NCBI GenBank assembly: GCA_041661305.1
Contig: JBAZUR010000002.1
Span: 76,621-110,258, forward strand
Source: Minisyncoccota bacterium
Lineage (GTDB): Bacteria > Patescibacteriota > Minisyncoccia > Phycocordibacterales > VMEP01
Length of the DNA stretch: 33,638 nucleotides
Direction of reading: 5' to 3'
Shown: positions 1-33,638 of the stretch, in pieces
How the letters are laid out: each line of letters opens with the position of its first letter
How positions within the stretch are numbered: position 1 is the stretch's first letter
Program-made: the position numbers and the translations under genes
The notes under the pieces: generated by a model
Database searches by the model: none
Seen by the model: the letters and a program-made list of their open reading frames with translations, nothing else
Told to the model about the DNA's origin: nothing

Positions 1-106
1 TATTAGAAAGAAAAATATTTTCAATCGTGGCAAGTGGGGCGTTAAGGGTGGCGGAAAGAAAGCCTATGTATTCTTAAAGAAAGGCGATTCAATTGATTTT
101 GCATAA
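1..106 (+). CDS. rplW: 50S ribosomal protein L23, C-terminal part (5' truncated by window edge)
   Basis: Frame from nt 2 reads ...GKWGVKGGGKKAYVFLKKGDSIDFA* (KKAYVxL motif of L23); directly upstream of rplB as in the S10 operon. Confidence 0.9.
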   Translation, partial: IRKKNIFNRGKWGVKGGGKKAYVFLKKGDSIDFA

Positions 107-116
107 TTAAACTATT

Positions 117-959
117 ATGAAAACCTATAAACCAACATCACCATCACGAAGACACATGACAGTTGTGCCTTATCGTGGAGTTATTACACACACAGAGCCA
201 TTAAAAGCGCTTACCACAGGTCGTAAGCGAGATAGTGGGCGTAATTCTGCTGGACGTATAACAACTCGACACAAAGGAGGCGGACACAAAAGACTCTTCC
301 GTGATATTGATTTTAAATATAATAAATTCGACATTCCAGCAAAGATTGCGAGCGTTGAATATGACCCAAACCGGACTGGTTTTATAGGTCTTGCTGTTTA
401 TGCTGACGGGGAAAAGCGTTACGTTCTTCTTCCTAAGTCAGTAGAAGTTGGCAAATCTTTCATCGTTAGCGAGACTGCTCCTATTGCTCCAGGAAACCGC
501 ATGCCATTAAAACAAGTTCCAGTTGGTACGTTTGTGTACAACGTAGAACTAAAACCTAAGGGAGGCTCAAAAATTGCGCGAGGAGCCGGTGTTTACGTGG
601 AGGTTATCGCCAATAACGACGGTTACACGCACTTGAAGATGCCATCAAGCGAAGTCAGAAAAGTTTCTGATAAGTGTTACGCTTGTATCGGTCAGGTTTC
701 AAACGAAGAACACGGACTACGTAATGTTGGTAAGGCTGGACGTTCACGATGGATGGGTATTCGCCCAACAGTTCGTGGAACAGCTATGAACCCAGTTGAT
801 CACCCACACGGTGGAGGTGAAGGACGCCAGGGTCGCGGTCTTCGTCGCGCAAAGAGTAAGTGGGGTAAACCAACAGGAAAGGGTCAAAAGACACGAACTC
901 CTAAGAAATATTCAAACGTTTTCATTGTTTCTCGAAGAAAAGTTGGAAAGAAACGATAA
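117..959 (+). CDS. rplB: 50S ribosomal protein L2
   Basis: GRNSAGRITTRHKGGGHKR, EYDPNR and RGTAMNPVDHPHGGGEG motifs. Confidence 0.99.
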   Translation: MKTYKPTSPSRRHMTVVPYRGVITHTEPLKALTTGRKRDSGRNSAGRITTRHKGGGHKRLFRDIDFKYNKFDIPAKIASVEYDPNRTGFIGLAVYADGEKRYVLLPKSVEVGKSFIVSETAPIAPGNRMPLKQVPVGTFVYNVELKPKGGSKIARGAGVYVEVIANNDGYTHLKMPSSEVRKVSDKCYACIGQVSNEEHGLRNVGKAGRSRWMGIRPTVRGTAMNPVDHPHGGGEGRQGRGLRRAKSKWGKPTGKGQKTRTPKKYSNVFIVSRRKVGKKR

Positions 960-970
960 AAAGATAATTA

Positions 971-1006
971 AAACAAAAATCCCGCCAGTTGGCGGGATTT
1001 TTGTTT
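971..1006 (+). terminator. Intrinsic (bidirectional-type) terminator after rplB
   Basis: Perfect 17-bp inverted repeat aaacaaaaatcccgcca / tggcgggatttttgttt with GC core and A/T tails. Confidence 0.85.
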
Positions 1007-1030
1007 GGCAGTAGCGATATTTAGTGGTTG

Positions 1031-1058
1031 TTTACAATTTTTTAAGATTGCGTAGTAT
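1031..1058 (+). promoter_or_regulatory. Putative sigma70 promoter of the inserted 88-aa ORF
   Basis: TTTACA-16nt-TAGTAT upstream of GGAGG (1091-1095) and ATG 1103. Confidence 0.4.
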
Positions 1059-1102
1059 TCAGTAAGAAAGGAAGTTCAACGCTACCAGATGGAGGTTCCC
1101 CG

Positions 1103-1369
1103 ATGGACGACAAATTTAAATTGTTTCATGAGATTTCTCGCTTTTTGCGTACTGCTCCACAGCCGGTGGTAAAGGCATGGAGAGAGGGATGGACTAAAAT
1201 CACCCTCTTCCCCGACGGGTTTGAGTCGTGGGATTCGTGCGGGTGTTGTACTACTGGACATGCTCCAGGGTGGTACGGTACAAATTCCAGAGAGGAATGT
1301 TGGTGGATTTGTGGCCCCAACGGAGAAAGCGTTAAAGGTAAAGCCCCAGAAGGACTTTGTTGTTTGTGA
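1103..1369 (+). CDS. Small Cys/Trp-rich hypothetical protein (88 aa) inserted in the S10 operon
   Basis: GGAGG Shine-Dalgarno 7 nt before ATG, candidate promoter upstream, terminator downstream; 7 Cys and 6 Trp; no family recognised. Confidence 0.7.
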   Translation: MDDKFKLFHEISRFLRTAPQPVVKAWREGWTKITLFPDGFESWDSCGCCTTGHAPGWYGTNSREECWWICGPNGESVKGKAPEGLCCL

Positions 1370-1396
1370 AAGTCTGGGGTGGCCAAGAAATGAAGA

Positions 1397-1427
1397 AAAG
1401 GCCTGCGCATGCGCAGGCCTTTGTTTT
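1397..1427 (+). terminator. Palindromic terminator-like hairpin
   Basis: Perfect 26-bp palindrome aaaggcctgcgcatgcgcaggccttt (1397-1422) followed by gtttt. Confidence 0.7.
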
Positions 1428-1711
1428 ATAGGTGGCCCCGATTGGGTAGGGGCAGACCTCCTGGTATCTAGTCGAACGACTCCGCTCCTCAAAAATCGAG
1501 TACGTTTGTGTCAGTTCGACAAAGCGGACATCCGCCTCCGGGGGCAGTGTTCCAGGGTGAGGGAATTGATTACAACGACTTGCCTCCTTTACTCATATCC
1601 CAAGTCCGATTGGGGAGCGGCATACACCAAGGGGAATATGTGGCCAGGACGGCCGACGACCCCAAGATTAGTCACCAAATCCATTTTTGATATTATAGGA
1701 TTTAGTTTGGT

Positions 1712-1739
1712 TTGACAACGGTTTTTCTTCTGATAATAT
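1712..1739 (+). promoter_or_regulatory. Restart promoter for rpsS-rplE
   Basis: TTGACA-16nt-TAATAT with extended -10 (TGa). Confidence 0.75.
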
Positions 1740-1747
1740 GCACGACA

Positions 1748-1767
1748 AGCTCACTTGGGCTGTTTTT
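1748..1767 (+). promoter_or_regulatory. +1 hairpin motif shared with the rpsN leader
   Basis: AGCTCActtGGGCTgttttt; parallels GGAGCTCAtttGAGCCTgtttttt at 6131-6154. Confidence 0.55.
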
Positions 1768-1797
1768 GTTTGTTATCTAAAATTATACTAATTACAC

Positions 1798-2142
1798 ATG
1801 ACCAGGTCACTAAAAAAAGGACCATACGTTGACCCTCGCCTTCTAAAAAAAATAGAAGGTAAAAAGCCGCTTGAAGCGGGGGTTATTAAGACGTGGTCAC
1901 GACCATGTCAGATTTCCCCAGAGATGGTTGGTTTTACTTTTGGTGTACACAACGGAAGAGCTCATATTGAAGTTTTAGTTACCGAAGATATGGTAGGTCA
2001 TCGCTTGGGTGAATTTTCTCCTACAAAGAAATTCTTGAGACACGGAGGTAAGATGCAGAAAGAGCTTGAACAAAAGAAGAAACAGGCAGAAATTTCTGCT
2101 GCTCAGTCAGCTAAAGCCTCTGCTGACACCAAGAAGAAATAA
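1798..2142 (+). CDS. rpsS: 30S ribosomal protein S19 (Lys/Ala-rich C-terminal extension)
   Basis: [34 protein letters not shown] motifs. Confidence 0.98.
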
Positions 2143-2147
2143 AAAAT

Positions 2148-2573
2148 ATGAAAGCTGCACTAACAAATTATCGCCAATCACCAAGAAAAGTTAGACTTGT
2201 TACTGACTTGGTCAAAGGTAAAAGTGTTGAGCAAGCAATTGCCTTGCTTACTTTTTCTGGCAAGCGTGCGGGAGACCCAATTCAAAAACTTATTCGCTCT
2301 GCTGCTGCAAATGCAAAAGCAAACCACAAAATGGAGGGCGAACTTTTCATAAAAGAATTCCGTGTTGATGGTGGCGTTACACTAAAACGATCAATGCCTC
2401 GCGCTCGTGGTTCAGCTTTTCCAATCAAGAAGCGTCAGAGCCATATTTTGTTGGTTCTTGAAGAGCGTGGTGCCGGAGCATTAAAGACAGAGGAAAAGAA
2501 AGCTGTTTCTGGTACCAAAAAAGTAACAAAGGCCGAAAAAAGTACTACTAAAAAGCTAAAAGCTAAAAGCTAA
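2148..2573 (+). CDS. rplV: 50S ribosomal protein L22 (Lys-rich C-terminal extension)
   Basis: RQSPRKVRLV, SAAANA, PRARGSA motifs; operon position. Confidence 0.98.
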   Translation: MKAALTNYRQSPRKVRLVTDLVKGKSVEQAIALLTFSGKRAGDPIQKLIRSAAANAKANHKMEGELFIKEFRVDGGVTLKRSMPRARGSAFPIKKRQSHILLVLEERGAGALKTEEKKAVSGTKKVTKAEKSTTKKLKAKS

Positions 2574-2587
2574 GAGCTATCATTATC

Positions 2588-3262
2588 ATGACCCACGTAG
2601 TCCATCCATACGCACATAGAATAGGAATTTTAAGAGACTGGAAGTCTCGCTGGTTCGCAACGCTTGGTGGAAAATACAGCAAACTATTGCGTGGTGATGT
2701 TTTAATCCGTGAATACCTAGAAAAGAAACTTCGAGGTTTTTATATTGACTCTATCGATATTGAAAGAAGTCCAAAAACCTTACGTTTAAATATCAGGACT
2801 TCAAGACCGGGTATGGTCATTGGTAGAAGTGGTGAAGGTTCGACTCGTTTACGTAACGACATTGTTGCTTTCATGAGAAAGAACAAACTTGAAACACCAG
2901 GTGAGTTGAAGATTGATATCGAAGAAGTTTCATCTCCTGAATCAAGCGCCGCAATCGTTTCATATATGGTTGCTGAGGCCCTAGAGAAGCGTTTGCCATT
3001 CCGTCGTGTTCTAAAACAGACAGTTGAAAAAGTTATGGCCAACCGAGACGTCAAAGGTGTTAAGGTTGCTCTATCTGGTCGTTTGGGTGGTGCTGATATG
3101 GCAAGACGTGAACACTTAAAGCGTGGAGGAATTCCTCTTCAGACAATGCGTGCTGATATTGATTTTTATCGTGAAAAAGCACACCTCCCATACGGCGATA
3201 TTGGTATCAAGGTTTGGATTTACAAGGGAGAGGTTTTTGCAAAAGACCAAGAGAAAAAATAA
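2588..3262 (+). CDS. rpsC: 30S ribosomal protein S3
   Basis: HPYAHRIGI, RPGMVIGRSG, SGRLGGADMAR, YGDIGIKVWIYKGE motifs. Confidence 0.98.
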   Translation: MTHVVHPYAHRIGILRDWKSRWFATLGGKYSKLLRGDVLIREYLEKKLRGFYIDSIDIERSPKTLRLNIRTSRPGMVIGRSGEGSTRLRNDIVAFMRKNKLETPGELKIDIEEVSSPESSAAIVSYMVAEALEKRLPFRRVLKQTVEKVMANRDVKGVKVALSGRLGGADMARREHLKRGGIPLQTMRADIDFYREKAHLPYGDIGIKVWIYKGEVFAKDQEKK

Positions 3263-3274
3263 TCTTACAAAATC

Positions 3275-3703
3275 ATGTTATTCCCTAAAAAAGTTAAATA
3301 CCGTAAGTGGCAGACGACAAGAAAGAATCCTGCTAAGTTAAAAGTGGAGACACGTGGTCTTTCTCTTTCTTATGGCGCCTTTGGTTTGAAAGCTCAGACT
3401 GAAGCTCGTGTTGAAAGCAAGCAGATTGAAGCTGCTCGTCGTGCAATGTCACGTGCTCTTGGTAAAACTGGTCGTATTTGGATTCGTATTTTCCCTGACC
3501 GACCAATAACAGCGAAAGCAGCTGAAGTTCCTATGGGTAAAGGAAAAGGAGATCCAAAGGGATACTGCTTCCAGGTAAAACCAGGAAGGATTTTGTTTGA
3601 AGTTGATGGTGTGGTAGAGTCAGTCGCTCGAGAGGCTTTGCGTAAAGGAGGTACAAAACTTCCTCTTAAGACCAAGTTCATGAGTCGCGCAGGGATGGTT
3701 TAA
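3275..3703 (+). CDS. rplP: 50S ribosomal protein L16
   Basis: MLFPKKVKYRK, IEAARRA, WIRIFPD, MGKGKG motifs. Confidence 0.98.
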   Translation: MLFPKKVKYRKWQTTRKNPAKLKVETRGLSLSYGAFGLKAQTEARVESKQIEAARRAMSRALGKTGRIWIRIFPDRPITAKAAEVPMGKGKGDPKGYCFQVKPGRILFEVDGVVESVAREALRKGGTKLPLKTKFMSRAGMV

Positions 3704-3711
3704 TTAAATTT

Positions 3712-3912
3712 ATGAAGAAAGATATAAAAACAAAAGACGCAAAAGATTTACAGAAACTTCTTGTTGAAAAGCAGGATGCTTTGCGCGCTTTTCGTCTTGG
3801 TCTTTCTGGTGGTAAGGTTAAGAATGTTAAAGAGGGTGCCGAGATAAAGAAAGACATTGCTCGCATTATGACTGAAGTTTCAAGTCGCCGAATTTCGACC
3901 ATCGCCAAATAA
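3712..3912 (+). CDS. rpmC: 50S ribosomal protein L29
   Basis: Size, [10 protein letters not shown] motif and position between rplP and rpsQ. Confidence 0.95.
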
Positions 3913-3920
3913 ATATTTAT

Positions 3921-4175
3921 ATGAAAAAAGCTACTGAACAAAAGAAGACAAAGGTTTTTAAAGGAAAGGTTATTTCCGACAAGATGGATAAAACCGTGGT
4001 TGTTCTTGTTGAGCGATACGTGAAGCATGCTAAGTATGGTAAGTTCATGAATATAACCAAGCACTACAAAGCTCACGATGAGGAGAATGCTTTTAAGGTT
4101 GGAGATGTGGTTGAAATAGAGGAGACCCGCCCAATATCAAAAGATAAGACTTTTAAGGTGCGCACCACAAAATAA
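3921..4175 (+). CDS. rpsQ: 30S ribosomal protein S17
   Basis: [27 protein letters not shown] motifs. Confidence 0.98.
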
Positions 4176-4179
4176 TTTT

Positions 4180-4548
4180 ATGATACAAGATGGAACAGTT
4201 GTAAAAGTGACAGATAACTCCGGCGCCAAAATCGGAAAGGTGTTTAAGGTTTTGGGTGGATCAAAAAGACGATATGCACAAATCGGTGACCTTGTTGTGC
4301 TTTCTATAAAAATCGCGGAACCACGTAAGACAACAAAAAAGAAAGATGTGGTTAAGGGTGTTGTTGTTCGCCAGAGAAAGCCATTTAAGCGTAAAGACGG
4401 TTCGTACATCTCTTTTGACGATACAGCTGTGGTTTTAGTCGACGATAAGGGTGAACCAAAGGCAGGACGTGTTTTCGGACCTATTCCACGCGAGATTGGC
4501 GAACGTGGTTACCAGAAAATAGTTTCTTTGGCGCCTGAGGTTATATAG
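4180..4548 (+). CDS. rplN: 50S ribosomal protein L14
   Basis: MIQ..DNSGAK, FDDTAVVL, RVFGPIPRE motifs. Confidence 0.98.
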   Translation: MIQDGTVVKVTDNSGAKIGKVFKVLGGSKRRYAQIGDLVVLSIKIAEPRKTTKKKDVVKGVVVRQRKPFKRKDGSYISFDDTAVVLVDDKGEPKAGRVFGPIPREIGERGYQKIVSLAPEVI

Positions 4549-4554
4549 AAAAAT

Positions 4555-4860
4555 ATGAAAATCAAAAAAGGAGACAATATAATAATCATTGCCGGCAAAG
4601 ACCGCGGTAAAAAAGGAAAGGTTGTTAAATCTATGCCTAAGGACAGCAAAGTTGTTGTCGAGGGTTTGAATATGGTTAAACGACACAAGAAAGCTCGCAA
4701 GGCCGGAACAAAAGGGCAGACAGTTTCTGTAGCTATGCCAATCAACGTATCAAATGTTATGGTTGTTGATCCAAAAGACGGCACCCAAACACGCGTTGGC
4801 AAGAAACTTTCCGGTGGAAGATTTGTCCGTGTGACCAAGAAAAGCGGAAGCGAAATATAA
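4555..4860 (+). CDS. rplX: 50S ribosomal protein L24
   Basis: KKGD..IIAGKDRGKKG KOW motif, VEGLN, SNV. Confidence 0.98.
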   Translation: MKIKKGDNIIIIAGKDRGKKGKVVKSMPKDSKVVVEGLNMVKRHKKARKAGTKGQTVSVAMPINVSNVMVVDPKDGTQTRVGKKLSGGRFVRVTKKSGSEI

Positions 4861-4864
4861 AATC

Positions 4865-5413
4865 ATGAAAACACAAACAACCAAAGAAAAAGAAGGAGAA
4901 GTTTACACCAAGCTAAAAGGAGAGTTTGGTTATAAAAACAAAATGGCTTCGCCAAAACTTACGAAGGTTGTTATTTCTGTTGGTGTAGGTAATCTTTTGA
5001 AAAAAGATAGAACCAAGGGTGATTTCGTAAACGGTAGACTCGGAAAGATTACAGGTCAAAAGTCTGTTGCACGTGGGGCCAAGAAAGCTATTGCCACCTT
5101 CAAATCTCGACAAGGGGATATTATCGGCTACATGGTTACTCTTCGTGGAAAGAGAATGTTTTCTTTCTTGGAGAAACTTCTTAACGTTGCCCTTCCTCGC
5201 ACTAAGGACTTCCGTGGTATTAATCGCACTGCGGTTGATGAAATGGGAAATCTTACAATCGGCATAAAAGAGCACACAATTTTCCCAGAAACAGCGGACG
5301 AAGAACTCAAAGACGTTTTTGGAATGGCTATTACTTTGGTTAGTACCGCAAAAAGCAAAAAAGAAGGAATGGCTTTTTACGAAGTTCTAGGCGTCCCATT
5401 CAAGAGAAAATAG
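4865..5413 (+). CDS. rplE: 50S ribosomal protein L5
   Basis: ITGQK, MVTLRG, LPRTKDFRG, GIKEHTIFPE motifs. Confidence 0.98.
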   Translation: MKTQTTKEKEGEVYTKLKGEFGYKNKMASPKLTKVVISVGVGNLLKKDRTKGDFVNGRLGKITGQKSVARGAKKAIATFKSRQGDIIGYMVTLRGKRMFSFLEKLLNVALPRTKDFRGINRTAVDEMGNLTIGIKEHTIFPETADEELKDVFGMAITLVSTAKSKKEGMAFYEVLGVPFKRK

Positions 5414-5425
5414 AACATTTTACAC

Positions 5426-5469
5426 TCAACAAAAAACCCTCTCTATTTGCAGAGAGGGTTTTTTGTTGA
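5426..5469 (+). terminator. Intrinsic terminator after rplE
   Basis: Perfect 19-bp inverted repeat tcaacaaaaaaccctctct / agagagggttttttgttga; its distal end overlaps a TTGACA (5466-5471) that may be the -35 of the inserted gene. Confidence 0.85.
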
Positions 5470-5563
5470 CATATGTTACTTAAGGAGTAACCTTTAAGAC
5501 GGAAGCGTAATACACTCGTTTTTAATTTTTTAAAAATCGTTGTATATAAAAAGGAGATTCGCC

Positions 5564-6016
5564 ATGACGAAGAAGATGTCGGAAGCGGTACTGGTAGCAA
5601 AATCTGAAGCCGCGGCAAGAAGGAAATGCGTAAAGAGCCTGGTTGCTTGGAGTGCCAAGCCGGTCTCCATGGAATCGCTTGAAGATGACCATCCGGACGG
5701 ATTTCATCTTCACGACGTGGAAGGCTCCGGTTCGTTCGAAGCTCTCGCTGGGCGTCTTGAACAGAACCTTGCTCCGGCGCCGTGCGGACAGTGTCCGAAG
5801 TGCGAGTGCCCAGGTTCGCTCGAGGGCTGTCTTCTCGAGATGGATCTCGGCGAACTTCAGGATCAGTTGGACCTTGCCTCCGGCGAGGCAGAAGCAAGCC
5901 CCTTTGTTGTGGCCGCAATGAAAGCTGGCCTCAGCTATGACGAGGCCATACGCAAGGAGGTCGAGATGGAAATCGAAATGAACCGTCTCGCCAGTGAAAT
6001 GGACAGCATTCACTAG
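5564..6016 (+). CDS. Acidic hypothetical protein (150 aa) with CxxCxxCxC cluster, inserted between rplE and rpsN
   Basis: AAGGAG Shine-Dalgarno before ATG 5564 (preferred over the TTG at 5540); CGQCPKCECPGSLEGC motif; GC-richer codons than flanking genes; own terminator. Confidence 0.75.
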   Translation: MTKKMSEAVLVAKSEAAARRKCVKSLVAWSAKPVSMESLEDDHPDGFHLHDVEGSGSFEALAGRLEQNLAPAPCGQCPKCECPGSLEGCLLEMDLGELQDQLDLASGEAEASPFVVAAMKAGLSYDEAIRKEVEMEIEMNRLASEMDSIH

Positions 6017-6040
6017 TCCTTTCGCCAAGCAGAATCTTTT

Positions 6041-6077
6041 GCGCCCCTCTATACTTTGTGTATTCGGGGGCGTTTTT
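6041..6077 (+). terminator. Terminator of the inserted gene
   Basis: gcgcccct...gggggcgt stem followed by a T run. Confidence 0.6.
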
Positions 6078-6097
6078 CATTACTAATTTACAGACGT

Positions 6098-6125
6098 TTG
6101 ACATTAAGGGACGTTCTGATAGTAT
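6098..6125 (+). promoter_or_regulatory. Restart promoter for rpsN-map
   Basis: TTGACA-16nt-TAGTAT with extended -10 (TGa); same geometry as 1712-1739. Confidence 0.75.
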
Positions 6126-6130
6126 ATGCG

Positions 6131-6258
6131 GGAGCTCATTTGAGCCTGTTTTTTAGGAAACACTCCGTTTTGATCCGCTTTTCTCCTTTAGTGCGTAAGC
6201 TTTAAAGAATAAAAGTGAGATATCGAAGGGAGAGGCCCTGAATTTAAATCATTTACCT
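6131..6258 (+). promoter_or_regulatory. Structured rpsN leader (+1 hairpin plus longer stem)
   Basis: GGAGCTCAtttGAGCCTgtttttt hairpin at 6131-6154; tctccttt can pair with aagggaga further downstream. Confidence 0.45.
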
Positions 6259-6444
6259 ATGGCAAAAACATCAACACGTGTTAGGGCGTTAAAGACGCCA
6301 AAATTCAGCACACGAAAAGTAAATCGTTGTTTTCGTTGTGGTCGAAAGCGTGCTTTTATGCGCGATTTTGGTCTTTGCCGTATTTGTTTCCGTGAATTAG
6401 CCAACGATGGAAAATTGCCTGGTATTAAGAAATCATCCTGGTAA
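6259..6444 (+). CDS. rpsN: 30S ribosomal protein S14, short Zn-binding (C+) type
   Basis: 61 aa, CFRC...CRICFRELA two CxxC motifs, KSSW end (rpsZ-type). Confidence 0.98.
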
Positions 6445-6452
6445 AAAATATT

Positions 6453-6848
6453 ATGACCACTGACCCTATTGCAGACATGTTAATTCGCATAAAGAATGGT
6501 AGCCGAGCCAAAAAGGAAACGGTTCTTATTCCTTATTCACAATTGCGATTCTCCATTGCAGAGATTCTTCTTCGCGAGGGTTACCTTTCTTCCGTTACAA
6601 AGCGTTTACGTAAAACATCTCGCTTATTAGAAGTTGGTTTGATGTACGAAGGAAATGGTGCACCTCGCGTAACAGACGTGGAGCGCGTATCGAAATCTTC
6701 AAAGCGTGTATATATCGGAGTGCGTGAGGTGCGTAGAGTTAAATACGGTCACGGTGTTATGGTTCTTTCAACCCCCAAGGGCCTTTTGACAGGAGACGAA
6801 GCGCGTAAGGAGCACGTTGGGGGAGAAGTAATGTTTAAAATCTGGTAA
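6453..6848 (+). CDS. rpsH: 30S ribosomal protein S8
   Basis: DPIADMLIRIKN, LSTPKG, GGEV motifs. Confidence 0.98.
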   Translation: MTTDPIADMLIRIKNGSRAKKETVLIPYSQLRFSIAEILLREGYLSSVTKRLRKTSRLLEVGLMYEGNGAPRVTDVERVSKSSKRVYIGVREVRRVKYGHGVMVLSTPKGLLTGDEARKEHVGGEVMFKIW

Positions 6849-6852
6849 TTAT

Positions 6853-7386
6853 ATGAGTAGATTAGGAAAACAAATTATCGCAATCCCTGAGAAAACCACT
6901 ATCACAATGGATGGTAATAAGGTTACGGTTAAGGGTCCTTTGGGAGAACTCTCCCGTGTTTTTCGTGATAGTGAAATAACAATAAACATTGCCGATACCG
7001 TTACCTTGGTTCCAAAAAGAAATGACGTTTTCACACGTGCTCTTTGGGGAACCTATGCCTCACACATAAAAAACATGCTCGAGGGTGTTAACAAGCCTTA
7101 CGAAAAGAAACTTATTCTTGAAGGAGTTGGTTTTAAGTCAGAGGTTGCAGGAACATCTCTTAATCTTGCCCTCGGTTTTTCTCATGGAGTTAAAATGCCA
7201 ATCCCAGAAGGTCTTGCTGTAAAAGCCGAGAAAAATGTTATTACGGTTTCTGGTATTGATAAAGAAAAGGTTGGCCAATTTGCCTCACAGATTCGTGGAA
7301 TGAAGAAGCCAGAACCTTATAAAGGAAAAGGTTTCCGTTATGAGGGTGAAGTTATTCGCCGAAAGCAGGGCAAAAAATCGGCATAA
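6853..7386 (+). CDS. rplF: 50S ribosomal protein L6
   Basis: MSRLGKQ, VKGPLGEL, PEPYKGKG motifs. Confidence 0.98.
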   Translation: MSRLGKQIIAIPEKTTITMDGNKVTVKGPLGELSRVFRDSEITINIADTVTLVPKRNDVFTRALWGTYASHIKNMLEGVNKPYEKKLILEGVGFKSEVAGTSLNLALGFSHGVKMPIPEGLAVKAEKNVITVSGIDKEKVGQFASQIRGMKKPEPYKGKGFRYEGEVIRRKQGKKSA

Positions 7387-7395
7387 TATAATTAT

Positions 7396-7746
7396 ATGAA
7401 AAAAGGAAATTCAAAAACTGAACTTCGAGCGAGACGACACAAAAAAATTCGTTCTCAAGTTTCTGGCACAATCGAGCGCCCACGTCTCGCTGTATATAAA
7501 TCAAACCAGTATCTTTATGCTCAGGTTATTGACGATGTTTCTGGTAAGACAATTGCCCAAGCCTCAGATATTACAATGAAGGGAAAGACAAAAACCGAAA
7601 GAGCAAAGCAGGTTGGTGTTGAAATAGCAAAAAATGCTCTCGCTAAAAAGGTTAGCAAGGTCGTTTTCGATAGGGGCGGATTTAGTTACACTGGACGTAT
7701 TAAGATGCTTGCCGAAGCGGCTCGCGAAGGTGGTCTTCAATTTTAA
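7396..7746 (+). CDS. rplR: 50S ribosomal protein L18
   Basis: [32 protein letters not shown]. Confidence 0.98.
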
Positions 7747-7757
7747 TTTTCAAATAT

Positions 7758-8423
7758 ATGACGAACGAAGAAACAACTAAAGAAGAAATTGTAAACGCTG
7801 ACGTAGCGGCTGTTATTCCTGATGCAGTAGCACCAGTTACAGCAACGACAGAGGAGCGTCCTAAGACAAGAAACGATTTCTCTGGGCGTCGAGATGCCGG
7901 AAAAAAGAAAGGTGGCTCACGTCCATTTAGAAAAGGCTTTGAAAGAGTTAAGCCAGAGTTTGATCACAAAATAATAAATATTCGTCGTGTTGCTCGTGTT
8001 GTGGCAGGAGGTCGCCGCTTTAGTTTTAGCGTTGTTCTTGTTGCTGGAGATCGAAAGGGAACAGTTGGTGTTGGTATGGGTAAGGCCGGAGATACAGCAC
8101 TCGCAATCGAAAAGGCAATGCGCTCCGCTAAGAAGAATATGTTCAAGATTGCCTTAAACAAGAAAATGTCTATTCCTCATGATGTTGAAGCAAAATATTC
8201 AAGTGGTACGGTTATGCTTATGCCAAACAAATCTCGTGGACTTATTGCTGGTTCGGCTGTACGTATTGTCGCCGATTTGGGAGGAGTTAAGGATATTACT
8301 GGAAAAGTTTTTTCCGGAAGTAAGAACTCATTGAATATTGCCATGGCAACAGTTAAAGCGTTGAAAATGTTGAAAACAACAAGAACACACGCAGTTGTTC
8401 TAGAGGATAAGACGAATAAATAA
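7758..8423 (+). CDS. rpsE: 30S ribosomal protein S5 (acidic N-terminal extension)
   Basis: RVARVVAGGRRFSFS, GVGMGKA, GLIAGSAVR motifs. Confidence 0.98.
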   Translation: MTNEETTKEEIVNADVAAVIPDAVAPVTATTEERPKTRNDFSGRRDAGKKKGGSRPFRKGFERVKPEFDHKIINIRRVARVVAGGRRFSFSVVLVAGDRKGTVGVGMGKAGDTALAIEKAMRSAKKNMFKIALNKKMSIPHDVEAKYSSGTVMLMPNKSRGLIAGSAVRIVADLGGVKDITGKVFSGSKNSLNIAMATVKALKMLKTTRTHAVVLEDKTNK

Positions 8424-8428
8424 ACATC

Positions 8429-8878
8429 ATGCAAACTCATAACGTAAAAAGAAATACCAAGAATAGAAAGAACCCAGCTGTTGGGCGTGGTGGAAAGCGT
8501 GGAAAGACTTCTGGTCGTGGTACTAAGGGTCAGAAGGCGCGTGCAGGAAACAAGAGACGCCCACAGATGAGAGATACAATTAAGAAAATTCCAAAGCGTC
8601 GTGGATATGGTATGAACCGTGCTCGCACAGTTAACTCCTCGGTTGTTCCAGCAGCTGTTGTGAATATTGATCTTCTTGAAAAGAGATTCCAGGCTGGTTC
8701 AGTAATAACTCCAGAAGTTCTTGTAGAAAATAAGCTTATCAGACGAGTTTCAGGAAAATTCCCTCCAGTTAAGATTTTAGCTAGAGGAACACTCACAAAG
8801 AATTTTTCTTTCAAGGGTTGTTTAGTTTCAGCAAAAGCCAAAGAAATAATCGAAACAGTCGGGGGAACAGTAGCCTAA
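8429..8878 (+). CDS. rplO: 50S ribosomal protein L15
   Basis: GRGGKRGKTSGRGTKGQKARAG motif; precedes secY. Confidence 0.97.
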   Translation: MQTHNVKRNTKNRKNPAVGRGGKRGKTSGRGTKGQKARAGNKRRPQMRDTIKKIPKRRGYGMNRARTVNSSVVPAAVVNIDLLEKRFQAGSVITPEVLVENKLIRRVSGKFPPVKILARGTLTKNFSFKGCLVSAKAKEIIETVGGTVA

Positions 8879-8888
8879 TAAAAATTTC

Positions 8889-10160
8889 ATGGACGCATTC
8901 ATAAACAAGCTCAAAATCATAATCGGCGACAGGGCTCTTTTAAAGCGCATCCTTTTTGTTGTTTTTATGTTGTTTGTTTTCCGTGTCTTGGCAGCTATTC
9001 CAATTCCTGGTGTTGACCCACTTCGTCTTGCTCAGTTTTTTGATCAGAGTCAGTTTCTAGGATTGCTTAATATTTTTTCTGGAGGTGGTTTAGCTACTTT
9101 ATCGATTGTTATGCTTGGTGTTGGACCGTACATCACAGCGTCAATCATCATGCAGCTTTTGACAATAATGGTGCCAAGTTTAAAGCAGATGTACCACGAA
9201 GAAGGTGATTTGGGGCGCCGTAAGTTTACACAATACTCACGACTCATAACTCTCCCTCTCGCACTTATCCAAGGTTTTAGCTTGCTCGTTTTGCTTGAAA
9301 GACAGGGAATAGTTGAACATCTTACAATCTTTAGTCAGATGACTAATCTCATTGTTATCACCGCCGGTACAGTCTTATTGATGTGGCTCGGTGAACTTAT
9401 TTCTCAGTACGGTATTGGTAACGGAGTTTCATTGATTATTTTTGCCGGTATTGTTTCTAGTATACCTTCAAGTATTAGCCAAATATTATTCACCTTTGAT
9501 GTTTCTCAGATTCCTCTATATCTAGCCTTTTTGTTCGCAGGACTTTTGATAGTTGCTGGTGTTGTCTTTGTGACAGAAGCAGAGCGCCCACTTCCAGTAA
9601 CGTACGCAAAGCGTGTTCGTGGAGCAAAAATGTTTGGTGGAGTTTCAACATATTTGCCTTTGCGAATAAACCAAGCTGGTGTTATTCCAATAATTTTCGC
9701 CCTATCAATTCTTCTTTTCCCTCAGATGATTGGTGCGTTTTTGGCAACATTCAGTAACGGGATAGTTCAGAAAATTTCTTCAATTTTACTTTCGTTTTCT
9801 CAGAACAGCTGGCTTTACGGAATCTTCTACTTCGTTTTTGTTTTTCTTTTCACTTACTTTTATACAGCGGTTACTTTCGACCCAGATTCAATTGCAACCA
9901 ATTTGCAAAAGAACGGAGCATTTATTCCTGGTGTTCGCCCTGGTCAATCAACGTCTGAGTATATTGCAAAGATTCTAAATCGAATCACCCTTTTTGGTGC
10001 ACTTTTCCTTGGCGCTATCGCTGTTTTGCCACTTATAATGCAAGGTCTTACTGGTATCACGACACTCGCAATCGGTGGTACTGCACTCCTTATTGTTGTT
10101 TCTGTTGTTCTTGATTTGGTTAAAAAAATCGACGCTCAGGTTTCAATGAGAGAGTACTAA
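8889..10160 (+). CDS. secY: Preprotein translocase subunit SecY
   Basis: IPIPG, LGVGPYITASIIMQLL, GIGNGVSLIIFAGI, NQAGVIPIIFA, FIPGVRPG, GGTALLIVV motifs. Confidence 0.99.
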   Translation: MDAFINKLKIIIGDRALLKRILFVVFMLFVFRVLAAIPIPGVDPLRLAQFFDQSQFLGLLNIFSGGGLATLSIVMLGVGPYITASIIMQLLTIMVPSLKQMYHEEGDLGRRKFTQYSRLITLPLALIQGFSLLVLLERQGIVEHLTIFSQMTNLIVITAGTVLLMWLGELISQYGIGNGVSLIIFAGIVSSIPSSISQILFTFDVSQIPLYLAFLFAGLLIVAGVVFVTEAERPLPVTYAKRVRGAKMFGGVSTYLPLRINQAGVIPIIFALSILLFPQMIGAFLATFSNGIVQKISSILLSFSQNSWLYGIFYFVFVFLFTYFYTAVTFDPDSIATNLQKNGAFIPGVRPGQSTSEYIAKILNRITLFGALFLGAIAVLPLIMQGLTGITTLAIGGTALLIVVSVVLDLVKKIDAQVSMREY

Positions 10161-10310
10161 GAAGGTAGCAAGTAGCTTTTAGGCGACTAGCTTCATTAGA
10201 TAAGAAGATAAGAGAAATTAAGACTATTTGCTGATTAATCTAATCCAGCTATCTTGCTACTTAATATTTTGATAGGATTTACAAAGCTAATAACTAATAC
10301 GCTAACTAAA

Positions 10311-10910
10311 ATGGATTTACAAACTTTTATATTTATCGGCCGCTCTGGATGTGGCAAAGGAACCCAAGTTGAGTTGTTGAAAAAATATGTGGAGGAACAT
10401 GATTCTGAAAAGAGACCGAGTTATTATCTTGAAACAGGCGCGCGCTTTAGAGACTTTCTTTCCAAGGATGGATACTCAAATGTTTTGGCTAGGGAAATTG
10501 CCGAGAAAGCTGAATTACAACCATCTTTTTTGGCTGTTTGGATGTGGGCAAATAATTTTTTGGAGAATATAAAAGGAGGCGAACATATTTTTATTGATGG
10601 CACACCAAGAACGTTACCTGAGACATATATCTTGGAGACGGCGTTAAATTTCTACAATCGTGGGAGGGCCAAGGTAATCTACCTTAATGTTTCTCGTGAG
10701 GAATCAGAAAAAAGACTTGCTCTTCGAGGAAGAAATGATGATAAAAAAATTGGTGACATCGAGAAAAGACTTAATTGGTTTGATAGCGATGTTGTTCCTG
10801 CTGTTATGTATTTGAGTCAGAGCAAAAATCATGATTTTTTTGACATAGATGCTGAACAGTCAGTGGAAGATGTTTACAAGGAGATTATTGCAAAAATTTT
10901 TAATGTCTAA
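10311..10910 (+). CDS. adk: Adenylate/nucleoside monophosphate kinase, short-LID type
   Basis: P-loop GRSGCGKGTQ, DGTPR, short LID RGRNDD; position after secY; ATG 10311 preferred over the upstream TTG. Confidence 0.85.
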   Translation: MDLQTFIFIGRSGCGKGTQVELLKKYVEEHDSEKRPSYYLETGARFRDFLSKDGYSNVLAREIAEKAELQPSFLAVWMWANNFLENIKGGEHIFIDGTPRTLPETYILETALNFYNRGRAKVIYLNVSREESEKRLALRGRNDDKKIGDIEKRLNWFDSDVVPAVMYLSQSKNHDFFDIDAEQSVEDVYKEIIAKIFNV

Positions 10911-11009
10911 TTTTTAATTTTTAAATAATTTCCTAATGTTTTAATTTAAAAATTGACTCATTGATACATTATTTTAAAATTTGAAATTAAAAACTGTAAA
11001 TTACTTTTC

Positions 11010-11783
11010 ATGGCAACGATAATAACAACCGAAGAAGAGAAAGACATTGTTCGCGAAGGAGGGAAACGCCTCGGGCTAATTCTTCAGGTATTGGCTTCTT
11101 CTGCAAAAGCCGGAGTTACGACAAAAGAACTGGATCAAATTGCTTACAAACTAATTACAAAAGAAGGGGATAAGCCAGCTTTTTTGAACTACACACCAGA
11201 TGGTTCTGATAGACCATATCCCGCAACACTATGCATCTCGGTTAATAGTGAGGTTGTTCACGGGATTCCTGGAAGCCGTGTTTTAAGAGATGGAGATATC
11301 GTTGGGCTTGATTTAGGTCTCTCTCACAAAGGACTTTATGTCGATAGTGCGGTAACTGTCGCTGTTGGGGAGATTGATGATGTGTCAAAAAGACTTATTG
11401 AGACGACAAGAGAAGCCCTCGTACGAGGGATGAATGTTGTGAAGGCGGGAGCAAGAATTGGCGATATTGGTGAAGTTATCGAAAGATACGTAAAAACTGA
11501 AGGTTTCGCCATTGTTAAAATTTTGGGTGGACACGCGCTTGGTGTGCATCCACATGAAGAACCTTACATTCCAAACTATGGCAAACGTGGGACTGGGCCA
11601 CTGCTTAAAGAGGGAATGCTTATTGCGCTTGAGCCGATTGTAAATGAGGGCTCACCAAAGGTAACTTTAGACGAAAAAGACGGATACACTTTTCATACCG
11701 AAGACGGTAAGCGGTCGGCACATTTTGAACACACTTTGCTTATAACAAAAGACGGCGTAGAAATTGTGACTCTTGTGGATTAG
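11010..11783 (+). CDS. map: Methionine aminopeptidase type I
   Basis: CISVNSEVVHGIP, DLG...DSA, GH...HEEP, LEP, SAHFEHT metal-site motifs. Confidence 0.97.
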   Translation: MATIITTEEEKDIVREGGKRLGLILQVLASSAKAGVTTKELDQIAYKLITKEGDKPAFLNYTPDGSDRPYPATLCISVNSEVVHGIPGSRVLRDGDIVGLDLGLSHKGLYVDSAVTVAVGEIDDVSKRLIETTREALVRGMNVVKAGARIGDIGEVIERYVKTEGFAIVKILGGHALGVHPHEEPYIPNYGKRGTGPLLKEGMLIALEPIVNEGSPKVTLDEKDGYTFHTEDGKRSAHFEHTLLITKDGVEIVTLVD

Positions 11784-11847
11784 CATTAACCTATTTTTAG
11801 AGCTACAATAATCTAAAAGAAGTATTACTTTTTAGATTATTGTGTTT

Positions 11848-13008
11848 ATGGAAACTGTTGTTTATAAAAATAAAATAATAAGCGTTGCCTTGTTTTTAGG
11901 GACTCTTTTTATTATGCAGTTTTTGTTTCCAGCACAAACCGCAAATGTGGCGAGAGCAGGTGTTGGAGACGCGCTTTCGGGGTACGCATGGAGCGAAAAC
12001 ATCGGCTGGATTTCTTTTAATTGTACCAACGAAAATACGTGTGCAACGTCTAATTATGGAGTTAATGTTTTAGATGGTAATTTTTCGGGGTACGCATGGA
12101 GCGAAAACATCGGCTGGATTTCTTTTAATAGTGCTGATGTTTCAGGGTGTCCTTCCTCTCCATGTTCCCCAGTAATTAATCTTTCCACTGGTTTGGTTTC
12201 AGGATGGGCGAAGGCTCTCTCGGCGAGTGGTGGTTGGGACGGCTGGATAAAATTATCTGGAACAGCTACAAACGGTAGTCCTTATGGGGTATCTTTTTCC
12301 GGTACCTCAGCGTCTGGTTATTCGTGGGGGTCTGATGTTATTGGCTGGATTTCATGGAGTGGTAGTGGTTACGGCGTAACTAGTTTAGTTGATCCATTAA
12401 ACGAAGCGCCAACTACGACAATCACAAGTCCAGCGATTTCGATTACAATACCCGAAAATCAATCACAGCAATTTATTGGCACAGCCACTGATCCTAATGA
12501 CGGGGATACTATTTTGGCGTACGAATGGAGAATTGGTAATTGTAGTACTGGAGCCCCGGTTATCGGTAATGCTATTAATTTTGATTATGCTTTTGCTGAT
12601 GACGGTGTATACACTGTTTATTTTAGGGCACAAGATAATAAAGGGGCGTGGTCAACTGATTGTCCTTCAAGAATAATAACCGTTACTGTACGTGAACCAA
12701 TAAACGGAGTTTGTGGTTCGGCAAATGGAGTGCCAACCCAAAAAAAACCAACATCTAATCTTTGTAATACGGTCGGGTTGCCAGGACCCACAGTGCTACC
12801 AACAAATATTAATATTTTGCCAGAAGGCGGTACACCATCTTCATGGACATGGACTTGTGCTGGTGAATATAACGGTGCGAACGCCTCCTGTAGTTCAGTA
12901 AATGGTTCAACGGGAACTTCTTGTGGTGATGGAAAATGTCAGCCATCTAAAGGAGAAAGCCCAGCAACTTGTCGTGCTGATTGCAGAGTCAAGTTTATTG
13001 AGTTTTAA
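11848..13008 (+). CDS. Secreted/surface protein with GYAWSENIGWISF repeats, PKD/Ig-like domain and Cys-rich C-terminus
   Basis: Hydrophobic N-terminal signal segment; four SGYAW..GWI-type repeats; NEAP...F.GTATDP...Y.W...GVYTVYFRAQD PKD-like segment; INGVCGSANG and CGDGKC motifs typical of Parcubacteria surface proteins. Confidence 0.8.
   Translation: METVVYKNKIISVALFLGTLFIMQFLFPAQTANVARAGVGDALSGYAWSENIGWISFNCTNENTCATSNYGVNVLDGNFSGYAWSENIGWISFNSADVSGCPSSPCSPVINLSTGLVSGWAKALSASGGWDGWIKLSGTATNGSPYGVSFSGTSASGYSWGSDVIGWISWSGSGYGVTSLVDPLNEAPTTTITSPAISITIPENQSQQFIGTATDPNDGDTILAYEWRIGNCSTGAPVIGNAINFDYAFADDGVYTVYFRAQDNKGAWSTDCPSRIITVTVREPINGVCGSANGVPTQKKPTSNLCNTVGLPGPTVLPTNINILPEGGTPSSWTWTCAGEYNGANASCSSVNGSTGTSCGDGKCQPSKGESPATCRADCRVKFIEF
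11975..12129 (+). repeat. Exact 47-bp direct repeat (11975-12021 and 12083-12129)
   Basis: tttcggggtacgcatggagcgaaaacatcggctggatttcttttaat occurs twice, 108 bp apart, with no mismatch. Confidence 0.95.
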
Positions 13009-13067
13009 ATAGTGTTATATAATACAGAAAAAAGTAATTTTTAATTTTAATAGTAAAAAACATAAAT

Positions 13068-13631
13068 ATGGATCAGCAAAAAAATACAAATCTTCGTCAC
13101 GCAGAACAGTATTTAGGAGTATTGGTTTTAGGTTTTCTTCTTGGGGGAGGATTCTCGTTTACTTATTTCAACCAAGCAGGCAACAAGTCTTATCAAGAGG
13201 GTTTTGATGCAGCAAAAAAGGTTGTACTTGAAAGTAGGTTTGGCGGGGCCTTTGTTGTTCCAGACGAAATTAAGACCATTTCGGGAAAAGTTTTAGAAAT
13301 TAGCGAGAATCGCATTACAATTGAGACTCAATCGAATAACCCTTTTGATGTTGTTTCTAAACGAACTGTTTTTATAGATAACGACACTAGAATATACAGT
13401 CTTTCCCAAAAAGACCCTAAGGTCATGCAATCTGAGATGGATGAATTCATGAAAGCGGTACGAGAAGGGAAGAATTCGCCACCTCCTCAGCCGTACGCAA
13501 GTAGTAAAGCAAGTATAGAAGAAATAAAAATTGGTGACATTATTAATGTTACGGCGACAAATAACGTTAAGACACTGGCGGAGTTCACGGCAAGCGAGAT
13601 TCAAATCGAAGTAAAACCAATTACTCAGTAA
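13068..13631 (+). CDS. Membrane-anchored hypothetical protein, DUF5666/OB-fold-like
   Basis: Single N-terminal TM (LGVLVLGFLLGGGFSFTY); SGKVLEISENRITI...TRIY...IKIGDIINV beta pattern. Confidence 0.65.
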   Translation: MDQQKNTNLRHAEQYLGVLVLGFLLGGGFSFTYFNQAGNKSYQEGFDAAKKVVLESRFGGAFVVPDEIKTISGKVLEISENRITIETQSNNPFDVVSKRTVFIDNDTRIYSLSQKDPKVMQSEMDEFMKAVREGKNSPPPQPYASSKASIEEIKIGDIINVTATNNVKTLAEFTASEIQIEVKPITQ

Positions 13632-13648
13632 TCAAGAAGTGTAATAAC

Positions 13649-14416
13649 ATGTATAAAAAATTACTAAACGCCCTCATGTTTTCTTTTTTAGCTCTTGCTC
13701 TATCTTTCGGAGTTTCTTACGTCTCTGCGTGGACAGCGCCAACGCAATCTCCACCAAACGGAAATACACCACCGCCTATCAACACCAGCGCAACAACTCA
13801 AAACAAAGCAGGTAATTTCACTGCACCAAATCTCATCGATATTAGCTCCACAGCCCAATCAAAATCTGGAGTATTAAGTGTTGGAGGGCTCACATTACCA
13901 GCCGGAGGAATTATTGATTCAGGTGGTTCCACTGGAGATTATGGAGCAGCTACGATTAGGGGGACAAAAAATGGTTGGGGCGGAGCTAATTTTAGGGATT
14001 CGTCGAATAATAATTTGGGCACATTAATGATGCATTCTAGTTATTCTGGATTCTATAATGCTTCTCAAAATAATTGGAGGTGGTATGCGACCGAAGGTGG
14101 TAACACCTATCAACCAGGATATGTGCAGGCTAGTGATGTATATGCTGGCCGTATGTTTGCTAGTAATTATGTGCAGGCTGGTTATGTGTATGCTAGCGAT
14201 GTATATGCTGGTGGGAGGTGGATGAGCAATATAGTTAGCGATACTGGTCCAGATTCAGGAACTTTATGTGGTTGGTATAGCGATGCAAGTGCTGCGTATG
14301 GATATCCGAATTCAACATGTAAAGGTTATTCCCCGGTCAGCGGTTGTCCTCCTGGGTACACGAGACAATCTGCTTTAACTCACAGTTGGTGGAACTATTA
14401 CTGTACAAAAGATTAG
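13649..14416 (+). CDS. Secreted pilus-tip/fibre-like protein
   Basis: Signal segment, AWTAPTQSPPNGNTPPPINTS motif, YVQASDVYAG pentapeptide repeats, Cys-bridged C-terminal CGW...CKG..P..GCPPGY...YCTK domain resembling shufflon PilV tips. Confidence 0.65.
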   Translation: MYKKLLNALMFSFLALALSFGVSYVSAWTAPTQSPPNGNTPPPINTSATTQNKAGNFTAPNLIDISSTAQSKSGVLSVGGLTLPAGGIIDSGGSTGDYGAATIRGTKNGWGGANFRDSSNNNLGTLMMHSSYSGFYNASQNNWRWYATEGGNTYQPGYVQASDVYAGRMFASNYVQAGYVYASDVYAGGRWMSNIVSDTGPDSGTLCGWYSDASAAYGYPNSTCKGYSPVSGCPPGYTRQSALTHSWWNYYCTKD

Positions 14417-14482
14417 AGTAAAAAATTATTTTTTACTCTAATATCTTTCAACTTTTCTTTATACGCGGTATCATAAACCGTA

Positions 14483-17230
14483 ATGGTTTTAAACTTTAAA
14501 GCTGAAGGGCATGAAAAATTCACGACTCCTCAAGAGGAAATTGATTTTTTGCGTGAGCGTTTAGCACACCGAGAGCAAACTGCATCAAGAGAGAAAGAGG
14601 CACCAACAAGAGACATCCCAAAAGAAATAATTAAAGAATATTCCGAAAAACCGGTCGCCGAAGTTCTGCATCCAGAGAAAGTTATGCCAGAACAAGAAGT
14701 TGATCGCATTGTTCTAGAGCTAAAGCCAGAACAACACGATAAACAAATGGAGGAGCTTCTCGGTATCCTTATCGATAAAGGAGCCAGAAATGCTATTTCT
14801 GTCGTGGAGAAGATGGACAACCCTCACCTCACGGATGATTTTCACAGAATACTCGTTCAGTATGTTAAAAGTGCTGGAAAAATTTCAGATTTAGAAAAAG
14901 ATAAACAAGTCTGGAAGGCTATTCATATGCGTCTTTATGAAATTATCCTTCCAGAAGCAACCGGCGAGAACCAAACAAGAGGATTTAAGGAGCTCGTGAC
15001 GACAATGGAACAGTTTTACGCTGGAATGCTCTCTGTTTCAGACGGCCGTGACAATTTTCCTGGTAGAAATTATTTTACACTTGAGATTGCTTTATCAAAT
15101 TGGAGTAGCGAGATAGTTTTTTATGCTTCGGTTTCAGAAGACAAGAGCGAACTTTTAGAAAAACAGTTACTTGGACTATACCCAGAGGCTCGTATTAGAG
15201 AGGTAAAGGACGATTACAATATTTTTAATGAAAATGGCGCTTCTGTTGGGGCGTATGGTGCATTTACAAAAAGTCAGGTCTTCCCAATAAAAACATATGC
15301 AGAATTTGATCACGACCCACTACCAGTTATCCTTAATGTTTTTTCAAAACTTAAAAAGGAGGGGGAAGGTGCAGCGATTCAGTTTTCTATCTCCCCTGTT
15401 GGCGACTACTTTCTAAAAAAATATGGCGGAGTGCTTGATCAATTAAAGCGGGGAATGTCGGCAAAAGACGCGACAGATGTTCCGTATACGGTCGGACAAG
15501 AAGTCGGCAAGTTTGCAAAAGAGCTTTTTATGGGAGTTCCGTCTCCTAAAAAAATTGACGGTAAAGACGTTATTGACGATGAAGCAATAAAACATGTTAC
15601 AGAAAAAATAAGTAGTACGATTGTTAACACAAACATTAGAGTAATTGCCTCAGCTGAAACTACCGCACGAGCCGAAGAAATTTTGGGTGGTCTACAGTCC
15701 GCCTTCAATCAGTTCACAGATACACGTGGTAACGGAATAGAGTTTAAGCAATTAAAGCGTCATGATTTATTAAAACTTTTTCAAGAATTTTCTTATAGGC
15801 TTTTTTCCCAAGACTATCCATTGCCACTAAATTTAAAAGAGCTTACGACTATGTTTCATTTCCCCGAGGAAGTTTCTTCGGCTCCACAGTTGAAACAAGC
15901 CCGTTCGGCGACAGCGCCAGCTCCGCTTGATGCTCCAACCGAAGGAACACTTCTTGGTATAAACAAACACCGCGGAGAGGAGAGGAAAATTTTTGTTACT
16001 AGTGAAGATAGGATGCGCCACTTCTATGTTATTGGTCAAACTGGTACGGGTAAGACAGTAATCTTGAAGAATATGATTATTCAAGATATCAAGGCTGGAC
16101 ACGGTGTATGTATGATTGATCCGCACGGGACAGATATCGAAGATATTTTAGGAAGTATTCCTAGAGAGAGAGAAAAAGACGTTATTTATTTTGATCCAGC
16201 ACACACCGAGCGAGTGATGGGGCTTAATATGCTTGAATATGACCTTGAGAGACCGGAACAGAAGACCTTTGTAGTTAACGAGCTTATTTCTATTTTTAAC
16301 AAATTGTTTGATATGAAGGTGGCTGGTGGACCCGCCTTTGAACAATATTTTAGAAACTCAGCTCTTTTGGTGATGGAGCACCCAGAATCTGGTAATACAC
16401 TTCTTGATATCGTGCGTGTTCTAGCTGATAAATCTTTTAGAGATATGAAATTGTCGTACTGTAACAATCCAGTAGTCACGCAGTTTTGGGCCAATGCAAT
16501 TAAGACTAGTGGGGAACAATCGCTTGCAAACTTTGTTCCGTATATTTCAAGTAAGTTTGACCCATTTTTATCGAACGATATTATGCGTCCGGTTATCGCT
16601 CAAGAAAAATCATCTTTTAATTTCAGACAGATAATGGATGAGCGAAAAATCCTTTTAGTTAACCTGTCAAAAGGAAGACTAGGGGATTTGAATGCGCACC
16701 TGATTGGCCTTATTTTAGTCGGGAAAATCCTTATCGCAGCTCTTTCTCGTGTGGATGCTCTCGGAGAAAAATTAGCCGATTTTTATCTATATGTGGACGA
16801 GTTCCAGAATATTACTACTGATTCTATTTCCACAATTCTTTCTGAGGCGAGAAAATATAGACTATCTCTTAATCTTGCCCACCAGTTCATTGGACAGCTT
16901 GATGAAAAAACAAAAAACGCTGTTTTTGGAAACGTTGGTTCAATGGCACTGTTCCGTGTCGGTAGTGAAGATGCAGAATTTTTAGAGAAACAACTTTCAC
17001 CAATTTTTTCCGCGCGAGATCTAATGAACCTAGACAATTACAACGCATATATGAAGATGTTGATGAAGGGGCAACCGGCAAGAGCCTTTAATATTGAAAC
17101 AATTGCGCCAAGAGCGGGGGACTCATTTGCTGCGGCGAGAATCAAAGAAGCCTCGTATCAAAAATTTGGCGCTCCTCGTGCAGAAGTAGAGGATCATATT
17201 GTTCAAAAGTATCGTCAAACGGGAATCTAG
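14483..17230 (+). CDS. VirD4/TraG/VirB4-like P-loop ATPase (HerA/FtsK superfamily, DUF87-like)
   Basis: RMRHFYVIGQTGTGKT Walker A, YLYVDEFQN Walker B, EARKYRLSLNLAHQ motif; no obvious TM anchor. Confidence 0.88.
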   Translation: MVLNFKAEGHEKFTTPQEEIDFLRERLAHREQTASREKEAPTRDIPKEIIKEYSEKPVAEVLHPEKVMPEQEVDRIVLELKPEQHDKQMEELLGILIDKGARNAISVVEKMDNPHLTDDFHRILVQYVKSAGKISDLEKDKQVWKAIHMRLYEIILPEATGENQTRGFKELVTTMEQFYAGMLSVSDGRDNFPGRNYFTLEIALSNWSSEIVFYASVSEDKSELLEKQLLGLYPEARIREVKDDYNIFNENGASVGAYGAFTKSQVFPIKTYAEFDHDPLPVILNVFSKLKKEGEGAAIQFSISPVGDYFLKKYGGVLDQLKRGMSAKDATDVPYTVGQEVGKFAKELFMGVPSPKKIDGKDVIDDEAIKHVTEKISSTIVNTNIRVIASAETTARAEEILGGLQSAFNQFTDTRGNGIEFKQLKRHDLLKLFQEFSYRLFSQDYPLPLNLKELTTMFHFPEEVSSAPQLKQARSATAPAPLDAPTEGTLLGINKHRGEERKIFVTSEDRMRHFYVIGQTGTGKTVILKNMIIQDIKAGHGVCMIDPHGTDIEDILGSIPREREKDVIYFDPAHTERVMGLNMLEYDLERPEQKTFVVNELISIFNKLFDMKVAGGPAFEQYFRNSALLVMEHPESGNTLLDIVRVLADKSFRDMKLSYCNNPVVTQFWANAIKTSGEQSLANFVPYISSKFDPFLSNDIMRPVIAQEKSSFNFRQIMDERKILLVNLSKGRLGDLNAHLIGLILVGKILIAALSRVDALGEKLADFYLYVDEFQNITTDSISTILSEARKYRLSLNLAHQFIGQLDEKTKNAVFGNVGSMALFRVGSEDAEFLEKQLSPIFSARDLMNLDNYNAYMKMLMKGQPARAFNIETIAPRAGDSFAAARIKEASYQKFGAPRAEVEDHIVQKYRQTGI

Positions 17231-17299
17231 CTGGAGTTGCGGGATGTGGTTGTTTTTTGTTAGGATAAGCCATTAAACGCTTAATTTAACCCACAATTT

Positions 17300-17776
17300 A
17301 TGGCGCACGAGAAAAAAGAAACATCACTTATTATTTTTAAACCAGACACTCTTCAGCGTGGACTTCTTGGTGAAATGATTCACCGCTTTGAAAGAAAGGG
17401 GTTGAAGATTGTTGGTCTTAAGATGATTCAACTAGAAGATGCGATTCTTGAAGAGCACTACTCACATATAAAAGAAAAACCATTTTTTGGTGGAATAAAA
17501 AAATACATGAAGGCAACTCCAGTTGTTGTTTTGGCAATAACAGGAATTAACGCGATTACAGCTATTCGTACTGTTGTCGGACCGACAAAAGGACACGAAG
17601 CTCCAGCTGGAACTATTCGTGGAGATTTTTCAATGAGTGGTCAGTCTAATATTGTTCATGCGTCAGATTCTAAAGAATCAGCAGAAGCAGAGCTAAAAAG
17701 ATTTTTCAAAGAAGGAGAATTGTTTGATTACGAACGTCCAAATTTCCCTTTTATCTACGCAGACGAAGCTTTCTAG
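17300..17776 (+). CDS. ndk: Nucleoside diphosphate kinase
   Basis: IFKPD, FERKGLKIVGLK, GTIRGDF, NIVHASDS catalytic His motif. Confidence 0.97.
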   Translation: MAHEKKETSLIIFKPDTLQRGLLGEMIHRFERKGLKIVGLKMIQLEDAILEEHYSHIKEKPFFGGIKKYMKATPVVVLAITGINAITAIRTVVGPTKGHEAPAGTIRGDFSMSGQSNIVHASDSKESAEAELKRFFKEGELFDYERPNFPFIYADEAF

Positions 17777-17881
17777 TGTTTTTGTTTTTTAAAACAAAAA
17801 TAAAAAAGCCAATTAGCCACATAAAATCAATCTATTTTGCGAATGACGATATTCGAAAATAATTTTTTAATGGGGTCAATA

Positions 17882-17909
17882 TTGCAAACATATTTTCTGG
17901 TGATACGCT
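17882..17909 (+). promoter_or_regulatory. Putative promoter of the 6S-like RNA
   Basis: TTGCAA-16nt-TACGCT with extended -10 TGa; places +1 near 17916. Confidence 0.6.
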
Positions 17910-17915
17910 TTAAGC

Positions 17916-18044
17916 AGGGTTATTTGGGAGGTTATCTAGATCAAGTCATTAGTTCCGGGAGCTTTGGCTTACATTACACCTTGGTGCAGTGTAGCGGGCA
18001 CCCACGTATTACTACGCTAGTGGCTAACTTCACTAAGTAACCCT
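17916..18044 (+). ncRNA. ssrS: Compact 6S RNA candidate (about 129 nt)
   Basis: Ends pair over 12 bp (agggttatttgg / ctaagtaaccct); rod with central bubble and CUUG-capped apical stem; CGGGAGC and GGCACCCAC flank the bubble as recalled for Firmicutes-type 6S RNAs; own promoter and terminator. Confidence 0.72.
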
Positions 18045-18053
18045 AAGAAAGAT

Positions 18054-18079
18054 TCCTGCAGGGCAGGATTTTTTCTTTT
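18054..18079 (+). terminator. Terminator of the 6S-like RNA
   Basis: tcctgc-agg-gcagga stem followed by ttttttctttt. Confidence 0.7.
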
Positions 18080-18138
18080 CTACTTTGAATGATAGAATAG
18101 ACTGACGGAAAGAATTTTGAATATCTGTATTTGTACGA

Positions 18139-19509
18139 ATGACCACGACCAAAAAATTAAAACTCTCATTCTATGGTGGAACTGGTGAAGTAACTGGTTC
18201 CAATTTTCTTGTTGAGGCTGGTGGTAAAAAAATATTAGTTGATTGCGGTCTATATCAAGGAAGTAAAATTGGTGACGCTAGAAATCTTAACCCGCTTTTA
18301 TATAATGCCGCTGAAGTAGACGCTCTTTTTGTTACCCACGCTCATATTGACCACATTGGCCGTATTCCAAAGCTCGTTAAGGACGGCTTTCGTGGTGATA
18401 TTTACTCAACGGCGCCAACAAAAGGAATTAGTGACCTTTCTTTAGTAGATAGTCTCGGTGTTTTGGGGAAAGAAGCGAAACGCGACAATCACCCTGTTAT
18501 TTACCACGAGGAAGATGTTACCCGTGCGATGAAGCAATGGAAGACGGTTAAATACCATGAACCAATAGTAATTGGTGATTTTTCTGTTGTTTTCCGAGAT
18601 GCCGGACATATTTTAGGCTCAGCAATGGTAGAGATTACATACAATGGTAAGAAAATTCTTTTTACTGGAGATCTTGGTAATTCTCCCGCACCATTGCTTC
18701 GTGATACCGAAGCAGTAACAGACGCAGACTACATGGTCATTGAAAGCGTTTACGGCGATAGAAATCACGAAAGCGTAGATGAAAGAAAAAAGAGAACAGA
18801 GCAGGTTATCGAAGAAACGATAAGTTCTGGGGGGGTGCTTATGATTCCAGCGTTCTCAATAGAAAGAACCCAAGATCTTTTGCTTGAAATAAATAATCTT
18901 GTTGAGAACAAAAGAATTCCGCCAATATCTATTTTTCTAGATTCACCGCTTGCAATAAAGGTGACAAAAGTTTACCGAGAGAGTCAGGATTTTTTCAACA
19001 AAGAAGCACTAGGTATTATTCATGGGGGTGATGACATTTTTAATTTCCCAGGATTAAAACTAACACCCACCACAGAAGAGTCTAAAGGAATTATTGATTA
19101 CCCAAACCCAAAGATAATTATTGCGGGTTCCGGTATGTCAAACGGAGGTAGAATTGTTCACCACGAACAACATTACTTAGGTGATCCAAAGAACACCCTT
19201 TTGTTAATTGGTTATCAAGCCGCTGGTACACCAGGGAGAATGCTCCAAGAGGGAGCAAAAAAAATAAGGATAAATGGTGAAGATATCGATGTTCGAGCAC
19301 GCATCGTGAACATTTCTGGGTACTCTGCTCATAAAGACGGTGATCATTTATTCAAATTTGTAAAAGCGACTGCGGATACTCTAAAAACAATTTTTGTGGT
19401 TCACGGTGAACCAAAGACAACTATGTTTTTTGTTCAGCGGTTGCGTGATTATTTGGGTCTTAATGCTTATGCTCCACAAGCGGGTGAGTCCGTAGAACTT
19501 GATTTCTGA
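18139..19509 (+). CDS. MBL-fold beta-CASP RNA-processing nuclease (COG1236-like)
   Basis: GGTGEVTGSNFL, VDCG, THAHIDH, AGHILGS, TGDLG, IESVYG, GSGM..GGR, YSAHKD and VHGE motifs. Confidence 0.92.
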   Translation: MTTTKKLKLSFYGGTGEVTGSNFLVEAGGKKILVDCGLYQGSKIGDARNLNPLLYNAAEVDALFVTHAHIDHIGRIPKLVKDGFRGDIYSTAPTKGISDLSLVDSLGVLGKEAKRDNHPVIYHEEDVTRAMKQWKTVKYHEPIVIGDFSVVFRDAGHILGSAMVEITYNGKKILFTGDLGNSPAPLLRDTEAVTDADYMVIESVYGDRNHESVDERKKRTEQVIEETISSGGVLMIPAFSIERTQDLLLEINNLVENKRIPPISIFLDSPLAIKVTKVYRESQDFFNKEALGIIHGGDDIFNFPGLKLTPTTEESKGIIDYPNPKIIIAGSGMSNGGRIVHHEQHYLGDPKNTLLLIGYQAAGTPGRMLQEGAKKIRINGEDIDVRARIVNISGYSAHKDGDHLFKFVKATADTLKTIFVVHGEPKTTMFFVQRLRDYLGLNAYAPQAGESVELDF

Positions 19510-19532
19510 TATAATTAAAAAAATAAAAATAT

Positions 19533-20186
19533 ATGGAAGAAAACGATAAGCATTTTCACAACAGAATAAGATTATGTGTTTCTGGGGCCGCCGAGACAGC
19601 GCACTGTGGTATTGGAGCATTGGAAAAAGCGAAAGCACTTGGTAAAGAAATTGCACTACAAGGAGCTATTTTAGAAAACGGAGCAACGACAGGGTTTCCT
19701 TTGTGGGCAGCGATGGGTTCCAAAGAAGTAAGTGGTATCGTTGTTGGGTTTTCTCCCGCAGCAAACGAAAAAGAGCATCGTGAAGTCTACAGATTGCCGG
19801 TTGATTACCATGACATAATTGTCTATACAGGGTTTGGCTATTCTGGTCGCGATCTTCTTTTAACCCGCTCAGCTGAAGCAATTATCATTGGTTGTGGGCG
19901 TATTGGCACTGTCCATGAATTTACTATTGCTTATGAAGACGATAAGCCAATAGGCATCTTACAAGGCGATTGGGATATGGATGAAGTTATAAAAAACATT
20001 ATGGATAAAAGTAATCGTGTAAATAATAAGATTATTTTTGAATCCGATCCAAAAATCCTTGTTCAAAAAGTTATAGAGCAAGTTAAAAAAGACAGGTCAG
20101 CACGAGGGGAGACAACTAGACTACCGGAAGTATTAAGCGACGAGGAGTTACTAAAAGCTCAACAACAAGAAAGACTAAAGCAGTAA
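19533..20186 (+). CDS. SLOG/LOG-superfamily protein (TIGR00725-like)
   Basis: VSGAA, NGATTG, GRDLLLTRSAEAIII, GCGRIGTVHEFTIAY..KPIGIL pattern. Confidence 0.8.
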   Translation: MEENDKHFHNRIRLCVSGAAETAHCGIGALEKAKALGKEIALQGAILENGATTGFPLWAAMGSKEVSGIVVGFSPAANEKEHREVYRLPVDYHDIIVYTGFGYSGRDLLLTRSAEAIIIGCGRIGTVHEFTIAYEDDKPIGILQGDWDMDEVIKNIMDKSNRVNNKIIFESDPKILVQKVIEQVKKDRSARGETTRLPEVLSDEELLKAQQQERLKQ

Positions 20187-20196
20187 TGGTTAAAAG

Positions 20197-20237
20197 AAAA
20201 ATAAAAAAATCCGCGTGAAGCGGATTTTTTTATTTTT
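20197..20237. terminator. Bidirectional terminator between convergent SLOG gene and rplT
   Basis: Perfect 18-bp inverted repeat aaaaataaaaaaatccgc / gcggatttttttattttt. Confidence 0.88.
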
Positions 20238-20247
20238 TAAAACGGAA

Positions 20248-20598
20248 TTACTTTGATGTTGCGAATTCTACGAGGCGCTTGAAACTCTCTGGCTTTGTGT
20301 CAGCAATGTCTGACATAACTTTTCGGTCAATTTCAATATTCTTTGTTTTAAGTATATTAATGAATTTACTGTAAGAAAGACCGTAAGGACGAATTGCAGC
20401 ATTGATACGTACTGTCCAAAGACGGCGATAGTCATTTTTCTTATCCTTACGATGAGCAAAAGAATACTTTCCTGCGTGAACCAAAGCCTCGTGTGCCATT
20501 GCTTCTTTGGTTGAACGGCCGAAACGAAAACCCTTTACCTTTTGAAGGACATTACGTCTTGTTTTATTGGCTGTGACTCCTCTTTTTACTCTTGTCAT
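20248..20598 (-). CDS. rplT: 50S ribosomal protein L20
   Basis: MTRVKRG, RKDKKNDYRRLWTVRINAA, GLSYSKFI, IDRKVM. Confidence 0.98.
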   Translation of the reverse strand: MTRVKRGVTANKTRRNVLQKVKGFRFGRSTKEAMAHEALVHAGKYSFAHRKDKKNDYRRLWTVRINAAIRPYGLSYSKFINILKTKNIEIDRKVMSDIADTKPESFKRLVEFATSK

Positions 20599-20607
20599 AT
20601 TATTTAA

Positions 20608-20805
20608 TTATTTTTGTTTTAATCCAGGCAAGAAGCGACTTTTTTCTTTATTGGTCATAGAAAATTCCACACCGCGTTTTCCAGCGAGTTGTTTTGAACG
20701 GCTCTGCTTAGCATTAAAATGGTTAAACCCTGGCTTGCGCCCTATGATTTTACCGTTCTTCGTTACGCGAAGTCTTTTTGTTATTGATTTATTTGTTTTT
20801 GTCAT
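20608..20805 (-). CDS. rpmI: 50S ribosomal protein L35
   Basis: KTNKSITKRLRVTKNGK...NHF..KQS; between infC and rplT. Confidence 0.95.
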   Translation of the reverse strand: MTKTNKSITKRLRVTKNGKIIGRKPGFNHFNAKQSRSKQLAGKRGVEFSMTNKEKSRFLPGLKQK

Positions 20806-21346
20806 TTTCTAGTTTTTCTGTTGCTCCTGCGTTTTTACCCTCTCTTTCTAGAACAATGCTATACCCCTTCTGCGCTTTTTTGAAAGGATCTGCAACTTTA
20901 TAGTTTTCGCTAATTAGAACAAGAATGCGTTCAAGACGGCTTTTTAGGAACTTTTCATCCATGTATTTTGCCCTTCCTGCGAGATAGAGGTCCGCCCTGA
21001 CGCGGTGCCCGTCTTTAAGCCATTCAGACACTTTCTTAGCCTTAATGCCTAAATCGTGCTCAGATGTGCCGATTTTGACCTGAACGGTCTTGGTCTCGGT
21101 CACATGAGCGTGGGCCTTAATCTTCTTGTTTTTCTTGCTCTGCTCGTACTGAAATTTACCATAATCCATTATTTTTGCAACCGGTGGGACTATGTCAGGC
21201 GATATTTCAATCAAATCCAACCCCTTCTCCTTTGCTCGTGCCAAGGCGTCAACGAACGACATAACGCCTAGATTGCCGTCCTCGGCATCAATAACGCGTA
21301 GCTCCTGGGCTCTTATTTGGTTGTTTATACGGAGTTTAACGGACAC
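20789..21346 (-). CDS. infC: Translation initiation factor IF-3
   Basis: RINNQIRA, GLDLIEISP, PVAKIMDYGKFQYE, KIGTSEHD motifs; start GTG 21346 or in-frame ATT 21355. Confidence 0.97.
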   Translation of the reverse strand: MSVKLRINNQIRAQELRVIDAEDGNLGVMSFVDALARAKEKGLDLIEISPDIVPPVAKIMDYGKFQYEQSKKNKKIKAHAHVTETKTVQVKIGTSEHDLGIKAKKVSEWLKDGHRVRADLYLAGRAKYMDEKFLKSRLERILVLISENYKVADPFKKAQKGYSIVLEREGKNAGATEKLENDKNK

Positions 21347-21366
21347 GTGTTTAATTTGATTGCTGA

Positions 21367-21395
21367 ATTGTAGCTTGAAAGGGGGGAATAATCAA
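21367..21395 (-). promoter_or_regulatory. Putative infC operon promoter
   Basis: Minus strand TTGATT-17nt-TACAAT. Confidence 0.65.
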
Positions 21396-21406
21396 TATAC
21401 CGTTGA

Positions 21407-21498
21407 GCTTATACTCATAAAATACACGCATAAAATTCTGCTGAATTTTTGCTCTGCTCGGCCCGTCGGCCTGTGCAAGATATTTTATGGGTATAAGC
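21407..21498 (+). repeat. Palindromic element copy E (56-nt core in 18-bp inverted arms)
   Basis: Core 21425-21480 matches the reverse complement of 26487-26542 at 43/56 nt; arms gcttatactcataaaata / tattttatgggtataagc. Confidence 0.85.
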
Positions 21499-21525
21499 GG
21501 ATAATAAAATGCCTAAAACAAGATT

Positions 21526-21601
21526 TGGTGGACCATACCGGATTCGAACCGGTCGCCTCGTCCATGCCATGGACGCGCTCTACCAAATGAGCTAATGGCC
21601 C
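21526..21601 (-). tRNA. tRNA-Ala(GGC)
   Basis: 76-nt cloverleaf GGGCCAT...ATGGTCCACCA; G3:U70, anticodon loop ATGGCAT (A32-U38), encoded CCA. Confidence 0.97.
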
Positions 21602-21690
21602 TAAAACATTTGTTCGAGCGAACAAATTCAAACGAAATTGTTTTAGCCCTAAAAATATTCGAACACTATATCAAACCGACACCTCTCAAT

Positions 21691-21736
21691 ACAAACAAAA
21701 ACAACCTCGACTTTCGAAGAGGTTGTTTTTGTTTGT
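21691..21736. terminator. Terminator after the DUF5679 gene
   Basis: Perfect 18-bp inverted repeat acaaacaaaaacaacctc / gaggttgtttttgtttgt. Confidence 0.8.
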
Positions 21737-21747
21737 TACTTTTAAGA

Positions 21748-21906
21748 CTATTTCTTTGAAGGAAGGATTTTGTACATTCCAGTTCCACACACTGTACACG
21801 TACCTTTTGCGGCAGGACGGCCAGGTTTGATTTCAACCTCTTGAACATCCTTCATTTCACGCTTTTCCTTACACTTCACACAATACCCAATTATTTTTTC
21901 ATCCAT
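21748..21906 (-). CDS. DUF5679-like zinc-ribbon small protein (52 aa)
   Basis: YCVKCKEKREMKD...GRPAAKGTCTVCGTGMYKI pattern; ATG 21906 lies 8 nt after TAGACT -10. Confidence 0.8.
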   Translation of the reverse strand: MDEKIIGYCVKCKEKREMKDVQEVEIKPGRPAAKGTCTVCGTGMYKILPSKK

Positions 21907-22058
21907 AGTTATATAGTCTAGCGTATTTTGAGAGAAATGCACTAGTTGGGTATAAATAGAGGGGATTTCTCAGTTTGACCTTTGTTTAATTATGATGTAG
22001 TACTATGTGCAGTTGTTTCAAATTTTTCAACCAGGTTTGATAAAAAGAGGAAAACAAA

Positions 22059-23477
22059 ATGTACCTTTCAACTCGCGGTAAGGCACCGGCAGTCAATTTC
22101 GCAGACACAGTGCTTGCAGGATTGGCGCCAGACGGAGGGCTATATGTTCCGGAGAAGTTTTTCCGGGCCAATGAGGGAGATTTCCGGCTACACGCCAGCG
22201 GTTCGTATCAGGATGTCGCTCGTTTCGTGATGGAGCAATTTGCTCCCGACATCAATAGGAGCAAACTTTGGGGGGCAATAGCGAAAGCTTATACCCCGGA
22301 GGTCTTCAAGAACGTCGCTGGTCCAGGTTTCGAAGTGGCAAGTGATATTGTTCCGGTGCGCGACCTTGGGCGAGAGATGTATCTTGCCAGGCTGAGCAAT
22401 GGGCCGACTTTGGCGTTCAAGGATTTGCCTCTGCAGTTGCTCGGGCATCTTTTCGAAGTTGTTCTCGGGCGCAACAAGAAGCTCAACCTTCTCGGCGCGA
22501 CCTCGGGGGACACCGGCTCGGCGGCTATTCACGCAATGCTTGGGAGAAAAGGCATCCGTGTCTTTATGCTCTCTCCGCATGGCAAGATGAGCCAGTTTCA
22601 GGCTGCTCAGATTTTGAGCGTCAACGATCCGGCAGTTCACAACATTTCGATTCGCGGGTCGTTCGACGATTGCCAAGATGTGGTCAAGGCGGTCAATGCC
22701 GATGCCGGTTTCAAAGAGATGTACAGCATCGGTGCCGTGAACTCAATCAACTGGGCGCGTATTGCAGCTCAAGTCCCTTACTACTTCTGGGTTTACTCCC
22801 GGGTTCGTGGTGGTGATGGTGGAGTAATCGACGTTGCTGTCCCGACAGGGAACTACGGCAATATTTACGCGGCGTGGGTAGCGAAAATGATGGGGGTGCC
22901 GATTCGTCGGCTGATTCTCGCGACCAACGAAAATGACGTGCTTCACGAGTTTTTCACGACGGGCATTTACAAGCCCCGAGAGAAGACACTCGTGACGTCG
23001 AGTCCTTCGATGGACATCACCAAGGCATCGAATTTCGAACGATTCATCTACGATGTCTTTGGTGGCGATGCGGACAAGGTTTCGAAGTTGTGGAAAGCGC
23101 TCGACAAGTCGGGGCAGTTTGATTTGTCGCACAGGATATCGGCCATTCGGGCGAAGTCCGGCATCACTTCTTTTGCCACGCGTCAGAGGCAGGCGAACGA
23201 AGCAATCTTGCGTATCTTCAATAGCACTGGGGTTATCATCGACCCGCACACTGCGGTCGCGATGTATGCTGCAATCGGCATGAAACATCCGGGAGTGCCG
23301 ATGGTTGTGATGGAAACAGCGCAACCGTGCAAGTTTGATGACGCAGTAAAGAAGGCGCTCGGCCTCACAGCGAAACCGCCGGCCGGCATGGAAGGGCTTT
23401 TGTCCGCTGAAAAGTTCTTCACGCTGATGGATCCCGATCCCGAAAAGGTGAAGGATCTAATCCGTGCCTACGCGTAA
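22059..23477 (+). CDS. thrC: Threonine synthase (long, class II type)
   Basis: YLSTRG, GLAPDGGLYVP, GPTLAFKD (PLP Lys), ATSGDTG, FDDCQD, NSINWARI, VPTGNYG, SPSMDI, IDPHTA; AGAGG SD; GC-richer than flanks. Confidence 0.95.
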   Translation: MYLSTRGKAPAVNFADTVLAGLAPDGGLYVPEKFFRANEGDFRLHASGSYQDVARFVMEQFAPDINRSKLWGAIAKAYTPEVFKNVAGPGFEVASDIVPVRDLGREMYLARLSNGPTLAFKDLPLQLLGHLFEVVLGRNKKLNLLGATSGDTGSAAIHAMLGRKGIRVFMLSPHGKMSQFQAAQILSVNDPAVHNISIRGSFDDCQDVVKAVNADAGFKEMYSIGAVNSINWARIAAQVPYYFWVYSRVRGGDGGVIDVAVPTGNYGNIYAAWVAKMMGVPIRRLILATNENDVLHEFFTTGIYKPREKTLVTSSPSMDITKASNFERFIYDVFGGDADKVSKLWKALDKSGQFDLSHRISAIRAKSGITSFATRQRQANEAILRIFNSTGVIIDPHTAVAMYAAIGMKHPGVPMVVMETAQPCKFDDAVKKALGLTAKPPAGMEGLLSAEKFFTLMDPDPEKVKDLIRAYA

Positions 23478-23492
23478 TTTTTGCAGGATTTC

Positions 23493-23520
23493 AAACCTGG
23501 CCCTCGGGCCAGGTTTTTTT
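23493..23520 (+). terminator. thrC terminator
   Basis: aaacctggccc-tc-gggccaggttt followed by a T run. Confidence 0.85.
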
Positions 23521-23540
23521 GTTTGGGGAATATATAAAAT

Positions 23541-23570
23541 AAAAAAGATGGCACTTTGCGGTGCCATCTT
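23541..23570 (-). terminator. Terminator of the 179-aa gene
   Basis: aagatggcac / gtgccatctt 10-bp stem with an A run on the left (U tail on minus strand). Confidence 0.75.
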
Positions 23571-23582
23571 CTGCTTTGCTTG

Positions 23583-24122
23583 CTACCGCCCTCGCGGTTT
23601 TTCGAGCGGGATGATATTCGGGTTCCTCGCTTCGGCGATGTCGCCCGTGTCGTTGACGAGTAACATTGACGAACCCTTCATTGCAAAAATCATTTCGTAG
23701 ACAGTCGGCACTCGCTCTACGCGTCCTTTGCCGTCCTCACCTGGCACCCAGAACCCAGCTCGGTCTGCGCCAGTTTCTGCGCAATCCCAGCGGAGACAGC
23801 CGACAAGTTGCAACGACGGTTCTCTCTCGTAGACAACGGCATATTCGGGAATCTTGAAGTCGGCACTGACCGGTGTGTAGAGGGTAATCGGCTTGCCGAT
23901 GAAAATCGGATTGCCACACCATGCACAGCGGATTGCCATCTTGGCGATGCAGTCGAGACAGTAGTCCACTGAACCCTCTTCATTTATCGGCATTTTGGTT
24001 GTGATGGTGTGTCCGAAGGCCGATACTTTGCCCGTGCGCTTTGTGTGATGGCCACATATCGTGGCCATGTAACGACGCAGGCTCAGTCGAGCAAGATAAA
24101 GATACAAGTCGTATCGTTTCAT
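23583..24122 (-). CDS. Hypothetical Cys/His-rich protein (179 aa)
   Basis: AAGGAG SD, own terminator; CGH, YCLDC, CAWCGNPI and CLRWDC motifs suggest metal binding. Confidence 0.75.
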   Translation of the reverse strand: MKRYDLYLYLARLSLRRYMATICGHHTKRTGKVSAFGHTITTKMPINEEGSVDYCLDCIAKMAIRCAWCGNPIFIGKPITLYTPVSADFKIPEYAVVYEREPSLQLVGCLRWDCAETGADRAGFWVPGEDGKGRVERVPTVYEMIFAMKGSSMLLVNDTGDIAEARNPNIIPLEKPRGR

Positions 24123-24235
24123 TCCATTCTCCTTTTCTATTTTGTGAGCGAATCTGGATTATTTCTAACACCTTATGAAGAGTTTTACAATTGGGGGGTG
24201 CTTGTGTTTTTGGGGGAGAGGGGTAGAGTTTAGGG

Positions 24236-24436
24236 ATGGAGAAATTAAAATATCTTTTATTTCTTGCAGGTGTGGGATTCTTGTACGGGATAGCTTCGTT
24301 AGCTTTTCTGGCTATGTTTCTGCAATGGACCTTGGAAGTAGATATTACCAAGTTTGATAAAATATACCGTCTTCTATTTCTTGTTTGGTCTGGGTGGGTA
24401 ATAGGATTGCATTTTTATTTTAAAAAAGAAAAATAA
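24236..24436 (+). CDS. Small membrane protein (66 aa, 2 TM)
   Basis: Two hydrophobic segments, basic termini; no family recognised. Confidence 0.55.
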   Translation: MEKLKYLLFLAGVGFLYGIASLAFLAMFLQWTLEVDITKFDKIYRLLFLVWSGWVIGLHFYFKKEK

Positions 24437-24484
24437 AAAGATAATTAGTTTAGTAGATTGTTGGGGTGGAGATAACAAAGAGGT

Positions 24485-24694
24485 ATGGAGAAAATTTTTA
24501 ATTTTAAATATATTTTAATAATAACACTCATCCTTTTTGTCTATAGCTGGCTTTTCTTTAGGTACGAATTTTTATCTATCCAAATTACAGATAGTAATCA
24601 GTTAATAGAGAGGTGTAATCGTATCACTGGTAATTGTGAAGCATCCACTCCGCTTACCAAGGAAGGGTTAAATTCTTTATTAGGTATAAAATAA
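24485..24694 (+). CDS. Small membrane-anchored protein (69 aa)
   Basis: AAGAGG just upstream, one TM, RCNRITGNC pair of Cys. Confidence 0.55.
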   Translation: MEKIFNFKYILIITLILFVYSWLFFRYEFLSIQITDSNQLIERCNRITGNCEASTPLTKEGLNSLLGIK

Positions 24695-24722
24695 TAAGAC
24701 GTCCTTGGATTGGGGATTTTGT

Positions 24723-25016
24723 ATGTTAGAAAAAGATTTTAGAAAAGATAAAAAAATTGGTATTTTAAAATATTTATATATAGCAGTTCTTTACGTTGGT
24801 GGCCTTACTTTGTTGATTACGATAGTTATTTTCCTGCTCTTGCTTCCTGGGCTTTGGTGTTGGTTTTGGGAAGGACTAATAGGTGTTCCGCAGGCATGTC
24901 TTTCCTATGAACCACAAATTTACCCATTTATGTTCTTTGCGTTTTTCGTGTTTATGTTGTGGGGCGGTGGAAAACTTCTTTTCAAAATCATCTCCGTACT
25001 TTTTGAAAATCGTTAA
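24723..25016 (+). CDS. Small membrane protein (2 TM, C..C loop)
   Basis: Two long hydrophobic segments; followed by hairpin 25024-25048. Confidence 0.55.
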   Translation: MLEKDFRKDKKIGILKYLYIAVLYVGGLTLLITIVIFLLLLPGLWCWFWEGLIGVPQACLSYEPQIYPFMFFAFFVFMLWGGGKLLFKIISVLFENR

Positions 25017-25023
25017 TAAGCGA

Positions 25024-25048
25024 AAATCCAAGGGATGCCCTTGGATTT
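25024..25048 (+). terminator. Hairpin after the small membrane genes
   Basis: aaatccaaggg-atg-cccttggattt 11-bp stem. Confidence 0.55.
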
Positions 25049-25057
25049 GGTAGTTTG

Positions 25058-25203
25058 ATGGGGGTGTCGGTCACGAGTATTTTTTATACCGTCGTATAAA
25101 AAATCTCTCGACCCCAGCTCGCCATTTTGTCTGCTGACAAAATAGGGCTGCGCTTTTCAATTCCCCCGCGCGAGCAAAGCAGTTTGCTCGCTCATCTCCA
25201 CCA
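25058..25203 (+). repeat. Palindromic element copy A with inverted copy of the tmRNA 3' end
   Basis: tcggtcacg...cgacccc core; ttcaattccccc[25 nt]catctccacca (25156-25203) mirrors the tmRNA T arm and acceptor end. Confidence 0.85.
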
Positions 25204-25244
25204 TAAAACAAAAGCGCCCCAAATTGGGACGCTAATGTTTTTAA

Positions 25245-25644
25245 TGGTGGAGATGGGGGGAATTGAACCCCCGTGCAGATGATTTTCAGGTGTGAGTCTA
25301 CGAGCTTAGTTTGTTTTTTGGTTTTCAACATGAAAGGTTTAAAGCAAACAAAATCCTTTCACACATATCCTCTATTTTTCAGTTAGTACTCCCGAAGATT
25401 GAAATACGCTTAGTCCGGAAATATAACGCCCGTTCACCTCTACCAGACTGCAAAGTGACGAACGACCTTCTACTTAAGTTTAGTTAAGCGAAAGCGACGG
25501 CGAAACTGTTGGCCTTAAAATAAGGAGAAACAGTTAGGCCCTGTGCATTTTTGTTTGCACTTATGTTTTGTGACGGTTTAACAAGTCATCACAGCTTGGC
25601 TCGCACACACGAGAATAGATCAGCTGTCTAAGCAAATCATCCCC
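25245..25644 (-). ncRNA. ssrA: tmRNA (400 nt), tag ANKNAQGLTVSPYFKANSFAVAFA*
   Basis: 5' GGGGATG pairs with CATCTCC-ACCA (G3:U70), T loop TTCAATT; resume GCA after ATAAGT at 25558, stop at 25484; directly downstream of smpB. Confidence 0.95.
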
Positions 25645-25714
25645 GTATTTAGATTAGTCATTAGCTTGTTAGGCGCTAGGGGGTACAGGTAAGAAAAAAA
25701 TTCCCCTACACCGA

Positions 25715-26164
25715 CTAAAGACTGTTTTTCAAAGTTCTACTTATTTCACGCATGTCGTCTCGTTTTTTTAAAGTCTCGCGTTTATCAAATTTCTTTTTAC
25801 CGCGAGCGATTCCGAGCGACACTTTAATCTTACCTTTTTTATTATACATCGAAAGTGGCACCATTGTCAACTTCTTCTCCTTCTCCATATGAGAGAGTTC
25901 CAATATTTCTTTTTTGGTCAAAAGAAGTTTTCTCGTGCGAAGCGGGTCGTAGCCCCCAGGCATATTTTGAGCTTGATATGGAGGGATATTTGAACCAAGC
26001 AAAAAAACTTCTCCTCCGCGGACGACAGCATAAGCTCCCTCAAGCGAGCCCTGACCACCTTTAATAGACTTAACCTCAGGGCCGAGAAGCTCAATACCGG
26101 CTTCAAAGGTTTCTGTGATTTCGTAATTAAAGCGTGCTTTTTTGTTTTCGATAAAGGAAGTCAC
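25715..26164 (-). CDS. smpB: SsrA-binding protein SmpB
   Basis: ENKKARFNY, EAGIEL.G.EVKS, RTRKLLL, TMVPL.MY, GKKKFDKRE motifs. Confidence 0.98.
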   Translation of the reverse strand: MTSFIENKKARFNYEITETFEAGIELLGPEVKSIKGGQGSLEGAYAVVRGGEVFLLGSNIPPYQAQNMPGGYDPLRTRKLLLTKKEILELSHMEKEKKLTMVPLSMYNKKGKIKVSLGIARGKKKFDKRETLKKRDDMREISRTLKNSL

Positions 26165-26238
26165 CGGGTAATTTTAACATGAGTTATAGGTTTTTTACTT
26201 TTCCTCTTTAAAAACACGATAAAATTCTGTTGATAAGA

Positions 26239-26400
26239 GTCGCGCGTCAATGGACGGTCGCGCGACATGATTTCGTCTAAATCATATACTCGCATTACGC
26301 ATAATTTCTTGCTAAAAATTTGCGCGACCCCGACTCGGCTCGCCAGCCTCCGCCTCTCAATTGCTTCACATGTCGCAATTGAGCATCGCGCTCCGTAATG
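26239..26400 (+). repeat. Palindromic element copy B plus adjoining hairpins
   Basis: aatttct-TGCT-aaaaatt hairpin then cgacccc as in copies A and D; 7-bp terminal IR cattacg/cgtaatg (26293-26400); extra stems at 26239-26266, 26267-26285 and ctcaattgc/gcaattgag. Confidence 0.75.
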
Positions 26401-26469
26401 TTTTTAAAAAGGAAAAGTCTAGATTTTTAAGAAAAATCAAAAAGATTAGTTTTTGGGTCTAAAATACCG

Positions 26470-26559
26470 GAGGTACACCCGAAAGACCTTGCACAGCGCG
26501 ACGGCGCGAGCAGAGAAAATTTTTAGCAAAAAATTATTCGTGTCTTTCGGGTGTACCTC
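26470..26559 (-). repeat. Palindromic element copy C (56-nt core in perfect 18-bp inverted arms)
   Basis: Arms gaggtacacccgaaagac / gtctttcgggtgtacctc; core homologous to copy E; 16-nt exact match to 33455-33470. Confidence 0.88.
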
Positions 26560-26629
26560 AAAAAAGAAGAATTTATGATAATAATGCTAAGTTCAACACT
26601 ATTTAAAACTGGTGTATAATATCGAAACT

Positions 26630-28564
26630 ATGCAAATAAAAATGCCAAAAATGAAAGGAGTAAAAGACGGAAAGGGTGATAAAAAAGAACCAAAGCCGAT
26701 GACCACACTTGGTTTGGTGAGTAATATTGCTACCGCGCTTTTAATTTTTCTATTAATAACTTCACTTTATTCATATATATCTGACAACGCCAAAAAAGCA
26801 GTAGACATTCCTATTTCGGAAGTGGCTAGCTTGGTACAAGAAGGGAAGGTGAAAAAGATTTCTGTTGAAGGAGAGAAGTTGGCACTCACTCTTACAGACG
26901 ACACCTTGCGTGCTTCAAAGAAGGAAGCTGAGTCAGCACTGTCAGAAACTCTTTCTCGCTATGGGGTCACCTCTGAAAAACTTTCAAAAATAGAGGTTGT
27001 TATTTCAAATGACCGTGGAGCATCATTTTGGCTTTTGAATATTTTGCCATTTCTCATTCCAATTATTTTTGTAATCTTTTTCTTTTGGTTTTTGTCTCGA
27101 CAAGTAAAAGGAGCAGGTATGCAGGCCTTCACTTTCGGGCAATCAAAAGCTCGTGTCATTGATCCTCTCGACTTAAACCAGAAAGTGACATTCAAAGATG
27201 TTGCCGGAGTGAAAGAAGCAAAAGAAGAACTTCGAGAGATTGTCGATTTTTTGAAAAATCCTAAAAAGTTTTTGGATATTGGCGCGCGTATTCCAAAAGG
27301 CGTTCTTTTGATGGGTGCGCCAGGTACAGGAAAGACTTTGCTTGCTCGCGCGGTTGCAGGGGAGGCAGCGGTCCCATTCTTCTATCTTTCAGGTTCAGAG
27401 TTCGTGGAAATGTTTGTCGGCGTTGGTGCTTCTCGCGTGCGTGACCTTTTCGCAATGGCCAAAAAAGCCGCGCCAGCCATTATTTTCGTCGATGAGATTG
27501 ACGCTGTCGGACGGGTACGTGGTACAGGCGTTGGTGGTGGCAACGACGAACGTGAACAGACATTAAATCAAATCTTGGTTGAGATGGATGGTTTTGAGCC
27601 GACTGAAAAAGTGATTGTCATGTCCGCGACAAACAGACCAGATGTTTTGGACCCAGCTTTGCTTCGCCCAGGTCGTTTTGATCGACGTGTGATTTTGGAT
27701 TTGCCTGATCGCGATGAACGTGAAGAAATTTTGAGAATTCATAGTTTGAAAAAGCCGTTGACCGAAGATGTTAATCTCCGTGTTATCGCTGAGCGTACCC
27801 CTGGATTTTCTGGTGCTGACTTATTCTCACTTATGAACGAAGGTGCAATTTTGGCTGCCCGCGAGGTTCGTAAAAAAGTTTCGCAATATGACCTCATTCG
27901 TTCTATTGAAAAGGTGATGATGGGGCCAGAAAGAAAGAGTCATCTTCTTTCAGTTAAAGAAAAAGAAATCACCGCTTATCACGAAGCTGGACATGCTTTG
28001 CTTGCATCGGTTTTGCCATACGCTGACCCTGTGCACAAAGTTTCAATCGTTGCCCGCGGGCGTGCTGGGGGATACACTCTTAAACTTCCGATTGAAGAAA
28101 GAAAGCTCCAGTCAAAGAAAGAATTTTTGGATGACATCATTGTTTCACTTGGTGGATATGTCGCAGAAGAAACAGTTTTTGGTGACCTCACAACAGGACC
28201 ATCAAACGACTTGCAGGTTGCAACCGCTCTTGCACGCGACATGGTCACGAAGTATGGAATGTCTGACAAAATGGGACCCGTGGCTCTTGAGGGTTCTGGT
28301 GGACGTGTGCTTTTTGGCACAGGTGTTTCAGACCACGGATATTCAGAAGTTGTTTCTGCAAAAATTGACGAGGAAGTTTCAAAGATAATGAACGACTCGA
28401 TGAAGAAGGCGCAGACAGAAATAAAAGCAAATAGAAAAATACTTGATGCCATCGCCAAAGAACTTATCTCTGTTGAAACTATTGAACGTGAGGAGTTTGA
28501 AAAGATTCTTGTGGCTAACGGCATAATGCCAAAGAAAGGGGAAGGGATAGATATAGTTTCATAG
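26630..28564 (+). CDS. ftsH: ATP-dependent zinc metalloprotease FtsH
   Basis: Two TMs, GAPGTGKT Walker A, IFVDEID Walker [19 protein letters not shown] zinc motif; ATG 26630 preferred because GTG 26612 overlaps the TATAAT box. Confidence 0.98.
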
Positions 28565-28606
28565 AACAGCTAGATTTATCTATGTCGGTATGTTTTTAAT
28601 GTGGAT

Positions 28607-29086
28607 ATGAATAATAAATTCTCATCTTGGAAAACTATTACAATTGGTAATTATAAAAATACCGATGAACTTAAGGAAGATATTTTGAAATTAGGATTTC
28701 GCATTGGTGACTGGGCTAACGACATACTCAATGATCCCTCCTTCGATCTGGCTTCTAAAGAAATAAAGATAGATTTAATCTGCATCACTGTTGGTGAACT
28801 TGGTTTTAAAAACGGTGCTTACCTTAAAGAAATTCAAGATAGAGCACTAAGTCTTGGTCTTAAGTACTGCCCAATGGAAGTTGGCCCTCAATTGCGCCGA
28901 CAGTATATAGACCAGCCTAGACTCGAGTCTCTTCAGATAGGAATGCAATCACAGGTTGATTCAAAAGGACACAAGAGTGAATTTAGAGTTGTGCATGGAG
29001 TTGATGGTTTTATGTGGCTAGTTGGCGACCATAAACATCAAGATAATTTTTGGGAAGAAGGCGAACAGTTTATTTTTGTAAAATGA
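28607..29086 (+). CDS. Hypothetical protein (about 160 aa)
   Basis: TVGELGF...GLKYCPMEVGPQLRRQYIDQP...WL...W...FIF pattern, recognised as a recurring uncharacterised domain; function unknown. Confidence 0.7.
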   Translation: MNNKFSSWKTITIGNYKNTDELKEDILKLGFRIGDWANDILNDPSFDLASKEIKIDLICITVGELGFKNGAYLKEIQDRALSLGLKYCPMEVGPQLRRQYIDQPRLESLQIGMQSQVDSKGHKSEFRVVHGVDGFMWLVGDHKHQDNFWEEGEQFIFVK

Positions 29087-29108
29087 TTTAAATTTTAATA
29101 TCAAAATG

Positions 29109-30113
29109 TTATTTTGATATTTTATTTAATCTCTCCTCAATCAAATCTATTTTTCCACTGACGTTTTGATAGTGTGATTTTTTAGAAGCATAGAATTCAT
29201 AATCCCTTTTGGTGTGAGAATCACCACCACCACTTTCTAGTGCTTTATATTTTTTGATCAGCTTTTTGAGCATCTCCTGCTCTTCTTTTACTTCCTTCTT
29301 ATACTTTCCTTTGATTCCCAAACCATAAGTTGTTTCAAGCCCATCAATACGTTTTTGCTTGAGCAATTTTTCTACAAGCTTTGGAGGTACTTCTCTTCTT
29401 GTTGTGAAATAGTGAGCAATGAAAGCTAAACCTCCAGCATTTCGAATTAGAGTGACTGCCTCGTCTAAATCCGGCTTATCATCTATTTCAACAGAACATG
29501 GTTTGAAAGCGTGGTGTCCCAAAAAAAGACTATATGGATATTGGTACTCCCCAATAGACATCATCAAATCATATTCTTTTTTTATTTTCTCATTAGTCTT
29601 TGAGGCCTCTTTCATTTCCTCAATAGATTTTTTGAATATGGTTAAGTTTTTCTTTTTTGAAAGAAGAACAGAGACAATATGTGGTTTGCCAACGGTTCCT
29701 TCTCCAGCTTTACGGAGGCATTCTTCCGGGGTAATAGAGAGACTGTATTTCTGAAGACGAAGAACGGTTTTCTTCATTCGACTAATTCTCATTTTTGTTT
29801 GTTTATCAACAAAAGAACGAAGTTTTTTATTTTTTGGATCAACAAAAAGCCCGATTACGTGGAGGGTTCCATCGCCGTTTGTGGCGTCTTTGGGGTGTTC
29901 GGCAGAAATTTCAATACCCAAGATTGCTCGCACATCTCCTTTGTATTTATTTAGAAAGGAGATTGTTTTTTCACTCGGCAAGACATCATGGTCTGTGAAC
30001 GCTAGCGTTTTATACCCAAGCTTTTCGGCGAGCGATAAAACTTCTTTGTGGCTTAACGCTCCGTCTGAGATTTTTGTGTGATTATGAAGTGATTCGATTT
30101 GTCGTTTTTTCAT
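29109..30113 (-). CDS. PHP-family metal-dependent phosphoesterase (YciV/TrpH-like)
   Basis: HNHTKISDG, AFTDHD, GIEIS, HVIG, KPH, AHY and GGDSH metal ligands. Confidence 0.88.
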   Translation of the reverse strand: MKKRQIESLHNHTKISDGALSHKEVLSLAEKLGYKTLAFTDHDVLPSEKTISFLNKYKGDVRAILGIEISAEHPKDATNGDGTLHVIGLFVDPKNKKLRSFVDKQTKMRISRMKKTVLRLQKYSLSITPEECLRKAGEGTVGKPHIVSVLLSKKKNLTIFKKSIEEMKEASKTNEKIKKEYDLMMSIGEYQYPYSLFLGHHAFKPCSVEIDDKPDLDEAVTLIRNAGGLAFIAHYFTTRREVPPKLVEKLLKQKRIDGLETTYGLGIKGKYKKEVKEEQEMLKKLIKKYKALESGGGDSHTKRDYEFYASKKSHYQNVSGKIDLIEERLNKISK

Positions 30114-30174
30114 TTTGTGTATTTTCTGAGTCGCCAGTATAGCATATGTGAATATGTTGATTTCGACTCTTTAC

Positions 30175-30203
30175 TTGAACTGTTTGCTCTAAAAATGTAG
30201 ACT
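30175..30203 (+). promoter_or_regulatory. Putative promoter of the tRNA-Ile locus
   Basis: TTGAAC-17nt-TAGACT ending 27 nt before the interrupted tRNA copy. Confidence 0.6.
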
Positions 30204-30240
30204 TCATCCGTGGCTGATTGAAAATATGCGTCCGTCCTTA

Positions 30241-30278
30241 CCCGCCCGAATGGAACGAGCCCGCTCGGTACGGGCGGG
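30241..30278. mobile_element. 38-nt miniature hairpin insertion at TTA^G
   Basis: cccgcccg...cgggcggg terminal inverted repeat; absent from the intact tRNA copy. Confidence 0.8.
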
Positions 30279-30291
30279 GCTCAGTTGGTTA

Positions 30292-30327
30292 CCTGCCCGA
30301 ACGACTGGAATCGTTCAGTCGGGCGGG
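30292..30327. mobile_element. 36-nt miniature hairpin insertion at TTA^G
   Basis: cctgcccga...tcgggcggg terminal inverted repeat; same target context as the 30241 insertion. Confidence 0.8.
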
Positions 30328-30422
30328 GAGCACAGAGCTTATAAATGGCAACGAGGAATAAGTGGAAGTTTACTTACATTTAGGCCGAGTGAACCGTTTA
30401 TATGAATTGAAAATTTCATAGT

Positions 30423-30496
30423 CCGTCCTTAGCTCAGTTGGTTAGAGCACAGAGCTTATACCTCTGCGGTCCCTGGTTCGAATCCAGGAGGACGGA
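30423..30496 (+). tRNA. tRNA-Ile(UAU), CCA not encoded
   Basis: Cloverleaf CCGTCCT/AGGACGG, D stem GCTC/GAGC, anticodon arm CAGAG-CTTATAC-CTCTG, T arm CCTGG-TTCGAAT-CCAGG, A73. Confidence 0.93.
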
Positions 30497-30515
30497 CTAT
30501 GAAATAAATCATATC

Positions 30516-30539
30516 CCTCTGCGGTCCCTGGTTCGAATC
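30516..30539 (+). pseudogene. 3' fragment (from C38 through the T loop) of tRNA-Ile(UAU)
   Basis: cctctgcggtccctggttcgaatc identical to 30461-30484. Confidence 0.92.
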
Positions 30540-30553
30540 AGAAAAAAACAACC

Positions 30554-32713
30554 CTACTCAAAGTGTATCGTCGCTGTTTTTTCTGCCAATTTTTCTTTTA
30601 GTGCAGGATACTTAGAGATTTTATTTTCAAGAATAATTTTTTTAGCTTCTTCTCGCGCAGCCTCCACCATTTTCAGATTTTTCAGCGCTTCCATTCCTAT
30701 ATCAGAAAGACCCCACTGTTTTCCGCCAGATAATTCCCCTGGGCCACGCAGTTTCAAATCAAGCTCAGCAAGTTCAAATCCATTTTTTGCTTCTGTAATT
30801 GCTTTTAGTCTTGCTTTTGATTTTTCACCATCTGACTCTGGGAAGAGATAGCAGTACGACTGATGATTGCTTCTTTGCACACGCCCGCGAAGTTGATGGA
30901 GTTGAGCAAGACCGAACCGTTCTGCGCCCTCGATAATAATAGAAGTGGCATTTGGAATATTGACGCCAACTTCAATAACAGAAGTAGCAACAAGAATATG
31001 TATTTTACCAGCAAGGAAATCATCCATTACCTTGTCGCGAGCTTCACGCTTCATTTTGCTGTGAATGATACCGATTACCGAATCGGGGAAAACACTTTTC
31101 TTTAAGCGCTTCGCTTCGGCTATTACTGATTTTGCGTTTAGTGCCATAGCCTTATCAGGATCCGGTTCGTCTATACGAGGACAAATAATATAGGCCTGTC
31201 TTCCGCTTGTGATTTCCTCTTTTATTTTTTCGTAGACTTTATCGCGTTTTCCTTTGGTGACGATTTCGGTTATGACCTGTTTTCGTCCAGCCGGCATTTC
31301 GTCGATAAGAGTTAGGTCGAGGTCGCCATAGACCGTGAGTGCAAGTGTGCGGGGGATTGGAGTTGCTGTCATAGAAAGAAGATGTGGTGCGAAGTCATCT
31401 TTGCGAGCAAGCTTCATTCTTTGGTTTGTGCCGAAGCGATGTTGTTCATCAATAATAACGAGACCTAATCTTTTAAAAGAAACACTTTTTTGGATTAAGG
31501 CGTGCGTTCCAATCACAATTGGAATTTCTCCATTGGCTACCCATTTTAAAAATTGAGTTCGTGAAATATCAGTCCAAGAGCTTGGGTTGACCTTTGATGG
31601 AAATTTTCTACATCCAGAGCCGGTGATTAATCCGACAGCAATATTCATATGGGTGAAATATTTAATGAATGATTCGAAATGTTGAGAGGCCAATATTTCT
31701 GTTGGTGCCATGTAGGCCACTTGAAGTCGCGCGGCGCGGTTGTCTTTTGGGCTTGTGGAGATTACGGCGTAAGAAGCAGTTGCGGCAACAGCTGTTTTGC
31801 CTGAGCCAACGTCACCTTCAAGTAGTCGGGACATTGGTTTCCCGCTTTTGAAGTCTTCTAAAATATCTTTAACTGCGTTATTTTGCGCGAGAGTTGCTTC
31901 AAATGGGAAGCGCTCAATAAAAGTACGCACTTCTTTTTCACTAGGTTCAATGACGAAAGAACTATTTTTTTCAAATTCAAATTTTGCTTGTTGTCTTTGG
32001 AGTTGAATAAAAAATACTTCTTCAAAAGCAAAACGTTTGCGTGCGGCGGAAGCGTGAGATTCGTTTTTTGGATTGTGGATAAAGATAAGAGCGTCTTTGA
32101 GTGGGGGAAGTTTGTAGTGCGCCAAAATTTCATTTGGAATAGGGTCTTCCAATGTATCCAAAAAACTTGCTTGCAAAAGTTTTTTTATTGAGTGCTGGAA
32201 CCACAAAGAAGAGATTCCTTTACTCTCCTCGTATACGGGAATCATGCTCTCTGTCATTACCGATTCTCCCAAAAGTCCGTTTTGAAGAGGGAGTTCCGCA
32301 ACACGTTCAATGTCTGGGTTGGCGAGATATTTTGAGCCATTTCTTTCTGTAACAGTCCCGCTAACTCTCACCGAAGATTCAGCTGGAATCATTTTTGCCA
32401 GATATGGCTGATTGAACCAAACTATTTTTATTGACCCAGTGTGGTCGGTTAGGGTCCCTTCAGCCATCGGGATTTTCTTTCGAAAAGCTTTACTTGTTTT
32501 GAGGTTGGTTAGTTTGCCAAAAAAGATGACACGGTCACCAGAGCGCGAGGAGAGAATAGCTTGCGAGGAACCAAAGTCTATATATCGCGAAGGTAAATGA
32601 TAGAGAAGATCTCGGACGGTTGTTAGATTTAGTTTAGTTAGGGCCTCTTTTTGCTCTTGTTTTAGTTTAAACAAAGAGGTAATTGGCGTTTTTTCTTCAA
32701 AGGATGGTTGCAT
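30554..32713 (-). CDS. recG: ATP-dependent DNA helicase RecG
   Basis: Wedge/OB region VWFNQPYL, RLLEGDVGSGKT, MAPTEILA, IIDEQHRFG, MTATPIPRTL, ERFGLAQLHQLRGRV, DLKLRGPGE. Confidence 0.98.
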   Translation of the reverse strand: MQPSFEEKTPITSLFKLKQEQKEALTKLNLTTVRDLLYHLPSRYIDFGSSQAILSSRSGDRVIFFGKLTNLKTSKAFRKKIPMAEGTLTDHTGSIKIVWFNQPYLAKMIPAESSVRVSGTVTERNGSKYLANPDIERVAELPLQNGLLGESVMTESMIPVYEESKGISSLWFQHSIKKLLQASFLDTLEDPIPNEILAHYKLPPLKDALIFIHNPKNESHASAARKRFAFEEVFFIQLQRQQAKFEFEKNSSFVIEPSEKEVRTFIERFPFEATLAQNNAVKDILEDFKSGKPMSRLLEGDVGSGKTAVAATASYAVISTSPKDNRAARLQVAYMAPTEILASQHFESFIKYFTHMNIAVGLITGSGCRKFPSKVNPSSWTDISRTQFLKWVANGEIPIVIGTHALIQKSVSFKRLGLVIIDEQHRFGTNQRMKLARKDDFAPHLLSMTATPIPRTLALTVYGDLDLTLIDEMPAGRKQVITEIVTKGKRDKVYEKIKEEITSGRQAYIICPRIDEPDPDKAMALNAKSVIAEAKRLKKSVFPDSVIGIIHSKMKREARDKVMDDFLAGKIHILVATSVIEVGVNIPNATSIIIEGAERFGLAQLHQLRGRVQRSNHQSYCYLFPESDGEKSKARLKAITEAKNGFELAELDLKLRGPGELSGGKQWGLSDIGMEALKNLKMVEAAREEAKKIILENKISKYPALKEKLAEKTATIHFE

Positions 32714-32743
32714 GTGTTTGCTTTTAGTATAGCAAACTAGAAA

Positions 32744-33343
32744 TTAGTTTTTCTTTTGATTATTGCCGAGAAGATTATCTTCGAAAATTGTGGTAACGAG
32801 ACGTTCGATAAAGAGAAAAAGAAGTAATCCTAGAGCAAGACCAATTTCGGCGTAACGAAAATAGTTTTTGAGATGTGGTATCCATGCGCTCGCACAATAG
32901 GCGATTCCACCAACAAAGAAAACCCAAACAAGAATAGCTCTTATGTCTGCACTAAAGAATTTTTTAGTTGGTAGGTTGAGCATCCCTGTTCGAATAAGGG
33001 TGATGTGGTTGGTTCCGTAGATAAATTTTGTTACTAGGAGAAGTTTTTCTGGGCGATTTGCGATACCGTCGTCGAAACGCTTGGTTATTCTTTCAATTAT
33101 TTTTGCCGGCAGTTTAGTAGGATATCGGCCGATAAATTTTCCAAGTGAATACCAAAGAAAATCTCCAATAATCGCACCGACGATAAGAAGTGGAAGGATG
33201 TATGGAAGATAGAAAAAGTTTTGCTGTGTTAAGAAGCTTGAGACGAAGATTACAATATCTCCCTCAAACATAATTAGAAAAAAAGCGCCAAGGTAAGCAG
33301 AAAATTTCCAAGCAAGAAGGTAGTTTAAAAATAGGGTTTTCAT
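32744..33343 (-). CDS. dedA: DedA/SNARE-associated family membrane protein
   Basis: FEGD, GAIIGDFLWYSLGK, KFIYG and FF..D..A..VW motifs; several TMs. Confidence 0.85.
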   Translation of the reverse strand: MKTLFLNYLLAWKFSAYLGAFFLIMFEGDIVIFVSSFLTQQNFFYLPYILPLLIVGAIIGDFLWYSLGKFIGRYPTKLPAKIIERITKRFDDGIANRPEKLLLVTKFIYGTNHITLIRTGMLNLPTKKFFSADIRAILVWVFFVGGIAYCASAWIPHLKNYFRYAEIGLALGLLLFLFIERLVTTIFEDNLLGNNQKKN

Positions 33344-33398
33344 TCGTTTAGTACCGTAATTTTAACATGCCAAAAAACAAAGAGTCACTTTCTTTCTG

Positions 33399-33525
33399 CG
33401 GAGACGGTGGTTCGGTCACGGATATTTTTCTGCTGAAAAATTCCGCGACCCCGCCTCGCGCCGTCGCGCTCCGGCCTTCGAATCCCACACGCGAGCAAAG
33501 CAGTTTGCTCGCTCGTCTCCGTTTT
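33399..33525 (+). repeat. Palindromic element copy D with inverted and direct copies of the tRNA-Ser 3' end
   Basis: cggagacggtgg (33399-33410) repeats 33542-33553; ttcgaatcccac[25 nt]cgtctccgtttt (33477-33525) mirrors the tRNA end; TGCT and CGTC hairpins in between. Confidence 0.88.
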
Positions 33526-33541
33526 TCACGGAGCTTCAAAA

Positions 33542-33628
33542 CGGAGACGGTGGGATTCGAACCCACGGTCCCGATTAAGGGACGCCTCGTTAGCAGTGAG
33601 GTGCTTTCGACCACTCAGCCACGTCTCC
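33542..33628 (-). tRNA. tRNA-Ser(GCU), CCA not encoded
   Basis: GGAGACG/CGTCTCC acceptor, G73, anticodon loop CTGCTAA, long variable arm, T loop TTCGAAT; one A31-C39 mismatch. Confidence 0.95.
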
Positions 33629-33638
33629 ATATATTGTA

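Follow-up and report, generated by a model that had tools for sequence, protein, structure and literature searches.

Short, non-coding, intergenic hairpins that occur in many copies, vary between strains and encode no enzyme of their own are familiar as REPs, REPINs and MITEs. MITEs and REPs normally conserve their own terminal repeats. The elements described here share the general features of these repeats, but conservation and variation are distributed differently: terminal or palindromic sequence is conserved in REPs and MITEs, whereas here the conserved part is an internal three-way junction and the variable part is the stem. An earlier note on this DNA had recognized that a conserved core with variable arms is a design unlike that of MITEs and REPs, and we agree. 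We saw no RAYT in the window or in the other loci examined, and no parent insertion sequence (IS). The arms of the two copies that we call A and B are unrelated to each other and not conserved terminal inverted repeats, no transposase lies nearby, and no clear target-site duplication was found.

The attC sites of integrons invite a similar comparison. Like them, our family conserves structure while its sequence varies, keeps a fixed orientation near gene ends and borders variable cargo; attC depends on a recombinase encoded elsewhere, a respect in which the family may be likened to it. However, the core sites R'' and R' (RYYYAAC ... GTTRRRY) are absent here and the stem ends vary freely between copies, no integron integrase was seen in the neighbourhoods of the copies and no attI was seen, and the conservation is reversed, with the centre conserved and the stem free. 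The folded attP of the CTX phage type and other Xer-using elements share with one class of our copies (type 2, below) the order target copy, inverted copy, spacer, second target copy, the formation of tandem arrays and the lack of an integrase in the element. Their target is dif, whereas here it is the 3' end of a tRNA or tmRNA gene; the elements here are only about 100–200 nt long, and the single-stranded route is one that we infer. Islands placed at tRNA or tmRNA genes by tyrosine integrases also repeat the tRNA 3' end directly from the T-loop onwards, have variable and defence-type cargo downstream, and show breaks of homology at the tRNA end. Here, in contrast, there is no integrase gene inside the element, the attachment sequence has an additional, inverted copy, there is a folded core that is conserved, and some units are shorter than 200 nt. 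A reverse transcriptase next to the element, as in retron msr/msd, was found at none of the copies checked. Finally, the TIGR arrays of CPR genomes are tandem, adjoin a Tas protein and carry box C/D-like motifs with dual spacers in internal loops (PMC12045711). They resemble our elements as hairpin RNA units with variable stems in CPR genomes, but the copies here are dispersed, form a three-way junction and have no Tas neighbour.

A Family of Folded Intergenic Elements

The window, that is, the whole stretch of DNA analysed, is 33,638 nucleotides long. Copies A and B lie in it as follows:

21407–21498, minus strand: copy A, type 1; arms (helix P1) 21407–21424 and 21481–21498, three-way-junction core 21425–21480
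21526–21601, minus strand: tRNA-Ala(GGC), immediately upstream of copy A
26470–26559, plus strand: copy B, type 1; arms 26470–26487 and 26542–26559, core 26488–26541

The earlier note had the coordinates and sequences of both copies right, except that its core B (26487–26542), correctly placed, overlaps each arm by one base. Copy A follows tRNA-Ala co-directionally after 27 nt and has a consensus infC promoter downstream; copy B sits upstream of a consensus ftsH promoter. With R1, one of the two covariance models that we built (R1 and R2), A scores 95.8 bits and B 100.1 bits. The arms had been described as near-perfect inverted repeats with no sequence in common between the copies. Both statements hold: 17 of 18 positions pair in A and 18 of 18 in B, and comparison of the two copies finds no shared arm sequence. 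With up to three mismatches allowed, the arm sequences have no other match in the window (chance expectation 0.02–0.04), and the 28-nt core motif common to A and B does not recur there (0 expected). Our position-by-position recount of the cores gives the same 13 differences as before. Ten of them had been assigned to five compensatory pairs, three in a 7-bp stem with a TGCT loop and two in a 4-bp stem with a CGTC loop; all five are present, but a sixth had been missed, a change from C-G to A-T at positions 5 and 27 that lengthens the AT stem and brings the compensatory differences to 12 of the 13. A three-way junction is predicted for either strand of both copies, with z-scores of -5.6 to -8.1 that none of 200 shuffles equalled.

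A and B belong to a large family of intergenic elements that fold, occur in multiple copies and are found in ultra-small bacteria from groundwater. We found the family in many Patescibacteria (CPR) genomes and metagenomes: about 30 loci among Patescibacteria genome contigs (Saccharibacteria, Paceibacterota, Nomurabacteria, Parcubacteria) and at least 119 metagenome loci. It is apparently uncatalogued, judging from Rfam 15, which gave no match to it, and from a literature check of limited scope. Over the window, only the tmRNA and three tRNAs pass in Rfam 15, and a permissive search (E ≤ 10) with copies A and E returned just chance matches to miRNA-type hairpins, of 10–16 bits.

In the fold, a long helix, P1, closes a three-way junction; P1 corresponds to the arms of the earlier note. 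The junction carries an AU-rich hairpin with a YAGCAR loop and a short GC hairpin, whose loop is usually GACG, within a conserved internal-loop motif; junction and loop bases are nearly invariant over phylum-level distances. In type 1, 91.9% of cells are paired compared with 68.6% in shuffles (none of 500 shuffles matched), and 25 of 34 pairs have changed on both sides. The corresponding values for type 2 are 98.3% and 81.1%, with 14 of 22 pairs changed on both sides. Strand-specific G.U pairs are retained in type 2, one of them in 16 of 16 sequences. In type 1, the counts of G.U versus A.C do not favour one folding strand consistently: the ratio is 20:11 for P1 and 5:7 for P2. This family-wide covariation, strong in both types, confirms the earlier proposal that the structure is under selection. 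Many of the neighbours of type-1 copies are housekeeping genes.

Probable Inheritance of the Arms and Turnover of Copies

Judging by comparison of homologous sequences, A and B inherited their flanking arms as a closing stem and did not copy them from the insertion site. According to the earlier note, the local target would be duplicated in inverted orientation upon insertion; the note had asked whether empty sites hold exactly one arm. At the ftsH–smpB site of copy B, neither arm is present in six relative loci, and neither is present in four relative loci at the PHP–ftsH site occupied in L137. Compared with its four empty alleles, the L137 insertion has no clear target-site duplication and 22 extra nt on the left. 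The block that holds B and two further copies, C and D, has taken the place of 45 nt, which is not a clean insertion. Other genomes have homologues of the arms of A and of B, which differ by paired changes: there is one arm-homology group for A, one for B and one for the L137 element. Orthologues of A with paired arm changes occur in L133 and L191, the former with three paired changes in P1, three in P3 and an unchanged junction; homologues of B's arms lie at L216:5231 and L185:6834. Two loci of one genome (L016 and L033) have a 144-nt unit in common, arms included. In two others (L232 and L221) a 90-nt element with its arms is 100% identical in otherwise unrelated contexts, the only further similarity being one short stretch of 80% identity, apparently another partial element. 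A copy has been kept at one orthologous site in two genera (L032 and L036), its arms diverged yet paired. For neither A nor B is there an upstream direct copy of the right arm (p about 0.25). Over all pairs of copies, mean arm identity is 0.55, the background level.

The element is dispersed, multi-copy and polymorphic among close strains, as had been proposed. There are up to five copies per 13 kb, they flank genes and variable cargo, tandem and nested copies occur, and copies have been gained and swapped between strains that are 90–97% identical. We infer mobility solely from this distribution and polymorphism; neither a mobilising enzyme nor a transcript nor an excised form was seen. Some type-1 copies occupy the same site in different genera, which fits a resident functional RNA gene and a repeat equally well.

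Type-2 Copies at tRNA and tmRNA Ends

The covariance-model scan detects five copies in the window, the number given before: A, B, C (26285–26360), E (33406–33481) and F (25061–25160). A and B are of type 1; C, E and F are of type 2 or variants of it. The features concerned are:

24198–25244, no strand: variable island between the tmRNA and a conserved 179-aa gene
25056–25205, minus strand: copy F, type-2 variant (44.8 bits), downstream of the tmRNA terminator
25245–25644, minus strand: tmRNA gene, its 3' end repeated directly and inverted in copy F
26198–26417, minus strand: composite C/D, a single outer-arm pair enclosing copy C and a degenerate copy D
26418–26469, no strand: spacer between C/D and B, matching both ends of a gene of ~230 aa in L185
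33399–33520, minus strand: copy E, type 2 (96.8 bits; tRNA-Ser repeat test, p < 0.001)
33541–33629, minus strand: tRNA-Ser(GCU), its 3' end repeated directly and inverted in copy E

Type-2 copies closely follow tRNA or tmRNA genes, and variable cargo adjoins them. A co-directional tRNA or tmRNA gene is found 14–250 nt upstream of 29 of the 43 strong type-2 matches; in 16 of these 29, about 15 nt or more of the tRNA's 3' end recur in the right arm. The left arm complements the T-loop variant of the particular tRNA upstream, and the direct repeat runs from the T-loop to the CCA or beyond. A directly repeated tRNA 3' end as the boundary of inserted DNA was seen for type 2 only (the 16 cases; p < 0.001 for E), and A and B have no such repeat (p about 0.25). 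Tandem type-2 units occur in L050 and L164, and two copies in L117 enclose defence-type cargo. When strains are compared, homology stops exactly where the tRNA or tmRNA has its 3' end.

Copy E starts with CGGAGACG, the complement of the acceptor 3' strand of tRNA-Ser, followed by the hairpin AGCGAGCAAACTGCTTTGCTCGCG; then come GTGGGATTCGAA, the complement of the T-loop and T-stem, and the core; it ends with ACCGAACCACCGTCTCCG, which copies the tRNA-Ser 3' end directly but in degenerate form. The stem of copy F is made from the tmRNA 3' end in the same manner (TGGTGGAGATG ... GGGGGAATTGAA ... CCCCCATC), its left arm also holds the complement of the genome-encoded CCA, and the loops of its two hairpins are swapped compared with E. 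Every relative has a different but equivalent type-2 element at this position after the tmRNA, followed by different cargo: the island up to the 179-aa gene measures 1047 nt in the window versus 226 nt in L001, which is 97% identical, and other cargo takes its place in relatives.

In the C/D composite, the outer arms at 26400–26417 and 26198–26215 (CTTTTCCTTTTTAAAAAC / GTTTTTAAAGAGGAAAAG, minus strand) are homologous to L185:5977 and L141. Copy C is a type-2-like variant (63 bits with model R2 over 26285–26360), and the degenerate copy D spans about 26213–26275. In L185, the gene of ~230 aa separates a pair of elements homologous to C/D and B. Since the spacer between C/D and B matches the two ends of that gene, the block in the window looks like a deletion derivative of an element–gene–element arrangement.

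Possible Origins and Functions

We consider it probable that A and B are old and have diverged within a Patescibacteria-specific family with inherited arms, which behaves as a non-autonomous, dispersed, recombinogenic repeat. The arms would then belong to the element and be inherited and moved along with the core, and those of A and B would differ because the copies belong to different subfamilies, each with relatives in other genomes. Stems would evolve by paired substitution while the junction stays fixed, and copies would be gained and lost between close strains. Type 2 (E, F) occupies the place between a tRNA or tmRNA and variable DNA; the directly repeated tRNA 3' end is its boundary, and this repeat paired with its inverted copy forms the stem. 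A factor whose gene lies elsewhere in the genome may read the conserved fold in single-stranded form, either as RNA or as single-stranded DNA. Intra-strand templated repair probably maintains the perfect pairing of the long stems, and the type-2 stem may mimic a tRNA attachment site in site-specific integration.

It seems improbable that a bare core inserts each time and thereby duplicates the local target in inverted orientation, through template switching, primed synthesis or an HUH enzyme, so that the arms are made on site. The empty type-1 alleles with neither arm refute such an origin for the 18-bp arms of A and B; arms common to several loci and genomes and right arms without an upstream direct copy also speak against it. 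The idea does find an echo in type 2, where stems consist of the adjacent tRNA or tmRNA 3' end and its complement and track each T-loop variant, and where F's left arm includes the complement of CCA; but the right arm there is a direct repeat that begins in the T-loop and reaches at least the CCA, and such a repeat usually marks site-specific integration, not fold-back synthesis. Some type-1 copies have locus-specific outer inverted repeats, which also echo the idea. The identical element of L232 and L221 sits inside different outer repeats of this kind, which inheritance alone does not explain. In many copies the stem extends 11–26 bp past the modelled arms, and the left flank in L057 is complementary to sequence beyond the right arm. 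A possible but somewhat unlikely account regards the copies as resident genes for non-coding RNA or as RNA modules that act in cis (such as a small RNA that binds protein, a stabiliser of 3' ends or a terminator), with only pairing selected in P1 and copy number shifting by ordinary duplication and loss. The near-invariant junction and loops, the strand-specific G.U pairs of type 2 and the copy at an orthologous site in two genera all fit it. So do the A-runs and T-runs that border some members and the position of the 3' arm, within 20 nt of the stop codon of a gene reading into the element in 22 of 53 cases versus 5 of 53 on the other side. However, identical elements in unrelated contexts, gains and swaps between close strains, and tandem and nested copies do not, and the systematic tRNA-end repeats point to recombination. 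Nor does a terminator scan call the whole hairpins of A and B, neither of which has a U-tract; its sole call at these copies is a weak 5-bp hairpin (26482–26467, minus strand) within B's left arm. A role as RNA is compatible with the dispersed, inherited repeat that we prefer and does not exclude it.

Folded recombination sites like integron attC or the CTX phage attP hairpin, on which a tyrosine recombinase encoded elsewhere acts in trans, are in our opinion rather doubtful. Type 2 would be a landing site at tRNA 3' ends whose stem mimics the double-stranded tRNA attachment site, and type 1 would be cassette ends. The order of tRNA end, spacer, inverted copy, core and direct copy, the tandem arrays, the start of the direct repeat in the T-loop, the variable and partly defence-type cargo after type-2 copies, and the exact breaks of strain homology argue for this, as do the conserved structure with variable stem sequence and the fixed orientation of type 1 near stop codons, as with attC. 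On the other hand, no recombinase was found in the neighbourhoods, the attC core sites are lacking, the conservation pattern is the opposite of that of attC, and housekeeping genes adjoin many type-1 copies. It is tempting to hypothesize, and we do so as an unlikely possibility, that the family is a recombination module for ultra-small bacteria, in which a conserved three-way-junction cap and a stem imitating the target duplex (e.g., the T-loop region of a tRNA gene) let a host recombinase insert enzyme-free DNA. The inserted DNA might be single strands from natural competence, the sites would be tRNA genes and gene ends, variable and defence islands might be built in this way, and the local flank would serve as the template for outer stem segments.

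Implications and Neighbouring Genes

Little is understood about the Patescibacteria, whose genomes are tiny and which account for a large part of bacterial diversity. The family is under strong structural selection, has many copies per genome, turns over between strains and borders variable, in part defence-type, DNA at tRNA and tmRNA genes; it is therefore a candidate handle on gene exchange and placement in these bacteria. If the family acts as RNA instead, it would be a widespread, unstudied RNA class. The two covariance models would annotate hundreds of currently blank intergenic regions and would explain assembly breaks at element sites.

The earlier note saw no candidate enzyme in the window, which is borne out here, and we found no recombinase, transposase or reverse transcriptase beside any copy checked. 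In L139 and L140, an RT-protease gene that is absent from relatives is carried as cargo ~100 nt beyond a type-2 copy.

Two Copies with a Common Fold

We confirm the pair of folded intergenic elements described in the earlier note, here called A and B; they belong to a large family. In the window we find the following members:

21407-21498, copy A, type 1; 18-bp stem of 21407-21424 with 21481-21498, 17 of 18 positions paired
26470-26559, copy B, type 1; stem of 26470-26487 with 26542-26559, 18 of 18 positions paired
26198-26417, C/D, composite element
33399-33520, E, type 2
25056-25205, F, type-2 copy or variant

The near-perfect inverted arms (helix P1) were given correctly before, in coordinates and in sequence, and the arm sequences of A and B have no second match anywhere in the window. 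Recounting the differences between the two cores again gives 13 positions. All five compensatory pairs reported previously are present; a sixth had been missed (positions 5/27, C-G to A-T). It lengthens the AT stem of the core, so that 12 of the 13 differences keep pairing. Both copies fold as a three-way junction with inner hairpins P2 and P3 (z-scores -5.6 to -8.1). A covariance-model scan of the window with R2, one of two models built for the family, finds exactly five copies, as many as were first counted.

A Large Family with Two Types

Beyond the window, a degenerate core pattern searched in one genome per species identifies about 30 loci in Patescibacteria (Saccharibacteria, Paceibacterota, Nomurabacteria, Parcubacteria), its other matches being chance occurrences in high-GC genomes. 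A second pattern identifies at least 119 metagenome loci. Both patterns held some columns fixed, and we take only the unfixed columns as evidence of conservation; the stems were left unfixed in both. Consensus sequences are written in the direction of an upstream tRNA. Type 1, to which A and B belong, reads arm-CCUUGCRCAG-[GNNC GACG GNNC]-GAGCAGAGCAA-[AU hairpin, loop YAGCAR]-UAUGCGUGC-arm. Type 2, exemplified by E, has both type-1 hairpins; its P2 (GUCGCGNA / UNCGUGAC) is longer, and P3 is surrounded by a GCC/GGC helix. Covariation in both types supports the proposal that the structure is under selection.

Table. Pairing in aligned elements of the two types
Type 1, 13 sequences: cells paired, 91.9% (shuffled, 68.6%); both-side changes in 25/34 pairs, reached by 0/500 shuffles; slid partners, 33-54% paired
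Type 2, 16 sequences: cells paired, 98.3% (shuffled, 81.1%); both-side changes in 14/22 pairs, reached by 0/500 shuffles; slid partners, 34-51% paired

No family in Rfam 15 matches the element, even at E <= 10, and a literature search found no description of it. The TIGR stem arrays (PMC12045711) differ from it in architecture; tRNAs and integrases are not mentioned in PMC12455944. Several known identities were considered and rejected. SRP RNA, suggested by a GAGCAG-type motif by the tetraloop, gives no Rfam SRP match at E <= 10 and is also ruled out by the presence of several copies per 12 kb and of a second hairpin. For the self-cleaving ribozymes (hammerhead, twister, twister-sister, pistol, hatchet) there is no Rfam match, and their core motifs are absent by eye. 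The type-1 RCA / GA of the P3 internal loop departs from the K-turn consensus, and a dif/Xer-like site in the TTATGCGTGC junction was dropped because in type 2 this base belongs to a stem and varies with it. Three IMG/VR matches, which might have pointed to a viral origin, are chance occurrences in high-GC contigs.

Origin of the Type-1 Arms

Do the arms derive from the insertion site? The earlier note had suggested that insertion creates an inverted copy of the target, and had proposed empty alleles as the check. In six relative loci (L003, L135, L136, L137, L138, L139), whose SmpB is 89-100% identical to that of the window, the ftsH-smpB gap is only 67-90 nt, and B, C, D and both B arms are absent from it; relative to these loci, the B/C/D block of the window took the place of about 45 nt. 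L137 has a type-1 copy between a PHP gene and ftsH whose 17-bp arms pair perfectly, and this site is empty in L003, L135, L136 and L138, with neither L137 arm present. Empty alleles without either arm refute target duplication for the ftsH-smpB and L137 insertions, and the idea fails for A and B. It survives only as a possibility, in outer segments of the stem and in tRNA-linked copies.

The arms also recur between loci: those homologous to A in L160, L230 and L238, those homologous to B in L216 and L185, and those of L137 in L185, L141, L216 and L174. Orthologues of A with the same infC-upstream flank are found in L133 and L191; compared with L133, A has both-side changes in three P1 and three P3 pairs and an unchanged junction. 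L016 and L033, which come from a single genome, have a common 144-nt unit, arms included. L232 and L221 carry a 90-nt element that is 100% identical, arms included, within a homologous stretch of 108 nt (96%), and are otherwise unrelated save for one short stretch of 80% identity, apparently another partial element. In L032 and L036, from different genera, a copy lies between RNase H and ComEC, its arms diverged and still paired. No type-1 copy has a direct copy of its right arm upstream; those apparent by eye for A and B are not significant (p = 0.23-0.27). Together, the empty sites, the shared arms, the kept position and the lack of a direct copy indicate that in A and B the arms are the element's own closing helix. 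They are unlike each other because the two copies come from different, old subfamilies.

Some type-1 copies carry additional outer inverted repeats. Those of the identical L232 and L221 elements are locus-specific (AAAATTCAGAA/TTCTGAATTTT versus AAAAAATAAGAAAA/TTTTCTTATTTTTT) and must be either pre-existing palindromes or local copies.

With ORFs called crudely, the distance from the type-1 3' arm to the stop codon of a gene directed towards the element is at most 20 nt in 22/53 cases (5' side, 5/53), which fits a gene-end-associated element, terminator-like or attC-like. Unlike this pattern, A and B sit upstream of consensus infC and ftsH promoters. Several short-read contigs of relatives (L130-L134) start or stop within the infC-upstream element, which fits assembly breaks at a multi-copy repeat.

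Type 2 and the Ends of tRNA and tmRNA Genes

A tRNA or tmRNA gene lies 14-250 nt upstream, in the same direction, in 29 of the 43 strong type-2 matches; most of the remaining 14 have too little upstream sequence to tell. The right arm is a direct repeat of the upstream tRNA 3' end, from T-loop to CCA, sometimes extending into the trailer by 13-19 nt or more. The left arm is the complement of the T-loop and T-stem of the same tRNA and tracks its variants (TTCAATT, TTCGAGT, TTCAAGT). E repeats the end of tRNA-Ser (p < 0.001), and F that of tmRNA, with the complement of the encoded CCA. The left arms of E, F and L008 are split by a hairpin exactly at the acceptor/T-stem junction. The same interruption is found in the tmRNA-linked copies of L001, L135, L137, L138 and L139, and the hairpin varies from strain to strain. 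L050 and L164 have type-2 units in tandem.

Site-specific integration is usually marked by a direct repeat of a tRNA 3' end, and ordinary attachment-site duplication explains the direct repeat of type 2. From established knowledge, its extra inverted copy would resemble folded attachment sites such as CTX phage attP. Reverse transcription primed by a tRNA, with the left arm as primer-binding site, was rejected, since the CCA complement is found only where CCA is genome-encoded (present in the tmRNA-linked copy, absent from the tRNA-Ser copy).

One type-2 pair is G.U in 16/16 sequences, and a second is G-C or G.U in seven each. On the opposite strand these G.U pairs would be A.C mismatches; the folding strand of type 2 is therefore that of the upstream tRNA, as RNA or single-stranded DNA. 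Type 1 has a weak strand asymmetry (G.U versus A.C: P1, 20 versus 11; P2, 5 versus 7).

The hairpin AGCGAGCAAACTGCTTTGCTCGC splits the left arms of both F and E (25164-25188 and 33485-33509). A hairpin with the same loop and another stem lies at 2400-2430 of L001, where 40 nt of the tRNA-Ser promoter and 5' end are duplicated alongside it; such hairpins may be a second small hairpin family.

Variable DNA beside the Elements

The genome is that of a groundwater Patescibacteria, Parcubacteria/Paceibacterota-like. Exact matches to its SmpB occur on groundwater metagenome contigs, and its IF3 and SmpB are at least about 89-90% identical to their counterparts in "Parcubacteria group bacterium LiPW_30". 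The window holds housekeeping genes (ribosomal protein operon, infC, thrC, smpB, ftsH, recG), three tRNAs and one tmRNA. We find no recombinase, transposase or reverse transcriptase among its genes, in agreement with the earlier statement that it contains no candidate enzyme, and no protein family recurs as a neighbour over 27 loci.

In every relative, the tmRNA is followed by a type-2 copy and then by differing cargo: a reverse transcriptase-protease gene in L139 and L140, a Panacea-domain gene in L138 and small ORFs in the window. Between the window and L001 (97% identical), homology breaks off at the 3' end of the tmRNA. In LiPW_30 an insertion of 1.2 kb stands exactly behind tRNA-Ala, at the position of copy A in the window. 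In L117 two type-2 copies, with a common 178-nt repeat that starts inside the core, enclose a TIR and SLATT gene pair. B and C/D match two L185 elements on either side of a gene of about 230 amino acids, and look like a deletion derivative of that element-gene-element unit.

We prefer to read the family as a non-autonomous, structure-dependent repeat, mobilised or recombined in trans by a putative factor; the description "mobile-looking" holds. A resident RNA function and a role as folded attachment site are both live alternatives, and each overlaps with the repeat reading.

The cargo protein of L139 (4969-6567) and L140 (1977-3575), in the tmRNA-adjacent island, is a fusion of reverse transcriptase and trypsin-like protease, 532 aa long, and looks like a defence-type reverse transcriptase. 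An 89-aa GIY-YIG ORF (L135, 10449-10718) lies between smpB and tmRNA in LiPW_30 and L136; the window is without it. On the minus strand at 24466-24474, about 780 nt downstream of the tmRNA and in the variable island, ATCTCCACC repeats 9 nt of the tmRNA 3' end and may be an old attachment-site remnant.

Other Features of the Window

rplB and the ribosomal protein gene that follows it are separated by about 840 nt (960-1797), relatively GC-rich, with no Pfam-checked gene, no Rfam match and only weak ORFs (e.g., 1221-1715), which is unusual inside a ribosomal protein operon. A PKD-domain ORF contains a 50-nt direct repeat (11975-12132; 98% identity, 108 nt spacing), and tandem repeats of 15-48 nt (14120-14227) stand at the end of ORF 13649-14416. 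The 915-aa protein encoded at 14483-17230, kept in relatives, has VirD4/TraG-type coupling-protein domains (T4SS-DNA_transf, TraG-D_C) and may be relevant to DNA transfer or uptake.

tRNA-Ile(UAU) is preceded by a degenerate copy of its 5' half (30233-30345), which two GC-rich hairpins, each about 38 nt long (CCYGCCCGAA...GGGCGGGG), interrupt, and is followed by a partial copy from anticodon stem to T-loop (30516-30540). Partial copies on both sides suggest repeated recombination there. The UAU anticodon of this tRNA (30423-30497), found also in the relatives L001, L135, L137 and L138 and in the unrelated L014, suggests that AUA is decoded without lysidine.

Follow-up and report, generated by a model that had tools for sequence, protein, structure and literature searches.

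Hairpin-split antisense copies of the gene end behind a tmRNA and a tRNA-Ser gene of a Minisyncoccota bacterium

Two elements behind a tmRNA and a tRNA-Ser gene

The window, a 33,638-nt stretch of DNA from a Minisyncoccota bacterium, carries a tmRNA gene at 25245-25644 and a tRNA-Ser(gct) gene at 33541-33629, both on the minus strand and both identified by ARAGORN and Rfam. Each is host to a structured element beyond its 3' end. The initial annotation of the window had placed two elements with a common hairpin downstream of these genes, and both were recovered there, with an identical 24-nt hairpin sequence in each. The term 'downstream' hides the fact that it is the tRNA-sense strand whose structure is constrained. 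Within the window, the 24-mer was present exactly twice, as was the core pattern, compared to none expected from 100 shuffles, and both elements folded far better than shuffled sequence on either strand (z -5.1 to -6.2). An assembly artefact, which the initial annotation had raised as a concern, was not the cause: both elements recurred base for base in independent assemblies (L379 and L381 for the tmRNA, L382 for tRNA-Ser). At the gathering threshold of Rfam 15, the only matches were four tRNA/tmRNA genes, and E-value searches with both elements returned only chance microRNA and sRNA matches (E of at least 0.56).

Read in the direction of the gene, the tmRNA element, with all parts on the minus strand, is preceded by a spacer at 25204-25244. 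The terminator scan and the sequence placed a strong intrinsic terminator in this spacer (stem 25233-25213, then TTTGTTTT), which forms the apex of the palindrome. The next segment, at 25193-25203, is antisense to the 3' strand of the tmRNA acceptor stem and to the CCA. It reads catctccacca on the plus strand and TGGTGGAGATG on the tRNA-sense strand, with an A opposite U70; it complements the 3' strand, and the 5' strand GGGGATG is not its source. Between positions 66 and 65 of the antisense copy lies a 25-nt hairpin insert with a 9-bp stem (25168-25192; plus strand gc, GCGAGCAAAGCAGTTTGCTCGC, t), whose loop reads CUGC on the tRNA-sense strand. The antisense copy then continues with the T-stem 3' strand and the T loop at 25156-25167 (plus strand ttcaattccccc). 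The core at 25067-25155 consists of two hairpins, P1 at 25067-25115 (TCGGTCACG..CGACCCC) and P2 at 25116-25155, and carries a conserved internal-loop motif, CTCG / CT(G/C)CG. Beyond it, at 25048-25064, sequence and family-wide repeat analysis revealed a decayed distal direct repeat of the tmRNA 3' end. The direct copy gatggggg claimed in the initial annotation is present as an exact copy, at 25057-25064 rather than at 25058-25065, one base off, and a longer decayed copy, tggtagtttgatggggg, starts at 25048 (counterpart tggtggagatggggg). The repeated segment corresponds to the host tmRNA from about C56 to the 3' CCA. A second terminator-like hairpin follows the repeat at 25027-25046.

The tRNA-Ser element, also on the minus strand throughout, is set off from its gene by the spacer tttttcacggagcttcaaaa at 33522-33540, which holds a further 5-nt partial copy (cggag) and in which the terminator scan predicted no terminator. 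The same spacer type was found in L009, L032 and L067. The antisense of the acceptor 3' strand and discriminator lies at 33514-33521 (plus strand cgtctccg), followed by the 25-nt hairpin insert at 33489-33513 (plus strand ac, the 22-mer, t), identical to the tmRNA insert at 24 of 25 nt, and by the antisense of the T-stem 3' strand and T loop at 33477-33488 (plus strand ttcgaatcccac). The core at 33412-33476 (P1 33412-33452, P2 33453-33476) contains a 33-nt block identical to the tmRNA-cassette core of a close relative, L243. The distal direct repeat at 33399-33410, cggagacggtgg, corresponds to the T-stem 3' strand, acceptor and discriminator, and is followed by a T-rich, weak terminator-like stretch. 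The tRNA-Ser gene is CCA-less, and both arms of its element run on into the gene flank (CGTCTCCGTTTT).

Architecture, distribution and turnover of the cassettes

Patescibacteria genomes are about 1 Mb in size and very poor in repeats. The initial annotation had held that absence from other tRNA loci and genomes would speak against the elements; the exact 22-nt hairpin was found in at least 120 species-level genomes, nearly all of them Patescibacteria (CPR), with a few copies in MAGs labelled Proteobacteria. Of 124 hairpin copies, 88 had a tRNA or tmRNA 3' end no more than 150 nt away; their orientation never differed, and any isotype could be the host. The cassettes were about 130-190 nt long and ORF-less. 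A cassette was kept at the tmRNA locus of all sampled close relatives, and empty loci were present in distant CPR relatives. A metagenome scan with the tmRNA 3' 25-mer, aimed at empty alleles, returned mostly other phyla and was used as a negative control; the antisense copy was absent at 70 of 70 tmRNAs of other phyla and at 14 of 14 viral tRNAs. A phage origin was not supported, as the hairpin was absent from IMG/VR and BLAST searches against phages and plasmids gave no match. The 120 matches to the core pattern in IMG/VR were attributed to chance, none being near a tRNA. Separately, a candidate core relic was seen behind tRNA-Ala, with a score only about 3.6 sd above shuffles. The initial annotation knew of no described system with this layout, and literature searches, including those with the exact 22-mer and for repeats downstream of tRNA genes, likewise found no published description.

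In the tRNA direction, the order of a cassette is gene, spacer, antisense copy of positions 73 to 54 split between 66 and 65 by the 25-nt hairpin, two-hairpin core, and direct repeat of C56-73. The stretch from acceptor copy to T-stem copy was exactly 25 nt in 48 of the 53 strictly matched elements, the register of the insert being ambiguous by one base. When the arms were compared with the adjacent tRNA, the 12 nt left of the hairpin matched perfectly in 26 of 68 elements, at least 10 of these positions agreed in 43 of 68, and the 7 nt to the right matched perfectly in 26 of 68. This matching bore out the earlier claim that the arms derived from the host vary with the locus, in contrast to the common hairpin and core. 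Hairpin-less versions of the layout exist, so the hairpin is not essential for it. The direct repeat started most often at C56 (range 55-61) and ended at 73-75 in most elements; in L001 it extended through the terminator. Most repeats were only 100-200 nt apart and enclosed no cargo; in L027 and L039, second tRNA-like repeats 3.7-4.4 kb away enclosed other genes. A T-run spacer separated the gene from the inverted copy in 47 of 86 family members, the spacer often being an intrinsic terminator, and spacers were short or absent in some loci (2-9 nt). A sister class, represented by L382, L084 and L086, joins right after G18-G19 of the D loop.

Two simple origins of the antisense copy were rejected. 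Direct duplication of a mini-tRNA would give a copy of the 5' strand, but the antisense acceptor segment complements the 3' strand, including an anti-CCA and an A opposite U70. A PBS-like reverse-transcription copy of the mature tRNA would run into CCA, but the arms at CCA-less genes enter the flank.

The cassettes were modular. Near-identical cores were found behind tRNA-Ser, tRNA-Asp and tRNA-Pro with different arms at each: the L061 (Ser) and L105 (Asp) cores were 94.7% identical over 94 nt, and that of L051 (Pro) was 91-93% identical to both. At L009, L018, L030, L065, L073 and L242, units that differed from one another stood in tandem arrays, and every unit had a repeat and a terminator to itself. 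Strains with 100% identical SmpB carried different cassettes (L378 compared to L379 and the window), cassette alleles were incongruent with the tmRNA body, and the divergence between L248 and L246 started at T-loop position 57. Gene content beyond the cassette also varied between relatives. Copies within one genome were dissimilar outside the hairpin and short motifs, unlike a MITE burst, and decay of arms, repeats or hairpins was common. Many Patescibacteria tRNA and tmRNA tails hold a gene-less structured module that is swapped even among strains with identical neighbouring proteins. Two consequences matter for genome annotation: metagenome assemblies break at tRNA loci through these cassettes, and the CCA encoding status of a gene can change through them.

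Some of these features would also be expected of a passive by-product of replication, in which template switching at the T-arm and terminator palindromes produces a sense-antisense-sense triplication of the tail, and hairpin and core modules then spread by gene conversion, with no need for a dedicated enzyme or function. The layout is direct-inverted-direct and reverses precisely at two sites, the terminator hairpin and the palindromic TTCGAA in the T loop. Gene flank is part of the palindrome, the T-loop junctions vary from 55 to 61, and modules are shuffled among loci. However, a core-less 'bare' triplication was found at 0 of the 277 tRNAs and tmRNAs tested, and the layout is absent from other phyla with identical tmRNA tails. 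Nor does template switching account for the constant 25-nt insert at one junction or the full compensation within the hairpin, and for one and the same 22-nt hairpin to be present in at least 120 species and in different phylum-level groups, either horizontal spread or selection is required. A purely passive origin is considered very improbable.

Strand asymmetry and a proposed insertion at the T loop

The structure of the cassettes is constrained on the tRNA-sense strand. This strand was the more stable one in 34 of 41 elements, with 95 G.U pairs compared to 57 on the other, and GNA triloops and tandem G.A motifs are read on it. Among 14 hairpin variants, all 126 of 126 pair positions were paired, double changes occurred at 9 of 9 pairs, and G.U pairs were confined to the tRNA-sense strand. 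On folding, the antisense copy has two pairing partners, namely the gene-end copy on the other side of the spacer and the distal repeat. The plus strand was considered as a functional RNA and rejected: its apparent UUCG/GCAA loops are triloops that read GNA on the sense strand, and it is the sense strand that has the better energies, more G.U pairs and the G.A motifs. Kissing between the CUGC loop and a CAGCAG loop was rejected as well, since it was not kept in the hairpin variants.

Such a constraint could reflect a structured RNA of the tRNA strand, either cis-acting or co-transcribed, that folds beyond the tRNA as a tRNA-shaped three-way junction in which an acceptor-like helix of 7-8 bp, an arm of 9 bp and a T-stem-like helix meet. 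It could serve as a processing, stability or termination signal, for example as an entry site for RNase P or RNase Z, or alternatively as a switch in which the antisense segment pairs with the tRNA 3' strand or the distal repeat. The sense-strand G.U pairs, tandem G.A motifs and full hairpin covariation fit this explanation, as do the constant 25-nt length, the hairpin position at the equivalent of the 7/49 junction and the cassette kept at the tmRNA locus of all sampled close relatives; the 2-9-nt spacers of some loci would force co-transcription. The read-through switch proposed in the initial annotation is unlikely for the tmRNA, where the terminator at 25233-25213 intervenes, whereas an RNA role is possible at tRNA-Ser because no terminator is predicted in the interval between gene and cassette. 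For the family as a whole, the T-run spacers (47 of 86), the patchy distribution with empty loci in other CPR, and the arrays of several unlike units that can follow a single tRNA argue against an RNA function, as does the decay of arms, repeats or hairpins in many copies. A search for a promoter-like site found none, no Rfam family matched, and a processing signal would have no need of the host's own sequence or gene flank. A structured RNA is regarded as fairly unlikely.

The reading preferred here is that both elements are members of a large undescribed family of tRNA/tmRNA 3'-end cassettes, mainly of Patescibacteria, and that each is a cassette of the non-autonomous kind, inserted at the T loop in such a way that the end of the gene is restored. 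Both statements are tentative, with a joint likelihood placed a little short of even. They come close to the second option of the initial annotation, a tRNA-targeting element that copies its target. Recombination inside the T loop, at 55/56 to 56/57, would integrate the cassette. The gene would be rebuilt with a 3' end supplied by the newcomer, while its previous 3' end, along with cassettes inserted earlier, would be displaced outward. If the tRNA-sense strand became single-stranded, the gene-end copy and the antisense copy would pair to give a mimic of the double-stranded target, an attP-like hairpin, and would do so in the manner of the two inverted sites of CTXphi or of an integron attC. 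The 9-bp hairpin would exit the helix exactly where the D and anticodon arms depart in a real tRNA, so the fold would be tRNA-shaped. The order of target copy, spacer, inverted copy, body and target copy is the one that single-strand exchange in the T loop would produce, and many decayed copies would be expected if integration were irreversible. In favour of insertion are the tie to tRNA and tmRNA tails, the arms matched to the adjacent gene, the cores that recur with different arms, the arrays, taken as repeated insertion, and the swapped and incongruent alleles, taken as turnover and horizontal exchange. Architecture, target match, junction positions, strand asymmetry and the sharing and turnover of cassettes are observations; the single-stranded intermediate, the direction of insertion and a partner enzyme are inferred.

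The cassette would be non-autonomous because it encodes no recombinase. Within 2.5 kb of the 124 hairpin copies, no recurring recombinase, transposase or Rep gene was present. When 974 neighbouring ORFs were clustered in search of a partner in cis, the resulting groups reflected synteny alone (SmpB, FtsH and the CCA enzyme, for example), and no free or circular form, nor any copy in phage or plasmid collections, was seen. Besides these negative results, several points weigh against insertion. Copies in one genome have little in common outside the hairpin and short motifs; hairpin-less versions exist; the model does not explain how a lineage could move to a new tRNA with both arms still matched; ordinary homologous recombination at a hypervariable locus could account for the exchange of alleles among strains; and RNA would fit the G.U/G.T pairs and G.A motifs no less well than single-stranded DNA.

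In a target-matched, 'programmable' form of insertion, the cassette would carry its own guide, namely the antisense tail copy, which the fixed 9-bp hairpin would shape into a tRNA-like three-way junction. Cutting and joining at the tRNA elbow would fall to an enzyme that acts in trans and reads the shape of a tRNA, and the arms would be rewritten from the new target. The junctions point towards such reading of the elbow: T-loop cassettes join at C56 and the sister class after G18-G19. C56 and G19 are in contact in the folded tRNA. This form of insertion is rated quite unlikely. If it were true, the smallest bacterial genomes would harbour a new class of DNA insertion guided by nucleic acid, and arms truly rewritten for each target would amount to a naturally retargetable insertion device.

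Comparison with known systems

Some guide RNAs resemble the split antisense copy. In the H/ACA pocket and in RNase P external guide sequences, a target strand pairs with two guide segments flanking a hairpin to form a three-way junction, and external guide sequences build a tRNA-like shape on their target; this resemblance bears on the RNA explanation only. The cassettes appear to lack ACA or box motifs, and the target here, the acceptor and T-stem 3' strand, is already paired in the folded tRNA. The partner proteins are not known from bacteria. In IS110/IS1111 elements, with their bridge RNA or seekRNA, a DEDD/serine recombinase gene lies next door, and each guide half pairs with a different strand of the target. 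The cassettes have no ORF, and their split copy is antisense to a single strand over both of its halves.

REP/BIME and IS200/IS605-derived palindromic elements are, like the cassettes, small intergenic hairpins of one DNA strand, non-autonomous and served in trans (RAYT/TnpA, HUH), with short guide-like sequences beside the hairpin foot. They differ in having no long target duplication and no tRNA specificity, and their guides are only 4-5 nt. Elements of the IS200/IS605 and REP/RAYT type have subterminal hairpins at both ends and leave the 4-5-nt target beside them unduplicated, with a Y1 HUH enzyme in the genome. The cassettes do have hairpins on one strand, but their long duplication sets them apart, and the only Y1_Tnp ORF noted was a weak match from genomes in which the sampled tRNAs are cassette-free. 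MITEs, derivatives of DDE transposons, have terminal inverted repeats that are constant within a family and a short target-site duplication of fixed length; in the cassettes, the terminal inverted sequences are target-derived and locus-specific and the duplication varies from 12 to more than 50 nt.

Parallels are found in the tRNA islands and CIMEs of tyrosine integrases, which likewise insert in the 3' part of the gene, supply the gene end, leave a direct repeat from T loop to 3' end and make the locus a hot spot with variable neighbours. The cassettes could be leftovers of integrase-borne islands, with the direct repeats as attL/attR cores of a tyrosine integrase using the T-loop sublocation, and the 130-190 nt between them as attP arms fused after cargo loss or as a CIME-like element moved in trans. 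The span of the direct repeats is typical of tRNA-integrating elements, gene content past the cassette varies among relatives as at island hot spots, and the second repeats of L027 and L039 enclose other genes at 3.7-4.4 kb. However, neither the DNA within 2.5 kb of the 124 copies nor the L027 and L039 cargo contained an integrase, and most repeats, at 100-200 nt, are cargo-less. The hairpin-bearing inverted target copy is foreign to conventional attP arms, and strand-asymmetric folding is unexpected for double-strand att sites. An origin from islands is judged distinctly unlikely.

Integron attC sites share with the cassettes their short length (about 60-140 nt), ORF-less imperfect palindromes, occurrence in arrays and a single active strand; they are recognised as a folded single strand in which structure counts for more than sequence. 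R/L boxes (GTTRRRY) occur in neither element of the window, and the cassettes are tied to tRNA genes rather than to cassette ORFs, with stems that are copies of the target.

The insertion reading has a close parallel in CTXphi and other Xer-exploiting integrative elements (IMEX) with a folded single-strand attP(+). In CTXphi, inverted sites fold in single-stranded DNA, one strand is exchanged and the target regenerated, arrays form and integration is irreversible (PMC3442271). In both systems, two inverted target-like copies can pair in one strand to mimic the duplex target, the target is regenerated beside the element, and a direct repeat lies at the far end; tandem arrays occur here at L009, L073 and L242, among others. 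The integrated form is inert and can decay (PMC3442271). No dif-like or Xer-type site was evident in the elements, and the target differs, being the tRNA/tmRNA T loop here and dif in CTXphi; the cassettes are gene-less and about 150 nt long compared to a 7-kb phage, and one arm bears the 25-nt hairpin. If the cassettes are of this hairpin-attP type, they would point to a recombinase that reads tRNA-shaped DNA, and would extend the principle of CTXphi and integrons to tRNA genes in an element of about 150 nt.

Two cassettes and their copied arms

The tmRNA (25245-25644) and tRNA-Ser(gct) (33541-33629) genes of the window, both on the minus strand, were identified by ARAGORN and Rfam. Just past the 3' end of each, the same parts were present in the same order on the plus strand: a short copy, antisense of the gene end; hairpin P1, whose base is TCGGTCACG..CGACCCC; another hairpin, P2; the T loop and 3' T-stem strand as found in the host gene itself; an insert of 25 nt with the sequence (g/a)c-GCGAGCAAAGCAGTTTGCTCGC-t; the acceptor 3' strand of the host gene, with CCA added in the tmRNA case; and a spacer, followed by the host gene in antisense. 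The 24-mer of the insert occurred twice in the window against none expected from shuffles, as did the P1 pattern. Outside these two motifs, element 1 (behind tmRNA) and element 2 (behind tRNA-Ser) were only 73% similar. Both strands of both elements folded far above shuffled controls (z -5.1 to -6.2). No ORF was found inside the elements, neither gave an Rfam match, and the neighbourhood is ordinary chromosome (IF3, threonine synthase, SmpB, FtsH, RecG and a VTT-domain protein), with a Parcubacteria-group MAG as the nearest named relative by SmpB. Both elements were recovered exactly in independent assemblies (public contigs L379 and L381 for element 1, L382 for element 2), and an assembly artefact, a concern of the initial annotation, is thus excluded.

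The same annotation had proposed a custom copy made at each locus, an idea supported by the match of the arms to the adjacent gene. Of 68 cases compared, 26 had a perfect match between the 12 nt on the left side of the insert and the T loop plus T-stem 3' strand of the neighbour, and 43 agreed at 10 positions or more; on the right side, 7 nt equalled the acceptor 3' strand in 26/68. When both arms were required to match strictly, the insert measured exactly 25 nt in 48 of 53 elements. The antisense acceptor strand complements the tRNA 3' strand, which ruled out the 5' strand as its source; an A faces U70 (six tmRNAs) or U71 (tRNA-Glu). The anti-CCA is part of this strand wherever CCA is encoded. 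Both arms of the CCA-less Ser gene extend into the gene flank, CGTCTCCGTTTT; the copy therefore derives from DNA or precursor, and mature tRNA is ruled out as its origin. The distal direct repeat most often starts at C56 (range 55-61) and in most cases ends at the discriminator +/-2, and the repeat of L001, a public locus behind tRNA-Glu, extends through the terminator.

Hosts and distribution of the hairpin

The observation made in the window was confirmed and greatly extended. An exact-match scan for the 22-nt hairpin, with one genome per species, returned at least 120 loci. Among the matches listed, carriers were nearly all Patescibacteria, with MAG labels including Saccharibacteria, Paceibacterota, Kaiser-, Nomura- and Magasanikbacteria and others; a few were labelled Proteobacteria. 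L001 bears this label as given, and has a proteobacterial-looking tRNA-Glu tail, an encoded CCA and 57% GC. The association with tRNA tails recurred at other loci and in other genomes: for 88 of the 124 hairpin copies among the matches listed, a tRNA or tmRNA 3' end lay within 150 nt, and the orientation relative to it was the same throughout these 88. Hosts among the same matches comprised more than 25 anticodon species and 6 tmRNAs. As controls, 70 tmRNAs of other phyla sharing the same 3' 25-mer and 14 viral tRNAs were inspected, and the antisense copy was present in none of either. No cassette copies were found in IMG/VR, GenBank phages or PLSDB plasmids, and no recurrent protein was found beside the elements beyond tRNA-specific synteny.

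Passive template switching at two natural palindromes, the T arm and the terminator, would yield the direct-inverted-direct order. It is nevertheless very unlikely as the origin of the cassettes, as a core-less example was seen in 0 of the 277 genes tested and an identical hairpin across phylum-level groups is not obtainable in this way.

A candidate for a similar layout was seen ~20-100 nt past the tmRNA of L231, a metagenome contig of another phylum (tmRNA tag ADANRADFALAA, 56% GC). Behind the tmRNA come GATGGGGG, antisense to the junction of its T stem and acceptor, then a 9-bp hairpin (GCGAAGCGA..TCGCTTCGC) with the 7-nt direct repeat TTCGGCC on its flanks, and then a direct copy, CATCTCCACCA. 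This arrangement may be a distant cousin of the cassette or a coincidence.

Constraint on a single strand

The cassette is under constraint in single-stranded form, with the polarity of the tRNA. Of 41 elements, 34 folded more stably on the S strand (that of the tRNA gene) than on the complementary one (mean difference 4.6 kcal/mol), and predicted G.U pairs numbered 95 on the S strand against 57. Fourteen hairpin variants were taken from other tRNAs of the same loci and from relatives. The 9-bp stem was retained on the S strand with full compensation, all 126 of 126 pair positions being paired, a figure somewhat inflated by the choice of variants for their hairpin-like look. Two-sided changes were seen at 9/9 pairs, and five G.U pairs would be A.C mismatches if read on the opposite strand. 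Exceptions were mismatches at loci L021 and L025 and a decayed hairpin at L241. Triloops, reading GTA or GAA on the S strand, predominate at the tips of the core hairpins, and tandem G.A occurs on this strand at two conserved internal loops, namely CGGAG/CGAG in P2 and the copied T loop, where TTCTCAT recurrently replaces TTCGAAT.

The S-strand order is a' (anti 73-66), one linker base, the 9-bp hairpin, one or two linker bases, t' (anti 65-61), the anti-T loop, P2', P1' and CGAAT-t-a, with a closing helix (a':a plus t':t) of at least 12 bp. The hairpin branches from this helix at precisely the point at which a real tRNA has its D and anticodon arms, and, going by standard tRNA geometry, the 9 bp of the hairpin would correspond in length to D stem and anticodon stem together. 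In one core hairpin per element (window 25116-25155 and 33420-33445), a CAGCAG loop on the tRNA-sense strand is complementary to the CUGC loop of the 25-nt hairpin (25179-25182 and 33500-33503). A kissing contact is possible; the complementarity was not retained in relatives with other loops.

A sense-strand constraint also fits an RNA-level role, either as a processing or termination signal or as the RNA switch of the initial annotation, and so does the Ser spacer, which has no predicted terminator. Such a role is unlikely given the strong terminator at tmRNA, T-run spacers in 47 of 86 elements, the patchy distribution, arrays and decay, and the switch proposal is for the most part not supported. 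The other suggestion of that annotation, a tRNA-targeting element, is the better lead.

Turnover, proposed insertion and known systems

Constant modules move among different tRNAs and among lineages. The cores of the public loci L061 (tRNA-Ser) and L105 (tRNA-Asp) were 94.7% identical over 94 nt with different arms, and that of L051 (tRNA-Pro) was 91-93% identical to both; at all three, locus-specific sequence begins inside the T loop. A 33-nt block was identical between the window's Ser core and the tmRNA cassette of a close relative, and spacers varied between elements with a common core. Cassettes also come in successive layers. Arrays of dissimilar units lie behind several tRNAs (L009, L018, L030, L065, L073 and L242), every unit terminating in its own tRNA-tail copy, often with its own terminator too, and decay is greater in distal units. 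Hairpin-less versions were found at L039 and in unit 1 of L073.

A cassette was present at the smpB-tmRNA locus of every close relative sampled (SmpB identity at least 89%); in CPR genomes with ~65% identical SmpB, none was found at 7 tRNA/tmRNA genes. Two very different cassettes occur among contigs with SmpB 100% identical to that of the window; L379 and L381 carry the window allele, and L378 has a different hairpin, core and terminator and does not encode CCA. By tmRNA gene alignment, cassette alleles were incongruent with the tmRNA-body phylogeny, the switch point being the last bases of the gene. In contig L248 it is T-loop position 57, the tmRNA loop and antisense copy being altered together. 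Genes past the cassette vary among relatives. Many public contigs of the window's species stop in or beside the cassette (L375, L377, L380, L381 and L383-L385), suggesting that assembly at tRNA tails is interrupted by repeat copies and strain variation.

In some strains, a 532-aa ORF in which a reverse-transcriptase domain is joined to a trypsin-like protease adjoins the distal side of the tmRNA cassette (L242 3816-5414; L244 1977-3575); L243 and L245, with identical SmpB, have other genes in its place. In the relatives L246-L249, an 89-aa ORF with a GIY-YIG nuclease domain separates smpB from tmRNA (2949-3218 in L246); the window has a gap of only 70 nt there. A 224-aa ORF with a weak match to Y1 (IS200-like, HUH) transposases (L253/L254 4815-5489) belongs to a CPR genome without cassettes at the sampled tRNA/tmRNA genes.

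Direct repeats and hot-spot character would be expected of remnant or cis-mobilisable att sites from ordinary integrase islands. We consider this origin quite improbable in view of the inverted split copy, the strand asymmetry and the integrases not found, none lying between the distant repeats in two cases with a second repeat kilobases away.

Other features were seen in the window. A 24-nt direct copy just downstream of tRNA-Ile(tat) (30516-30539, cf. 30461-30484) spans the anticodon-stem 3' strand to the T loop and stops within it (TTCGAATC); it is a further T-loop recombination scar, with hairpin and core absent. Around 90 nt past tRNA-Ala(ggc), at ~21420-21480, CACGcATAaaaTTCTGCTGAA and a CTCGG..GTCGGCC hairpin form a candidate decayed core (local alignment score 22 versus 14 +/- 2.2 for shuffles). 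Adjoining this tRNA, the threonine synthase gene (22059-23477) lies in a block of 53% GC (22000-24000) compared to ~40% elsewhere, and the block looks like horizontally acquired DNA.

A sister class of module is inserted after D-loop G18-G19 and repeats the gene's 5' part, its flanking direct repeat comprising the promoter region and tRNA positions 1-18 (41 nt in L382). It was found in L382 (~1040-1215), upstream of the window's tRNA-Ser and just past the right end of the window, and at L084 (7790-7930), L086 (60-190) and L033. The module starts with a CTGC-loop hairpin, of 12 bp in L382 and with the canonical 22-mer in the other three. Since this class joins just after G18-G19, and G19 pairs with C56 at the tRNA elbow, an insertion system guided by tRNA shape is a conceivable, if improbable, reading.

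The T loop (C56) and the tail repeat delimit the cassette as a unit, and the host gene is always intact. The process is tentatively postulated, at a little under even odds, to be a site-specific insertion at tRNA tails through a folded attachment site, hairpin-attP-like, by recombination in the T loop with the folded S strand. The cassette would enter by T-loop recombination, bringing a terminator and the gene sequence from position 56 to the 3' end, and the old tail would be displaced to form the distal repeat. The observed order is exactly what would result if the tRNA gene and a folded S-strand circle, made up of tail, terminator, antisense tail with hairpin, and core, underwent a single-strand exchange at 55/56, and the antisense copy would serve to make the tail double-stranded, hence target-like, within a single strand. 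Such insertion would account for the decay of integrated copies, for unlike copies within one genome and for the encoded 3' end (CCA or not) moving with the cassette allele; it leaves unexplained the matching of both arms to a new tRNA, the enzyme and the replication site of free copies.

The proposed logic, inverted sites folding in a single strand, is that of CTXphi, in which two inverted sites fold into attP(+), one strand pair is exchanged, dif is regenerated, arrays are formed and the integrated copy is inert (PMC3442271). Integron attC sites follow a similar logic. The cassette failed the defining tests of a MITE, an IS200/IS605-REP element, an IS110 bridge-RNA element and an integron attC site. 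No mention of the hairpin or layout was found in the literature searched, and within it and to our knowledge the layout is undescribed: a gene-less cassette of ~150 nt with a stem copied from its tRNA target, a joint at C56, and a constant 25-nt hairpin splitting the stem at the acceptor/T-stem junction. In its working the cassette most resembles a hairpin-attP element (IMEX or attC), and its niche is that of tRNA-integrating islands.

Follow-up and report, generated by a model that had tools for sequence, protein, structure and literature searches.

A tRNA-Ile gene nested in a broken copy of itself in a Minisyncoccota genome, possibly a miniature insertion cassette of a hitherto undescribed kind

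How can an intact tRNA gene come to lie inside a broken copy of itself? This question is raised by a locus in the genome of a Minisyncoccota bacterium (GCA_041661305.1, contig JBAZUR010000002.1), located within the 33,638-nucleotide stretch that was analysed as a whole and is called the window. The resident site of tRNA-Ile in this genome lies between a PHP-domain gene and recG. The relatives of recG place the genome in Paceibacteria (Patescibacteria/CPR), and a look-up of the exact RecG protein found no record of it. ARAGORN and the Rfam tRNA model (69.6 bits, full length) gave a single call there, an intact tRNA-Ile(UAU) at 30423-30496/7. On the same strand it is flanked by parts of itself: three upstream stretches of 11, 13 and 16 nt are 100% identical to it and a downstream one matches at 27/28 nt, with local-alignment scores of 32 and 51, respectively. 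Shuffled flanks scored at most 26, and the false-positive rate at the self-copy threshold is 0.07% per flank. The nesting reported in a preliminary description of this DNA is borne out, the intact gene (30423-30496) lying between fragments at 30230-30343 and 30510-30539. The locus contains the following features:

30196-30229, plus strand: upstream conserved block, common to relatives, and outer leader
30196-30203, plus strand: extended -10-like TGTAGACT, recognized by eye; putative promoter element
30215-30229, plus strand: outer leader TGATTGAAAATATGC, the same as the single-gene leader in L002-L004
30230-30240, plus strand: outer tRNA-Ile 5' piece, block 1 (GT plus positions 1-9, i.e. -2 to 9), 11/11 versus 30421-30431
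30241-30278, plus strand: hp1, a 38-nt GC-rich palindromic insertion (inverted repeat) of the G family at tRNA position 9/10
30279-30291, plus strand: outer 5' piece, block 2 (positions 10-21), 13/13 versus 30432-30444
30292-30327, plus strand: hp2, a 36-nt GC-rich palindromic insertion of the G family at position 21/22
30328-30343, plus strand: outer 5' piece, block 3 (positions 22-37), 16/16 versus 30445-30460
30338-30343, plus strand: left copy of the duplicated core CTTATA, at the end of block 3
30340-30402, plus strand: hairpin H (minimum free energy fold z = -4.1; covariance model 79 bits)
30340-30348 and 30394-30402, plus strand: stem P1 of H, in which TATAAATGG pairs with CCGTTTATA
30349-30356 and 30385-30393, plus strand: core of H, CAACGAGG and CCGAGTGAA, with tandem G.A pairs; CTTACAT lies in the apical stem
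30405-30422, plus strand: inner leader, the last 10 nt of which pair with the trailer
30413-30429 and 30489-30505: leader-trailer inverted repeat, perfect over 17 bp
30423-30496, plus strand: intact tRNA-Ile(UAU), presumed working gene (ARAGORN, Rfam)
30497-30509, plus strand: inner trailer and linker CTATGAAATAAAT, pairing with the inner leader
30510-30539, plus strand: outer 3' piece, positions 32-61, with 27/28 identity from TAT on; at its start lies the right core copy, degenerate (CATATC) in the window and CTTATA in L093

The upstream fragment does extend to position 37 at 30343, as first described, but it is not contiguous, being divided into three blocks by the two GC-rich hairpins. The earlier account of the 172-bp interval was likewise right in placing the gene inside it, but overlooked both hairpin insertions as well as hairpin H, which is conserved and fills most of what had been taken for a spacer. 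The outer 3' piece aligns from TAT (position 34) and, by eye, from C32 (30510) if two mismatches are allowed (CATATCC against CTTATAC); it ends at 30539, 14 nt short of the recG stop codon. As had been noticed, the outer copy lacks its acceptor 3' strand: positions 62-76, comprising the 3' strands of the T-stem and of the acceptor stem, are missing. A simple sigma-70 scan gave no plus-strand promoter here, where the best promoter had been thought to point into the broken copy; the putative extended -10-like motif seen by eye, in a block conserved with relatives, lies upstream of the outer piece.

Two independent assemblies agree with this structure. A Logan contig of SRR18595301 (L001) is identical to the window over 30100-30451, and the metagenome contig ORJL010184228.1 (L093), with flanks ~98% identical and SNPs of its own, contains the nested layout. 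In L093 the loop copy in the 3' piece is intact (CTTATAC), which gives the two pieces a 6-nt overlap (CTTATA). The pieces are thus not flush at 37/38 without gap or overlap, as had been stated; the window has two point changes there. Outside L093 the overlap is TATA, the junction cores ranging from TATA to CTTATA across genomes. With this duplicated core of 4-6 nt present, the supposed distinction from integrase products, which had rested on its absence, is not supported. The hp2 site in L093 is occupied by an unrelated 29-nt insert, indicating strain-level turnover.

The layout was searched for among 68 related Paceibacteria loci with tRNA-Ile. Significant partial copies of the locus's own tRNA-Ile were found in 15 of them, on both sides of the gene in 10, while 53 have nothing of this kind. 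The search of other genomes for tRNA halves around an intact copy, as originally proposed, yielded the same layout, mostly with the break in the anticodon loop, in 9 further loci, making it a repeatable event rather than an accident. The polarity is strict: every upstream piece is a 5' part and every downstream piece a 3' part. Most breaks, in the window and in most of the 9 other nested loci, are in the anticodon loop; T-loop breaks occur in L005 and L017 and at tRNA-Ser and tmRNA. Such concentration of breaks among loci with self-copies counts against the ordinary tandem duplication with varying breakpoints that the preliminary description had named as a refutation. The distribution of the nested layout on the RecG tree is patchy. 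Inverted repeats of at least 8 bp between leader and trailer are present in 15/65 tRNA-Ile genes and are enriched where self-copies occur (9/15 versus 6/50; Fisher p = 4e-4, uncorrected for phylogeny).

Comparison of orthologous PHP-recG intervals, also recommended earlier, suggests which copy is the older. In the closest genomes, L002 and L003, a single tRNA-Ile gene occupies this spot, and the 17 nt that precede the outer 5' piece (TGATTGAAAATATGCGT) are identical to the single-gene leader of L002-L004, the three closest genomes. The leader of the inner gene differs from it. Judged by these leaders, it is the outer pieces that appear to be the older, resident gene, the inner gene having apparently arrived later. 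To this extent the proposal that the gene was cut in the anticodon loop and rescued by a cassette is supported. Its other part, anticodon-nuclease attack followed by repair, finds no support: anticodon nucleases cut RNA, not genes, and nothing in the data requires such enzymes.

Hairpin H is a conserved structure of ~65 nt that adjoins every 5' piece reaching position 36/37. Across 11 instances, 96/99 P1 positions pair with their own partner, as against 4.0 of 9 with the partners of other instances; the P1 columns contain 4-5 pair types each, and the wobbles comprise 9 G.T and 0 A.C. The tandem G.A motif is invariant in 11/11 instances. The tip varies from ~25 nt to ~110 nt, the long form holding the tRNA. 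In L042, L065, L081, and L061 the inner gene lies between the two pairing halves of H, which means that the insert must have come in as one unit there; single-unit insertion is shown for the genomes of this configuration. H also occurs outside tRNA genes, in L094 and L036. A pattern search of metagenomes returned only two matches (L093 and L094), too few for a census. Gathering and permissive Rfam scans detected only tRNAs and tmRNA, and no family corresponding to H or to modules M or K, described below. K-turn, hammerhead and box C/D assignments of the H core were rejected by hand because the spacing of its G.A pairs and bulges is unfit. The junction-proximal stem is variable in sequence, unlike a recombinase-binding arm, and the strand bias of the wobbles fits RNA as well as it fits single-stranded DNA. 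H may be selected purely as RNA.

The GC-rich palindromes form a second group of insertions. The hp1 sequence CGGGCGGG occurs within the window only at this locus, and the hp1 family is present at the same site in L039 and L093. L004 carries a hairpin related to hp2 at the same site in the opposite orientation. Palindromes of the G family were also found inside module K (L004), inside module M (L017) and in recG of L079, where a 39-nt insert adds 13 amino acids in frame. This range of contexts, i.e. tRNA relics (window, L093, L004, L039), other modules and a coding gene, marks the GC palindrome family as mobile on sequence comparison and places hp1/hp2, alone among these modules, with miniature palindromic repeats. 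They are similar to Rickettsia palindromic elements (PMC1779305) in being short palindromes of an AT-rich reduced genome, present both in RNA-gene relics and in frame in a protein gene. They differ in size (27-39 nt versus 100-150 bp) and in their few copies, mostly in tRNA relics or other modules.

Related arrangements involve other RNA genes. In the window tRNA-Ser and tmRNA are each followed by a module-filled 'shadow' copy of their own 3' end, the unit consisting of an inverted and a direct copy of the target 3' segment around a loop of 80-100 nt. L004 has a tandem array of two module-filled shadow units. The inverted copies after tRNA-Ser were considered as primer-binding sites and rejected, as they match the genomic trailer and not the CCA end of the mature tRNA. 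An apparent 160-nt insertion in the tmRNA of L003 proved to be a start-site miscall.

The explanation we favor, plausible though somewhat short of probable, is site-specific insertion into the anticodon loop of a small cassette that carried its own tRNA but no recombinase, with the outer gene now in decay. The resident tRNA-Ile(UAU) gene would have been split by one non-coding insert of ~172 bp (30344-30515), comprising H, the complete tRNA-Ile between its inverted-repeat leader and trailer, and a short linker, and bordered by a duplicated anticodon-loop core of 4-6 nt (CTTATA). This insert would supply the working tRNA, transcribed from the upstream region of the old gene. The displaced halves would now be a pseudogene, the 3' half without positions 62-76, and the 5' half would later have been colonized by two copies of the mobile GC-rich palindrome. 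An excised or circular form of the cassette would carry the junction ...GAAATAAATC-TTATA-AATGGCAACG... If integron attC, CTX-phage attP and tRNA-gene islands are a guide, the insertion would be site-specific, with the catalyzing recombinase acting in trans from a gene elsewhere. Homologous recombination via the conserved tRNA halves could be a further route by which the nested allele, once formed, spreads.

Several results count against the cassette. No excised or empty-site form was observed, and all known integrative elements are far larger than the insert. Scans of 20 reading frames in the window, and of 10 in the recG-tRNA gaps of L007, L010, L017, and L037, which contain only cargo genes, detected no integrase, transposase or HUH enzyme. 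In viral contigs, 11 pattern hits for H are attributable to chance (low model scores, no tRNAs; GC of 0.62-0.66 for the only two matches), K gave no pattern match, and for M 0/80 loci passed the covariance model among the matches listed (80 of 115). BLAST against phage and plasmid records recovered generic tRNA similarity to the inner gene only, with no H, K, or M. Since none of the three modules was found in the viral contig collection or in phage and plasmid records, no autonomous parent is known.

The known folded recombination sites most relevant to H are integron attC and the attP(+) of CTX phage used with host XerCD (PMC4792948; PMC3089051). They share with H an imperfect hairpin with a variable stem and conserved pairing, internal loops and mismatches; the variable tip able to hold a long insert and the strand bias (G.T only) are further likenesses, as is a cassette encoding no recombinase. 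The attP1/attP2 arrangement of CTX phage resembles the inverted and direct copies of the tRNA-Ser and tmRNA shadow units. While H has a conserved structure with variable stem and tip, inspection revealed neither a GTTRRRY/RYYYAAC pair nor dif-like arms in it. Unlike these systems, the locus has no IntI gene or known Xer dependence, and its target is a tRNA loop.

Remnants of the CIME type are att-flanking leftovers of integrative elements. The nested locus might likewise be the relic of large tRNA-targeting islands, one replacing the 5' part and one the 3' part, later deleted almost wholly to att-flanking sequence. We consider this unlikely. At tRNA genes occupied by islands, crossovers in the anticodon or T loop with displaced fragments are the norm, and displaced 5' and 3' fragments and tandem arrays are known (PMC4383910). 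Like islands of tyrosine integrases (the Islander principle; PMC4383910), the present locus has a target split in the anticodon loop (T loop elsewhere), a working gene regenerated from the insert (30423-30496), displaced fragments at the ends (30230-30343, 30510-30539), a short duplicated core and, in relatives, tandem arrays. Its crossover is of the anticodon-loop or T-loop/T-stem kind characteristic of islands. Loci with one side only, either 5' pieces (L004, L037, L071) or T-loop 3' pieces (L005, L017), and the variable cargo genes in the recG-tRNA gap of some relatives also agree with island relics. However, island descent requires the same compact trimming in many lineages, exemplified by the 14-nt trailer/linker ...AATAAATCA common to the window and the distant L046. 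The paired H halves around the gene in four genomes form a single unit, and every 3' piece starting in the anticodon loop is accompanied by a 5' piece (9/9). There is no integrase gene inside the 172-bp non-coding insert or in the reading frames scanned. The identity block is only 4-6 nt, since the insert carries the whole gene, whereas that of an island normally reaches the tRNA end; for the same reason the 5' and 3' fragments are displaced by one event, unlike in islands. A conserved structured hairpin at the junction is a further difference.

Purely local duplication and decay, in which tandem or partial duplications around the tRNA, with breakpoints favored at hairpin loops, were followed by deletions and gene conversion, is improbable to the same degree. 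According to it, the modules would be ordinary RNA hairpins, and no mobile cassette would be involved. The derived pair T4:A69, replacing the C4:G69 of the nearest relatives, is common to the outer and inner copies, which fits in-place duplication or gene conversion better than import. The tRNA-Ser 5' piece of L093 has a 23-nt leader identical to that of the intact tRNA-Ser gene, suggesting local duplication; trailer-plus-3'-piece units are repeated in L055, and neither an enzyme nor an autonomous parent was found. Partial non-functional copies beside real genes are also known as prokaryotic tRNA gene fragments (PMC9897764); compared with these, the fragments found here are nested around an intact gene and tied to conserved structured modules. 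However, tandem copying cannot place a whole gene between H halves inside a split gene (L042, L065, L081, L061). The absolute polarity and the concentration of breaks in the anticodon loop are likewise at odds with it, as is the similarity of the inner non-coding flanks, ~80% alike (by eye) between genomes whose RecG proteins are ~59% identical.

Eukaryotic tRNA-Ile(UAU) has an intron that pairs with the anticodon, and bacterial group I introns sit in tRNA anticodon loops, e.g. in cyanobacterial tRNA-Leu and Azoarcus tRNA-Ile. The outer tRNA-Ile(UAU) could similarly be, or have been, an intron-containing gene with its anticodon paired with P1 of H, the intronless gene having arisen inside the intron and the other loop insertions being further introns; we regard this as quite unlikely. 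The insert lies at or beside the canonical 37/38 site, P1 starts with anticodon bases U34-A37, covaries and wobbles on the sense strand only, and other insertions occupy D, variable and T loops. These features recall protein-spliced archaeal and eukaryotic tRNA introns (reviewed in PMC4090602), which have the same position, anticodon pairing and, in Thermoproteales, extra insertions at non-canonical loop positions. The outer exons are complete in L065 and L046, and the outer and inner stems of L042 differ by four compensated pairs (counted by eye), which equally fit two functional genes of different origin. Against this reading, no bulge-helix-bulge (BHB) forms at any allowed splice choice in 7 loci, none giving a 4-bp central helix plus inner helix, which upholds the earlier observation. 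Outer copies are mostly truncated or mispaired (in the window, positions 62-76 are missing), an intact copy without intron accompanies them in every case, and a regex scan of 14 loci lacking an intact tRNA-Ile call found no intron-only gene. ARAGORN in intron mode called no outer gene, and the occurrence of H outside tRNAs does not suit an intron either. The bacterial host, the incomplete interrupted gene and its intact companion copy set the locus apart from protein-spliced introns. With group I introns it shares the interruption of a bacterial tRNA gene in the anticodon loop, but H (~65 nt) is far below their ~200-nt minimum and the insert as a whole is also too short, the content is a hairpin and a tRNA, and Rfam detected no catalytic core P3-P9; at E <= 10 over 30100-30600 it gave no intron or ribozyme match of any kind. 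The nested layout is neither a BHB intron nor a group I intron.

The 5' piece and H might also be selected within the transcript as a leader or processing scaffold, for example as a nuclease entry site or by blocking mispairing of the 5' half with the inner 3' half. This is very unlikely. The structure of H is strongly conserved across distant genomes, H lies between the likely promoter region and the gene, and the long helix of leader and trailer would ensure that the inner gene pairs correctly. However, such a scaffold is absent from 53/68 tRNA-Ile loci, its pieces are at visibly different stages of decay, and the hp2 site is unlike between near-identical strains. Finally, an artefact from a collapsed or chimeric repeat, which the preliminary description had listed as a possible refutation and to which repeats of 11-28 nt could mislead assemblers, is negligible given the agreement of three independent assemblies and the same architecture in 9 further loci.

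Returning to the insertion cassette, a broader and more doubtful extension would unite the modules H, M, K, and G as a Paceibacteria family of gene-less hairpin cassettes inserting site-specifically in tRNA and tmRNA loops by means of a trans-acting enzyme. The host would be kept alive by the carried or regenerated target gene, and successive insertions would leave Russian-doll or tandem relic shells. H would tentatively represent a new structured recombination or processing site, the tRNA-loop counterpart of integron cassettes and Xer-exploiting elements.

Known mobile DNA at tRNA genes is kilobase-sized, has its own integrase and replaces one gene end only. The units found here are non-coding and folded, ~150-190 bp long, with nested or tandem self-copies of tRNA-Ile, tRNA-Ser, and tmRNA, and roughly one in five of the genomes sampled from a major uncultured bacterial group has them. 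Our literature searches turned up no account, for CPR bacteria, of tRNA genes nested in this way or of the modules. Nested loci of this type will mislead tRNA annotation and island finders that use displaced tRNA fragments. If the units are mobile, they would be a new and minimal kind of site-specific insertion, one that implies an enzyme acting in trans. If they act as RNA, H would be a new conserved RNA motif, and the nests would shed new light on how reduced genomes get over the disruption of an essential single-copy tRNA gene.

The relatives of its RecG protein place the window within Paceibacteria/Parcubacteria. It contains a single intact tRNA-Ile(UAU) gene at 30423–30496/7 (69.6 bits, full model; ARAGORN, Rfam), nested in a broken copy of itself whose pieces were delimited with a repeat finder. 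The features of the locus are as follows.

29109–30113, minus strand: PHP-domain gene, one neighbour of tRNA-Ile
30230–30240, same strand as the inner gene: outer 5' piece, block 1, exact copy of GT plus positions 1–9
30241–30278: hp1, GC-rich hairpin between blocks 1 and 2
30279–30291, same strand: outer 5' piece, block 2, exact copy of positions 10–21
30292–30327: hp2, GC-rich hairpin between blocks 2 and 3
30328–30343, same strand: outer 5' piece, block 3, exact copy of positions 22–37
30340–30402: hairpin H, comprising (base to tip) P1, internal loop, G.A helix and apical stem
30512–30539, same strand: outer 3' piece, 27/28 identity to positions 34–61
30554–32713, minus strand: recG, the other neighbour of tRNA-Ile

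A perfect 17-bp inverted repeat (30413–30429/30489–30505) brackets the intact gene and lengthens its acceptor stem by 10 bp; the window's tRNA-Ala and tRNA-Ser genes lack such an extension. The downstream copy ends in the T loop, and the outer copy therefore lacks the 3' strands of both the T stem and the acceptor stem, the latter loss having been recognized in the preliminary description. That description treated the upstream fragment as uninterrupted and did not mention hp1 and hp2, which share the form CCyGCCCG...CGGGCGGG and split the fragment into three blocks. The putative promoter of the locus is placed by conservation.

The nested tRNA-Ile is real, since three assemblies agree on it, and the probability of an assembly artefact is negligible. 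A Logan contig from SRR18595301 is identical to the window over 30100–30451, while the independent metagenome contig ORJL010184228.1 of a sister strain (L093) has ~98% identical flanks and shares the nested layout while carrying substitutions of its own. Its hp1 differs from that of the window by two substitutions, and its hp2 site is occupied by a different 29-nt insert. The junction, first described as a flush 37/38 cut, proved to be an overlap: the downstream piece of L093 starts with an intact loop copy, C-TTATAC-CTCTG, so that the outer pieces overlap by 6 nt (CTTATA), and in other genomes the overlap is TATA. Two point changes in the right loop copy of the window (CATATCC) make its junction resemble a flush cut.

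The RecG proteins of the three closest genomes (L002, L003, and L004) are 90–91% identical to that of the window. L002 and L003 each carry one tRNA-Ile at the equivalent position, with a leader, TGATTGAAAATATGCGT, that is identical to the 17 nt before the outer 5' piece of the window and unlike the leader of the inner gene. Because this leader is shared with the single gene of the relatives, it is probably the outer piece that stands at the ancestral position, the inner gene being the newcomer. Both copies in the window have T4, which in the inner gene pairs with A69, versus C4:G69 in the relatives. This complicates the picture, as it argues that the inner gene arose locally or that gene conversion has acted on the two copies. 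L004 has an additional upstream 5' piece, ending in CTTATAA and holding a GC hairpin at 21/22, the site of hp2, in reverse orientation.

The comparative set (~0.95 Mb) was collected via recG linkage and represents a sample, not a census. Each tRNA-Ile(UAU) of 68 recG-linked loci was aligned to its own 400-nt flanks, with a threshold score of at least 26, at which shuffles give 0.07% false positives per flank. Significant same-strand partial self-copies were detected in 15 of the 68 loci, and copies on both sides in 10 (window, L093, L015, L036, L042, L046, L055, L061, L065, and L081). Their polarity is absolute: all upstream pieces correspond to the 5' part of the gene and all downstream pieces to the 3' part. 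Most breaks lie in the anticodon loop; L065 and L046 retain a full outer 3' half that includes the acceptor strand. Nested loci are dispersed among plain neighbours on the RecG neighbour-joining tree. Variable breakpoints in the relatives, which by the preliminary description would have refuted its reading, did not appear; the relatives share the same breakpoint.

All 5' pieces reaching position 36/37 continue straight into H, a hairpin of ~65 nt. Its P1 stem begins with the anticodon bases TATA and is followed by an internal loop with CA facing GAA, a short helix of ACGAGG and CCGAGU that contains tandem G.A/A.G pairs, and an apical stem bearing CUUACAU; five instances have a like fold, with z-scores of -2.0 to -4.1. 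Among 11 instances, P1 pairs with its own partner at 96/99 positions, versus a mean of 4.0/9 with the partners of other instances; each column shows 4–5 pair types, and the tandem G.A motif never varies. On the tRNA-sense strand all nine wobbles are G.T and none is A.C. Rfam yielded no match for H. Searches with an H covariance model and a metagenome pattern revealed free-standing intergenic copies at L036:12406–12472 and L094:1872–1919; their P1 sequences differ, and L036 has a second, partial copy in tandem. In the window, L046, L055, L037, and L071 a complete H precedes the inner gene, while L042, L065, L081, and L061 have the inner gene and its leader-trailer helix where the tip of H would be. 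In these four loci the gene thus lies between the pairing halves of H, which demonstrates that the insert forms one unit.

Only 15 of 65 tRNA-Ile genes have a leader-trailer helix of 8 bp or more, and such helices are strongly associated with self-copies (9/15 versus 6/50, odds ratio 11, p = 4e-4, phylogeny not corrected for). The inverted-repeat bracket belongs to the cassette. Helix-bearing genes without self-copies include those of the window's plain relatives L002 and L003, whose outer pieces may have been lost; AAGAAC or AGTGAAC before their leader may be left over from the H 3' core, a weak likeness recognized by eye.

The model of another hairpin module, M (...GAGGCGGGGUCGCGAGAUUUUUC-loop-GAAAAAUACUCGUGAC), has 58 matches in ~0.95 Mb, three of them within the window, which also contains two "shadows," module-filled copies of a gene's 3' end:

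33412–33457, minus strand: M, directly downstream of tRNA-Ser, 70 bits
25067–25120, minus strand: M, directly downstream of tmRNA
26291–26336, minus strand: M-like, between smpB and ftsH, 48 bits, flanks without recognizable tRNA-like sequence
33399–33522, minus strand: tRNA-Ser(GCU) shadow, directly downstream of the gene
25057–25203, minus strand: tmRNA shadow, behind tmRNA

The shadow unit has four parts, in this order: the 3' segment of the gene in inverted form (T loop included, and at tmRNA the CCA end too), the 24-nt hairpin K, identical behind both genes, module M, and a direct repeat of the stretch running from T loop to 3' end. At tRNA-Ser these are the inverted 3'-end copy ACGGAGACG, K AGCGAGCAAACTGCTTTGCTCGCG, GTGGGATTCGAA, M, and the direct T-loop-to-3'-end copy CCGAACCACCGTCTCCG; at tmRNA, TGGTGGAGATG (tmRNA 3' end with its CCA, reverse-complemented), K, GGGGGAATTGAA (reverse complement of the T loop and stem), M, and a decayed direct copy. 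Two tandem units, each ending with the last 18–19 nt of the tRNA, lie behind tRNA-Ser in L004, and M-type units occur behind tRNA-Ile in at least nine loci. Among 41 tRNA-Ser(GCU) loci, significant upstream self-copies occur in 9 (5' pieces in all but one) and downstream 3' pieces in 7, the same polarity as at tRNA-Ile. In the sister strain, just past the window end (L093:277–505), an extra piece in front of tRNA-Ser combines positions 1–18 with an identical 23-nt leader and is followed by ~115 nt of hairpin modules, with a further 10-nt 5' piece upstream.

Palindromes of the family of hp1 and hp2 (G family) are found at 21/22 in L004, in L039 at 9/10 within a relic of tRNA-Ile, within the loop of the K hairpin of a tRNA-Ser shadow (L004:4440–4500), and within module M in L017. 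A GC-rich palindrome of the hp1 family lies in-frame in recG (L079:7047–7085), its 39 nt adding 13 residues (PPERTNGSSVRAG) relative to the window RecG. These GC hairpins are mobile palindromes, with an insertion behaviour like that known for Rickettsia palindromic elements (PMC1779305), although they are much shorter. Their presence in the outer 5' piece of the window identifies it as a pseudogene in which such insertions are tolerated.

Several other features were observed. A GC-capped hairpin, CCCGCCCGCATTCCTCCCCAGACCCCTCCTGCGGGCGGG, is conserved in like context (L005:1297–1335, L009:2977–3015, L039:2450–2488) and may be part of an unannotated RNA gene. Region 22000–24000 of the window (GC 52.8% versus ~40% elsewhere) adjoins tRNA-Ala (21526–21601), carries a threonine synthase gene (22059–23477) and a weak DUF2321-like reading frame, and is probably acquired DNA. 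A 915-residue reading frame at 14483–17230 has weak matches to type IV secretion coupling proteins (VirD4/TraG-like) and HerA/FtsK-type ATPases.

Overall, a compact non-coding unit, consisting of H and a complete inverted-repeat-bracketed tRNA, sits in the anticodon loop of an older copy, an arrangement repeated in many lineages; the junctions carry a duplicated short core, and the outer copy decays and gathers palindromes. Entry through site-specific recombination catalysed in trans is the reading we lean to, at a little under an even chance. The unit would insert in the anticodon stem-loop by means of an enzyme supplied in trans, and the nested allele, once formed, could also spread between relatives by homologous recombination via the conserved tRNA halves. 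The standard crossover sites of tRNA-gene islands, the anticodon and T stem-loops (PMC4383910), match the sites of the H and M units, respectively. Hairpin sites conserved in structure rather than in sequence and served by no cassette-encoded enzyme are described for integron attC and CTX phage attP (PMC3089051, PMC4792948). The forked attP hairpin of CTX comprises two inverted dif-like sites ~90 nt apart (PMC3089051). No enzyme, autonomous parent or excised form was found among 20 reading frames of the window, 10 reading frames in the recG-tRNA gaps of four relatives, viral contigs, and phage and plasmid records. The sense-strand wobble bias of H fits RNA equally as well as single-stranded DNA, and several details point to in-place duplication.

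It is unlikely that the outer pieces are relics of ordinary islands, which would require the same trimming in many lineages and would leave the H halves flanking the gene unexplained. Plain local duplication with decay, which fits the T4 found in both copies and the leaders copied without change, is improbable given the gene-inside-hairpin-inside-gene topology. The position of the insert and the pairing of the anticodon are suggestive of an intron; this is nevertheless quite improbable, as the bulge-helix-bulge geometry, already reported missing, is absent at all permitted splice choices in seven loci, ribozyme models gave no match, an intact copy is present in every case, and no intron-only gene was found in the 14 loci without an intact copy. 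A selected leader or processing scaffold is very unlikely, being hard to reconcile with the patchy presence and visible decay.

In the literature searched there is no account of a gene-less ~172-bp insert of this kind, of a whole tRNA carried inside and displacing both halves, of hairpin H, or of modules K and M or the mobile GC palindrome. The underlying principle, in which an insert restores the tRNA gene that it enters and displaced fragments remain, is known, and it is possible, if rather doubtful, that the locus represents a distinct class of hairpin-based mini-cassettes.

Follow-up and report, generated by a model that had tools for sequence, protein, structure and literature searches.

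The window (the whole stretch of 33,638 nt that was analysed) contains an intact tRNA-Ile(UAU) gene; isoleucine tRNAs with a UAU anticodon are rare in bacteria. The gene lies nested within a broken outer copy of tRNA-Ile(UAU), termed here the shell, and the 5′ part of the shell is interrupted by two short hairpins, Ins1 and Ins2, assigned below to two repeat families. Loci of other genomes and metagenomes are designated by L numbers. The features of the locus are as follows.

30230–30240, forward strand: shell 5′ piece, one leader base and tRNA positions 1–9 (GTCCGTCCTTA; 100% identity to 30421–30431)
30241–30278, forward strand: Ins1, a 38-nt GC-clamped hairpin at tRNA position 9/10, a decayed family-2 member
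30279–30291, forward strand: shell piece with tRNA positions 10–21, i.e., the D-stem 5′ strand and D-loop (GCTCAGTTGGTTA; 100% identity to 30432–30444)
30292–30327, forward strand: Ins2, a 36-nt family-1 member at tRNA position 21/22 (35/36 identity to a Nomurabacteria copy and another Patescibacteria copy, L078 and L060, among the matches listed)
30328–30343, forward strand: shell piece with tRNA positions 22–37, i.e., the D-stem 3′ strand, the anticodon stem 5′ strand and the loop to A37 (GAGCACAGAGCTTATA; 100% identity to 30445–30460)
30344–30420, forward strand: spacer of 77 nt from the shell to the nested intact tRNA, without an ORF
30423–30497, forward strand: intact tRNA-Ile(UAU) gene (ARAGORN; Rfam tRNA model, 69.6 bits)
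30512–30539, forward strand: shell 3′ fragment, approximately tRNA positions 35–61, ending in the T-loop (96% identity to 30457–30484)

Repeat comparison within the window shows that the shell 5′ part (30230–30343) consists of positions 1–37 of the intact gene plus two precise inserts. Nested at shell position 37/38, the intact gene acts as the "empty allele" against which both insertion sites are defined. Ins1 and Ins2 are both found between TTA and G, with no target bases duplicated or lost, and comparison with the intact tRNA leaves their boundaries unambiguous, with no shift possible. An earlier first-pass annotation of this DNA had described two precise inserts of this kind at TTA^G, and the perfect identity of the shell pieces bears it out. 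It had also pointed to the ends CCYGCCCG...CGGGCGGG, and these are present on both inserts; CGGGCGGG is found three times in the window, always at this locus, where 0.32 occurrences are expected and none of 100 shuffled sequences reaches three. The same structure is present in independent assemblies from Logan, ENA and JGI, and thus an assembly artefact is excluded.

Each insert folds into a hairpin, and both interrupt the cloverleaf precisely where a stem meets a loop. Shell and inserts taken together also fold stably (−59.6 kcal/mol, z = −3.7). These two properties would fit a role at the RNA level, whereby the inserts are intron-like or processing hairpins and the shell is part of a multi-intron or split pre-tRNA. 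However, the shell has neither the T-stem 3′ strand nor the acceptor 3′ strand, and no tRNA can be rebuilt from it. Further evidence that bears on this reading comes from the other copies of the elements, described below.

A separate feature of the intact gene is a perfect 10-bp leader/trailer duplex that lengthens its acceptor stem and gives a 17-bp inverted repeat (30413–30505).

Repeat families and their anatomy

Two search patterns were derived from the inserts. The family-1 pattern, from Ins2, is CCCGCCCGACTGAACGA-N3-8-TCGTTCGGGCRGG and was scanned in contigs of one genome per species; the family-2 pattern, from Ins1, is CCCGCCCGTACCG-N10-22-TTCGGGCGGG and was scanned in metagenome contigs. 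The Ins2 pattern has at least 120 matching stretches in the species-representative genomes and the Ins1 pattern at least 120 in the metagenomes, in keeping with the earlier proposal of a very small, non-autonomous multi-copy element. Among the matches listed, the 80 Ins2-pattern entries with a title comprise approximately 35 from CPR/Patescibacteria, 26 from Bacteroidota, 11 from Ignavibacteriota, 1 from Bdellovibrionales and 7 that are unclassified. The family-2 relationship of Ins1 is best seen in a sister strain, whose Ins1 is identical at 37 of 39 positions to a 39-nt copy in L225, among the matches listed; the window Ins1 carries two further substitutions relative to the sister-strain version and is identical at 35 of 39.

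Family-1 elements are mostly 36 nt long (86 of the 123 copies listed), with others of 34, 35, 37 and 38 nt, and have the consensus CCCGCCCG AACGA CTGAnn TCGTT CAGT CGGGCGGG. Family-2 elements are mostly 33 nt, with variants of 34–42 nt and the consensus CCCGCCCGTACCGAACGGGTACGTTCGGGCGGG. Comparison of Ins1 with the family-2 consensus CCCGCCCGTACCG...CGTTCGGGCGGG shows that the consensus reads on the other strand. Common to both families are the clamp CCCGCCC/GGGCGGG and the inner stem GAACG/CGTTC, and both have a bulge of 4–6 nt that is complementary to the loop. The bulge and loop sequences co-vary, as GACTGA/TCAGTC in family 1, GTACC/GGTAC in family 2 and ACCGG/CCGGT in a variant from L065. 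Since bulge and loop are complementary, each strand should be able to fold either as a 5′-bulged or as a 3′-bulged hairpin, two alternative folds that are read off the sequences. A perfect palindrome of 26 nt, CCCGCCCGAACGGCCGTTCGGGCGGG, was also found and looks like the bare core of the elements.

It should be noted that positions fixed by the search patterns are unusable as evidence of conservation. Two observations are free of this bias. One is the relation between loop and bulge; the other is the depth profile obtained when contigs from four groundwater metagenomes were mapped onto the region. Summed contig depth rises from 6–34 to 360–640 over Ins2 only, a 10- to 100-fold increase, with loose contig ends exactly at 30291 and 30327 that run on into unrelated flanks. 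In this profile the stems show no variant letter at a frequency of 10% or more.

The first-pass annotation had also remarked that the inner hairpins of both inserts contain TGGAA. The pentamer is indeed present in both, but its sharing appears coincidental: in Ins2 it is part of the family-1 variable loop, and in Ins1 it arises from a strain-specific C>T substitution, the 97%-identical strain having CGGAA and the family consensus CGGAC. TGGAA was consequently rejected as a shared functional motif on these grounds. Readings of the hairpin as a K-turn, a hammerhead or a BHB intron were likewise rejected, as the defining motifs are absent.

A search of Rfam gave no match to the elements at gathering or E-value thresholds, and a literature search by sequence strings and keywords found no paper that contains the sequence or describes the family. 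Carriage by phages or plasmids was considered and rejected, with zero matches in plasmid and phage collections and a single one in 2.9 million viral contigs. The near-identity of copies across phyla could reflect a selected function. On the whole of this evidence, Ins1 and Ins2 are, with high confidence, copies of a non-autonomous palindromic repeat.

Loci of close relatives, found through a neighbouring PHP-domain protein, form a graded series. In L124 (PHP protein 83% identical) the tRNA-Ile(UAU) gene is a plain one, with the acceptor GTCCACCC (L124:3780-3860). In L123, with a PHP protein that is also 83% identical, a 5′ shell of the older type (GTCCACCC) without inserts is followed by a nested tRNA with the acceptor GTCCGTCC (L123:1800-1990), and the leader of this nested tRNA matches the leader of the window shell. 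The window then displays a second nesting, at 37/38 (30230–30540 compared with L127:2090-2400). Loci L127, L128, L129 and L188 are from the same species-level strain group as the window, and they have its nest and its Ins1, the latter with 2 substitutions. At the Ins2 site, however, all four have an unrelated 28-nt insert, tagcccagtaggTCATTGtgctCAATGA, that forms a hairpin with a TGCT loop (L127:2290-2330 and the corresponding places in L128, L129 and L188), and G22 is lost. No other occurrence of the 28-nt insert was detected in the sequences collected for this analysis.

The window and L188 can be compared over 8.4 kb at 97.1% identity, and over this length no indel of 4 nt or more is present except at the Ins2 site. 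Ins1 is gaining substitutions that break its inner stem, an observation that also speaks against a function of the insert in RNA. By this comparison Ins1 is older than the split of the 97%-identical strains and is decaying, and the Ins2 site changed after the split. A difference at the Ins2 site between strains so closely related indicates fast turnover there, and nothing else argues as strongly for recent mobility or replacement.

Insertion sites and orientation

Among the 125 family-1 copies listed, 27 are in tRNA-like sequence. Most of these are at the D-loop/D-stem junction (21/22), and the others are at 9/10, 13/14, 17/18, 36/37 and 54/55; family-2 copies are found at the same tRNA sites. 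Relative to the tRNA, 15 of the listed family-1 copies have the same orientation and 12 the opposite one. None of 251 listed copies is in a tRNA that ARAGORN finds otherwise intact after removal of the element, and an intact tRNA is present within 150 nt of 40 of the 251. Survival only in a redundant gene copy, as suggested in the first-pass annotation, agrees with these counts.

Some nests are more complex than that of the window. In L226 (reverse strand, ~590-720) a 3′ tRNA shell with positions 10–76 directly abuts an intact tRNA-Thr and contains a family-1 hairpin at 21/22 and, in its anticodon loop, another hairpin of a different kind. A family-2 hairpin occupies 21/22 in the 5′ shell of this nest. 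In the window itself, inverted copies of the T-arm and acceptor 3′ part are found downstream of the tmRNA gene (25150–25215) and of tRNA-Ser (33470–33530), each derived from the gene that it follows. Both are split by a hairpin, GCGAGCAAAGCAGTTTGCTCGC, that is distinct from the clamp families.

Copies are also intergenic, and others are in frame inside RecG and other genes, far from tRNA or nuclease genes. A check for in-frame copies in coding genes had been suggested at the outset, and such copies exist: of the 29 copies in long ORFs, 27 have a length that is a multiple of three (36, 33, 39 or 42 nt), compared with approximately 68% of all copies listed. When RecG orthologues are aligned, the window RecG included, the L119 protein has a clean insertion of 12 residues, PARLNDFSRSGG, and the L197 protein has clean insertions of 10 and 14 residues. 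Thus the copies inside genes appear to be read through and not excised, with translation into protein as the likely outcome. The L197 RecG (minus strand) has at least three in-frame clamp hairpins, which read PARPNGRSGG, PPERTEDGSSVRAG and probably NPPDRMTSVIRAG, and also has a larger insert of 26 residues.

Reading through, the occurrence of both orientations relative to tRNA and the lack of an Rfam family match all argue against the intron-like or processing hairpins considered above. With the broken shell and the decaying stem of Ins1 added, a role of that kind is highly improbable.

The sequence next to the copies shows a preference. Of 231 non-redundant copies, 94 (41%) have a TA step on one side, where 12% is expected from the flanks (p ~3e-27). 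TA is found to the left of 43 copies and to the right of 53, and 2 of the 231 have it on both sides. With tRNA-like contexts crudely removed, TA-adjacent copies are 71 of 200. The longer motifs are less frequent, TA^G being found at 50 of the 231 copies (22%) and TTA^G at 23 (10%), and 59% of copies have no adjacent TA. Thus there is a bias, not a fixed motif. The fixed TTA^G target that had been proposed from the two inserts is the commonest class and not the rule. A preference for the loops of existing hairpins was also considered and rejected, with stems of at least 5 bp around the junction at 18.3% of the sites and at 18.3% of controls 45 nt away.

Insertion at a short fixed motif without target duplication is characteristic of the HUH chemistry of IS200/IS605 and RAYT, and the inserts were first attributed to this chemistry. 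REP- or PATE-like hairpins would then be moved in trans by an IS200/IS605 TnpA or a RAYT and inserted 3′ of TTA. The lack of target duplication is consistent with this, as is an element that is itself a hairpin. So is the strong enrichment of TA on one side and almost never on both, with TA found about 2:1 to one side when copies are oriented with the 4-nt bulge 3′ (a manual count). Y1_Tnp proteins are present as well. A search for TnpA(Y1)/RAYT genes, which had been recommended together with the attribution, was made in the flanks of 240 element-bearing loci and gave six Y1_Tnp/RAYT-like ORFs in five of them (the CPR contigs L004, L012, L066, L067 and L113).

These ORFs, however, are 671–5055 nt from the nearest copy and are not flanked by the element: over the up to 400 nt scanned on each side there is no complete clamp hairpin, and only three lone half-clamp hexamers were found. 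The fixed orientation relative to a 5′ target motif that marks HUH elements is absent, given that the same tRNA site is filled in both orientations (15:12) and TA is on the left or right in similar numbers. The majority of copies without adjacent TA and the low share of TTA^G do not fit either. IS200/IS605 derivatives moreover need distinct left-end and right-end hairpins, whereas the element has room for one hairpin only. Mobilisation by HUH enzymes is for these reasons doubtful, and the attribution is not sustained. One of the five loci, L004, has two Y1_Tnp/RAYT-type IS200-like genes in tandem.

GIY-YIG genes and the candidate mobilising enzyme

ORFs of at least 100 residues were clustered from the flanks of the 240 loci, 1.54 Mb in all with up to 8 kb of contig per locus. 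The commonest flank cluster is a protein of approximately 80 residues that consists of a GIY-YIG catalytic domain only. The Pfam GIY-YIG domain matches residues 1–70 of these 79–85-residue proteins with E-values of 2.4e-11 to 1.5e-16, NCBIfam gives no match, and the nearest solved structures are the single-domain UPF0213 proteins 1zg2 and 1ywl. By profile search, 33 of the 240 loci contain ORFs of this type, 40 in total. In 30 of the 40 a clamp hairpin on the same strand ends no more than 121 nt upstream, and usually within 25 nt; the other 10 have no clamp hairpin within that distance. The hairpin is usually on the 5′ side of the gene only. No other gene type was found directly adjoining copies.

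The order of features is stereotyped. A tRNA 5′ part (positions 1 to ~28), with a hairpin at 9/10 or 21/22, is followed by the nuclease ORF and then by an intact tRNA. There are 30 cassettes in which the shell hairpin is 10–40 nt before the nuclease start codon, at the two tRNA positions that are occupied in the window. As its stop codon the GIY-YIG gene often uses U8-A9-G10 of the downstream intact tRNA (L008:2526-2777, L108, L206, L065 and L227), so that the nuclease and tRNA genes overlap with zero spacer. The orientation of the hairpin relative to the nuclease gene varies, approximately 16 to 9, and closely related nucleases adjoin either hairpin family. Co-evolution of nuclease clade and hairpin family was considered; the tree has poor resolution and no family-1 cluster, and no clear signal was obtained.

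No GIY-YIG gene is present in the 33.6-kb window, where a profile search of six-frame peptides gave nothing with an E-value below 0.5. The 77-nt spacer between shell and intact tRNA was examined for a remnant. By eye, "EVYLHLGRVNRL" in the spacer resembles "EVYLKSAAGRRFL" of a GIY-YIG C-terminus, but the profile search gave no such match and no significant remnant in the spacer, and this candidate was rejected. Many other copies, notably those in Bacteroidota and Ignavibacteriota, likewise have no nuclease gene within the contig of up to 8 kb examined per locus. In the relative L124, a GIY-YIG gene is positioned between smpB and the tmRNA gene (L124:7905-8174) with no clamp hairpin nearby; at the equivalent place the window has no GIY-YIG gene.

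The cassettes raise the question of whether the hairpins are independent elements at all. They may instead be parts or relics of a GIY-YIG/replacement-tRNA cassette, not mobile on their own here, with the nuclease gene lost later; they could, for example, act as plugs in the shell, disrupting the old D-arm or the nuclease target site. The 30 cassettes with hairpins at the same positions as in the window speak for such a model. Against it, identical elements are present in RecG, in other genes and in intergenic DNA, all far from tRNA and nuclease genes. Two 97%-identical strains have different sequence at the Ins2 site, the only indel of its size in 8.4 kb, without any change of cassette. In addition, the older shell of L123 is free of hairpins, the window spacer has no significant nuclease remnant, and the orientation of the hairpin relative to the nuclease gene is variable. 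Hairpins as built-in cassette parts are thus rather unlikely.

A published system offers a parallel. Ssn proteins consist of a single GIY-YIG domain and cleave single-stranded DNA beside cognate hairpin repeats; their genes are flanked by NTS/SRM repeats, which occur in hundreds of copies, and the authors liken the layout to IS200/IS605 and REP systems (Chenal et al., Nat Commun 2025, PMC11893778). Both Ssn and the present case have a dispersed multi-copy repeat of 20–50 nt that forms hairpins, a single-domain GIY-YIG protein of ~80–95 residues encoded beside a copy (here in related loci, not in the window), and a repeat orientation set by non-palindromic parts. They differ in the clamp, which is CCCGCCCG here and ATTCCC...GGGAAT in SRM. 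They differ also in that the repeat is here usually on one side of the nuclease gene, within a duplicated tRNA 5′ part, and in that copies are here common in genes and tRNA fragments, in contrast to only 2% of NTS in genes.

The cassette layout matches the published Ssn architecture, and by analogy the ~80-residue protein may be a nuclease of the Ssn clade (cd10448) that would cleave single-stranded DNA beside the folded repeat. An Ssn-like single-domain GIY-YIG nuclease is the candidate for the mobilising enzyme, put forward tentatively and with a chance close to, or a little under, even. The adjacency of gene and hairpin may be a by-product: every nuclease cassette has a short tRNA 5′ shell left immediately upstream, and shells collect hairpins.

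The explanation favoured here, which combines selfish hairpin repeats with Ssn-like GIY-YIG mobilisation, is considered probable as a whole. Ins1 and Ins2 would each represent one of two sister families of selfish, non-autonomous palindromic repeats of 33–42 nt that enter DNA precisely, with no target duplication, in either orientation and preferably at a TA step. Copies would persist only at harmless sites, i.e., dead tRNA fragments, intergenic DNA and proteins, and in the last case those with lengths in multiples of three would be translated as a loop of 10–14 residues. The host in the window would be a remnant, the 5′ half, of a tRNA-Ile gene whose place was taken by an intact copy nested at 37/38. 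The mobiliser would be an Ssn-like GIY-YIG nuclease of ~80 aa acting on a folded single strand, not an HUH transposase.

A bolder version, which is regarded as improbable, posits an as yet undescribed kind of minimal mobile system with two components, the hairpins and the ~80-residue GIY-YIG protein. The protein would be a structure-specific single-strand nuclease that recognises the folded clamp with its bulge, and that cuts and rejoins DNA at TA steps, for example at tRNA positions 9/10 and 21/22. Solo hairpins of 33–42 nt would be non-autonomous riders. The autonomous form would be the unit of shell, hairpin, nuclease gene and fresh tRNA, approximately 400 bp in length, and it would drive nested tRNA gene replacement across CPR bacteria.

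Comparison with known elements

The elements appear to work like REP, RPE and SRM repeats and mitochondrial GC clusters, yet they differ from each. Rickettsia palindromic elements (RPEs) are ~100–150 bp long and restricted to Rickettsia. They are found in frame in essential protein genes and also in RNA genes, and are translated as extra loops; no transposase is known for them. The likeness to the present elements is in palindromic insertions that are in frame and, here putatively, read through into protein. The present elements, however, are 33–42 nt, three to four times shorter, as well as GC-clamped and common to several phyla.

REP and REPIN sequences are extragenic and species-specific, have a GTAG-type head and bracket a RAYT (HUH Y1) gene. 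They share with the present elements the form of short, GC-rich, imperfect palindromes of 20–40 nt in many copies with no target duplication, and a presumed substrate that is a single-strand hairpin. In contrast, copies here are intragenic and cross-phylum, and do not bracket the RAYT-like genes. MITEs of the DDE type also have inverted ends, but the present elements show no target-site duplication, with TA on both sides being as rare as noted above (2/231).

In yeast mitochondria, GC clusters such as GC42 are GC-rich hairpins of 30–45 nt in an AT-rich genome; they show fast turnover between strains and variation centred in the loop, and an intron-encoded endonuclease has been suggested as helper (PMC4478555). 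GC-rich hairpins, fast turnover and loop variation are likenesses of the present elements to these clusters and to mitochondrial double-hairpin elements. The clusters are organellar and have target duplication, whereas the elements here are bacterial and have none.

A further comparison concerns the same host group. CPR rRNA genes contain short ORF-less inserts at the tops or bases of stem-loops, and some longer inserts encode GIY-YIG proteins (PMC11270868). Short inserts at stem-loops of a structural RNA gene are thus common to both. The rRNA inserts, compared here by their description, differ in being within functional rRNA genes and in not being described as a sequence family. They may be related to the present elements.

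If the favoured explanation is true, the elements would be among the smallest mobile DNAs known in bacteria, nearly unchanged across CPR, Bacteroidota and Ignavibacteriota, and tolerated inside essential proteins such as RecG. The broken tRNA shells that typify CPR genomes would be marked by these elements, which perhaps also contribute to the formation of such shells. The pairing of a ~36-nt hairpin with a nuclease of ~80 residues would bring a new repeat family and uncultivated phyla into the range of Ssn systems. In annotation, odd "PAR...SGG" loops of 10–14 residues in CPR proteins would be explained, as would tRNA-like fragments that gene finders miss.

One other region of the window stands apart in composition. 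An ORF of 472 residues at 22059–23477 resembles a PLP-dependent enzyme of the threonine-synthase type and is within a 2-kb stretch of 52.8% G+C, compared with approximately 40% for the window; this stretch may be foreign DNA.
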